64,000 nt of DNA from Kondoa subrosea (taxonomy: Eukaryota): NCBI GenBank assembly GCA_039545335.1, contig BCIN01000002.1:1501118-1565117 (forward strand), given 5' to 3'. Below, piece after piece: positions 1-64,000 of this stretch; within the stretch, counting starts at the first letter, position 1; each line of letters opens with the position of its first letter. Below the pieces are notes generated by a model. It worked only from the letters and a program-made list of their open reading frames with translations, searched no databases and had not been told where the DNA came from. The position numbers were made by a program, and so were the translations under genes.

Positions 1-3000
1 GTGAATCTGAAGACGAGGATGAAGAGAATGGAAGCGGTGCTAGTGATAACGAAGATGTGTCTAGCAAGAAGTCTTCGTCCGTCAAGAAAGGATCGAACAA
101 GACTGCAAAGGGAAAGAAAGCCAAAAAGGATATCTACCCGCCAGAAACCAGGGAAGAAAAGAAAGCTCGGATTGCCAGGGAGAAGGAGTTTAAGAAGAAG
201 CGTAATGGCAAGCTTAATCACGTAGGCCGATGATTTCAATTGCCATAGCATGTCATTTAATCAGTTCTACACTACAGTATGAACGCAATCAACTCGCTCT
301 CGAACGCATCCATCCCGAACTAGTCAACGTCTGGGGTGAACTTGAAGCCACTGTCTCACTCATTGAGCCCGTCAAAGCGGAACAGCCAGCCAAAATCACC
401 ATGCGATTGCTTCCTTTCCAGCTTGAAGGGTTACATTGGATGAAAGAGCAAGAAAGTGGCCCTTGGAAGGGTGGAATGCTTGCTGATGTACATCTTTGCA
501 TGTAAAGGTGAATCTTGAGCTGATTGATATGAGCAGGAAATGGGCATGGGCAAAACGATCCAGACTATTTCTTTGATCGTCTCTGATCTACACGAGAAGA
601 ACGGCAAAGGCAAAGAAAAGGACAAAAAGATGGTGCTTGTCATTGCCCCTACAGGTTTGTTTCCTTTTAGTATTTTTGCGCTCCGCAGTTACATTAACTG
701 GAAATAAACAGTTGCTATCGTGCAATGGCGCAACGAGTTTGCCAAATTCACCAAAGGTATCGATGCAAGTGTCTGTTGCAGGAGAATTATTCGTCGTGCT
801 GACATCAGAACAGGTGAAAGTTTGGCACGGAGCAAATCGGGCTACCGATATCGCAGCATTGAAGAAGCACGATGTGATCCTGACCTCATGTGCGTCTCCC
901 AGATTTCAAACATAGCAGACGATTTTGACATTCTCAGAACAGACAATGTCCTCGAATCTGCTTTTCGTCGACAACATAAAGGTTTCATGAAGAACAAGCA
1001 GAAGTTCACTGAAGACAGCATCGTACACAAGATCAAATGGCATCGCGTTATTCTGGACGAGGCACACAATATTAAGGTATGTTCAGTCTTTACTGCAGTT
1101 GTATGCATCTCTGACCATCTCAAAACAGGATCGTGGCTCTAATACAGCAAAAGCAACTTTTGCTTTGAAAGCGAAATATCGCTGGTGCTTGAGTGGAACG
1201 CCTCTTCAGGTTAGCAAGATTTGCCTGACCAAAGGAATTTCTTGACTGATTCGTGAAATAGAATCGAGTCGGAGAGCTTTATTCGCTCATTCGGTTTTTG
1301 GGTGTTTGTAAGTGTCTACACTGAGCTTCTTTTGTGAGTCTGAATATTCCGTCACAGTGCCTTTCGCCGCCAACTTCTGCAAGCGCTGCCCGTGTACCTC
1401 GTTACATTGGTCATTTTCTAATAAGAAGCATTGTGATACTTGCGGTCAGTCTGTTTGATAGTCTTATCTGGTCGTGCTGAATGCAGAAAACTAGGACACA
1501 CACCTATGCAGCATACTTGGTTCTGGTCAGCTCGCATTTTAGATCTTGACAACGGCAAGCTAACATTGACCACATCTACAGGAACAATGAGATTCTCAAA
1601 CCTATCCAACGCTACGGTCATGGTGGTGCTGGCAATATTGCTTTCAAGAAACTCAAGACTTTGCTAGATCGGATGATGTTGCGTCGAACAAAGGTCTTTC
1701 TCATCTCCACATACCATCACATCTGTCTGATGCACTCTGTTTTAGGTTGAGCGAGCTGATGATCTGGAATTGCCGCCTCGTACTGTCATGGTGAGAAGGG
1801 ATTACTGTAAGTCTACTTGCTATGCATAGCTACTTCTTAATAATGAATGCCGCAATAGTCACTGAAGAGGAGGAAGAGCTCTACACTTCGCTATACTCAG
1901 ACATAAAGCGTAATTTCGACACCTATCTAGACGCGGGTACAGTTCTGTAAGTTCTGTAGATCGAAATAGCATGAAGGAACGGCTAATTCAATCATCGACA
2001 GTAACAACTATGGTAACGTACGCATGTGCCCGCGATGAGCTTTCCGTTGCTAAAAAGAAGTGTAGATCTTCTGCTTGATTAGTAAGCGATTATGTTACTT
2101 CTTTCGCTCAAGAATCCTAACGTATACACAGCTCGTCTTCGTCAGATGGCTTGTCGTGCGTCTATTGCATTATGCATTTGTCTCAAGCTCAATTACTCAA
2201 CCCGATAGATCCTGATTTGGTGCTCAAATCCCGGACTGCCAAATCGATTCAAAGTCTTCTCAAGAACGAAGAGGCCGAGAACCTTCAGATCTGTCGCATT
2301 TGCTTAGAAGAAGCAGAAGAACCAGTCATGAGCAAATGTCGACACATCTATTGTAGAGGTAGGTCCGGCTAGGCAGACTGGTTCTAAGCTTATGATCCGC
2401 TTCTAGAATGCATCCGACCCGTTGTTGAGGGTACGGGATCTGACAATGCGCCGGAATGTGTTGTCTGCCATCTGCCTCTAACTATCAATCTGGATGCACC
2501 CTCACTCGAACCGGAAAATGCCAAAATTGCCCGTCAAGGTATTCTAGATCGCATCGACCCTAGTAAATGGCGGACCTCAACCAAGATCGAAGCGCTTGTG
2601 GAGGAGCTGGCCAAATTGAAGTCAGATGATCATTCAGCTAAAGCCTTGGTCTTCGCTCAATCGACCAGCTTCCTTGACCTGGTTTCACGTCGTTTGCAGC
2701 TTTCTGGTTTCAAGATTGCTCGATTGCAAGGTTCTATGACGCCTGAAGCTCGAGACAGAACCGTTCGCTATTTCAGTACGTTCTCTCCGGATGTTGCAGC
2801 ATATTCTAACGCAATAGACAGTGGACAATGTTGACGTCTCGGTCTTCCTGCTCAGTATCAAGGCTGGAGGTGTTGCATTGAATTTGACTGAAGCTTCTCA
2901 TGTTTTCATTTGGTTAGTACTAGTTCTTTCGCTAAAAATCAACGCTGACTACTCTATAGTGATCCTTGGTGGTAAGCGGTGCTCAGGATAAAGCTCGACT

Positions 3001-3459
3001 TGTATTGATGTGACATGCTTGTTCCAGGAACCCTTCTGGTGAGCTTGCTTTTGTATTCAGCCACCACATGACAGCTAATCAACAATTGCAGTTGAGTACC
3101 AAGCTGTAAGCTTTATACGCGTATGAGAGGCTTTGAAGATCACTAATCCTGCATTAGATGGATCGAATTCATCGCATTGGTCAACGTCGGCCTGTTGTGG
3201 TGAAGCGCCTGATCATCGAAAACAGTATCGAATCGAGGATTCTTGATTTGCAGAAGAAGAAAGAGAGCATGGTCTGCGACTTTCGATCACCCATTCAGAG
3301 TTAATTTGCTGATACATCCGGCCAGATCGGAGCTGCTTTCGGTGATTCAGAAGCTCTTGGACGAGTAGGCTGCTTACTCGGGATAAGTATTCGAAAGGCT
3401 GATGTGATTCCTTCTTCCAGCTTACACCGGAAGATCTGCGTTTCTTGTTCGTATTGTAA
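1..3459 (+). CDS. RAD16: RAD16-like SNF2-family DNA repair helicase/E3 ligase with RING finger (5' end outside window, many introns)
   Basis: Spliced exons give [113 protein letters not shown]; ends [15 protein letters not shown] at 3459. Confidence 0.93.
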
Positions 3460-3872
3460 ATTTCGCTGCTCCATTTCCGCAGGGCAGGGTATCAACGCCC
3501 AATGTACATTGCACACGTTTCTCTCGTATTTCCCTTCTATTCTCATCCCAGGGCGAGCAATCTTTCAAGTCTTGGCGAAACACGCGTCATATAAGCAGTC
3601 CTTAATTTCCTAAATTTCTCTCGCTCGAGAAGTCCTTATTTCCCCGCTTCCGCTTTACTCTTGCATCTCTGTTCAGGTGCTCTCTTCGTCTCTGTATACT
3701 CGGACAGCTTGGCAGCTCGAGCGATTACAGTATACTCTACTCGCGTCGAAATCAAACCTTGTGCCAAGCCTTTATTTTTTCCGACGTTTTCGGCCAAGGC
3801 TGGGTATCGACGCAATTTCTTGGAGGAAAGATTGATCATGTTCTCTTTATACCACCACAAGCTCATATCAAG

Positions 3873-6800
3873 ATGGCCGAAAAGAAAAGTGAGAAAGGAA
3901 TGGGTAGCAGGCAAACAACGTTGCAAGATGGCAGAAACGACAAGCTGTCAAGGTGCTGCTAGCTTTGCCGACGTGAAGAAACAATGCTGATGAATCAATC
4001 GCAGTCCGGCACATACACTGGACTCGGATACTGTCGTCCAGGCTTTTGAATCCAGCATTCTGATGGGACTGTCCAACTCGAAAGTAAAGGAGCTACAAAG
4101 CGTACATGGACCTAATCAGCTGAAGGAAACACCACCACCTAATCTATGGAAGATTCTGTTGGTCTTCCGCTCATCTCCTCGTCTGAAAAGCTTATCTGTT
4201 CATTTAACCCAGAATTCGAAACACTTTGAATGCCATGACCAGTGTGTTGAAACTGTCGTCGATGTACCGTCGTACTGATGCTTGACTCATTCCTTAGTCG
4301 TACTGGTCCGTTTGCGATACTTTGAACCTCAAGTTAGGCTAATCTCTCAAAACAGATTGCTGCAATGGCGGTTTCTTTCGGTACTCAAGATTATATTTCG
4401 GTAAGCTACTCTCAACATCTTCAGAGAAGGCCGCCCACATGATGTATCTAGGGTGGTGTGATCTTCGCTCTTGTCGTCCTGAACGTAGGAGTCTCGACGG
4501 TCAACGAATGGAGCGCGGAGAAGACTGTCGCCGCTTTACAAAGTGTCGGCTCTCCGGTAGCGTAAGTGTGCAGTGATTTGCAAGAGTCCCGCTCACAACA
4601 ATGATAGTGTTGTTATCCGCCATGGCGATGCTACTAAGGGCAAGGAAGGACAGACCGATACAGTAAAGACCGAGGAGGTCGTCCCAGGAGACATTATCAT
4701 TGTGAAGATAGGAGATATTGTGCCAGCAGTAAGTCTACTTTACGAGTCACACCTAATTCCTCTAAAATGCATTGTCGCAGGATGCCCGAATCTTGTCCGG
4801 CTACATTTCGAGCTTGGAAGTCGATGAAGCTCTTCTCACTGGTGAATCGTTACCTTCGTCTAAGACTGAAGAACCGATCGAAGATGGCGATTGTCCTGTC
4901 GGTGATAGGTGGGTGACCAAATCCATGTTCTCGTCAAATTAGCTTATCAGTCTCTTGACAGAACCAACATGGTCTACAGTGGATCTCAAGTCGTCAAAGG
5001 TCAAGCTCGATGCGTCGTTGTAGCAACAGCCATGTCCACCGAACTAGGCAAAATCGCAGAGGCTATGGATCGAAAAGAGACCGTCAAAGCTAAAGGTTGG
5101 AGATATCGCTGGCACAAAATCAAGGTCATTCTTGGTCTGGCCGAAACTACCCCATTACAGAAGAAGTAAGATGTGTTCATATGCTCTTAAAGATATTTGC
5201 AACTGATGTGGTCTTCCAGACTCAATGCCTTAGCTTATGTTTTACTGTTCGCCTCTTGTATCCTTGCTCTGATTGTTGTTGCCTCCAGTCAGTCATAAGT
5301 TTTATTTGAAGTGACAAAGCTAACGACTGTTTTGCAGCTGCTTTCGAAAACCCACCTCTTTCCATTGCGACCTATGCTGTCGCTACTGCTGTATCTCTGC
5401 TACCAGCCTCACTTATTGCTGTCGTGGCTCTCAGTTTGGCTAACGCTTCGAAAGAGCTTGCACAAAGAAATGCTCTAGTCCGCAAAGCCGATGCTATCGA
5501 GACACTTGCGGCTGTTACAGTATGTCATGATGCTATTCAAGTACAACTCGCCTGACTTTTTATCACGTTAGGATGTGTGCTCTGATAAGACCGGAACTAT
5601 CACGTAAGTATAACGTGATCTCATTTTCTAGCGACACTGAAATCCTGCAACAGGGTGGGAAAGATGGTCTTGAAGAAAGCATGGGTGCCTTTCCGCATGA
5701 ACGAAGACAAAGAAGTTCCGAGTTCCGACAAAGGACAGATCTATTCAGTCGAAAGTGGATCGGACCCGTACTACCCAAGAGGAGCTGTTCTTGCCGTCGA
5801 TGACTTGCAGACTGAAGTTGAAGAAGGCTTCATGGATGATGACGACTTAGACAAAGATGGTCTGGTTGACATGCACAATATGGACCCTCGATTGCGCGAA
5901 TTGGTCCTCTGCGGTAGTTTGTGCAATACTTCGACCATACAGAAATCAGAGAAAGAAGACTCTGTAGGCAAATGGGAAGCAAATGGTGATGCTACAGAAG
6001 TCGCTTTGCAAGTCGTCAGTACTATTTGAGCTTCCGCCGCTCTCCACTGAATCATAAACAGTTCGCCTACAAACTTGGTCATGGACGTCGTCACCTGACT
6101 AAACCGCCAACTGCCCACCTGAAGAGGCAAGAAACTTCAACATCGATACGAAAGCAAGCGCCTATCGCCGGTCAAACTGGACATTATGAGAAGCTTGTCG
6201 AGCATCCTTTTGATAGCACAGTAAGCTGCTTTGTTCGTCCTGCAGGTGTCGACTGAACTTGCATGCCAGATTAAACGAATGACTACAGCATACAAGTTTA
6301 CGCCATCTGAGGGCGAGGGCTCAGAAGGCAATCACATCCTTATCCTGATGAAAGGTGCCATCGAGCGCGTTTTCGATCTGTGCAACACCCTTGGTCTCGG
6401 TGTCGATGGAGCTACACCGCTTGAGAAGGAGCACCGCGATGATATCAACATGCAATACGAAGATCTGGCAGCAGAAGGTCTGCGAGTTTTGACTCTCTGC
6501 GGTCGTAAAGTCTCTGCGAAATTGGAACAGGAAATTACGAACATGCCTCGAGAGGAATTAGAATCCAACGATTTCGGCTTTCTTGGTCTTGTTGGTATCT
6601 TGTGAGTCCTTCAAGCCTCTATTCGGATCTGTATTAAGCTGTCCCTGGTAGCGATCCTCCTCGAAATGAAAGCAAAGCGGCTGTTAACGATTGCAAGAAA
6701 GCTTCTATCATCCCTCGTATGCTTACCGGCGATCACAAGGCTACTGCTATTGCAATCGCCCAAGCTGTCGGTATCATCAACAAGTCCTATGGAAAATCAG

Positions 6801-8611
6801 ATGTCATGGTCAGTCCAAAGTAGATCGTGCCAGTACTGTCTGATCCAGTTCGTCTACTAGACTGGCCCTGAATTTGACAAGTTATCGGAGGACGAAATTG
6901 ACGCGCTACCATCTCTGCCACGAGTCATTGCTCGATGCGTAGGTCGCACATGCATTACTGCTTCTTTCGCTAACGTCGGCATCCAAACAGGCGCCTGAGA
7001 CCAAAGTACGAATGGTTGAAGCTCTACACAGACGCAACCGTATGACCGTTATGACTGGCGATGGTGTCAACGATGCTCCAGCTCTCAAACGAGCCGATGT
7101 TGGTGTTGGTGAGTACATAGTGTATGCTTTCACGTTCACATGCTGATATCTCGATCAGCTATGGGTAGTGGCAGCGATGTTGCGAAGCAAAGCGGAGAGA
7201 TCGTACTTACCGACGATCAAGTGAGTCTGCTGACAGCACACTTGTCAGCTTTTTCTGATTTTTACAGTTCGATACCATCATCCGAGCCATCAGAAAAGGT
7301 CGCTCTGTCTTCTCGAACTTGTCCAATTTCTTGCTCTATGTACGTCAGGTCTATATCGGCTCGATCTGCACTGACCAATCGATCAGCTTCTGTCTGGTAA
7401 TCTGGGTGAAGTCTTAGTCTGTATGGCGCTTTCATCCGTTCAGGTCGAGTAATAGCTAATCTACGGCTCAGTAATGATCGGTCTTTCTTTCGTCGACCCA
7501 ACTGGCGAATCTACTTTCCGTATGTTGCAACCTATTGAGGTAGAAGCCCTAATTGACCCTTCGTAGCTCTGTCTCCTGTTGCTGCTTTGTGGATCAACGT
7601 ATGCTCCATTTCCGCAGTTGTTGAATTTAACTAAGTCTTCTTTAGACCCTTGCTGCCGGACCTCCAGCTCTAGCGCTAGGTCTTGAACCAACTGACAAGA
7701 ATGCTATGAGTCCGTCATACTATTGCTATTCAGTTTGTGGTGCTAAATAGTGTACAGACAACGCACCTGAGGATTACAAGAACATTTTCGTTTTGTGGTG
7801 GTGGATTGATTTGGTCTACTATGGTGTCCTCATGGCTGGTCTTGCTCTTGCAAACTTCTGCATCGTTTTGTACGGCTACTATGATGTATGTCTGCTATTC
7901 CAGCGACTCGACCTATACCTTATGCTTGTCAAAACAGGGTCAAATTGGCATAGACTGCAATGTCAGCTATAACGAGAGCTGTGAAGTCATCTTCCAAGCT
8001 CGAAGTGCATGCTTCTCCTCTTTCCTGGTCGTACTGATGTGTGAGTGTTGTCTCAACGCGGAAGGTAGCCGATCGTTGAGTATTGGCCCAGGTCACGCCC
8101 TAACTTGCAAGAAACCGAGTCAAAGTATTTTCAAGACGAATCTTCTTGACAACAAGCTCCTACTGTGGTGCGCGCTTGCTTTGGCGCTATCGGTCTTCGT
8201 GAGTGCTTCTCGTCAACTTAACCTCGACGCATCTCATTTTTCTTACAGCCTGTCGTTTACATCGTAAGCTCACATGGCATGACAGCAAATTGCAAACTAA
8301 CAACCCTTATACAGCCTGTCATTAATGACCAAGTCTTCTTGTGGGTTGTCAGAAGTCCATCCTGAATTGTGCTGACATTGCCTTGCAGGATGAATGGTCT
8401 AACATGGGAATGGGTGAGTAGTATTCGCTTAACCAACCTCGCAATTTAACCAATCTCTCTCCCACAGGGACCTGTCTTCGCGTCGATCTTGGCGTATTTC
8501 CTGATGGCCGAACTTTATAAATTACTTCGACGAAGGATCATCGCGAAACGCGAAGCAAAGAGAGAAGCAAGCAAGGAAGAGTACTCAAAGGAATTGGGCA
8601 TGAACGAGTAA
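3873..8611 (+). CDS. ENA1: P-type IID Na+/K+-exporting ATPase (ENA type), multi-exon
   Basis: [36 protein letters not shown] phosphorylation site (~5581), [67 protein letters not shown]. The 3' stop overlaps a possible GTAAGT donor, so the end is slightly uncertain. Confidence 0.9.
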
Positions 8612-8862
8612 GTCTTCCGATCATCTGCCATACACTTGCCACGATCTGATCAACTCGCAGAACAATGGCCGCTGTCTGAAACCACCCACTGGCTTTCTAT
8701 GATGTTGTACTAATTTAAAGCATACTGTATATACGCAATAATATGAGTTTAGATTTCTGTCACTTCCTAAGTTCCTCCGACTGAGCGAAACTCCGCAAGT
8801 TCCTTCAAGCAGCGACTCTCGCAATCTCCTCTCAACCTCGTCTGCTCTGGATACCAAGATCT

Positions 8863-11800
8863 ATGGAAGATGACGCTCCTACCAATACTTCCTCTGCCAG
8901 CAGTCAGCCTTTGACATCTGATTCTGAAGAAAGTGCATCAACTCGAGTCTCGCCGCTGACAGAAGCCAAATCCGAGCCTGCTGTTGTCCCACAAGCCGAT
9001 CAAGAGCCTGCTGCACGTGTACACGATCAAACAGAGCTACCTCAATCCTTCTCTCTTGCTTCAAGCGATTTATTACCAAACTCGGGCTCTGCAATTGAAG
9101 ATTCTGCTACCGGCGCTGCATTGACGCAAGGGACGAACTCTGAGACGATAGCTACAGAACATCCTGAACCTTTCTCCTCCTCTGTGACCTCGACATTGCC
9201 TACAAATGACTCGCCAGATCAGCAGGTGTCTGCAGCGATACCCAGTAGCGGTTCTGCAGCAGACAGTGCAGCTCCTTCGAATGACCTTGATGTATCTTCG
9301 CCTACAAGTAACAATGTGCCGTCTGGATCAGAAGCCCCAAACCAAGAAACCAAGGTCGAAGCTGTCTCATCGTCTTTGCAAGCTTCGAGTACCATTGCAG
9401 CGCCAGAGAATGCAGCGAGAACAGAGAGCCCTTCTTTCTCCGAAAGATCGATCAGCGGACAGCCGAAAAAGTTCTCGAGCAGTCTTAGCGTCAACAAGAA
9501 ATTCCTGGAGAAGTTTGTCTTTTTGATCCTGTAAGACGATATCATGCTGAAAGTTCTATACTTAGAGCTAGTACGGATCCGAAAGCCGCTGCCAACAAGC
9601 CTGGATATTCCACAGCTTGTTTGTTTCCATCTGACTAGATTCAAGGTCGAGCATTGTTGACTAATTGGCGTAGTATACCGATCTTCAACACCCACCTCAG
9701 CCGCCGGACCTACATCGCCAGCACCAGTACCTGCCAGTCTGGCAACAAGCAGCACTTTTACAACTATGCCTTCGGGACCTCGCTTGCTTACAGGCAAGAT
9801 CTCTAACCCATCTGCTCTCGTCAGCGGAGCACTGGGTACTTCAGTGCCGGCCGGTTGGGCGCGACCATCCTCAAGTACAAGATCGTCGAATCTTTTGGGT
9901 GATGGACCAAGTAATTCGTTCATGGATCAGAACAGAGGCTCAGCTTATGCTTCCAATAACATGAGAGGCGGGATAATGGGTCGAACGGGTGGGCCAGGTC
10001 CTTCTTCTGCTTCCGCGCGTGGATTTGGGATGGAGTCTGTGGGAAGAGGGAGAGGCGGAAGAATGTCTACACCTTGGGCAAATGCGAGTGGCTATGATCA
10101 ATCGTCAATGTACAATGGACCTTCCAGCAACGGGTGGGGACCAAGTGGCGATTTTCCTAGTGTAGCGGAAGCGGCTCGAAGTAGGTTCACATGTCCGCAT
10201 AGTTCGCCTTGATGGCTGATGAGGGTTTTAAAAAGGTAAAGAGCTGAAAGCTAGAGCTCTTGCAACAGCTTTGGCAGCTAAGGAAGCGAAAGACAAGTCA
10301 TCGAAATTGGCTGCAGCAGAAGCAGCTGCTGCGTATCGAAAGCATTTATTAGAGGACTTAGATGCTTTTCGAGGCACTCATCTTGATCCGAATGCAAATC
10401 ATTGGGATGAGGTTAGTACACTTATGTCATTATTCGAAGACGATGAGGTCTGATTGGAACCTGGATCAGATGGGCGACGAAGATGATGATTTCGGCGATA
10501 TTGTTGATTTTGGAGACGGTGCTACTTACAAGATACCCCTCGAAGACCAAGACGAACTCATCGCTCGTGGGCAACAAGCTGCTCTTCTACAGCAGCAACT
10601 ACAACAACAGCAACAAGCTTCTCAAGCTTCCATACAACAGCGTCCTCAAGCTGCAGTAGCTTCTTTGCCTCCACCTGGCGAATTTGATCGAGGCAATTCA
10701 AGATCGAGATCCGATTCCGAAGGCAAAGTCCTCTTTAATGACCGCCTAGGAAAACTTGAGCCATACAACGAATCGAAATCAAAGTCAAAGCGCGACGAGA
10801 AACGAGAACCTCCTGCTCAAGTCCTTCAACGTATGCCATCAAACCCTAAGCAACCTATTGTGCCTATTAAACCTACTCTTGCACCTCGTGCCGTTCCTAA
10901 TGGTACAAAGACTGATACCGCTCCGCCCAAGCCAGTCAAACAAGCATGGGCGACGCCTATCAGTGTACCCAAATCGATCACTTCCCCGATACCTGGCGTA
11001 ACGCAACAAAGTGTCTCAGTATCGCAGCCGGCAGCTGCTGAAGTAACAACAACTCAATCTAAACCGGTCGTTGCTGAAGCTCCCAAAGTGGCTCAAGAAA
11101 GCGTGGAAGAGATTCACAAGCGAGAAATGCAATCTGCTGCTGAGAGAGCACGCAAGCGAAAACAAGAGGAAGAGGAAGCTCGGAAGGCTGCAACTGAACG
11201 AGCTCAATTGAAGGCGCGCGAAATCGAAGACAAGCTCAGAGCCGCTGCGAAATCGTCCGAACCCAGTTCTGCGGCGAAAGAAACTGTTGTTCCTGTAGAA
11301 CAGAAGTCATTCCCTGTAGTGACATCGGATGAGCAACCGAAGCTGGAGACCAAGCCTGAACCAACGCGGCAGATTCTCGATAATCAATCGCGAAGGTCTC
11401 CTCTACCACCTCAGGACTCTGTCTTCCAAGATCGCTCGACCATTCACCACAAAGAGCAGCAGCAAAAGCTACCCGCGCGACCCGCCTCCGATCGCAGGCC
11501 TTCTGCTTCTCTAGAAAGATCTAAAGCAAAATCTCCAGATATTCTACTCAAAGATATACCGGAGACCAAAGCGACTCTAAATTCCTCTAAGCTACCAATT
11601 GAGCCTAGTACTCGTCCGGCCAGACCTACACAACCTGGCAGGCTTCTCGCAAATGCACTCAATCAGCCTGCCGCAGCAGAATCTTCCTCACGGGCGGAAG
11701 AAGCTCGCAATTGGCGGCGGTCAGCCTTGCCAGAGTCGAATGATGCCGTTTCATCTTCTAGCCATTCTGCAAATTCTGCGAAGGTTACCTCGATAGCTTA

Positions 11801-14096
11801 TCCGTTGGTCAAGCTTGACAATTCGCCTCAAGCACCTACATCTTCTCTCAAAGCTTCCGATTCTCCCTCAGTCCTTCCTTCGTCAAACGTGCAGCATCAA
11901 GCGGTACCTCCAATTGCTGTGCGTTCCGAAACAAGAGATGCCACTTTAAGGCCAAGGGTCACTTCACCCGAATCGCGTACTGTTTCGCCTGGCGTGCTTG
12001 CAAGAGAAGTACCAACCGAACGACCTACGGTGAAGCTCAGTGCCGAATCTAGGCCACAAGCCTCTACTTCTTCTGCCGGCACAAGCAAGCCTTTGTACAA
12101 ACCTGCTGATATGGCTTCGATCAATGATGCGATGTCAAGATTGCAAGAACTACTGGGCGCAAACAGGGCCAAAGCTATGGCGGATGCAGAAGATGCGTCT
12201 GTGGTCCGAGATGAGACGTCTTCGGGTCCTGCACCTGAAAGGTCTCGGGGTAGAACGCCTCTGCATACCGTTGTGCCCGAGCGCTCACCTTTTGCTGGCA
12301 TCGATCCACCTCCAGCTAGAGCTGATTTTCTCTTTTCACGGCGGCAGCGCTCGCCCTCACCTAGGCCAGTCTGGAAAGTTCTACCTAAGCTCAAATTCGG
12401 CGGTTCTGGCCGCCAATTACCACCGCTGTCGAGTCTACAACAGAGCATGCTCCTGCGTCAGAACCGTCCAGACCGCCTGTTTGTTGTATCTTGGAACACG
12501 AACCGCTCCGAAGGGTTATCGAATCTGTTCCGAGAGCAGAGTCTGTATTCGAGAAGTGGCACGATCGTTCGAGTGCCTGGGTCTAGTAGATCAGTCAGTG
12601 GGACTGTTCAGCCAAAGAAGAAGGAAGAACGGTTGGCGCAAGTACAGACTTCCAGGCGTTCGGATGAAGCAACATGGCGTCGCGAACTTGCAACTACCGA
12701 TATACCAATAGTAGCCGTTACCACGAGCGGTCCTGAACTAGCTCAAACAGTCGCTGAAGCTTTTGCGGAGGCTGCGAAGTCGATTGCCGTTGTTTTGCCC
12801 AAAGCATCAAAAACAGCAGCATTTGGACCAACAGTCAAACTTCCTGGCAGGTCATCTTTGTTTTCGACCAAGCAAGCCGATGTCTCGAGTGATATTCTGG
12901 ACTCTTCTATGCCGATTGAGCCAGAAGTCAAACCAGCATCATACACCTTTCAATATCCGTCTACCCTGGCCGAACCAGGAGATTCGGCTGTCATTACTAA
13001 AGCCTCTACACCCTTCTCTGCTCCTGGCCCTGATCCCACAAGCTTCGGCGTACACGAACGTGCGCAGAGTCACAATCTTGGTCTTACCAGTAATCGCAAC
13101 TTCATGCATCGTCGTAATGTGAGCTTGCGTGATCTCTGTCTTGCTCAAGACTGATATTATATCCTGTAGCCTTCAGCAGCAGCTGGCGGGCAACTTGGCC
13201 AATCAGCGCCGGCTTCAACAATTCATCCTCACCACAAGTCTTCGCAATCTATGTCTGCAACCACTTGGGATGAGAGTCCTCTTTCACTATCAGTCGTGAA
13301 GAATGTGTGGGCTCAACCGCCTGCCATTGAGGATGGGACTGCAAACAACTCTCTCAAAGATCTCGTTGACGATTTCCCGACGACTTTGCCCAGCATGAAC
13401 GATCTGAAGGCCGAAGAGGACAGTCACTCGGAAGACAATCCTGGAGTTACATCAAGCTCGCTGTATCAGACTAGTTCTCATACCGAGACTGGCCATTCTC
13501 CTTTTGCGCGGGAACGTGGACCTTTGTCTGCCACTTCAGCTTTTGCTGAGCAGTACCCAGCCACCGTCTCGTCGGCATCTACATCATCTTCAGCTTTCGC
13601 AATGCCTGCACCTTTCCAGCCTTCGAATCAGTACATGCCGGATTCACATCCCACTTGGCAGCGGCCTATGCCAAACAACACCTTTGGTCAAAACAAGACC
13701 TATCCATCTCAAGCTCAGCAACAACAGTACTCTGCTTATGGCATGCCGCAGATGTCTGGGCCTGGATTCGCAAACGGTATTTGGAGACAATCTCAACCAT
13801 CAATGGTAACGGCACAAAATCAGGGCTATGGCTACGGCAACATGACAAGCTCGATAAACAGTCCCGGCTTCGTGCATGCTGGTCTACCAGGAGCAAGCTT
13901 CCATTCAGCGAGAAACCCATCCGGTCGCAATTCAGCAAGCAATCGCGCACCTCGTCTGCATTACGATCAATCATCATACAATCCCATGCATAGTATGCAA
14001 AGAGATGGATCGAACAGTTATTTACCTCCTTCAGTGATGAGCCAACAGATGCCGCCGCCGCAAGCGTTACACAATCCGTATGAGGGAAGATATTGA
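8863..14096 (+). CDS. Very large, mostly disordered S/P/Q-rich protein with coiled coil; PRRC2/BAT2/Nocte-like motifs
   Basis: Long ORFs 8863-9534, 9766-10212, 10362-13154 and 13251-14096 can be joined by short GT-AG introns. Motifs KKFSSSLSVNKKF, GWA, DFPSV, HWDE..DDDDF..VDFGDG, EMQSAAERARKRKQEEEEAR, VVKNVW. Family call is an inference. Confidence 0.7.
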
Positions 14097-14522
14097 GAGA
14101 AGTAAGGGAAGCAAGGGAGCAGAATGGTTTGAGCTTATCAGGTTTAGGGAACGTAGGATATGTCGACTGATTTTCGTATTGCAACTTAAGCTTGTAGCTT
14201 ACTAAGAGTCGATTCGCCACTTCCCCTACTCGGGCCATGTTTCGAAATCCCTTCTCTTCCTTCGAAACGTCGATATCTAGGAATTTACCTCTGCACCTGT
14301 TGAAGCCTTCTGCGTAGAGCCCTATAGTTGCAATATAGTCTCGAGGCTTTCTCTTCTGTCTGTCTCGCTTTTTGCCGCGCACGCGAATTCGAACAAAAGG
14401 TAATCAGAGTATTCCCCGAAACTCCTCGTACGCTCGCTATAGCTTTTCCTTGGACTGCTGGGCTGCCTGTCCGCTCGCGCAACGACCTCTTACTCTGTGT
14501 ATAAGTCTTTTCAACAACGAAT

Positions 14523-16656
14523 ATGTCTGTCTTCTAGTGAGCCGATTTCTCTCCTATTTCAAAAGAGCATGCTTTTGACATGTAGCGATAGTAAATTCAA
14601 AGCTTGGAAAGAGCCAGCCATTATACCCTTCGATGGCACTGGTATCAGCGGCTGGGACCTCAAGAAGGAAATTGTAATGGCGAACAATCTAGCTTCTTCT
14701 GCCAAAGACTTTGACCTGCACATATTCAATGCTCAGACTGATGAAGGTGTGACTCCTTTGCTAACCGGTTTTCAACATAAAGTTCAAATACTATTGTTGC
14801 GTGTTTTCAGAATACAATGATCAAGCTGTCATTCCGCGAGCGACTACCGTGATTGCTCAACGTTTGCCTGCAAAGAAACATGGCCGCGGAACAGCTCAAT
14901 ATTACGTTCCTTCCGATACCGCACAACCCGACAATGCTCGTGGACCTAGAGGTGCAGCGCCTGGCTCAAATGTTTGGCGCGGTCCAATGTCCAAACGCTT
15001 TGATCAGCATGAGAGCAGTCCTAAACCAGTACGTATTCGTTTCCGCGTTGTGCCCTGACTCGGGTGCTCACAAGTCGCTGCAGGAAATCGCTATTGCCAG
15101 TATTACCGGTGCACAAGCCGATGTTGACAATGATGAAGCTGCCAGAATAGCACAGATGTTCGCTCAATCCGGTCAGCAATGGGAAGAGCAGCAGGATAAG
15201 ATGGCCACGTGTGTTCTTTATGATAGTAGTAAATTCACAAGCAATGTTAATTCTCTTTGTCCCGTTTTCGCCTATAGTGCAAAACGTATAGCTCGGACTG
15301 GACCTCTTACTGCTGGCTCTGCAAATCATCGACCATATCAGCAACCTCCTCCCAGCAACAGACCTCCGCCACCTGGCTATATTTGCTATCGATGTGGTAA
15401 AGCAGGTCAGTGTAAGAGCTTCTCATGCCGTCTTTGTGCTAATATCATCCTTATAGGTCACTGGATACAAGAGTGCACGACAAACGATGATCCTACGTTT
15501 GACAATAAGCCGCGCATCAAGAGAACGACCGGCATTCCGAAGAGTTTTCTGCAATCCGTTGAAGGCCCAACAGACAATCAATCTGGTCTGATGGTTGGTG
15601 CAGATGGCAATTATGTTATCGCTCGACCGGACTCGTAAGCTACATTCCATGTGTTCAGATGGAGATAGATGCTTACGTCAATTTTAGGGCTTCATGGGCT
15701 GCACATAGATCAGCTGCACCAAAGAACTTGACTGCAGCCGAAGTCCAAGCTCTGCAACCTCAAGATCCCGATTTGACTTGCTCTTTGGATAACAAGCTTT
15801 TAAGAAACGCGGTTACTACCCCTTGCTGCAATACTGCTTTTTGTGAAGAATGCATAAAAGATTACTTGCGTTCCCATGCTTCTTTGTGTCCCGAGTGCGA
15901 GTCCAAAGTAAAGAATCTTGCCCAATTGAAACCGGATGAGGAGAGACGCAAGCGGGTAGCAGATTATGTTGAGGAAATGGTCAATGCGAGCAAGGATGAA
16001 TCTGGTGAATCTGCGCGGCAGCACAATCAGACTTCGCAAAATGGCGATTCCGACGTGAACAGGAGGGCGTCAGAAGAAGTGGAACAGGTCAGTCATTTGT
16101 CTACGCTCTATTTAGACAAGCGCTAACAATTATGCTTTCAGCAATTACCTACAGCATCTATGAGACGTTCAGGCAGTTCGCAGTCTGGCCTGTCAGAAGA
16201 GCAAGCACCTCTTCCATCTCGATCCTCTACCCCCAATACCATGCATATGCTAGGACAGCATCAAATGATGAATCCTATGATGTTACAGCAACAGATCATG
16301 CAATGCATGATGATGCTACAGAATCCTCAATTACCTCCTCCTGCTCGAATGCAAATCACTTTCCAATTACAGCAAGCTCAAATGATTATGGCTAACATGA
16401 TGAGTGGTCAGAATTTAGCTCAACAACAGATGGCCCAAGCAGCAGGAAACACTCGCCGAAGTAGCCCTTTCCCTTCATCTCAAGCCGCTGGCAAAGACGT
16501 CAGAAATACTGAGTGTACGTCTCCAACATTGTAGTTCATAGCATTAACTAACATCAACGAACAGCATCGCCTCCAGAGGTCAACGCGATATTACCGAAGC
16601 GACAAAGAGAGGAATCCGATGCTGAAGCGAGCGAGAAGAGGAATCGGACTGAGTAA
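14523..16656 (+). CDS. MPE1: Cleavage/polyadenylation factor Mpe1/RBBP6 (DWNN ubiquitin-like domain, zinc knuckle, RING)
   Basis: MSVFY|KFKAWKEP..FDGTGISGWDLKKEI (DWNN); PPPGYICYRCGKAG|HWIQEC; RIKRTTGIPKSFL; C..DNKLLRNAVTTPCCNTAFCEECI..CPEC. Confidence 0.93.
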
Positions 16657-16733
16657 AGGAGGCATTTATCAACGGCCTGTCATTATTGTACAGAGCACAT
16701 CATAGCACTCATCATTGCATTTCACTATCTTAC

Positions 16734-18559
16734 TTAATGCCAGTATTTCAAGCTCACGTCTGATCCTTTGACCTGTATATGCATCGCAATGAATTTTCAT
16801 TACTAGAAAGAAGTCCGCAAGTAGTAGCTCACGCTCAACCAGGCTTCATCGACAGCAGCAACGACAGCATTGGGTAAAGGACCCTGCAAATATAGGGCCT
16901 TTTAGTTCGCACAGACGTTGTAGGCTTCGATACTACCTTTTCAAGATCGACCAAGTTCTGCGAAACAGCGTTAGAGGCTTAGGAGCAGAAGCGAGGAGGT
17001 GGCTTGAAACCTTACTTCTTCGATATGTTTGACACTGGAAGCGCCAATAATAACATTGCTGAACAGGCTCCTATTCAATCTTGACTGTTATGAATATAGC
17101 AAATCACTCACTCTCCGTTATCTCGCTTCATAGCTGAATGGTGTGAAACCCAACGTAGCGCGATCTCGGCCATTGTCAACTTATGCTCGTCGCTGGCTTT
17201 CTGGAGAATGTCCAAAGCCTTGAAATACGCTGAATTCCAGTATCTAACATGACAATATCGGCTAAAATCAGATCAATGACAGTGTAGTACTTCACCTCAT
17301 GCGATACACTTTGCCTTGAGACTTGTCTGGGTCGAAGCGAGAGCCAGATTCGGCTTGACTCTCTTGTGAACTATAGCGACCCGCTACGGCAATCAAGAAG
17401 CGTAGACATAAGCGAACAATGATGTTACTACTGAAAGAAGGAGACAGACTCAGAAGACCTCCTCCCAAAGGATTGAATTGATAAAAGGAGATTCCATATT
17501 TGTGCAAACAAGGCAACAATTCTGCTTCAATAGTACGATGTACACAATTGTAGATTCCTTGATATGCAGTAGGAGCGATCTGACGACAGAAAGAGCATGA
17601 GCTAATCGTGAGTATGCACGGAAGTGACAAATTTACCCAACTGTTGGCTTTGGCGATTTCGCACATTGCTGAAACTTCCCAGCTATAGTAGTTACTGATA
17701 CCTAATCGCTTAAATTTGCCTTCTTTGTGTAAATCGTTGCAGGTACGCAAAGTGTCAACATAAGGAGTTGAGCGATCTGGACCGCTGCTCGACTTGCTCA
17801 GAGGTATGATTGATCCCCAGATAGTTTCGCACTTACTGTAAGTAGAACTATATTGCAGCCAAACTTCAGTCAGGTATTGATGCGCTCAGCGAAAACAGAT
17901 TGACCATATCAATAGAATCCGTTCCTAGAGCCTTCAAGGAAGCCTCCAGATGTTTGCGTACATCTTCTGGAGAATGAGAGATTTTGTCGGCGAACATGGA
18001 ACCGACAACGGATCCTTTCGTTGGATATAGTTTAGTATCCATTACGATACCTCGCTTCTTCCAGTCAATCTGAGTGAATGATAAAGCAGTCCATTAGATG
18101 AATTCAGCGCGAAGAGCACGAGCAAACGCACTTTGCGCAGATACTCTGTTGACCCAAGGAGTAAGCATAATTTCGGTTAAGCCCTATTGATATTTACCCT
18201 CGCTTGTACCACCACAATAGAGCCGGGCAGCTAATCGTGCGTATAAGCAAGTGCAAAGCGAATATATAGTATTACCGTTTTATCTTGACATACTATCGAT
18301 TTCATCATGCCCATGCTTTTGGAAGACATCCACAATCTTTCCGCAAGTCTCGATATCATGAACTCGAGCTTGGTCTTGGCCTTCTGCACCGAAAGTCATT
18401 GCACCGAGGGTGATCTGAATGCAAGATTACAAAGCAAAGGCAGAAGTATAAATAGCAAGAGCATGATAGAAGTATAAGAAGAGGAAGAGAAGGATCATAA
18501 TGAGCTTGAAATGGCATGAACACTACGAAGGTACATACGGGAAGAGCTGATTTGGCCAT
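16734..18559 (-). CDS. Aldo-keto reductase, AKR7 / aflatoxin B1 aldehyde reductase type
   Basis: MAKSALP|ITLGAMTFG, GHDEID|TARLY, MDTKLYP, KFKRLGISNYYSWEV, PTAYQGIYN, FNPLGGGL, ALRWVSHHS, IIGASS, LEK|GPLP, C-terminal KYWH*. Confidence 0.9.
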
Positions 18560-19443
18560 GTTTGAGGTTTGGAGGTTTGGAAAGAAAGGCTCCCAGAAAT
18601 CCAAAGCCTTGTCGCCATCCGTCGAAGATGATGTGTGCTCGGCCTGCTCACTCAAACTGCAACTGTACATGCAATTAGATTTCCTCTGCACTCGTATTAC
18701 TAATCAAGAGAGATTCCAAGCTACAAGTGTTGAAGTGTCCGTTCCTACTCTATCGGCCTGCCAGCATATTGAGATGGTAATTCTACTCTTCCTCGTGCTT
18801 TACGACTCTCTGCGTCCCCTGGCAACACAGAAAATGATGACGCGGGGTTTGATATTACGTGAACTGAATGTCAAGAATGTACACGCCAATGCGCGCAACA
18901 ACGATCTAGCCTAAGAGAGCTGTATAAAAGAGGATAACAAACCCAGATGAGTGCATTGAAAGCTGCACATACTATTGTGCGGCTTTTGTGTAACGCCAAA
19001 GAAACGTCTTTCAGCCAGCTTTGACTTGCGCCCCTCTATCTTGCAATAATAGCCTAGTCTCCATGGCGTGCGTGAGCTTGGAAATTTCTCGAGCAGAGCA
19101 GTGGCGTCTTCACAATTGCAAGCACGTAAGCAGAAATTCGATTAGGTGATGTTTCTTTCCTTGAACGTGGAAGCGCTTCTACTCATCTACCGCTCTATCA
19201 TAACATGGCAGTCGAGTGCCTGAGCACACTATCAGTAGCCGCGGCTCAAGACGAGGCAAAGAGGCTATTCTTTCAACACGGCAAAAGCGGCTGGTCGCTG
19301 CTCTTAAATCCTCGCTTTGCTCCTATTACTGCGTGCTTGCCCTTTCATTGAACTAAAACCCCCTACTACTTCGTATTGGCCCAAAACCCTACACTGTATC
19401 ATATTTGTTCCGTTCAGCTCATTTGGGAAAAAAACATCAAATG

Positions 19444-20252
19444 CTACGATGGTCTAGGCTGCTGATTAAAAGAGGAAGAACCTGCTCCTGAATTCGATGA
19501 AGAGCCTTGCTGTGGAGTTGGATCTGCTGCTCCGGCAGAAGAAGAGTTTGTGCCGCTTGTTGTTTCGCTCGATGGATTGCTACCGGATGTAGAAGCTGTC
19601 GGCGGACGATTAGCCAGCCAAGCTCGATATAAAGGTTCTAGAGGAGTGTTGTTGATCATGCTTTGAATATCTGTTTGCTGGTACCCCATTTCTGATCGAA
19701 GAGCGTTATTACTGTCGGCAAGTCTATTATGGAAAATCGGATCAGCTGCTTCAAGAAAGTGGAAGAAGAAGTCATCGTACTGAAGAATGATGGTGAAGGC
19801 TGCATCATACTGCTGTTGCGCCAACAAAGATCTCGCTCGCAACATCCGTTCATATCGCTCTTGCTGCCTTTCATCTCTTGCCAATCCTTCTCCCCTACCA
19901 CCTCTTAAATCAATTGGTTGATCTATACACTTACCTAAGTAAGTTCTACCGTATGAGAAAGATATGGATTATGGCACAAACCTCTACTTTCTATAAAAAA
20001 AATCGGGTCAAAATAAGCTACACATAGATATGAGGAAGAGCCGATGACAAGAAACTCACCTCTACTAGTACCACTACTACTTCCATTGCTTCCACTGTCC
20101 TCCGAACTACCGTTTCCAACGCCATTGACTACACCGTTACTCGATATCGATTCTGAGCCTTCCCCGAACTGAGTATGCGTTGCTCTTACAGCATTCATCC
20201 TTGTCGTTCGATCCGTCATATCTCCATTGCTAGGAACGTTGCTGTTACTCAT
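19444..20252 (-). CDS. Hypothetical (orphan) protein with S/G/N-rich termini and a helical core
   Basis: ORFs 19935-20252 and 19444-19884 with a GTGAGT donor at ~20059. Protein-like composition but no family recognised; splice path unresolved. Confidence 0.45.
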
Positions 20253-20757
20253 GATCTGACACTACAAAGCAAAATAGTTTTAATTGGTGAATAATATACT
20301 TTCGGTCCAAGTTTTGGTCTAGAGCTACTTCTAGTTGATGCGAGGAGGATGGAATAGATGACGAGGTCCAAAAATTGATGGTCTGGTCGGCGGAAGTGAT
20401 TGCTAAGGTGAAATTATTGGAAACCGCATGTTCTGAAACTGTTTTCGCTCTTGTGCCGAGAAACCCACATTCATTCAAGCGGGAATTGCAACTAGTATCA
20501 TAGCTTGTACGTAGTCATGTCAAAATACAGCCCTTATGCTGTCATGCTTCAGGACACCAGCATTCTCTCAATTTCCCGGGGGGCAAGAAAGATTCGACTT
20601 TTACAAAAGCTACAAAATTGATTTATGAAAAACGTGCTCGCCGATTTCAAACTCGAGTTCAGAGTGAATTTTTCTAAGCTCAAGCTATACCAAACAGGAA
20701 TTGATTGCTTGATACCTCTAGAACACTCCCTATATACACACACATTAACCTGCTATA

Positions 20758-22445
20758 ATGGGATTCGGTGGTATGCTGCTTGCATCACATCCAACAAATT
20801 TCAAGATCTTAATACTGCTAAATAGACAGAGGAGGTCGTGGCGGAGGAGCTCGAGGAGGTAGCAGAGGTAGAGGTTAGCTCAATCTTCAGTTGACTAGCG
20901 TTCATTACTCATCATTTCATCTCATTTCACTTTTTCCCTTCCCTCTCACCCCCTCTATTCTATTGAACTTCTCGTTTGTACACTATTATAGGCGGTTCAA
21001 ATCTAGGCCGTGGATCTCGTGGTGGGAAACCAATGGGCGGCTTTGGAGGAGACAGAGGAGGAAAGTTATACTACCCAAGTGGAAAATTATCAGGGTCTGA
21101 TACGGTTGAAATGTATACAGGATTCGGCGGTAGAGGTCGAGGAGGAGATAGAGGTGGACGAGGAGGTGGAAGAGGTGGATCACGAGGTCAGCATTAGCCA
21201 TGTTGGGCGATCATGAAGAACGCTCAATCCGATTCTTTGTCTTGTCAGGCGCACCACGAGGTCGAGGAGCACCTAGAGGTAAGCAATAACATCACTGTAG
21301 TCCATTATATGCTCATAAGTCCATTCGAGGTGGAAGAGGAGCACCTAGAGGTAAATCTGCTCAACGTCACATAATGCTAGCAATGCTCAAACGATACTAC
21401 AGGCGGAGGAGGTGGTGGCAGAGGCGGTGGAGCAGCAAAAGTCATTCTCGAGAAGCACAGACACGAAGGAGTCTTCATCGCAAAAGGAGCCAAAGAATCT
21501 TTATTGGTAACGAAAAACTTGGTACCTGGAGAATCAGTCTACGGAGAAAAGAGGATATCGATCGAAAGTGCTGGTGGACAAGATGGCACAGACAAGATCA
21601 AGACGGAATACAGAGTGTGGAACCCTTTCAGATCGAAGTTGGCTGCTGGTATTCTTGGTGGATTGGATGATATTTACATTGCACCTGGAAAGAAAGTCCT
21701 TTACCTTGGAGCTGCAAGCGGAACAAGTGTGTCCCACGTAGCTGATGTTGTCGGACCGGTCAGTGAGGATCGATATATGGCAGTATGCTCTGCTGATTTA
21801 TCGAGACATCCTGACAGGAAGGAACTGTCTACGCTGTCGAATTCTCTCATCGATCTGGTCGTGATCTGATAAATATGGCAAAGAAGAGGACGAATGTTAT
21901 TCGTATGTCCGCAAGCCAACAGGAAGATGCAAGTCCTGATATATTCTCCTTTCCTTAGCTATCATTGAAGACGCGCGGCACCCGAACAAGTACAGAATGC
22001 TCGTAGGAATGGTTGATGTAGTCTTTGCAGATGTAGCACAACCGGATCAGGTCAGTTTCGAGAACAGTTAATGGAATATCATGATCTTATCACTGCTATC
22101 CAAAATGACAGGCTCGTATCATTGCACTCAACGCTCACCATTTCCTCAAAAACGAAGGCCACATTGTCATTTCCATCAAAGCATCATGTATCGATTCGAC
22201 AGCTCCAGCAGAAGTTGTTTTCGCCTCAGAAGTGAAGAAGATGCAAGCAGAGATGATCAAACCGCACGAACAGCTGACATTGGAGCCTTGTACGTCCGAC
22301 TGAGTACTGGCCGCTGATACCTGTGCTAATTTGCTCTTCGACAGACGAGAGAGATCACGCTATGGTGTAAGTTCCGGTCTTTGTCGTTCAAAGCCTCTTC
22401 TGAATAACTCTTAACAGTATCGGATCGTACATCCGTCATTCGTGA
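20758..22445 (+). CDS. NOP1: Fibrillarin, rRNA 2'-O-methyltransferase with N-terminal GAR/RGG domain
   Basis: RGG exons 20758-21430, then [103 protein letters not shown]. Confidence 0.97.
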
Positions 22446-22670
22446 TTGGTATCTTGTAGCTCTGTATTGTTTGTTTTGGGTTCCTTTACACTATCCTGTA
22501 ATTAAGATTTTCAATTGCCTCAACCGCAGCCCCGATTGCTCGCTTGCGAATAATAAATACAATGTACTGATATACCCATGCTAATCTAATCGACAAGGTC
22601 CATGTCCCGTTAAAAGACCCGATGTACAAATGCTGACAGTGAAAGTCCATATTTTTCTTTTATTTGCCCT

Positions 22671-25600
22671 TTAGCGAAGGACTTTTGTTGGAAGTGATCG
22701 TTCTACTGCTTGAGACGGATTAATGTAAGGATCTTGATATTGTGCTCTGCGTTTTAGTTCAGCACTATTGGATCGTAAAAGCAAAAGAAGGCTTACCCCT
22801 GTGCAGCAGTATAGAAGCCTGCATTGTCAGCCGCGTTAGCCCATCCGTTGCCAACATTAGTAGACGGCGAATTGGTAGGATAAGCTGTGGGTGTTAGCGC
22901 GGGGAGAGTAACAGCTGAGCCTGTTGCAGTGTAGCGAGGCAAAGCACCAGCATTTGGGATATTCGTCAATGCTGCCGGTGGCCATTGACCATACAGCGAG
23001 GACATAGAAGGTGTTATCGAGTCTGCAGCGATATTGCCAACTTGCCAGCCTTGTAAAGCAGGTTTGGCGACTTGAGGAGGAGCTGGTGCATTATACTTCT
23101 GAGCCAAAGCTAAACAAGCGCCATTCGCATTGCGAGGATCTTGAGGTACATAACCTTCTTGCAAACCAAGCGAGTAGGACCAGCTGCAAGAAAAGATCAG
23201 CTGGACGCAAGAGCGATGAAGATTGGCGGTGCTCACGATGGATTTGGGACGACTCCTGCTGCGTTTCGACCGATCCTCCAGCTGCAGCAGTTTGGAAACA
23301 TAGACATGAGCGAACGAAAATGCGTCTAGGGCGGCTCTTTGACGTACGTCCAGAAGAAGAAGTTCTGCATCGCATCCATCTGAGCCGATATAAATTCGAC
23401 GTATTGCCCTCGCAAAGTCGAGTCCCAGTTGGCGACGTTCCCGAATTGGTCGCAGCTGCCCTGTCGAGTAAAAGTTCTTCCTGCTTCGATAAATGTGCCT
23501 TCGTATCTTGTTCCCAGGTTGACACCGTTCAAGTATTGACCACAGTCATTCTGTTGCGCAGACATGTCGCCGTGAGCCTCATTTCAATTCAAACTATGAT
23601 TGTGAACTCACAATGGCTCCAGACCATTCGCCTGCAAATGTCATTCCAAAGTCGCCCACTGGACAAGGCTCAGGTGATATGAAATGGTAAGTCAGGAAAA
23701 GCTTACCAGATTGATTGTAGCCAGCAGCCCAGCGCGCGCATGGCTAGCATTAGATTAGCATATTGTCCAGATTCAGAGCCAGGGCTTACTTTTGGTATCT
23801 GAACTGGCATAGGATCGGAATTTTGGTTGACATCGAAAGCGAGATACGGATGAAGATCCTAAGTTGGGCAACAAATTAGTATCAAATGGTTCAGTAACAG
23901 AGCAAAGACCAACCAGAGCTAATCTATCTGCTCCGTTCAAAAATCCAACCCATTCGTCTTCGCCGCGAAATCCATCATGTATAGCGATAATCGGCCCTTT
24001 TCCAATACCAGTGATTCCACGAATAACTCTAGAAAGTGTTGATCAGCACAGAAAGACATTAGTGGCAAGTCGACGTACTGATACGCCTCAAAGTAAAACG
24101 ATCGAAGAGCTTGAGCTCCAATGATGGTCAGTTGTGCTTCATTCAGAATGGAGAACATCGGCACGACATTGCTGTATTGTTCCTGGGAGATGAATTGGGT
24201 AACGGAACGAATGGTATTGAGTGTTCTCTGAGCGTTGACTATACCCATCGGACCATTCAAGAAACCTAGCGATCCATACCGGCCTGAATGATTCCAGCCA
24301 TTCTGACTGCCTGTTCACAAGTCCGAACAGTCAACTAACACTTCGTAAATTGGGACGGAGGACCTTACCTGGAACAGCATGCAGATCGAGGTTGATCCGT
24401 AAACCATATTTTCTTGCCCATTCGAAAGCCTTGAGCACATAAGTCCATCCGACACCTTGCAGGTACGGCTCATCGTCCACCAGCGGTATAACATGCCAGA
24501 AAGCGATTGGTAGTCTAATCCAATTGAGACCTGCCGCTGCAATATCTGCAAAGTCCTTTTCGGTCTGTGTGTTGCAAGAAGCCTCGGAATCAGCTGGAAA
24601 GGTGAAGGTACTTGGCCTTCAACATACGATGAATGTTTCGTAATGCTCTGTCATTGTTGCTTGTAGGCCCGAACCGAGATTGAGCGAGAGGGTGTATTCG
24701 TCTACTGCCGGTCTTTGAGCCTAATAGTGGCGATCAACACGGGACAAGTATGATAAAGGAAGAGCATACATTCTGATAGGGTTCGAAGAGACCTGGCGCG
24801 ATGAAAGGTTCCGGGACCTAATCAGAACACATTAGCATGAAATTACTGCATATAACACACAATGCCAACAAGCCAGCCGCCAACCTTCAGCACAAAGTCA
24901 ACACATGTCACTTACTAGCCAAAGCAATAGCTCACATTAACACCTTTTATCCCATATTAGAGGGAAGCACGGCAACAAAGTAGGCAAAGTCAGCTGACCT
25001 AACATTCTCATGGAATTGTAATCCCAAGGTTCGTTCAACGCAGGCGTATCCGCTTGAGCTTTAGCCGACTCATTGAAAGGTGCAGAAACCCAATGTCCTC
25101 CGAAAGAATTGCGATAAGTAAAAGTAGTACCGTTGCTTGATCATTTCCATCAAAAACATTCAAGACCGGTTGAGCAAGCTTACTCCATAGTGATTTGGGA
25201 GCCATCACCTCCCCAGAAATAAGAGTCCGGTATTGCAGAACTCGTAGGAGCAGGAGCAGCAGTAGTTTTCATGGCAGTATTTGCTTTGTTGTTCGACTCC
25301 AGAATATCTGAATCTTGGTTCGATGCTTTCTTTTGCGCCAATCGAGCAGCAGGTACAGAGATAACAATGATGAGTATCGTTCCCACTAAAGCAACAATCA
25401 ACCATTTTCGTCTTGCCCAAAGAGATGGTTTTTTGGATCCTGAAGTAGCAGCTACGATGGGTAGGGGTGGGTAATCTTTCTCCTCTTTCAAGAGAGAGTC
25501 TGTGTAAGGAGAATATTGACCAGGCTACCGTAATAATTCGTCAAGCAATGCCTCAGTATAGGGACACGAAGACATACGGGAGAGTCAATAGTGTAGGAGG

Positions 25601-25820
25601 AAGAACTCTGCCTAGACATCTGACCAGGTTCCATGAATGCGGGCGAATTAGGCGGCGGAGGGTTGAAATAATCTGGGGAAGAAGGTAGTTGAGGGAAACT
25701 GGAGTCGTGAGCAGCTGGAGAAGCAGGTAAAGGAAACTCCTGATACAGAGGTTCTTGCTGCTGTTGAGAAGGCTGCATCCCATTGGCCGTGCTGCCTTGT
25801 CCAAGCGGGGGAGAAGGCAT
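22671..25820 (-). CDS. GH5 exo-beta-1,3-glucanase, type II membrane-anchored (ExgD-like)
   Basis: N-terminal TM (WLIVALVGTILIIVISVPA); VPEPFIAP, VDEYTL, EHYETFI, AAAGLNWIRLPI, WARKYGLRINLDLHAVP|GSQNGWNHSG, acid/base ILNE, nucleophile AGEWS; last exon ends TKVLR*. Confidence 0.9.
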
Positions 25821-26214
25821 ATTCTTGATGGTCACCAATCAGAGGACGAAAGCGACAGGTGCAAGTGAGCAGCAGCTCTCGTGAAAGAAAACAACACAAG
25901 CAATCTTAAGCAAGCTTGGTGCCAAAACCCAAAAGATTAGTACTACTGATCGGAATATAGAGACGCGTTGGTCTTGGCTGTCAACGCCTGGAGAACGAGC
26001 AGACAGGTGTTGACTGTACAGTATGAAGGATGAGCAGAAGCCAATATCTGCACAAGGCTTGCAGCCCTTGGCCGCTTGAACCGAAAGAAGATCTATGCGC
26101 GTTTCAGAAGACTTGGCATACAGTCATGCAGAGTGCAACAAGTATATCGTTGCAGTGTCTAGATCATGCTATCTCTCTTGTGTATCTCTGTACATCTTGG
26201 ATCTCTCTTCCGCT

Positions 26215-27380
26215 TCAAGTGCTTCGCAATCTGCAAATAACGATGCTTAGTAAGCCGAATCAAGTACTCGTCCAAGAACGCTTACCTATCCTCTTTCTCC
26301 TTTCTAATAGCTTGTAGTGCAGCGACCTTGTCTTCCTTTGATGCATCATAGCTCAACGTTGCACGATTAAAAGGGTTATCAGGGCTGCCGCGCGACATCA
26401 TCAGCTGAGTCGAGACAAAGGCATAAAATGACCCACTGTTTCTGGAAGTCCTTGTACATGATGTCTTGATACTGCTGTAAACGAAGACCAGGCTGTTCTT
26501 TACGTAGCCCGGGTAATGTATCGCTTTTGTATTGTTCGAAGGCAGCTTTAAACCTGATCAGTTTTACTCAATCAGTACAGCATTTTAAGAGCTAGTTTTT
26601 CCACTGACCGTCTTTCTGGATGCGTCTGTAATGAATTGTCTTAGTTCCCGATCGAGAAAGTTATGGGAAGAACACTCACATCTATACTCTGCGCAGCCTT
26701 ACTTCCTAACGACGCTTTGTCGTTCTTCGCCGTAGCCAGATCGAGCATATCAAGTGCATTGTCGAGACCTGATTACAAAATACCTAAGCGTGAAGTCACT
26801 TCAAGTTACAGGATGCCAGGGACACACCTGAAGCTGAATACTCCTTGACTTCGTCATATCCATCATCATCGAAATCAGGTACCACGCTCGGTGCTTTGGA
26901 AGCCGCAGGTGAAGGTTTCTTGCTCGAAGCAGCACTAGCAACTTTCTTTGCTGGTTGAGGTCCTTTGGGTTTCGATTTTGCCAAAGCTGCTTCTTCCTCT
27001 GCTAACAATCGTGCGGCTTCTTGTTTCCTGGCTAAAGCTTCTTTCGCTTTCTCTTCCTTGTCCGCTGAAGGTTTCTTGCCTTTTAACCGATTCGTGATTA
27101 GCAAAACCAGTGCAAAGCGAGGTAGTTGATGCACCTTTGGCGCCTTTGTCCCATTTGGCTGCCTCTGCCGCTTCCTGGAAGATTCGGTCGTCAATGCTTC
27201 TGAGTCGAAAGTCGGGCTGAGTAGTTCAGACGTACAGCTTGAGCTTTAGCTGCTGCAGCTTTCTCAGCAGCAGATCTGCGCAGTACATTATGAATCAGGA
27301 CACTTGTGTAGATTGAGGATCCAATGAAACATGACAACGCACTCAGCCTTTGCCGCTTTTGCGTTTGCTCCTTTAGCCAT
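26215..27380 (-). CDS. LSO2: Ribosome-hibernation factor Lso2 / CCDC124 / Oxs1 family
   Basis: K/A-rich N-terminus MAKGANAKAAKA, ARKQEAARLLAEEEA, SASG|LDNALDML, HPER|RFKAAFEQY, PGLRLQQYQDIMYKDFQK..PDNPFN. Confidence 0.85.
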
Positions 27381-27835
27381 GACTATTCCGTTGTATAGCT
27401 GGGTATACTACTCCGATCAGAGAATATCCAAATTAGGTATTCTTAGTGAGGTCGCGGTTTCAGACAGACATGACGCGAAGTCGGTTTTTGCACTTTGCAT
27501 AAGTTCTACGCACGAATATGCAAAATTAGGTAGCTATATACAACTCTAGGTAAACGAGAAATACAATAATACAGAGCGGTCTACGAAAGCAAGTGCGGCA
27601 TGTCTTCAGAAATGGTGCCTACGGAATGCTTGAGCCAAAGAAAGCCAAGAAGTACAGTACTAGACTCACCCGGTACGAGCACTTTCGTGCCATAAAGACT
27701 TCTGTAGCTTGGTAGGATTTGCAAATGTTCCTCTTCCGAAAGGTCTTTCGAAAAGCTTGAACGTGCTTACGCCTGCTTACGGTATGTGAGACCTGTGCAG
27801 TTCGAGAAATGACAGAAATAGAAGCGTACCGTTTC

Positions 27836-29109
27836 TCAATTTTTCGGTATCATAGACCGATATCGCACTATCCGATCTCCATCCAAGGCTATAAGCTTCT
27901 CAACAGCCGACCGGCACTCTGTCTTTTCGCCTTGTAAAGAATGATACTGCGCCAACGCATTCAAAGCCCATCGAGAAGTCAATTCTCCTTCATCCAGATC
28001 AGCTAGTTCAGCAATAGACTTGATTTCCGTTCGAAGTAAATCGGATCGCCCTATATGAGCTAAATCAGGCTTATCCAGCTTGAATGACAAAAGACATACG
28101 ATCAGGAGGATATTGATCTACTAACCAAGGGTGATAAAACCATCCGCTCTGATCTGCCGGATCTGTATAAAGCGCTTGACGAACCAGCTCGAACTCTGTC
28201 GAGATGCGGTATCTCAACATTTGTATAGGATAAATGGCGAGCTACAGCGCTGACCTGAATTCAATAACTTTATCCTCTCTTCCATTCTTTCAGGCAACAA
28301 CTTTTCGCTCAAAAGTTTGGATCGATAATGCCATGCCGAGAAATTGGAAAACGAGGACATGATTTTCGAAGTAGTGTAATCGAATTCTGTCTGAGGTGAG
28401 CTAGTAGATGGTGACGAAGCTAGAATGTGTCTTCTGTAATCCCATCCATGGACTGCAACCAATTCAACATTACCGATGACTACAGTATAGAGCTCAGAAC
28501 TCACAATTTCGAGCATCTGCTTCCAGGAATTTGTTGACTAGACCTAATTCGAAGCGCCAGTCGGGTTCAGGTAGTACTCGTAGTAGCCATTTCCGATGCT
28601 CCCAGACGGAATAATTCTTAGGATTCTGGCGCAACGCTTGAAGAGTGAGAAGAACATCTTGCGACAGTAGTTGCTGGCGCTCATTTGCTTCGCTGTACAT
28701 ACTCAGTCAAAAAGGACCAATATAGCTGTTCATCATGCATACTCACTTGATACTCGACAGCATGTGTAGTAGCAGTCTTCTGCGATAAGACCATGCAGTA
28801 GGCATCTCTGGATTGAGCTCAATGACTCTGGCAGTGAGAGCTAGCTTCGACGAGTCCATGATACGTTGCGAAGACTGCTCTATTTCGACATGAGATTCGA
28901 CATGACTCCAGGCCAATCATCGACGACTGACACAGCGTAGAAGTTCTTGAGACACTGAAAGGTACTCTTGTATCGCTCTGGCTTCCTTAGCTTTGCGTTT
29001 CGTCTGAGCTTGATCAGATTCTACCGCATTTGAACGCTTTACACCATGTTGCTGCTGTTCAATGTGATTCATGCGTGATCAAGAGATGACAGCGACATGA
29101 GCCTACCAT
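27836..29109 (-). CDS. BET4: Rab geranylgeranyltransferase (type II) alpha subunit
   Basis: ATG|intron|..HGVKR start; ELNPEMPTAWSYRR, LRQNPKNYSVWEHRKW, LEADARN|FHGWDYRR, SFSNFSAWHYRSKL, LYTDPADQSGWFY PFTA repeats. Confidence 0.9.
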
Positions 29110-29261
29110 CGCGATCCAGAAGGCAGCAAGTAGTCTTGTATTGGCTTTGGCTGTAGGCGAAGAACAATACTTATAATGCACTCGTTACTTGTCATTACAT
29201 TTCTGCACTATCTACATTACAATCTGAAAGAACCACAGTCCTTGATCACGCTGACTTTACA

Positions 29262-30929
29262 CTATGGCACGGAATGCGTGATAGTCAAGGCTCTGTACGT
29301 TTCCTGTCGAGAGTCTAGAGTGCTTGTCGATTTGACTCTGAGCAGCTTTGGCAGTCGAGGCATCCTGCTAGGCGGTTGGCTGTCGAAGAAAGGAGCGATG
29401 AGCTTAACTTCTGCTTTACTGCTTTTGTGTAAATGGCTATGAATCGAGGGAGCGCGAGTCTGGGACAGCGATAATCAGCAATTGAGCGAGACTAGGCTAC
29501 AGAGAGCGCTCACAGTGATAGAAGAGCGCTGCCAGTCTTTGTCCCTGCTTTCTTCTTGCTGCTCATCTACTTCTTCCAATATATCCATAGTGATTCCAGA
29601 TGCAATTGAAAAGCCAGAAGGGAAGACAGATCGCTTAGCAATTGTTGCTTCTTTTTCCTCTTGGACAGCTGCTTCTGTATCTCTTTCCACACATGTAGCA
29701 GTATGGCTTTCTTTCCAATTCATGCTTTCGCTCAGAGCCCACATTAGCTATTTATAATCCATAAGTCTGGTATATACCATGCTTAGGATGTACCCACAGT
29801 GACTGAGTAGACTCTTGCCAGAATTACTACAGAGAACGAATTTCATTTCAGCTGTGGTCGGCATCAACGATAATTGGACGAGCTCACAGAAGCAAAATGC
29901 TGAGATAGACGGGTGATTGACATGGCGCAGTGAACAAACCAATCCCAGCAGCGCGATAAATGTGACTGGGATGGCGCAGAGAATGGTCAACCGCACAACA
30001 GAACCGACCAGAATCCGCATACTACAGACTGAGAGTCAGTAGAGGCAGGCTCAGATACCGCAGAAATCTTACGTCTTGCTGAAGCATACTCTCTTCCCTT
30101 TCAACAACACATAACAGGTGATTGAGGTCGGGAAAAGTGCTGCAGCTGCCGTGCATGCGTTACGTCTGATGAGGATTCGGTTACGGTTAGCTAAGTCACG
30201 CCCTGACGAAAAAGTACTCACGCTTTCATTGTCCGCAGAAACAATGACAAGAGCTGTACTAGAATAGTAAAGTACTGGACGCGTCGAGCGGAAAAGAAGA
30301 AACTACCCTAGGTGTAGCTTGTGACGGGTTTGATATCAGAGCTGGAAGCACATGTCAGCATTCCTGAGTCAAGCGGGTCGGAAGACATACTAAGGCAGAC
30401 AGCTTCCGCAATGTAAGAAGCTATTTCGCAGATGTACAGAGAGCCGAGAAAAGCTGCTATCGACTTCTTCCGTCCAGAAAGCACCCAAGCTTGCCGAGAG
30501 AAGTAAAATTGTCCTAATGCTATTGCTGGAATGTCGATGAAGCTTGCAACCGTATTCGATATCGGCAGTGATATCATCATGTTCGTAAGCATATAGGGAT
30601 TTGCATACTTCATCCATGCTGAAACATATTGCAGTATTGTCGCTGTTGCACTTGAAGTCAAGATCGCGTAAACGAGGAAAGTCGTGTAATTCTTGCGATT
30701 GTAGTATTTACTATGTTTGCAATATGCTTAGATTCATCTGGTTGATGTGGCCAATCGACGTACAATAAATACGTTCCACCTATCGGATGCAATCATTGTC
30801 AGCCCTGGTACCAAGTTTCGACAGAGACTTACTGAGCACTATAATCATCCCGCCTAAGCAGCCTTGCACTAACCAAGCAAGCACCATTGCCTGTTCCTGC
30901 GCTTCTACGCGCAATGATAATGTCAACAT
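29262..30929 (-). CDS. Hypothetical multi-pass membrane protein (DUF6534-like fungal TM family) with cytoplasmic tail
   Basis: MLTLSLRVEAQEQAMVLAWLVQGCLGGMIIVL, then several hydrophobic exons (IALGQFYFSRQAWVLSGRKK, ILVGSVVRLTILCAIPVTFIALLGLV, VYTRL) and a charged S-rich tail. Confidence 0.6.
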
Positions 30930-32512
30930 CCGCAAAACCAGCAGAGTCGCCCATCTTTACTGACTTTGCGTTGGTTTGATCATTACTCTCAAATGAAAAG
31001 CGGTCAAGACCCGATCTGACTGAAGATCAAGAGGAGCGGTCGTACAAATCAAGATTCTGAAATATAGTTTGTGGGAACTGGTGCCTTTATCATGCAACAG
31101 GTCTGAGGAAAGGGCGTTCTGGGGTCATATTCTTGCTTTTCAAGCCTGATTAAGGACCAGTCGGAGCCGCAGAGGGACCCGCAGACGAGGAAAGAGGGCA
31201 ATAACTAGAAATGCCAAAAAGCAGCAGGAAGCCAATCCAGCAGTCGCGTCACAAAGCGCGACTATTTGGTGTATTGACGCTTTCAAAGGAGATGAGGCTG
31301 CTTTCAACCGCAGCGGCCGGAGTGCTCGATCCTGATTATGCTCCGAGTCAGACAAAGATTGAGAATGGATCTCAGGCTTTTCTTCCAAGAGCGATGCCAA
31401 TGTTACCGGATACTTCATTCTGGTCCAACAGCTTCTTCCTGTGAAGCTCTTGCGACTACTCAGGCGTGCTGAGATGCCAAACACGGGTGTCGGCTTTTGT
31501 CATTTGGCCCTTTTTGTTTCTTCAAGTCTTCTTCTTTCGCTACTTTTCTTTATGACTTGTCTCGGTGGTGATGTTTGCTGCAGCTCTGGGACGTCTTTGT
31601 CTGTCAAATCATTTGCGTCAATGGCGAGCAACGCGAAACGGGTTGTTTGGCCAAGCTGTGAATCTGAACTGTCATCCCTCTCAGGCTCGTAGCTTATTAC
31701 ATAGTTCTTGCCGCCGGTCTGATCCCGCTCATAGTAGTAGTGCAGCGCTTGCACAGCTTTTTCCCAACTGTGATTCGAGATGTCTCTGCCTCGCGCGTTC
31801 TATGTTTACTTGATGGTCATTGATCCCTAAATTTTCCCTGACTGTACTCAGCGCTTTAAATAGCAACAGATGGGCGAGCTAGGAGGAGTTATTCGCAATG
31901 AGAGGTAAGTCTTCGGCATCAAAGGTGATCTGATGGGCTCGAAGCGAGAAGTCCAGGAAGTGAAGATTAGTGCAGGACGGGACACCAAGATCGTGTAGGA
32001 CGATGCAGCTTCGTCTATTGTAGCTCAGTCTCGTAGTGCGCTATGCATTTCAGAGTATTCGACTGGCGACTTGCAACGCATTGACCTCCATTGTAGAATT
32101 TCTTCAACCTTCCTTAGTAACTTACGACCACCTCTCAACCTCCTCTCACTTATGTGCAGAGCTACTTACGACGGCACATCATAGCAAGGCCCACGAATTC
32201 AGGAGGTTCGCAAGTGTCACTTGTTACAATTCTAGCTAAAATCAAACATCCCTCATTAGATCCATAGAACTCTCGTTAACGACATATCCGAACCTCGACA
32301 CTCACTCACTAGACTTATCGACACTACTGACAGCTTCATTAGCCGCATACGCATCGCTCGGCTTTCGTTGCTAAACACAGGACTTTTTCTTTGGGTCATT
32401 CATCCGACTCTGGCTGCTTGCATACACTCAATCCAAGTCTGCTCGACTACGGTATACCGCCCAGTAGTCCTGCTAGAGACCGCTGAACCGGTGCATTTCA
32501 ACGGAACATCGA

Positions 32513-35500
32513 ATGGCACAGATCGCGCTGAGTTTGCCTCAAGATATCACCTCTTCAGCGTTTGGCAACACAGACTTCATGTCTTCCTCCTCACAGGGAC
32601 AAGGAAACACTGCTGGCAACAGCGGGATGTCAAGCACCAAATCAATGAAGAATCTAGCTGCGATGGCTCCTAGCTCTCAAGCTCAACGGATACCTTCTCC
32701 AATGGTACACTCGCAGTCGCAAGGCTCCATTCCCAACATGTCATCTATGCCTCATCGATCAGTCGCATCACTTGGAATGGGTCAAAACTTTGCTTTACCA
32801 CCGCACCTGCAATTCCCCTTTCTAACACCTTCGCCTCAGCTCATGTACCCTCCTGGCACTCAAATCCATCATGCTGCTCCTGGTATACCCACCTCAACAT
32901 CATTCTTCCCTCCAGTAGCAAGTGCACCCCAAAATCAAGCAGATTGGCAAATGGCCATGCAAGCTCAAGCAGCTCAGCAACAGCAAGCCTGGTCTCAGCA
33001 GAACTCTCCTATACCTAGTCCTATACCTTATTACTATGGACAACCTGGCCAATATCCTTTGATGCCTCAACAACATATGCAACCCCAATCAATACCTCAA
33101 CCACCTCAGATGCAATCTCAGCAATATCATCAACGTACTCTTAGCTCTACCTCATCATCCATCAGCTTTCCTGCTCAGTCAAACATACAAACAAGAGAAA
33201 GATCAGAATCTGCATCGCGGGCGAATCTAGATACTTCTGAATATGGTTAGTTTCCACATGACATGTGATAATCATTCATTAATTAACTCCTATTGTAGGC
33301 GGAGGACCCATAAGAGGCAACCCTCGACAACGAGCAGAGTCTGGCTCATCTTTACCTTCCAATTCTCTGCGTCGTGCTGCTGCTGGAGCTGTCCCTTCAC
33401 CTCAGCAACACCCTGGTATGCCTTATCCACCACGACTGAGAACAGACAGTGGAACATCGTCCAATTCCTCCCACTCTAGGGATCGCAAACCTTCGTCCAC
33501 CGATGATTCCGAACGTTCAATAACACCGACACCAACTACTGCTGCTCCGAGCGCTTCTACTTCTCGCAGTGCTTCTCCTCATCCTTCACAACCCGCTATG
33601 TCCAGACATCAGTCAGGTACTTCAATCAGTACGATCAACAGACCTTCACCTTTGGGTCGTTCTGATACGCCTACTTCTGAAGGACGACCGTCAGAAGATA
33701 GAGGGATTGGCTATGTGATGGAAAAGGAGAAGTCTGGCGGACTTAGCAAGATCAAGAAAGCCTTCTCGATGGGTGCCTTGTCGAATCCTGGCATGAAAGC
33801 CAGTCGCGGTCATGAAAAGGGAAGACCGTCTAATGATTCCTCGTCTTCTTCTCTATCAGCTGCATCTACACCTCCGCCTGGAACACCGCCAGATGGAGCT
33901 TCCGCTGTTCATCCCCGCGTGTACGGTGCGGATCACTCTACCTCGACATCAACTCTACCTTCTCAACATCATAAAGGTCCGCCGCCCTCAGGCAAGAACA
34001 GATTGGGCATGCTGTCAAAGATGAACAGCTCCACAGATAATATCTCAATCTCTTCCACTGTTTCTTCCGCATCTATGATGATCCGCAAGATCGGTACTTT
34101 GGGCGGCCGATTAGGCAAGCGTGGATCATTAAGAAGTATTGGCTCCATGTTCTCGAAAGATAAAGATCGCGATTCGGACGCGGTGAGCGAAATGGGTGTA
34201 CCTGGATCAGCGAAACTCAAGAAAAAGGATAAAAAGAAAGCAGCGCTGGCCGCTGCTTCTGTTGCTCATGTTACAATTGAACAAGAACATCCTCCTTCGT
34301 CTCAGAATGGAATGACTCCTGCTGCTGCTTTGGCTCAAAGACACCAACAAAGATTTGCGGAACAAGAGGCTCAAGCTGAAGCTGCTGCTAGAGCTCAAAG
34401 GGACGCTGATCAAGCCAAAGATGCGGACAGGCTAAAAATTGATGACAAGCGATTGAGAGGGATCGAAAAGGAGAAAGAAAAGCTGAAAAGCAGGAAACAG
34501 AAAAAATGGGGGATGGGCAGTTTCAGCGGATCAAATTCGCTTGGTACTGCTTCGTCTACTACTTCATTGGATCATCATCAAGGCGTGGGCGAATTTGGCG
34601 AAGGCACTCAGCGGGACGATGCTCAGTCTATCAACGAGCAATACTTTCAAGACAATGCTTCAACTTATGATGACAGAACACCAAGAGCTTCCGTTGATTT
34701 GGACGCTACTGTTCAGCATTACGAACATCTGGATCTGCGCAACACCGCTGGACCGGAAAGGCTGGAATCCTATTTCGACGACGATACCGCTTCTTTTCGC
34801 GCTGGTTCCGGTTCTGGTGTGAACACGCCTCGCTCTTTGCACGAAGAGAGTGGATCAGAATACGAAGGCAGTCTCTATCGCGGCAAGCAGACTTACCATG
34901 CTGAACCGATGAAGACTTTCCGACCGGTCAAAGGTATTTTGAAAGGTGTGTTGCTCTCTGTTTGTAGAATTGATGATGGTCGCTGAAGTGCAATGCAGCA
35001 TCTCGATCATTCAATCAGGAAGTCTACATGCAACCGGATCGACCTTTTGCTCGTGTGCGATCTAACTCTTATGATGTACCGGGCAACAATCAAAATGTGC
35101 CACCTCAACGCAGCGATTCGCACGTCAGATCGAACAGTGCTCAGAACTTGAGTCAATTCATCCCTGATTCTATTCGTGGTCGACCACAAGGTTTTGATAC
35201 TTCTCCACCCGAAACACCTCGTAGCGATTCTCCCATTCAAGCACCCCTACGCGGGCCAGGTCGACCATACCTCAATTCAGGCATGAATGTTTCAGCACCT
35301 GTACTCAATACGATTGACGCGCCTCACATGACCGCACGAAGTACCACAAACCCTCAACCAAGCAAGAAATTATCGTTTGCTCAAAATCTTTCAGTTCACA
35401 CTACTTGGCCACCGAACGTTTACGATAGAAGAGGAGATCAGGCTACTTGCAACAAGTTGACACCTGCTTTAGCTCAACGAATCAAGTGAGTCTTCCGTTG

Positions 35501-35674
35501 CACTGGAAACACATCGGTACTGATTGTTCATTCTGCTCAGAGAGGAGTTGAATGCTTATAAATTGAATGAAATGAACGTACATCAAACATCTAGAGTGTA
35601 TACTCGTGAGTTGTTCTACTCATGTGTTGAAAACATACTCACGTCGCCGGTGCGAACCAGACTTTTTTGCCTGA
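32513..35674 (+). CDS. BNI4: BNI4/Phactr-like protein phosphatase 1 targeting subunit
   Basis: Long disordered body, GILK motif (VKGILK), RVxF-like KKLSF and C-terminal YDRRGDQATCNKLTPALAQRIK|EELNAYKLNEMNVHQTSRVYT|HFFA*, matching the recalled Bni4/Phactr C-terminus. Confidence 0.75.
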
Positions 35675-36010
35675 ATACCAACAAACTTCCAATCTTCGCA
35701 TGTCTAGCATTCATTTCTTCACCTCAGCATTCTCATTCAAAGAAGTTCTTCCCCTCCTTTCATGGACTTTTATCTTTCAAAGATGTTATTAATCATAAAA
35801 CTTCGGTAACTCGGGCTTGTATAGAGTTTCTCTCTCTCCGTGTAGCTACAAACCATTGAATACCATAGGAATTGGCATAGAAAGCAGTGAAAAGCGCATT
35901 TCGGTTGACTGACATTCTACCCTGCTTCTTTCTTTCGCTTTGTTTACTTTCTCCGTGAATTTGGACTTCTCAGCCTTTGTTCCGAACTATCACTGCTTTG
36001 CGTATACAAG

Positions 36011-38167
36011 ATGCCGTCAAGCAGAATACTCACACCTACTTCTTCGCAGCAGCACACAGCAGCACCACCTCTGCCTGAGAAATCTGGGTCGCCTGTCAAG
36101 AAAATCAACAACAATGCATTGGCCTCATCTGTTTATGCCAGTTCTGGTACTTCTACGCCTTCGTACGAGCGCAGTAGTCAAGGGCACAGTAAAGAGCCTA
36201 CTATTCAATCATTATTAGCTACAAATAGTCATGGCGTGCCATCGCATATTAGAGGAACGAATCGCATGGATCTGGATGACAAGACTTTGACTGGTTTGGC
36301 TTCTTGGAGAAGAGGGCAGGGCTTCAAACAGTGGGAACAAGCTTTGTTCAAAAGTCCTGAAGTCAAACGAAAAGCAGACATGGCTCAATTATGTTTGTCG
36401 AAATTGTGCAGCTATATAGATATACTAAGCTGATTATATGTGTACATATAGATTTCCTGGATTACTACTTTGATGTGATTTCTTACCTTGGAGCAAGAAG
36501 AGCTCGATTAGCTACTTTCAAAAACGATGTAGCAGAAAGAAACGTTACTGGTGCTGAATTGGCTTCGGAGTGGTCTTCCTATTCTGGAAGAGAGCGAGTC
36601 TTGCTAAGGAAGAGAAGAACAAAGTTGCACATGGATCATTTCCATATTATTACGCAAGTCGGTCAAGGTGGTTATGGTGAAGTTTATCTGGCAAGACATA
36701 GAGAGACTGGTACCGTTTGCGCTCTGAAGAAGATGAGGAAGAGTGTCCTAGCCAAGATGGATGAGGTTAGTAGGGTTCTTGATAGGCTGAAGCCAGTGCT
36801 CACGCTTAGAGTTAGATCAAACATATTCTGGTGGAACGCGATATCCTCACTTCCACCAAATCACCTTGGCTCGTCAAGCTGCTTTATGCGTTCCAAGATC
36901 CTACTTACGTCTACTTAGCTATGGCATGTCTTTCTTGCAATCTTCAACTGCTGTGAGCTAATCTATTCTGTGCAGGAATTCGTTGCAGGCGGTGATTTCC
37001 GGACCCTCCTCAATAACTCCGGTGTTCTAAAAGAAGAACATGCTCGTTTCTATATTGCGGAAATGTTCCTTGCTGTCAACGCATTACATACTTTAGGCTA
37101 CATTCATCGAGATCTCAAACCGGAAAACTTCTTGATCGACGCAACTGGTCACATTAAACTCACAGATTTCGGATTAGCGGCTGGTGCTCTGAACCCACAC
37201 AGAATAGAAGGTCTGAAACATAAACTGGATAAAGTCAAAGATCAAGAACTCATCTATCGCACGACGTATGAAATGAGATCGATGTACAAGACGCTACGAA
37301 TGGCTGAACCAAGATATGCCGATTCGGTAGTTGGTAGTCCTGATTACATGGCTCCCGAGTCAGTACTTCCATCCATTCCGATATAAATCATGTCTGACTG
37401 TCGTTGAAGGGTTCTGCGTGGTCATGAATATTCTTTCAGCGTTGATTACTGGTCTCTCGGAGCTGTTCTCTTCGAGTCAGTCTCGCTTGCTGTCTCAAGA
37501 TCGTAGTCTGACGCGTTGCAATTGAGCAGATTCCTTTCCGGTTTTCCACCTTTCTCGGGTGCAGGAGCTGAAGAAACCTGGAACAACTTGAAGAACTGGC
37601 AAAAATGTCTTCGTCGACCTCACTACGAAAGGGAAGAAGACAAGATTTTCAATTTATCTGATCAAGGTTGGAGTGCGATCACTTGCTTGTTGGCTGACAA
37701 GAAAACTCGATTTGGAACTTTGAGTCAAGTCAAGAGTCATCCTTTCTTCAATGGTATTCAATGGGATACTTTGAGAGATACTAAAGCACCTTTCATTCCT
37801 GCTTTGGATTCAGAGGAAGAGTGAGTTTCTTTTGTAGCTATCAGAAGCATGATTACTGATGTTTTTAAATAGCGCTGGCTACTTTGACAACTTTGAAGAT
37901 CCAGCTGATATGGCTAAATATGCTGAAGTGAAGGAGAAACAACGCAATGTTGATGCAGTCGAGGAGAAAGATGAGCCTTTCAACCGTGGTATTTGGGTTG
38001 GCTTCACGTTGGTGCTTCCCATGTCTTTGGAAGATTGGGGCTTATCATAATTTTTTGACAGATTCAAACCAAAAAGCAAGGTCTCTGCCGATGAAGTGTT
38101 GGGTTTCGAAACTGCAAGTCACTCAAAAGACAACGCAGATGACGATGAACTTCGGGTTATGTTCTAA
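36011..38167 (+). CDS. DBF2: NDR-family Ser/Thr kinase Dbf2/Sid2 (mitotic exit / septation)
   Basis: FLDYYFD, YSGRERVLLRKRRTKL, TQVGQGGYGEVYLA, IHRDLKPENFLID, KLTDFGLA, SVVGSPDYMAPE, AGYFDNF, WVGFT|F; includes a GC-AG intron at 36924-36975. Confidence 0.95.
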
Positions 38168-38384
38168 AAAGGGCTTCATTCCATCTCGCAGGGACACGTT
38201 TTCCCGTACTCACTTTCTTGACAGCAGCAGCAGTATAGTTCTCGTTTCGTTCAGAGCTTTTCACGTGTAATTCTCACATTTTTGTTTCATGCATTGCTAT
38301 GTATATTGGATATCATCGTGTATTATAAAATTACAGTAACCCGCTTCGTTCGTTTGATACCCATCCGTGATAATCTTTTTCTTG

Positions 38385-39546
38385 TCAAGCTGTTATTCTT
38401 CCCATTGTTTGAGCAGCTTTTGAAATCACCCAACCAATCCAACCTTGAGACTCTCGTTCTTCTTGCAATACTTCATACAAAGTCGGTCTTCTTGCTAATT
38501 CAGGAATGAAAAGCCTTACTACCGGTGCGTTTGAGAGAATGGATAGTGGAATTGCTAAAGGTAAAGAACAGAGCCAATGTAAAAGATGATGTTTCTTCTC
38601 GTTTGCTGACTTTGAGCTTGTTGATGGCTGTTCAGGAATTATCACTTCTGTTCTTTCACTAGACGGAGGCGGTGCGATTTCGATGAGTGGTAAATTAGCA
38701 GCTGGTAAAGGTGAGGTTTGCGTGGAAATTTGTCTTTTGGTAATGGATGCTGGTAAGATTGGAGAAGAAGAAGAAGGTAAGATAGGAGAAGAAGGTCTTG
38801 TTGAGCTATCGCGAGAATGATCGCCTAGACTAGAGGCGAATGAAGTGCTATGACTTAGATCCGCTGTGATGGGTGAAGGACTTTCAGGACTTTGATGAGC
38901 GTAATCTTGAAAGTGGACGGAAGGACTAGGGGTCATCAAGGATTCGGCAGAAGGTAGACCATTGCCTGAGACGCGCTTCTTGCGCAACTTGGCTGGCTGA
39001 GAAGACGGTTGCGATTTGACTGATGAAGCGTTGGAGTCTCTTCGTGATCGATTGGATGAGTTGGATAGAATACGCTGACGCTGGTCAGAGTCAAGCCTGT
39101 TCCTCAATTGAGCTTTCAGGTTGTCAAAATTGTCCAAGCTTGTATCACCGTCCTTTGAAGCAGAAGAGGAAGGGAACGGTACAGAAGAAGAGGGAGTCTG
39201 AGGCCCGGATGCAGTACTGCAAGCATGTCAGTCCGCTTGCCTTGTTTACGGGTTTCGATGAGCACATACCTGTCTCGCTCAATTATGCTTGACCTGCGAC
39301 TATCATTATCGTTTCTACTCTCCTGCCAATCCACATCTTCGAAAGTGAGCTTGCGACTCGCAGTTGGTCTACTGGAAGCTGGTCCGCTTGCATTGCTACC
39401 TAGCAGATTCAAAGCACTTGTTCAGGGAACTTTATCAGCTCCTTATTGCTGTGCTGTTGAAGGGTGACTCACCTCTTGCTTGCGCTCATCCCTGAGCTGG
39501 ATGCTTTCCTCCGTCGCGACTTCTTCTCTTTCCCTTCAGTCGACAT
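38385..39546 (-). CDS. Hypothetical S/P-rich protein with C-terminal hydrophobic segment
   Basis: ATG at 39546 (MSTEGKEKKSRRRK), GTGAGT donor at ~39472, long ORFs 39116-39412 and 38385-39137; no family recognised. Confidence 0.6.
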
Positions 39547-40098
39547 TTTGGTTTGAATGAAACCTGCCCGACATGTTCATTTTCCAAATATGTGAAACCT
39601 TGATGCTGGAAATCGTAGCATGAGTCATCTCTAGACCAGATAGCTCTGTTTTTTGATTCAAATAACTGCTTTGCTGTTCACTGCGAGCGCTAGATGAGAA
39701 GGAGGGCTATGTGATGTCTGCCTTTTCTCAAGCCGCAAGTTTGCTTCCAGTCTCTACCTTATAGGCGATCTCATTGTGCTCAGTTTACAGTTGAAACGGG
39801 CTCTACTCTTCGCTTTGAGGTTTTGTCGCTGAGTTTTGGGGAGTTGCTCGTGACTCATGTAGCGAGCCGGTCCAGCTGAATGTCTTTTTTACCGCCGAGA
39901 CCTGAAGCGTGTCTGTAGCACGTCTCGCACATGATCCGGCAATCTTGTACATCTACACACTGTACAGCCTCTTCGCAAGCACTGCAAACCATGTTGCCGT
40001 ACATCTTTAAAAACCTATTGTGCTTCGCCGTCGAACCACACTGCCTCTTTGATCTCTTCTGCCATCTATCAATTCTATGCCTTGTCAGCTCATGAACC

Positions 40099-42175
40099 AT
40101 GCCGTTACTTAATCGGAACTCATCCCACGAATCGTCATCTCCAAGAAGAGGATATTGGCATAAGCTCAGCATACCTAAGGTCTTCCTAGATACTGGTACT
40201 CGTATCAGGCTTCAACTTTACCTCCTCATTCTCCTGCTTATTCCAGTCATTATCCTTCTTCTCTTATTGCTTCTTGCACCATATCATACGCTTTCAACCA
40301 AGATCTGGATCATCAGAGTTTGTGGACAAATATGTGACTCGAACATATACATTGGTATTCTTTCAGCTTGTTCGCAAATCAACGGAGGAAAGAAAGCTTG
40401 TTATGGCGGCAAACCAACCAATTACTGGACTGCAGCTATACGACAAGTCGTCCCTAGGATCTTGAGAGATGCTTTACCGGAACACGACAGCTATCAAGGC
40501 TCTTTTCTAATCGTATCTCTGGTACTTTTTGGTTTGGCTGAATTTTGTCTTGGTTTCGCTTTACATCGCATGCACCTCTATCGACATCGATTCAAGAAGG
40601 AACCTAATTTCCATGGTCTGCAAGCTATCGAAATATCTTCCAGGCGTTTTTCGACGTAAGCTGTTGGAAGAAGGTTTCATTGCCTCTACTGATTTCGTAC
40701 ACAGCCTGGCTACTCAGCTTGTGACAATGGCAACTGTGTTAGGTGTTGCCGCGACTACTCAACTCACAGCAAACGCGCATGCGGCCAGTGTGAGCTTCAA
40801 GATCATCGCAAGAAACTCAGGCGGGGTAGGCGAATTCAATCGGATTAGTTTGGGTCCGGCTTTGAAAGAGCTCTGGGCAGTATGGATAATATCAGCGTGA
40901 GTTGAATATACCTTTTGCTCTCAGACCACAGGTAAAGACCGCGTTCATAGCTTCTTCCTGCTTTTCGCTGCGCATTTGTTGTACTCCAAACACTCGCCTT
41001 CGGAACATCTTGCACGAAACGAAATAGATCATGAAAGTCATCATCATGGACATCCAATGCAAATGGCTCAGCAATTCATGCAACATCCTGATTATCAGCA
41101 ACAGTTCCGACAAGCTGATCCAAGACAACCTTCAAGGTCCCATAGATCGACTTCAGTCAGCTCTTCAAGCTCAAGTGGTCATGACCAACCACATGAAGAA
41201 GTACCTCATCATGCAGCTACTCTGAGAAGCTACATGCCTTCGCGCCAGCCAAGTGTGATCAACCCAAATGGTCATACCTCAGTAGCTGCGTCAGTTCTTG
41301 CTACTCCTCAAGCCGCTCAAGCTGAATTGAATCATTCACGGCCACCTGTAGAGGCCATGCATGAATTCGCGGAACATCCACCTCGTCCTCTTTCTTCGCT
41401 CCATCAAACACCTTCGCAAGCTCATCTCTCATCGAATTTAGCCACTCATTCTCGAACCAATCCTCCTTCTTCTCCTCGACAGAATATAGCTGCTTCCTTA
41501 GCCGAACAATACACTCAGCCTCCGCGCGATGGGAGACCAAGACAACGCTATCGAGCTCCCTCTTCAGTAATCAACAATTTCTACCCTCCTCTTCCTCACA
41601 ATACCAATACAGGCAGCACATCGTTGACCAGTGCTCAAGATCCCAGGCGAAAACAACATCCTTTGGAAACTACGCCTTCTCAGCGTTATTTCGATCGAGA
41701 AACTCGCAACAATTCTCAAATACCTGCTGATTTCGAAAGACCGCCAAGACAAGCTGGACCTCGACAACCTGGAAAAAAGGGACAGGGATTCGTTAGTCGA
41801 GCGTTGAGCCGAATCAGAAATCATGGTGATGCTGCATCAATCAGATCAAGAGGTCGAACGAGGTATCGCGGAGAAGAAGAAGCCGATAACCAGTCTTTCG
41901 TCTCTAGCACTTCAAGGGGTAGTAGACGATCTCAGTATCGTTCACGAACTAGAACACCGAACAGAACTTACAGAAGGAGAAGTCGACCTGGTTCTATCGT
42001 CTCAGCTAGACATCATAGCAGAAGAGGACGACGACCAGCTTCGATTGCTTCATCTTTACGGAGTAGGAGTAGACGATACAATCACGCAAGACATCAAGCA
42101 AGTTCTATGCATAGAAGGCTGTCTAGACCAAAATACGGACGCCAAAGTTCGTCTAGGAGTGGTAGAAGGAGATAA
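40099..42175 (+). CDS. SUR7/PalI(Rim9)-like tetraspan membrane protein with long R/S-rich cytoplasmic tail
   Basis: TM1, Cys-containing loop (IYIGILSACS..KKAC), further TMs, ISLGPALKELWAVWIISA, introns at ~40656 and ~40897, then ~400-aa disordered tail. Confidence 0.55.
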
Positions 42176-42308
42176 GTGGAGTGACAGGAAACGTAAATAG
42201 TAATACTTTTGTTTTTCTTTAAAAATGACAACAACAAGCCAGAAACAGTACAAACGCATTTTAACAGAAACCCGGATTCCCTTTAATTGATTGCCCACCG
42301 CAATATAC

Positions 42309-43450
42309 CTACAAAGCTTTGATGAATTCCACAGTAGCTTTTTGTCTGTTTGCAAAAACTATCAGTCTGCTTCTCTACCCACACAAAGACAGTTGAACTG
42401 ACGATTCAGCTGGCTTGACACCGATGGAGGCTAACAAGAGCTTTCCGCCCTTCTCAACAACCCAATGAGATCGAGTGACAGTCTTTGCAGTCTTGCTACC
42501 GCCCAAAGCTTTGATCAAGCTTTGCTTTGGATCGGAAAGAAGCGTATATTGGAAGTTTTGCTTCGTTTTCCAGGTCTGTCAAAGAACGAGAACTCAATAT
42601 TCTTACACGGAAGATTAAATGCGATGACGTACTGCCAGTGGCTTTGGGTTGTCTTGACTGATACCATAGACTTCATATCCGAGCGTCTTGAATTCGTCAT
42701 AGTTATCCTGAAGCTACGTGAGCGCGAGTGTAAGTATTTGCGAAAGGAGATTACCCTATACGAGCAGGCTTGAGTAGTACAGCCTAATGCAGCTGTTAGC
42801 TAAATGCAATTCACGGACTTCGAAACATTCTCACCTGGAGTGTTCGCTTTGGGGTATAGGAAGAAGACAGCCCTGAAGGACGACTCAGTCTGAGCCCAAA
42901 ACAAGACATGTAGCCCTTACCCCTTCTCAGCAACGAGATCCTTGACAGTAACTTCCTTGTCCTCATCGGTTTTCAGAGTTACATCCAGAGGAATCATTTC
43001 TCCGACTTGAACTGCTCCAGAGGCAACGGCACCAGTCTCAGGAGCTGCATCAACTGCAGAAGAAGCTGCTTCCTCTGCTTTGTCAGGAACTTCTTCTGCA
43101 ACTTTATTGACCTGCTCTTCGTCTGCTGTATTTGCTTTCTCTGCAATTTTCTTTTCGGGTTCAGCCTTTTCGCCTTCTACTGGCTTGTCTTCAGCTTCAG
43201 CAGTCTTGGGCTTCTTTGCTCGTGGAACAGGACTATCAATACCATGTGACAATGTTAGTATGCGCGGCTCTGGGTCAATGCCTTCCTGGACGCACCCTCC
43301 ATAGCTTCCTGCTGCCTTGGGCGCGCTTCGACCACTTCGACGAGCAGTTCCATCAGCCGCTGGATCACCAACAGTGGTTTCCGGTGCTGGAGCAGCTGAT
43401 TCTTCATCAGCCTTTCGCTTTGGTGCGGCTTTGGATCCTTTGGGAGGCAT
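42309..43450 (-). CDS. DOT5: Peroxiredoxin Q / BCP family, nuclear type with basic N-terminal extension
   Basis: LKTDEDKEVTVKDL, FFLYPKANTP|GCTTQACSYR|DNYDEF, GYEVYGISQD, WKTKQNFQYTLLSDP; ends VEFIKAL*. Confidence 0.9.
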
Positions 43451-43622
43451 TCTTTGTAACTGTTGAGACGATTATTGGCAATTGCAGTGCGCGTCGATGT
43501 CTCGGGAAGAGAGCAAGAGAGAAACAACAACGGAAATTGATCGAGATTCCTGTGCAGTGGAAAATAGTCACCGGATCTATATCAATGAGAGCTCTACGAC
43601 CTGCGTAGTATAGTATTGCATA

Positions 43623-45818
43623 TTACATAGGTAGGAAGTTCCCGCTGATCAAACAAGGAATCGAACAGGAATCTCGGCGACTGCATGGACATTGGAAAGT
43701 CAGCGAATGCACAGCAATGAAGCAATGATGGAAACTCACACGGTGAAGGAGAAAGTACAATTGAGCAAAGCTTCAGGTATCGGTTCGCGAGGATCTTCAA
43801 TACCTTTGCGCTTCCTCTTTTTGTTGACAGCAGTCACAACCGCTTGCTATACCTATCATCAGCTTGTGCACTGATATCGTGCGAAGTAGCAAACTCACAT
43901 TCATCAGTCTACAGCTAGTCAAGACAGCTTTTTGACCGCTGTTGAAAGCGATTGAACCATATTTCTCCCAATAATTCGCAGCGCTCTCTATTCCAATGTA
44001 TCAGACTCCGAGCTCTTTCAACATCGAAAGTGTTCAAGAAACGCGTACCTTCTTCCATAAGCTCATAGATTGCTAATTTCCCATCTCGCAAACTTTCAAT
44101 CGGTACACCAACAAGTTCGGCAAACTCTTTGTTTCCTTTATAAATTTCGCCAGTTCGACGCCAAAGACAAGCTGGGATACCCATTGTACTAAACACTCGA
44201 TCTAAAAAGAAGCCAATTATTCAGCGATCTAATGTGAAAGACGTAATGCAGAAGGAAAAGGCGAACCATAATCTAAAAGTAAGCGCTCGAAAGCTTCTTC
44301 GATGAAGATGAGATCCAAATCGGTCAATGCAGCAGCGATAGCACGGAAAGTCGGTCTGAATTGACTTAGAGTTTTTAATGTTCTTTGTTTCGAAAGAGGT
44401 GACATCTGTCAATCCCCTCCTCTCGCTCAGACTCCTATGCCTCAAAAGAAAGCGGGAAGGACTGACATGCGTATCCATCCATTTATTCAATCTTCGATAA
44501 CCAGAAACGTAATCGTAAGGTTTCAATAACCCAGCTTCAAATTTCGCATGAATAACTCTAGCTAATCTTTCGTCTCTGGATCCATCTTTCTGATCTGCAG
44601 CAGCTAAAGAATAACCGTCTCCACTTGTAGCAGGTTTGAGATTCAGATGAGCTTCATTCGATGATGTTGTCGGAATAGGTGTGGGCGCAGCTGTTGAAGT
44701 AGAAGCAGAAGGTAAGACTTCAGGTGAAGGTTGAGCTTGAGGTGCTGGATCTGGGAGAGGTGCAAGTAGAGGCGATTGAGGTCTGGAATGGAAATTGAAA
44801 GCCCAGGAAAGGTTATCGTTGTTGAAAGTTTGGTTTGTGTCGAAAAGAGCATTGTCGAAGAAAGTTGGGTCGTCCAATGTTTTCAGAAAATCGCTGTACA
44901 AATATGAGCTTACAAAAATATGACAGAGCATCATTAAACTTACCTCAAGCCTGGACCGTAGGTCTCGTTGCCCAGAGTATTTGCATCAAAGGCAAACAGA
45001 TTGTTATCAAACATGCTCGGTGAAGTCAGAGTATCATTAGGCATAAATGTTTGAGTAGTCGGCACAGATGATGGCACGCCAAAGACTGCTGGCAATGGTC
45101 ATTTGTACAGCTCATGATAGGGCAATAAGACTGAAGACGAACGATCAGGAAAGCCAGATTGATCCGGCACAAATGGCGTTTGACTGGTACTGGCACCGTA
45201 ATTCGACGGTATCTGATCGGGCATACCAGAAAGCGATAGAGGATTAGGTCCAATGTATTGTTGTTGACTTGTTGAAGCCATTGGTGGTACTGGAATCGAA
45301 GCATTGCTACTACCACCATTGACTGAAGGAGGAGGTTGTGCTAGTTCTGGATGTGCTTCATCCGCACAAAGATGAGCTATATCTCGCTTGATGCTGTCCT
45401 CGAATCGATCAGCTGTTTCGACAGGCAATTCATTCGAAGCTGCTGACCATCTAGCGCAAGGACGTTGCTCGTCACCTGTATAACGAGACTACTTTCAGCA
45501 AGCGGAAGACAGCGCATAGCTAGACCTCGAACTCACAGCTCATATGTGATCTGTAAGCGCATATTGCATAAGTATTTCGAGCGGTTGCAGTGAGGACGGA
45601 AGACTACCTTCGACAGAAGACACATCTGCTCCAGCATCACCAAGGTCAGTTAGAGTCATATCCCTCTCCTGCCTAGAGACTTACGCTTTTGACACTTTCC
45701 TATTCCCAGGTTGTTTCTGTTTCTGCTTCTTTCGCTTATTCGTCGTTGATCCCCCTTGTCCGCTGATATCCAGATCCTCACCACCAGCTCCTCCATCCTG
45801 TGATCTACTCCTGATCAT
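43623..45818 (-). CDS. RDS2: Zn2Cys6 transcription factor with C-terminal PAS domain (Rds2/AcuM, gluconeogenesis regulator)
   Basis: RKVSKA|CVFCRR|SHMS|CDEQRPCAR|CIKRDIAHLC zinc cluster over micro-exons; AKFEAGLLKPYDYVSGYRRL; GIPACLWRRTGEIYKGNKEFAELVG; FSFTVRRD..IPCLISGNFLPM*. Confidence 0.9.
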
Positions 45819-46143
45819 CTCACACTTCGCGCGAAATTATTGGTTGTTGCTCTCGTCAACCATATATTTACCCGAAAATCCGGAGCAAGGGAGTCAAGGG
45901 AAAAGTGAAGACACAAAGTACAAGTATGAAGTGATGCGTTGGAAAACGACTAAAAGCCCATAGATTATAGTTAAATGTAGTACTAGTCTATAGCAATGTG
46001 AAGTTAAAGCATATGTTGATAACCCTGAACAGAACTGAACATATTTCACAAACGACAAACGAGCATAGCCAAAGCCAAGTCCACTACTCTCTTCTTCTTC
46101 TTTTCCATTCCTTTCTATTTCGTATCTTTCTGATCCGCGGCTT

Positions 46144-48396
46144 TCAAGCAGAAGTTGGAGCCAGAATGTCAAATTGATGATGTTGAGGTCTGAATAAATG
46201 ACCAGCATTAGCAGCAGCAGTCATAGCTTGAGCTTGTTGCATTTGCAAAGGGTTTTCTAAAGTAGCAAAAGCAGAATTTGGTCTTCTTATTGCTTGTTGA
46301 TCAGGTAATGGAGGTGAAGAGAAATTGAAATAACCATTCATTGCGGCTTCTTCTTCTGCTTCTCTACCTTGACCCAACAGAGGAACAGAACCAGCTCTTT
46401 GAGAAATGGGTTGAGTGACTAAGAATTGGAAACTAGCTGCTTGTTGGGTTTGCAAAGGAGCTTGAGCTGAATGAGATCGTCTCATATCTGTAGAAGAAGC
46501 ATGCCAATCTTCAGTAGGTAATGGAGCAGAGTAGCAATAGTTGTTATTGCCAATGTTTCCATGTAGAATAGCAGGAGGAGCCAGCCCAGATGATTGCTGA
46601 TATTGCTGGACTTGCTCATTGGCAGCAGCTTGACATTCTCCTTCCATCCTCGACAAAACCTCCGCTGCCGATTCTACCCTTTCTTCACCTTCTTGACCAT
46701 GATTCGAAGTTCCAGCTTGTACTGCTTGATCAAAATTGAAGCTGCCCATCAAAGCAGCAGAATGAAGAGGAGGAAATTGATTGAACCAATCCATTGGTGG
46801 TTCTCCGACCGGTGAAGTTCCAGACTGGTTGAAGACAACAGGAGTATTGAGGAAAGTATTGTTGAGGGCTCCAGTCAACTGCGAAGGGGAATTTTGAGGT
46901 TGGAACGATGTGGAAGAAGAAGTAGAGATGCCAGATAAGTTGAGAGCAGGAACTCGAGCTGCTCTTCTTGCGCTCAAACCAGTACCAGCTGCAACAGGAG
47001 ATTGCGCCAATCCTCCTTCTTGACCTAACCTTTCTGCGGAGCCAGGTGGAGAGCTGACGAACATGCTTAGCCATTCAGGAGAAGGAGTATTGGCTCTAGG
47101 TGAAGCTCGTCGTTCAGGTGTTTGTTGAGCTCGCTTGGATAAGAAATAGCCCATATCCTGTTGTTCACCTTCGACCTGTTGCTGATGACCTTCTTGCTCG
47201 TACAAGTTTGTTCCGTCGGGCAAATTAACTCTCGGGATAGTGTAGCCATATTCAGCATGAGGAGGGGTAGCAAGAGGTGGAGAGTCAGAATTAGAAGAGC
47301 GAGAGGTAGAAGGCCGACGGTGAAGATCGACTTCACCATGACCCTGCTGCGCTTCTCTTTGAGCTTGATCTTCTGCTTGACCCTCAAACTGTTCACTATA
47401 TTGACCTTCCAGAAACTGTTGTTGCATTTGTTGTTGTGCTTGTTGCTGATAATATTGCTGTGTTGCCCAAAACTGTTGCGCCAGCGCATACTGATGATGT
47501 TGCATTTGCATTTCGCGTTCAGGAGAATAGCCATGGTGAGCAGTATAAGCAGCATGAGCTTCAGCAAGAGCATTAGCTTGTGCATGAGCAAGGATTTGGT
47601 CGTATTCAGATGGTAGAACATCAAAGGTAGGAGGGGAAGCCATGCCATTCTCTTCCGTTGCAAGGTTTTGAAAGAATTGACTTGCGGGAGAAGGTACAGA
47701 CAAATCTTGATCTTGATCTTGGCTCATTTCTTGCATCAATCGTTTAGGAGTAGTCATTGGACTTGACAAAGGTTGAGCTGGATAATAGCCATCTTCAGCT
47801 TCGGCAAAGTAAGCCTTGTTTGCTGTTCTGCGCGCGTTGCAAAGAGGGCAGACTTTGACGAATCGAGCAATGAGTTCTTTAGGAATCCAAGAATAGTAAC
47901 GTCTGACTTGAGCTGCAGTCTTGTCGCGTCCACCATGAGATGATTGATTATGACATTGAACCAGAACGTCATAGATTTGACCGCGAATAGCCACAGGTCG
48001 ATTCTCATGAGTGACCAAATGCGCATCGTTTGTTTTCACCAGGCCTGACTCTCGAGATTGAGATCAATCGAATCATCATAATAGATTCAAACATACGGAA
48101 CATCTTCTTGACCCAGAATCTAAATTGAGCAGTCTCCAGTTGGGTATTCTTTGGATCTCTGAGTACGTTGAGAACTTGGCCGTACATCTTGTCCGTCATC
48201 TGTTGAGAGTGACCGATAAGACGCGTCCTTGATTGAAAGCACGACATGTGGAGAGACTTACCAGAGCCTTTTCGCGCTTTCTAGGATTGAGAGCATAAAT
48301 GTACTCTTCGACTTGCTGCTCAAAGACCACTTCAGAAGGGAAACCATCTCTTCCATCGCGCGTGAATGTAGTACGGGGAGGTGTAGTGCTAGTCAT
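46144..48396 (-). CDS. Protein with integrase zinc-binding (H2C2) domain and long Q/P/S-rich tail; NOL4-like domesticated domain
   Basis: Exons YIYALNPRKREKAL|MTDKMYGQVLNVLRDP..TAQFRFWVKKMF|..HENRPVAIRGQIYDVLVQCHNQSSHGGRDKTAAQVRRYYSWIPKELIARFVKVCPLC; no DDE core follows. Confidence 0.8.
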
Positions 48397-49194
48397 GATG
48401 AATTGCTGTGACAGGTAGACTAGTCAGCCTCAAGGTATTGCTATAACTAGCTAAAGAGCATACCTCTTCAGACCTGTGTTGTGAAGGATTGATGTCGAAA
48501 TGGTCTTTAGGAGATGGATTTGAAACAAGCTGGCTAGCCAGTAGTTGGATGAAAGAGTGTGTGTTTCCTTATTACACAAAGGCCTGCTGGTTTGAAAGTA
48601 ATGTTTTCGTGAGTTGAAGACGCGCTAAAACCCTCCAGCTAAGGTATGTATGAAAGGATTTTTCGCGTTCTCGTGTATATAGAGATGAAAGAGTGAAAGG
48701 TCCCGCCTTGACAAAGCAATGAAGTTCTCAAGGACAAAGATAGGGAAGAGGAAAGAAAGAAGAAGGAGGCCAAAAACAGCCTGATCAAAGAACTTCAAAG
48801 TGGATTGGGTACTTTTTTGCATGACATCGGCAGAAGCTCCTGTCCTTCGATCTGGGGAGTCCTCTTGCATCGAAGGGATGTATTATCGGATCGCAGCTCC
48901 CATCTAGAGCTCTTCATATAGCATTGGAGAGAAAGAGATTCCATTAGGCCAAATACAGCAATCGCGCAAACACATTTGTCGATGTCTTTTCATTTGCTGT
49001 GTATCGATTGACTTCATCTGAGGCGTATAGAACAGCATTGAGTGCTGCCTAGTCGCTGTTCGGGCATCACTCTTTTGGTCTTGCGATTTTCCCGACTTGT
49101 CCCTTCTTACTAACAGCCAAGTTCTCTACAATAGCTCATAGATAGAGGTGCGCAGAATGTGTGCCACGGTGTACACCGCTGACTCATTAAGCAG

Positions 49195-49543
49195 ATGTTT
49201 GGCATTCGGTCAGCCTTTGCAGTTCTCAATTCGGCTTCGACTGGAGAAGTTAATACAATTGACAGCGCTTACCCTACACCTATCCTTCGCCCAATGTGGC
49301 CGTTCCTTGCTGGAGGCGCTCTCACTCTCTTTGGAGTTATGAAAATGCAAAGCGCTATGCTGCAATGTTGGTCTCGCTTTATCTTTCATTCTGTTCGAAC
49401 GCCAATCTGACTGACTGCATTACAGCCGATGAATTCAAGAGCGATCCAAGGAACCCTGCTGGTACAGCCTCGGTCTATCAACTACAATAATCGCTAATGT
49501 TTGATCTCTAGCTGCCCGCGCAAAAGCTTCAGCTGCTCATTAA
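49195..49543 (+). CDS. ATP18: Mitochondrial ATP synthase subunit i/j
   Basis: Four exons splice to MFGIRAYPTPILRPMWPFLAGGALTLFGVMKMQSAMLQSDEFKSDPRNPAAARAKASAAH*; 5'-UTR intron 49148-49194. Confidence 0.92.
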
Positions 49544-50007
49544 ACGCTTTCCACATTCGAGTCAAGAGCTTATATAGCAAGCGGTGCATTGAGTCTGGTT
49601 TGCAGTGTAATTTTGTTTGGTGCAAAGCGAGCTTCAAGAAAGATCACTCACATCCTCTGGCGATACGATAGCTCTCCTCGGTTCTCTTATGTTCGCTCTA
49701 TCAATCTTCATCCCACCTCGATCTCCGGAACGCTGCATGCTGTGATGTTCCCTCTGAACAGAAGCCTGCTACCGTTAATCTCCCAAAATCTTCAGGCGGA
49801 CTTTCGCGCTGCTTTGCTATCCTGTAGTAGGAATATTCATCCTTTGCATGACTCCGGCTTCTTCAACGACTAATTTATATTGCTCTGATACTCCTGGGTT
49901 TCTGTTTTCATGTCCAAATCAGGCTTAGTTTCGGTTGACCTCTGGTCTCTTCACCATTCTCTGTCCCTGTACGCTTTCACTCATCACTGACTGATCTATG
50001 GACTTAG

Positions 50008-50458
50008 AAACGGTATTCTGAGCGTCTCTGCTTCTAACAAGACCACTGGTAAATCAAACAAGATTGTCATCACCAACGACAAGGGACGTCTCTCGAAAGA
50101 AGAAATTGAGCGCATGGTCAACGATGCTGAGAAGTACAAGGCTGAAGATGAAGCTGCAGCATCACGAATCCAAGCCAAGAATGGTCTGGAATCTTACTCT
50201 TACAACCTCAGAAACTCGGTCGAGGGCGATCTCAAAGACAAGCTTGATGCTTCAGACAAGGAAACTCTTGAGAAGGCCATCAATGAGACTATCTCTTGGC
50301 TTGATGCATCGGCGGAAGCTTCAACAGAGGAATACACTGAGAAGCAGAAGGAACTTGAAGGAGGCATGCCAAACATGGGAGGAGCAGGAGGATTCCCGGG
50401 CGCAGGAGGAGCACCAGGAGCTGGTTCTGACGAACCTTCAGTAGAAGAAGTTGATTAG
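50008..50458 (+). pseudogene. 5'-truncated HSP70 3'-end copy with intact frame; possible 114-aa lid+EEVD protein from ATG 50114
   Basis: Aligns to the reverse complement of 53380-54007 with an in-frame 177-nt deletion; no upstream HSP70 sequence recognisable in 49544-49960. Confidence 0.85.
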
Positions 50459-50862
50459 ATTCTTCTTTTCTAAGTCTTCTTTCTTTTCGCATTGGTTTAC
50501 TTCAAGAGAGATTGAGAAAAGGTCAAAGCATTATGTGTAGTATGAAATAATTCCTTTAGGCGACAAATGTTATGTTTCTTGCATTTGCTTCACCATGTCC
50601 TACTGAAATATTGACGTTGATATACATACTTGTGGAAATGGTTTGACTATGTACAAGATACTTACAAGTGTTCCGCCTCGTCTGACTGGCGAGCTCGACC
50701 TGCCTGTGCGACCTTGCCAGCGTTCCCCTACAGAGGCTTAGCTGCTGCTATAGCTGAATTGGAAGACTTGAATGGCCGTGGCAGAAGATGTACGCCGGAG
50801 GTAGCTGTCATTCAGCTGGCTTTTTTCCGCTCGAGAGTGCTACGAAAATATGGCACATCAGA
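50008..50862 (+). repeat. Left arm of a long imperfect inverted repeat (partner ~52945-54007 on - strand)
   Basis: Near-identical in the coding part and 3'-UTR (e.g. GCATTATGTGTAGTATGAAATAATTCCTTTAG), shared CGCCTCGTCTGACTGGC at ~50675/53150, patchy similarity out to ~50862/52945. Confidence 0.88.
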
Positions 50863-50935
50863 CCTGATTCTGTAACCGACATGTCAAGGATCACCTTGTT
50901 CTACTCCATTGTTTGTAGGCCCTATTATACTGCTG

Positions 50936-51826
50936 CTATTGTTGAAAACTTTGTAGAAGAGCAGTAATTTCCGCATCATTTGGAAGCGGAAGTTGCTGTT
51001 GCTGCTGTTGTTGAGAAGGTTGAGTTTGCATTCCCGCTGCAGCCATAAAATCATCAAACGACATTTCAGGTTGTGTACTATTCTGAGCAGGAGCCGGAGG
51101 CATTGGAGGTATGTTCCCGAACCCTGCTAAAAAAGCGTCCACATCGAAATCGATTGCAGGTGCTTCATTTGCTTGAGGTAAACCTGGAAGAAATAGAGAC
51201 ATAGGATTGAGAATGGCAGTACTACTTGCTGGAAGAGGTGCGGCGTTGACAAGAGAATTGTCGAAAGATGCAAGAAGAGCGTTCTGGTTGGCTATGGAAG
51301 TTACTGGGATTGGTTCTTGTTTGACCTTTTGGAGGAGAGGTTCAGCCATAGGTGTGTCTGAGATAGCAGCGGGTGTTTGCACAGTCGTAGTAGGCGTATT
51401 GGAACTGCTTGGCAAAGGTGTTTGACCAGCAAGCTTTCGTAGATCTCGTTCGAGAACAGCTCTAGCAAAGCTCTACAGGAACGGATGAGCGGCAACACAA
51501 CATGAAGTCGCTGCAGCATACCAGCTCATTCTCAATCGAGTCCAGCAAAGCATTGTAACGCGTTTGCTCCGCTTTCAGTGGATCTGTAAGGGTCGAAGGA
51601 GCCGATGGAGCATAGCCTTGGACGCCAAGTGTAAGTACATCCGCACGAAAGCGAACGATAGAGCCGATATGCATAATGTTTTTCTGAGATAGATAGAAAG
51701 TCAAGACTTGAGAAAGAGGAAGATAGCAGCAAGAAGAAGAGAATCTACTTTGAGACAAGGTTCCAGCTCATTCAGGGCTCTCATAGCCGCGCTGTTCTCC
51801 TCGGCTACCTTTGAGCTCGACATCAT
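50936..51826 (-). CDS. Hypothetical protein, possible Mediator tail subunit Med2/Med29-like
   Basis: Three exons: MMSSSKVAEENSAAMRALNELEPCLK|KNIMHIG..RYNALLDSIENEL|SFARAVLERDLRK, then a P/Q tail with acidic-aromatic patches (DFDVDAFLAGF, SFDDFM). The CDS is solid; the Mediator call is tentative. Confidence 0.6.
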
Positions 51827-51867
51827 GTTTTGGTCACGAGCTTAGAAGTTGTTCTGAAGCTACCGCG

Positions 51868-52882
51868 ATGTCTGGCTACACAGAGAACCAGACAGGTCTG
51901 TGTTGGCGTAATCCAGAGTTTCTAGCTGTACGCTGTGCCTGCTCTTGTTTCGCTGAACTGGTCTGACCTTGGATGATCAGTATTTCGGAAGTTTGACGCA
52001 AGCGAATGTCCTTGACTACTTTTCAGAGGTTGCTACTCTTCTTGTCCCTTCTCCTTTCTCTCCTTATTTCTATTTCCAACAGTCCCCATTTTGGGACAGA
52101 CAGAGTACAAATCAAGCGTTGCGCATGCAGACTCAGTATAACTCAGAAGCTGGTCTGCAGCTGAATGAAGAAGAGAATCTCAAGTGCGTAGACTCAATCT
52201 GAGATCTTCATCCATCCTTATCGGAATGCGCAGACGTTTTGTTGGCGTAGAATTCGCTTTGGTCTATTCGAACCTACCGAGTACTTTCGTTATACACAAG
52301 CGAAACCGGACAAGTCCTACTGAATGTATGTATGCTTCAACTTTGTGATTGCAAAATCTCATTAGCCAATAGCTGTACCAATTGCGGCGTATTACGTAAT
52401 GAACGCAAACGTCTAGTGAGCAATTTGCAGATCTAATCGCTGTTGCCGCTGAAGTTGCCTCAACAGTCAAGCTCCAGACCTCTTTAACATACTTTCCTGT
52501 CGCCTTGTGAGTTCGTAAAGGATCTTGAATCGCTATCGTTAACAGCTGTTCTATCTTTTAGCATACTGCAATACATTCTTTTCGTACTTCTCTTGATCTG
52601 GTTCGAGATAAGGCACCTCTTTTCGATCCACGTAGAGGGCGAGTTATTCGTTTCTCAATCTCGAAACTAGGCTAACAATCCCAAAACAGTTATGTTTGGG
52701 AAATCGAAAAGTCAGAAGCGATGACTCAATCATCAGCAGCAGCAACTATCAAAGCAGCTGAATCAAGCGAGAAAGATTCTGCAAAGGACGCAACCTCGAC
52801 TAAACTTTCTACTTCGGATAGAATGAATGCGGAAGCAATGCTTTGGGTTGCGCTGCAGACAACGGCAAAAGATATGGCCTGA
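51868..52882 (+). CDS. MED6: Mediator of RNA polymerase II transcription subunit 6
   Basis: LCWRNPEFL|..NVLDYFSE|SPFWDRQSTNQALRMQ, RFVGVEFAL, FVIHKRNR.SP, AAYYVMNANVY|QAPDLFNILSCRL, FDPRRG. Confidence 0.92.
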
Positions 52883-53379
52883 TCGTAGTATATAATTTCC
52901 AGATCAAGAGGTTAGGAAACCTTCATTCTCGCATGAAAGAAGCAGTCTGATGCGCGACTTTTCCTAGTCTGCTCAACCGGCAAATCCCAGCTCATGTGCA
53001 GCAGTTTTTGGTGGGGATCGTCTACAACGACTAACCAAGGCCTTAATTCAGCCACAGCAGCAATTCGAATCAGGCCGCTGTCAGACAGAGACAGTGCTGT
53101 CAGGTCGCAAAAGCAGATCAAGCTCGCGCCGCAGACTGATGCAGCCAAGCCAGTCAGACGAGGCGAACCACTTGTAGATATATTGTAGTAGTCAAAGCAT
53201 TTCCAGAAGCATGTACATAAACGTCAATATTTCGGGAAGGCATAGTGAAGCAAATGCAAGAAACATAACATTTGTCGTCTAAAGGAATTATTTCATACTA
53301 CACATAATGCTTGGACCTTTTCTCAATCTGTCTTGAAGTAAACCAATGCGAAAAGAAAGAAGAATCAGAATGAACGAAT

Positions 53380-55891
53380 CTAATCAACTTCTTCTACTGA
53401 AGGTTCGTCAGAGCCAGCTCCTGGTGCTCCTCCTGCTCCTGGGAATCCGCCTGCTCCTCCCATGTTTGGCATGCCTCCTGGTGCTCCGCCAGCAGCTGTA
53501 ACGAGAAAAACAAAGTTATCAGTGACCAGGACCTTGAAAAGCACTTCAAGATGGCGTACCACTATAGATCTTGGTCATGATAGGGTTTGCAATGCTGTAG
53601 AATTGACAGACAGGTCAGTCAAGACCTTTTAAAAGGAAAAAAATCAAACAAACCCTTCAAGTTCCTTCTGCTTCTCGGTGTATTCTTCTGTTGAAGCTTC
53701 CGCCGATGCATCGAGCCAAGAGATAGTCTCGTTGATAGCCTTCTCAAGGGTTTCCTTGTCTGAAGCATCGAGTTTATCTTTGAGATCGCCTTCTACTGAA
53801 TTTCGGAGGTTGTAAGAGTAAGATTCCAGACCGTTCTTGGCTTGGATTCGTGAGGCTGCAGCTTCGTCTTCGGCCTTGTACTTCTCAGCATCGTTGACCA
53901 TGCGCTCAATTTCTTCTTTCGACAGACGACCCTTGTCGTTGGTGATGACAATCTTGTTTGATTTACCAGTGGTCTTGTCGGAAGCAGAGACGTTCAGAAT
54001 ACCGTTACTGTAAGAAACCACCATCAGGACACTCATTGTTGAGTGAAATGACAGAAACTTACGCATCAATATCGAAAGTGACCTCAATCTGAGGAACACC
54101 ACGAGGAGCAGGTGGGATACCAGAAAGTTCGAATTTGCCGAGCAAGTTGTTGTCCTTTGTGCGAGCACGTTCACCTTCAAAGACTTGAATGAGCACACCA
54201 GGCTGGTTATCAGCGTAGGTGGAGAAAGTTTCGGATTTCTTGGTTGGGACAGTTGTATTTCTCTTGATAAGAGGAGTGAAGACACCACCAGCGGTTTCGA
54301 TACCGGTGGACAATGGTGCGACATCGAGAAGAAGAATTTCAGAAGTCTTTTCGGAAGTGTCGCCTGAAAGAATGGCGGCTTGAACAGCTGCACCGTAAGC
54401 GACGGCTTCATCAGGGTTGATTGACTTGTTTGGCTCCTTGCCTGTCATGCAGAGGAACCTTAAGCATAAATTATGCAAGGGAAATACTATCTGACTAACC
54501 GTTGAAGAAGTCTGAAACAAGCTTTTGAACACGGGGAATACGGGTAGAACCACCAACAAGGACGATTTCGTGAACGTTTGACTTGTCAATCTTTGAATCC
54601 CTCAAGACTTTCTCAACTGGTTCCATAGTGGATCGGAAAAGATCTTGGCAGAGTTCTTCGAAACGAGCTCTGGTAATGGAAGTGTAGAAGTCGACACCTT
54701 CGAAGAGAGAGTCGATTTCGATGGAAGTTTGAGCAGCGGAAGAAAGAGTTCGCTTAGCACGTTCGCAAGCAGTACGCAGACGACGGAGAGCACGAGCGTT
54801 GGAGGAAAGGTCTGTAAGGATAAAGATGCGATTAGCCACACCAAGACTGGTCAAGCATGATTACTCACCCTTCTTGTTCTTGCGCTTGAATTCAGCGACA
54901 AAGTGGTTGACAAGACGGTTATCGAAATCTTCACCACCCAAGTGGGTGTCACCAGCGGTGGCCTTGACTTCGAAGATACCTTCTTCAATGGTCAAGAGGG
55001 AAACATCGAATGTTCCTCCTCCCAAATCGAAGATGAGAACGTTCTTCTCGCCAGTAGTCTTCTTGTCCAAACCGTAAGCAATGGCAGCAGCGGTAGGTTC
55101 GTTGATGATACGAAGAACGTTGAGACCAGCAATCATGCCGGAATCTTTTGTTGCTTGACGCTGAGAATCGTTGAAGTAAGCTGGAACGGTGACGACGGCG
55201 TTGACAATTGAGGTGCCGAGGTAAGCTTCAGCAGTTTCTCTCATCTTGAGAAGAACCATTGAACTAGCGAGACCGTCAGCTAGGCAACATAATCGAGTGG
55301 TTAGATGACATACGAAATTTCTTCAGGAGTGAATTGCTTGGTCTCGCCTCTGTATTCGACTTCGATAACAGGCTTGCCAGCTTCTTTTGCGACGACCTTG
55401 AATGGCCAGTGCTTCCTGTAATCCGTCCGACCGAGTTAGAAGATGTCTTCTGATCGCGGCCAAGCGACTTACATGTCTGACTGTACTTCAGCATCAGCTA
55501 CTTTGCGGCCAATAAGACGCTTGGCATCGAAAACAGTGCTACAAGAATATCAGCAACCGCAGTGTAATGCACGAATTAGGACTCACTTGTGAGGGTTCAT
55601 AGCAGTTTGGTTCTTTGCGGCATCACCAATCAGACGTTCTGAATCGGTGAAAGCGACATAGGAAGGAGTGGTTCGATTGCCTTGATCGTTAGCGATGATT
55701 TCCACTCGGTCGTTTTGCCATACTCCCACGCAAGAGTAGGTTGTTCCAAGATCTGAAAGGATGCATGAGCGAAAGGAAGCTGCTAGTGAGATATGCTCGA
55801 CATACCAATTCCCTGGAAATCAGCGCAAAATGAGTACAAAAAAATCAATGCAGAGGGAATGACGAACTATCGCCTTTCCTGAAGCAGACAT
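53380..55891 (-). CDS. HSP70: Cytosolic Hsp70 chaperone (SSA type)
   Basis: [89 protein letters not shown]-terminal SVEEVD*. Confidence 0.98.
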
Positions 55892-56011
55892 TTTCTTTTG
55901 ATGTGGTGTAAGGTAGTAAGGGGTCTGGTACGAGTGCTTTTCCTTGAGAAAAGAGGTTCGGAAGAAGAGAGGTAGAGAGAAAAACTCGCTTGTCTTTCAA
56001 ATCTTTTTGCG

Positions 56012-56031
56012 CGAACTCTCTCGAAGGTTAG
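56012..56031. promoter_or_regulatory. Imperfect heat-shock element upstream of HSP70
   Basis: cGAActCTCtcGAAggTTAg: four in-register nGAAn/nTTCn-like units (two mismatched) ~120-140 nt upstream of the HSP70 ATG; further CGAAAGAC repeats at 56044-56061. Confidence 0.35.
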
Positions 56032-56138
56032 AGGCCAAAATCTCGAAAGACCCAGACGTCTCCCGAAAGACTCGGTCTCGGTGTAATAATGCAACAGCAA
56101 GCTGATGGTACATTTTTCTTCACTTTCTTCCGCAAAGT

Positions 56139-56786
56139 TTACATGAATAAGCCCAAACCGATGATCGCACCGACAACTGTAATAGTCCCCATTTCACCGA
56201 AAACAACAGTAGCACAATCAGATTGATCAGTAGATTGAGGTGGAGCTTCTTGGGTCGACGACGGCGGGACTTGATAAGATGAATCAGTGACTGTGATAAT
56301 TGAGGGAGTACGACTTGTCTCACATGGCGTGTTTGTAGCCGCAGGAGGTGGAAGAACGGGAGGTTGTTGCTGATTCGGTCCTTGACCTCCAGCTGCTGTT
56401 GCATAGAAGGATTTTGCAGTGCAATCCACTTGGTTTTGTCTTGACGCAAGTTCAGAGTTGGCTCCATTTTGACAATCCTGAGACCACGATCAGCCTTTTT
56501 TTTTGCTGGCAATAAGATTGATCACTCGCCCCTAAGCAGGAAATCGCATTTTGTGAACTTGCACAAAGGCAATCGAAATCATGTTGACCGCAAGCCGTTC
56601 GCCTGACAATGCCACAATCAGTTTCTTCAATGTGACGAATACTTTGACTCACCTCTGAGACATATAGCATGAGATCTGAGAGTCCGAGCATCCAGCAGTA
56701 AGATTATCGTCAACGATCTGACTCCAGTTTTGGGCGAAAACAGCCGAGATGAGAGTAATGAGAATTGGGAAGTAGGAAGTGCGCAT
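56139..56786 (-). CDS. Small secreted Cys-rich, P/S/T-stalked, probably GPI-anchored protein
   Basis: Signal MRTSYFPILITLISAVFAQ; Cys pattern GC..QISC|..CGQHDFDCLC..AISCLG|DC..VDC (GC-AG intron); hydrophobic C-terminus TITVVGAIIGLGLFM*. Confidence 0.75.
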
Positions 56787-57168
56787 TTTGTGTTTCTTCA
56801 ATTACTGTCTGTGAGAGGAAGAGGGAGTCGAATGCAGGAAAGCTTCTGAAGAAAGAGAGTGGGAGATTGGCCTTTCGCCTTTTTGTGCGCATATAGGCGA
56901 AGATGTGTATGTAATTGATACGCACCGCTTCAAACATCACAAAACACAGCATACAGACAAATAGAGTATAAAGCACAGCATGCTTAGCCGGTAAGATGTT
57001 TTTGCAAAGTCAAAGGCATAGCCACCAGAACAAGAAGAATCATCAAAAACAGATATGATATAAATCGCTGATCGATGGACTGCATTGGTATTTACAAGCG
57101 CAAGAGATCATACGGGTATACAAGAACACAAGAGAAATACACAAAAAGCATAGGAAGATGTCTTCTTG

Positions 57169-57760
57169 CTAAGCGAGCGCAACCATTCCAACAGCCAAAG
57201 CAATCAAAGCCGTTCCAGTCGAGAGAGCCAATCCAGTCGCCATGCTCTTCTTCCCACTAGCTTGAGGAGAAGAAGAGGATCCATCAGAATCAGAAGAAGA
57301 CGAAGGCTGTGCTGAATTTCCTCCTTCAATACCTCGAGTCTCTTCGCCTGCTGATTTATCTACAATGGGTGCAATAGAAGTAGAACTATCAGTGGTATCG
57401 GAGCTAGTGTTGGAGATATTGTTGATCGGATCGTTGTTGGCTGGTAGAGGGGGCAAAGGCATTACAACGGGTTGAGCATCGGCTCTTGGGTTAAGATCGT
57501 TTTTAAAGACCTCTACCATGGTAGTAGTAGTTCTGTAGCAGAAAAGCTTCGTCAGAATGATGATTCGAAAGCACAGAGGAGAATTCGTACGGTAGGGCTG
57601 TGGTCGGCCTGGATAGTTCATTAGCTGGGTTCATATACTTTGATGGAGAAGTAACTTACACTGTCTTTATTATGCCATTCTGATCGGCAGGAGCTGCAGA
57701 CGCTCCTAGACCGAACATAAAAGAAAGCATTACAATGCGAGCGAAGTTGAGTTGGATCAT
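57169..57760 (-). CDS. Small secreted S/T/D-rich, probably GPI-anchored protein
   Basis: Signal MIQLNFARIVMLSFMFGLGASAAP, GTAAGT donor at ~57659, S/D/T-rich exon, hydrophobic tail ATGLALSTGTALIALAVGMVALA*. Confidence 0.75.
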
Positions 57761-57982
57761 ATTGATTTAATTCCTTCAGTCCGGATGATTTGAGATCGAC
57801 GTAGTATGAAAAGAAGAAGAGAGAGAAATGACAGAGCGAGAAGATTGAGAACATCTGACTTTCCATGAAAGAACAAAGGGGTATCGAGTAAATCAAAAGT
57901 GTATGTGAAACAACGATACGAGGTATATACATGTCAATAAATAAGGCCCTCTATGGTATACGGCGATCCGAGCACCAGTTTC

Positions 57983-58563
57983 TCAAACCAGAAACATCCC
58001 GGCACCAAAAGCGATTAAGACCAAAGCGCCCGAAGAGAGAAGATGAGTAGCAGCACCACTGGTTTCTGATTCAGGAGAGACCGAAGCACTTGGACTCGGT
58101 TGAGCCGAACCGGCGTCGCTACTGCCGTCGTTTCCTGGATCTTCATTGGAAGGGTCGCCAGAGTCAGATAAGCTGCCCGAGTCAGACGAATCTCCAGAGT
58201 CCGAGTTGGAAGAATCGCCAGGATCGGAATTGGTAGAATTGCCGCTGTCGGAATTTGTGACAGCATCGCCGGTATTTCCTGGAAGAGTGACAGAACCAGA
58301 TCCGGATCTAAATAAAACGACATGTCAGAGCTACTTATAAAAATGCGGGCGTGAAGCAATCAGGCGAACGGAAGAGAAGCAAAGGCAGCAGGCGAACCAC
58401 TATACGAAAGCGAGAGTCAGTGATTTGGGTTGAGTTGATGACTCGACAAACCGGAACTCACTCGACAGCGACAGAGCTTGTATCTGAATCCACGGCTTTG
58501 CGCCAGAACTTTCATGCCAAAGAGAGCAGAAAGAAGAACTGCTCGAGAATGAATTTGAACCAT
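57983..58563 (-). pseudogene. S/D/G-repeat GPI-type surface protein paralogue with apparent +1 frameshift after the signal peptide
   Basis: Signal MVQIHSRAVLLSALFGMKVLAQ is out of frame with AVDSDTSSVAV|DGSPAAFASLP|SGSGSVTLPGNTG..(SDSG repeats)..SGALVLIAFGAGMFLV*; one extra base near 58497-58499. Confidence 0.6.
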
Positions 58564-60403
58564 AACGATATTCGGATGAGAAAGTATTGGTATGAGAAGA
58601 AGAAGAGAATTGCATGAGCTTCATCTTGACGATGACGAGCCGTGGCGTTTAACATCTGATTGTACAACGCACGGCAGAACACAAAGAAAGGGAGATATTT
58701 TCCTCTGCCGCGGCTATTCTTGAGATTGGCTATTCGTGGCATACGAAGATTCCGAGATGAAGATATACTAGTGCTGACTCATGCAGCAAAGGTGTTGAAG
58801 TATGCCAGAGCCGCAAAGACTTTCAGTCATCGCGATAGAGGTGAGACTGGACGGAAGAAAGGGATGAAATGACAGAAGGGGTGACCCAAGAACAGCTGAT
58901 ATACTATGCATGCAAAGCAAGAATGAAACCAATGCACATCTAGAAAGGCTTGTCCGACTATATGCATCGCGTTAGGCTTGCAGGTTATCATTAGCCAGAA
59001 ATGCTTACATCCGGTATAGGGTCTTTGTAGATATCTTTGAGCACTGGGATCTTGGCGAAGACATCCTATGGCAGCTCCAGTCAGGCGAGGTGATGTCGTA
59101 CCAAATCGAAAACTCACAGTTTTGAATTTCGGGCTGGTTTTTCTCTTTAGCTCGAAGGCCTGGATATGGCAGATGACTCCTTACATTCGACTGGCCATCA
59201 AAACTACTCCCACACCTGCGCCTAACCCCCATATTGCTAGTGTTCTGTTCACACAAAGAGGGCTCTTTTGGTCCTATTCTGATTATTGGATGAGTAAGTC
59301 AGCTTACGGCACCCATCTGCCAATGATGTGGGGCGTCTGAATAGTCGAAATATCAGCGCTTCCGTCTTTTCACGGCCAAGTGTCTTGTCGACAAACGTAC
59401 GATTCCCATGACATTGATCTTGCCTGGCCGTAGCACAGGATTTGGAATTGGCTTGCTAGGCTGCGATGAGATGGCCATATTGAAGAAAGCGGTTGCTCCA
59501 AGAAAACATGGATTTCGACAACTCATTTTCACAAAACATGTACTCGCCTTGATCCGCATTGCGACGTTGAGGCGCTTTCTTCAGGACCATATGAACTCAA
59601 GCAAACACAGATTGCTGCCTGTCGAAATGTGTACCAAAAGCCATCGACAACCACCTGTTACGGGCATTGTGCATCTTCTGAGGTCTAGCTCTCTTGCTCT
59701 GGCTGGCACCATGTTTCTATCTGTCTGACTGTCTCACTACTCATTTTTCTTCTGCTCTCTTTGTGCTCTTCGATGCTATTTGGTATTTGTTCCACTGCTG
59801 TATAACCATCTCAATCCGTCGCTGTTCGAGATGCTACCGGCAGTTTATCTATAGATAGTCTATATGTCCTCTGAGAATTGCATGAACCATCTCAAATCTG
59901 GGTCTTGCAAGTCTGTCATCACCAATTGTCAGGCCGGCAACTAGTAAGGAGACCGATGCTGTACGATCAAGCAGTATGTTCTGTACAGAAAATTCTGGCA
60001 GTCGGGCAGAGCCTTCTTGTCTCAATCCTCCAATGCTTCCAAGTCGTCAGTCAGACTAGGTCAGCATGGTTGAAGTGCTCTCTGCTGGCAAGACTGCTGT
60101 CAGATCTCAAAGGTCGACATCTTTCTCTTTGCCTTGGACTCAAGGGGCCCTACAGGCTACTCTTTTCAGCATCGGCTACTGCTTGTCCGGTTGCTAGCAA
60201 TGTCATTCAATCGCCGCTGAATCTGCACCGCGGCTAAAACCTCAGCAACACCTATCCCTATGCCAGCTGATCGTAGCAGATCTCACTACTATACTTGACG
60301 CGAAATCTCATTTTGTCGGATTTGCCATTCCCCCGCACTTTCACTTTCGAAATCGAAATTTCACGTGTCTTTTCTTGCTCTGCAACTACCGCCCTCTTAA
60401 ACA

Positions 60404-62324
60404 ATGGCAGCGCCTAACAAAGTCTATATCATTGGTGTTGGCAGTATGTCTGGAGCCGCGTTCGCCAGAATAGAGGTGATAGATTGAGTTTAGTGACCGC
60501 CTTCACCAAACCTAGAGGGAAAACAGACTACCCTGAGATTGGTTTGGAAGCGACTACTAAAGCTTTGTTGGACGCTGGAGTCAATTACGATGACATTGAA
60601 GAGGCTGTTGTTGGCTACTGCTGTCCGTTTCTTCCGTTTTATCCGTTGCAACATTATCTGATTGAAAGTGCAGACGGCGATACTACTTGCGGACAAAGAG
60701 TGTTGTATCAGCTTGGGATGACTGGCATTCCTATAACCAATGTCAACAACGCATGCAGCACAGGATCAACAGCTCTTTTCCACGCGTCCAAAGCGATTAA
60801 ATACGGAGCAGCTCAATGTACTCTTGCTTTGGGTTTCGAAGTCATGGCTCCTGGAAGTATAGAATCTCCCTTCAAAAACTCTACCCCGGCTCTAGATAAG
60901 ACATTTCAAATTACGAAAGACATAGGCGGTCATGGTGCTCCAGCTGGAATGATCTTTGGTAATGGTGGAGAAGAGTACGTTCGTAATAATGAAGCAACTT
61001 GGGAGCATATAGCTGCGAGTAAGCCAGACACTTACTGAACGGGCTGAAGCTGATCGTATCATCTGCAGTCGGTAAGGCCTATTACACTAACAACTTGAAT
61101 GCTCTTGACTGATGGCAATCTTCAGCTGCCAAGAATCACCATCATTCAGTCAATAACCCTTACAGTCAATTTAGAAACGATATGACAGTCGAGCAAGTCT
61201 TGAAAGATCAGCAAATCACTAATCACCTCACTCGTGGCATGTGCTGTCCTACTTCGAACGGCGGCGCGGCTTGCGTACTGGCTTCAGAGGCATTTGTGAA
61301 ACAGCACGGTCTACAGAATCAAGCGTAGGCAATTGATCTTGGTGTTGTTCAAAAGCAAACTGATTCTAGCTCAACAGAATCGAGATTCTCAGTCAAGCAG
61401 TAACGACAGATGACACTTATCTGTACGAGAAGAGAAGTGCCGTCGAGCTCACAGGCTCGAACATGAGCCGAAGAGCAGCTCAGAAAGCTTTCAAAGAAGC
61501 TTCCCTCACACCGGATGACATCAGCGTCATCGAATTACATGACTGCTTTGCACCCAATGAACTTCTGGTCTACGATGCTCTGGGCTTATGCAACCCTGGC
61601 GAAGCTTCCAAGATTGTCGATCGAAAAGATAATACCTAGTAGGTAGTTTCGATATTGCTTGGATCCTGGCTGAATGCTTATATGGTGGTGGTAAATGGGT
61701 AATTAATCCCTCCGGTGGACTGCTAAGCAAAGGACACCCATTAGGTCGGCGATGTGAATATCACTAATAAAGGCAGTGACTGAGTCTCTTCCCAATTCCA
61801 GGCGCTACTGGTCTAGGCATGCTGTTTTACCTCGGTACGTCCAGAATTCAGACCATAAATATTGTAATTGATTTGTGTCGCTTCAGTCTGCCAACTCCGC
61901 GGTATTGCTGGTCCACTCCAAGTCGAAAAAGCTAAACCGGACTCTGGAAAGCCCGCTTACTGCCTCGCACACAATCTAGGTCTAGGTAAGATGCATAACT
62001 AGCTGTCTTTGCAACCGCTGAGTTGTCCGGGCAGGCGGAAGCTGCTCAGTATCTATTCTGGGTCGTCCGGACTTCTACAAGCCAGGCGGACAAGATGGTC
62101 AGTCAAGGGTGGGATATCCATTTGGCTACCATTGCAAAGGCGTTAGTCAGGCTTGCGTCGATAAAGTTAAAAGTCGCAAGGCTTTCTCTCCTTTCGTAAG
62201 ACAATCTCTTGCTTGTCTGCCACGTTATGCTGATCCCGCGAGACAGGCCTTCAAACCGGAACCAATGCCAGCTCAGAAGATTAAGCGAGCACCTATCAAT
62301 AATTCAGCCATAGCGAAACTTTAG
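60404..62324 (+). CDS. SCPx/SCP2-type thiolase without SCP2 domain, peroxisomal (C-terminal AKL)
   Basis: [114 protein letters not shown]. Confidence 0.92.
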
Positions 62325-62446
62325 CTTTCCGGTTCGAAGTCTTTTATTGTACAAAGTGTACAAAATTGTGAAGTAGTAATGCATGATCTTTTTTACATTG
62401 CTATCGGGAACAGTCTTATCAACAGCAAAGCCTATACATAATTTCT

Positions 62447-64000
62447 TTACAACTTCGAGCTCCCCTTCTGCAACGCCGCTGTTTTGGCTTTGAATCGCTT
62501 GGCCTGTATGAATGTCAGATTGATACAGAACAACAGCCATGTCATTGAACTGACCAGTTCTATTGCAGAACAAACTTCAGATCATGGTCTCCAGACTTTA
62601 CTCGAGCGCTCACCTCGAATCGAAAGATCCAAAAGTACGTCCTCGCTACCTCCCGGAATGCGACTGGCAGGAACCGAGCGATACAATCCTGATGAGCCAT
62701 CAGCACACCACATCTTTATACTGGCTTGACTTACTCTCAACAACCGCGCCCTTTCCTTCTCCTTGAGTAAGGCCAGCGCCACCGAAGAGCAGAACAGCGC
62801 AACGAGCGCATTCATCGAAAACTATTCCAGTCTGAGCTTTCATCATAGCAGTCAAGCCTCCCAATTCTTCGCTAGCTGTTTTAGCATCGAGTTTGGACAA
62901 TTGATAGGCCAAAGATTCGATCCCTGTCAAGCAGTCAGAAGAGCTCATCTTCCGGCAGCTGACCATGCTTACAAGCAGACAATGACTCTAGTTGAGCACC
63001 TGCTTTCGCTAGACGATGTCGTACTACAGGCTGATCCATCAAAGGCTTTCCAAACGCTTCTCGAGCCATTGTGTACTCGAACGCGCTCGAGATTGCCGTG
63101 CGAGCAGATCGACATCCCTGTCTATGCATCAGACTCGAATGAAATAGTTGTGAAGAACTTACGCTGACACATATCTGCAATCGCTCGTGATTGAAGCTGA
63201 GGTATAGACTTGAGATCGGCTAGAGGAGCGTGTGCAGCGACTTACTTGACCATGACTTGCGAAGAAATCAGCTAAGCTATACACTTGGATTCGACAGTAC
63301 TCACTCATCTTCATGCCATGGCCTTCTTTTCCAATCAGGTTGGCGACCGGAACTTTAACTTCATCTCTTTATACGGGGATATTAGTCCAATAATATGAAA
63401 AGAGCAAAAGGACACACAGGTCAATATATGTCGTTCCACTCAGTTCTGCTCCCATAGATTTGATAGGACGCATAGAGACGCCAGGGGTATCGAGTAAAGG
63501 TACACTATGATGCTGTCATTAGATGATTGATGGAGGGGAGGTGACGACTTACATCAGTAGGGAGAGTCCTTGCGGACCAGGACCACCTGTTCGGACAGCC
63601 ATCGTTGAGTAATCGCTCCACTAGCATTCAAATCAGCTTTGTGTGACAAAGCAGCTGGAACCTCACTATGCCGTTGGTAATCCATTTCTTATTCCCAGAA
63701 ACGAGGTAGTACTTGCCACATTCAGACTTCTTAGCAGTGCAACTAATGTTGGCTACATCTGAGCCTGCGGACGGTTCGGTTATAGCTAAACAGGTTCGTT
63801 TCTTGCCTGTGAGAAGATCAGGAAGGAATTCTTTCTGCAGTGCCAGGCTTCCGTATTTGATAATGGGAGACTAGCGAGTAGCTTAGTATGGAAGAATCAG
63901 CGATTTGCATATACCCACGATCGCATAGGTCATGCCAGCACTCATCTACAACGCGATTAGACCAGCATAGTGTGAGCTAGAAGAGTAACCCACGGAAGCA
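62447..64000 (-). CDS. Acyl-CoA dehydrogenase, peroxisomal (C-terminal SKL); 5' part outside window
   Basis: TCLAITEPSAGSDVA, YLVSGNKKWITNG, VRTGGPG, GTTYID, NLIGKEGHGMK, FNHERL, REAFGKPLMDQPVVRHRLA, LLFGGAGLTQGEG, RIPGGSEDVLLDL; ends KGSSKL*. Confidence 0.93.

Follow-up and report, generated by a model that had tools for sequence, protein, structure and literature searches.

The 3′ end of an intact cytosolic HSP70 gene of Kondoa subrosea occurs a second time, in inverted orientation, within the same 64-kb window, which is the whole stretch of DNA that was analysed here, and this partial copy has kept an open reading frame and nearly all of its encoded residues while it became different from the parent gene at many silent sites. 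Judged from this pattern of substitutions, protein-level constraint on the copy is statistically solid. In the following the copy is called T and the parent gene G1. Tentatively, and with a confidence somewhat short of even, T is read here as a still selected gene for the helical lid and the EEVD tail of Hsp70 which would be translated from a point upstream of exon 9. Very recent truncation of a working full-length paralogue is given almost the same likelihood as this reading.

The parent gene is located at 53380-55891 on the minus strand and encodes a protein of 651 amino acids with a C-terminal EEVD in 11 exons. The exon model was assembled from coordinates and gives a stop-free translation, and the 10 introns are all of the GT-AG type with lengths of 48-64 nt. 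The protein is a cytosolic HSP70 of the SSA/Hsc70 type (Pfam PF00012), and its residues 3-651 are 97% identical to those encoded by L001, a transcript contig from a metagenome. Among the matches listed the closest named HSP70s were those of Sporidiobolales and other Microbotryomycetes (83-90% in the C-terminal part), and rust HSP70s matched more weakly than these. Exon 2 is a micro-exon of 7 nt (55806-55812, minus strand) flanked by introns of 55 and 53 nt, and it is required for the invariant Gly-Ile-Asp of the first phosphate-binding loop. Another micro-exon, exon 10, has 35 nt and is found near the C-terminus (53560-53594, minus strand). About 120 nt 5′ of the ATG of G1 a heat-shock-element-like word is present (56013-56025, minus strand) which has one mismatch to the TTCnnGAAnnTTC consensus.

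T lies on the plus strand and is an inverted partial duplicate of the 3′ end of G1. It corresponds to G1 in two arms, the first comprising 50015-50361 of T and 53654-54000 of G1 (93% complementary) and the second 50359-50649 and 53189-53479 (92% complementary). The 5′ limit of homology, as determined by blastn, is at about 49975, within intron 8 of G1 and away from any exon edge. The remnant of this intron (49975-50007, plus strand) retains a CTGAC/CTGAT branch-like motif and the 3′ AG (50006-7). It is followed by an exon 9 equivalent (50008-50361, plus strand), which encodes the last two beta strands of the substrate-binding domain and the lid helices A to D, by a deletion joint (50359-50361, plus strand), and by an equivalent of the end of exon 11 (50362-50458, plus strand) with a Gly/Pro/Met-rich tail, EEVD and the stop codon TAG at 50456-58. 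The 3′ UTR and flank were duplicated as well (50459-50690, plus strand), with fainter homology reaching on to about 50850. The first in-frame ATG opens a frame of 114 codons (50114-50458, plus strand), which was the product proposed in the initial annotation. T starts at residue 485 of G1, its reading frame is open in the 5′ direction only to 49991, and it has no start codon inherited from G1. When the 651 amino acids protein was compared by tblastn with the whole 64-kb window, no second fragment of residues 1-484 was found outside G1, and no copy of the G1 promoter was found elsewhere within the 64 kb.

At the deletion joint the two repeat arms overlap in an AGG microhomology of 3 nt. The segment of G1 absent from T comprises 177 bp (53477-53653, minus strand). 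Introns 9 and 10 (59 and 64 nt) and the 35-nt exon 10 between them account for most of it, and the remaining 19 nt are the start of exon 11. By this deletion 18 codons were lost and the frame was kept. The cut can be placed in four ways, in none of which the ends are GT...AG, and the loss is therefore a DNA deletion and not a product of splicing. The origin of T is a DNA-level rearrangement, consisting of a breakpoint in intron 8 and the 177-bp microhomology deletion. Origin as a retrocopy (processed pseudogene) was rejected, because a part of intron 8 is kept, the deletion has no GT...AG ends, and homology extends beyond the UTR into the flank.

For comparison of silent and replacement changes positions 50009-50455 of T were aligned codon by codon with exon 9 and the end of exon 11 of G1, which yielded 149 codons. 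In the initial annotation 25 synonymous and 2 non-synonymous changes had been counted by eye, both replacements had been placed 5′ of the ATG at 50114, with 22 synonymous and no replacement changes in the 114 codons thereafter, and the stop codon and 3′-UTR had been described as intact. The Nei-Gojobori method reproduced the counts and their distribution exactly, the stop codon is retained, and 232 nt of the 3′ flank can be aligned. The two sequences have a dS of 0.295 and a dN of 0.006 with 147 of 149 residues identical, and neither a stop nor a frameshift occurs in the 149 codons of T. The dN/dS of about 0.02 equals the one between G1 and L001, which comes from a related species (dN 0.025, dS 1.22). 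Under a model in which G1 accepts silent changes only and T has been neutral all along, the probability of finding no replacement given 22 synonymous changes is 2e-5 to 7e-5, the range being over transition bias, and the neutral share of the history of T is at most 6-9%. The properties of T are not those of an unprocessed pseudogene; only a relic whose age is below about 0.011 substitutions per site would still agree with them. The outgroups L001 and L002 are saturated (dS 1.1-2.9), so that the number of silent changes on the branch of T itself is uncertain; with only three silent changes on this branch the probability becomes 0.012-0.026. Polarisation of the 23 differing sites with these two outgroups assigned six to T and six to G1 and left three ambiguous; the other eight were assigned by one outgroup alone (four sites) or were conflicting (four sites). 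A relative-rate count of our own against L001 gave nine sites unique to T and nine unique to G1.

The non-coding parts of the duplicate were compared in the same way. In the intron 8 remnant, here aligned over 49969-50007, there are 25 matches, 14 mismatches and 16 gap columns (p = 0.36), in the 3′ UTR 206 matches and 25 mismatches at 231 aligned positions with one gap column (JC distance 0.117), and in the flank of T past +233 the mismatch fraction p is 0.39. As these parts have diverged, the duplicate is old enough for decay, yet its coding part has not decayed. Conservation of the 3′ UTR had been considered as a proof of function of T, with 25 differences in 231 positions versus 16 in 75 fourfold sites (p = 0.03). 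It was rejected as such, because a neutral T together with a constrained G1 fits these numbers equally well.

The two replacements are found at codon 5 (50021-23), which encodes Ser in T and Asn in G1, and at codon 10 (50036-38), which encodes Asn in T and Asp in G1. The residues of T at these two positions are present in none of 80 related loci; at the position of codon 5 Asn occurs in 78 of the 80, and at that of codon 10 Asp or Glu in 78 of the 80. For codons 1-10 the two replacements compare with 2.8-3.9 expected, so neutrality over the whole history fits there. Codons 11-35, which are also located 5′ of the ATG at 50114, contain no replacement versus 7.3-10.4 expected for untranslated neutral DNA (P for neutrality 7e-4 to 3e-5). 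The P for a chance location of both replacements in codons 1-10 is about (22/344)^2 = 0.004, calculated by our own arithmetic from site counts. By these counts the relaxed part of T is the ten codons beside the breakpoint. Constraint upstream of the ATG at 50114 is new relative to the initial annotation, and the 114-codon frame starting there, which had been regarded as the constrained unit, has to be given up in this role, as codons 11-35 upstream of it are equally free of replacements. Since these codons are constrained, translation would have begun upstream of exon 9 for most of the history of T. At 50035-50036 T has TA where G1 has CG, a pair of neighbouring changes of which one is silent and the other a replacement. 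The resulting word, TCTAAC, is like the fungal branch-point consensus, with an AG 25 nt 3′ of it just before the IVITND codons.

On the reading of T as a gene that has been kept, entry of translation by way of a short new 5′ exon, rather than at the ATG at 50114, is most likely, because constraint begins near codon 11 of the exon 9 equivalent. A putative exon of this kind is 49910-49968 (plus strand), with an ATG at 49910, 19 codons and the donor GTACGC at 49969. Removal of a 39-nt intron up to the AG at 50007 would join it in frame to the exon 9 equivalent and yield a product of about 169 amino acids. In the scan of 49100-49985 one of six donor-like sites had an in-frame ATG, which is no better than chance, and the candidate intron is shorter than all ten introns of G1. 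At position -3 a C is found for the ATG at 50114, a T for the ATG at 49910, and an A in G1. Directly upstream of T the gene for the mitochondrial ATP synthase subunit j is located (49195-49481, plus strand, three exons, PF04911, E = 1.6e-13); its stop codon is at about 49479, which leaves about 430 nt before the ATG at 49910. A fusion of T with this gene was rejected, because splicing from its donor at 49367 would not keep the frame of T. For a heat-shock element 5′ of T one site with one mismatch was found (49633-45), which is not above chance, the window containing 22 such sites versus 27 expected.

With regard to the product, the initial annotation had described a protein without the ATPase and substrate-binding beta domains in which the lid and EEVD are kept. 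This is correct for the ATPase domain, which is absent, as the Pfam match to PF00012 covers only positions 476-588 of the 599 in the profile, and for EEVD, which stands directly before the stop codon; the beta-sandwich substrate-binding domain is incomplete in T rather than wholly gone, its last hairpin alone being left. It had further been proposed that most of the helical lid is kept. An AlphaFold2 model of the 114-codon frame, calculated from an input alignment of 25 rows, agrees with this in three confident helices (residues 4-37, 46-65 and 71-83, pLDDT about 90), followed by a disordered EEVD tail (residues 86-107, pLDDT below 50), with a mean pLDDT of 76, but the last lid helix, helix E, is missing from T. 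This helix is kept by 22 of 24 aligned relatives, and the other two (P0012 and P0022) lose the HSP70 reading at helix E. The region of T is matched by lid or lid-tail fragments in the PDB, namely 5z8q_A (Ssa1, 101 aa), 3lof_A, 2p32_A and 4kbq_D (Hsc70), with E-values from 1.5e-18 to 1.6e-11. Since stand-alone lid fragments have been solved, the corresponding region of T should be able to stand alone as a folded chain, and its lid part is predicted by the model to fold by itself. The fragments 5z8q, 3lof, 2p32 and 4kbq_D represent the same region of the protein as T, presumably as laboratory constructs and not as natural genes, and in 4kbq the fragment is bound to the CHIP TPR domain.

In cells the EEVD tail of Hsp70 is a common docking point for Hop/Sti1, for other TPR proteins and for class B J-proteins. 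At the level of their abstracts PMC11722011 and bioRxiv 10.1101/2022.11.26.517237 assign to EEVD a role in Sis1 binding. On the reading of T as a selected gene, T would have been partial from the start and then kept as a translated gene, read from the short new 5′ exon with the candidate ATG at 49910 and the 39-nt intron. Its product would contain what is left of the last beta hairpin and the lid helices A to D but not helix E, and behind these a flexible Gly-rich tail and EEVD. Lacking the ATPase and the pocket, the only known activity of Hsp70 which it could retain would be the docking of EEVD-binding partners. These would be Sti1/Hop-type TPR co-chaperones and the class B J-protein Sis1, for which T may act as a competitor or a buffer. 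The proposal that T competes for EEVD sites is derived from its motif and from what is generally known of Hsp70 co-chaperones. We infer transcription, start site, splicing and partner binding of T. It is possible, though well away from assured, that an inverted partial HSP70 duplicate became a natural lid-plus-EEVD protein of about 115-170 amino acids which tunes the chaperone network via EEVD docking sites and which was kept while silent sites diverged by about 0.3. A history in which T was partial from the start accounts for the place where constraint sets in, for a deletion that keeps the frame and for the absence of small lesions. Against this reading stands that codons 11-35 correspond to strand beta-8 and the start of helix A, for which no obvious role is apparent without the rest of the domain, and constraint on strand beta-8 and the start of helix A is the pattern expected of a full-length protein.

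The latter pattern is what would be seen if T were the relic of a full-length inverted twin of G1 whose promoter and exons 1-8 were deleted very recently. This is a serious contender, only a little less likely than the reading of T as a selected gene, and it further assumes that the 177-bp deletion occurred simultaneously or while the twin still worked and that the fragment is too young for decay. The twin would account for a constraint profile like that of a full-length HSP70, which takes in strand beta-8 and the first part of helix A with no ATG before them, for a dN/dS identical to that of functional orthologues and for the lack of a usable in-frame ATG where the constrained part begins. 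Both replacements affect positions conserved in 78 of 80 loci, as would be the case for first hits after loss of function. Paralogues of the SSA type are also common, with at least one further copy in this genome (seen at 54063, see below), and fragment models occur in related yeasts. The relic requires on the other hand that the truncation falls into the last 6-9% of the history of the lineage, and it leaves unexplained why both replacements lie in the first 10 of 149 codons (P about 0.004), unless repair of the breakpoint was mutagenic. Traces of exons 1-8 and of the G1 promoter are absent elsewhere in the 64 kb, and two large lesions would have arisen without a small one, the internal one of which happens to keep the frame.

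Silent differences between T and G1 are clustered, 8 of the 22 that follow the ATG at 50114 being located in 12 codons (50210-50245, permutation p = 0.0086). Five of these polarise to G1, one more does so by one outgroup, and two polarise to T. The cluster may go back to an old conversion event or to clustered mutation. At position 54063 of the window a read contig matches exon 8 of G1 as far as its border with the intron, and the 255 letters after that are unrelated; this was observed in both of two runs. Its end of exon 8 is at least 97% alike to G1, and this loose end implies at least one further HSP70 paralogue elsewhere in the genome with a near-identical exon 8. These two observations are the basis for another explanation, in which T is a young neutral fragment and the 3′ part of G1 was overwritten by gene conversion from such a third paralogue. 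As a conversion into G1 brings many silent differences at once, the clean frame of T would then be uninformative on selection. The further paralogue, alike at the end of exon 8 and departing at the intron, would be a candidate donor, and the clustered differences mostly polarise to G1. The intron remnant, the 3′ UTR (25/231) and the distal flank differ too, however, so that the tract must span all of them and the donor must have the same flanks, the remaining differences are found all along the reading frame, and the even relative-rate count against L001 speaks against a burst on the side of G1. Gene conversion is therefore considered improbable.

Misjoins typically arise at inverted repeats close to genes with several copies, and T might thus be a collapsed or chimeric haplotype or a misplaced paralogue. 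The sequencing reads speak against this. Contigs built from the reads, which sum to about 19 Mb, span the 5′ breakpoint of T in both of two runs, with 48500-50066 contained in a contig of 103 kb, and the deletion joint is spanned, again in two of two runs, by a read contig of 343 nt (50113-50455) with no differences. Word depth in T was similar to that of its flanks, 165 versus 140 in run X1 and 43 versus 53 in run X2, and read contigs end only at long identical words common to T and G1. Both DNA runs are from one sample and are probably the assembly's own source, so that this check cannot count as independent of the assembly. In the reads T is a real sequence present in single copy, and an assembly artefact is unlikely, in our estimate very much so. 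A role at the RNA level, in which the inverted arms of about 680 nt, 92-93% complementary and 2.5-3.3 kb apart, regulate G1 as a hairpin or an antisense RNA, is hardly credible, because selection for pairing resists change at all codon positions alike and 25 silent changes out of 27 together with a kept frame are what selection on the protein leaves behind.

Between the two arms lie a Gln-rich open reading frame (50936-51472, minus strand) with no Pfam match and a Med6 exon (51957-52202, plus strand; PF04934, E = 2.6e-9). An open frame of 639 codons at 46144-48063 (minus strand) has an N-terminal integrase H2C2 zinc-binding domain (PF17921, E = 1e-7); its remainder is Gln-rich and of low complexity, with no further retroelement domain.

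If T is selected, it would be a genetically encoded competitor for the shared EEVD docking site, which cells have to ration, and a ready tool for probing the chaperone network. If it is a relic, it shows that a recently dead pseudogene can bear a perfect signature of purifying selection, and as recent death mimics purifying selection in this way, dN/dS alone should not be read as function. Either way the locus shows the origin of 3′ fragments beside highly expressed HSP70 genes in this group of yeasts, and the HSP70 fragment models of its relatives provide a set of comparable cases.

Four such C-terminal HSP70 gene models were collected from related yeasts, a short one of 178 amino acids in Rhodotorula babjevae (P0002), a chimera of 564 amino acids in R. 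pacifica (P0201), and short ones of 286 amino acids in Rhodosporidiobolus microsporus (P0141) and of 189 amino acids in Sporobolomyces salmoneus (P0003). Like T they combine an unrelated N-terminus with the C-terminal part of HSP70 and end in EEVD or nearly so; unlike T they keep helix E and have differing 5′ limits, and they are known here from their proteins alone. P0002 is identical in 145 of 145 residues to a full-length protein which seemingly lies on the same contig (132,773 bp in both cases). P0201 is 95% identical to the full-length P0145, which is encoded on the same contig with a locus tag three numbers apart, and a 4-residue indel and an altered last residue relative to the full-length gene make it look like decay. 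The upstream reductase part of P0201 had no match in the 64-kb window of T, and the two loci are therefore probably independent events. For the fragment of S. salmoneus the best full-coverage match among the proteins listed was 86% identical, with none near-identical. From these sequences HSP70 3′ fragments look like arising repeatedly beside the parent gene in related yeasts, which raises the prior for the reading of T as a relic.

Neither the deletion joint of T nor a protein identical to T was found among the 120 of 737 matches listed with 62-200 amino acids or among the 120 of 5995 matches listed with 264-2000 amino acids. Thirteen short matches were inspected, and of those with the same Met start most were exon-level open reading frame calls on short contigs. 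All of the 80 metagenome loci were full-length or cut at the end of the contig, with no 3′ fragment preceded by foreign DNA among them, and in locus L003 there was no second HSP70 copy within 3.8 kb downstream. In the literature, searched by listings and abstract openings, a natural lid-only Hsp70 gene was not found.

With the SSA/Hsc70-type HSP70s, as represented by G1, T shares the EEVD end and a homologous 3′ UTR, and it differs from them in having no nucleotide-binding domain, no helix E, 18 residues less and of the pocket the last hairpin only. That a partial duplicate which looks like a pseudogene can be retained with a function has a precedent in principle in the conserved functional partial gene duplicates which the abstract of PMC6092874 reports for Triticeae; these differ from T in belonging to another gene family and another kingdom. 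A naturally shortened cytosolic Hsp70 paralogue is known from plants as truncated Hsp70 (Hsp70T, PMC10687569). According to the abstract of that paper Hsp70T loses the C-terminal motif and keeps the body of the protein, and T would be its opposite, consisting of the lid and the motif only.
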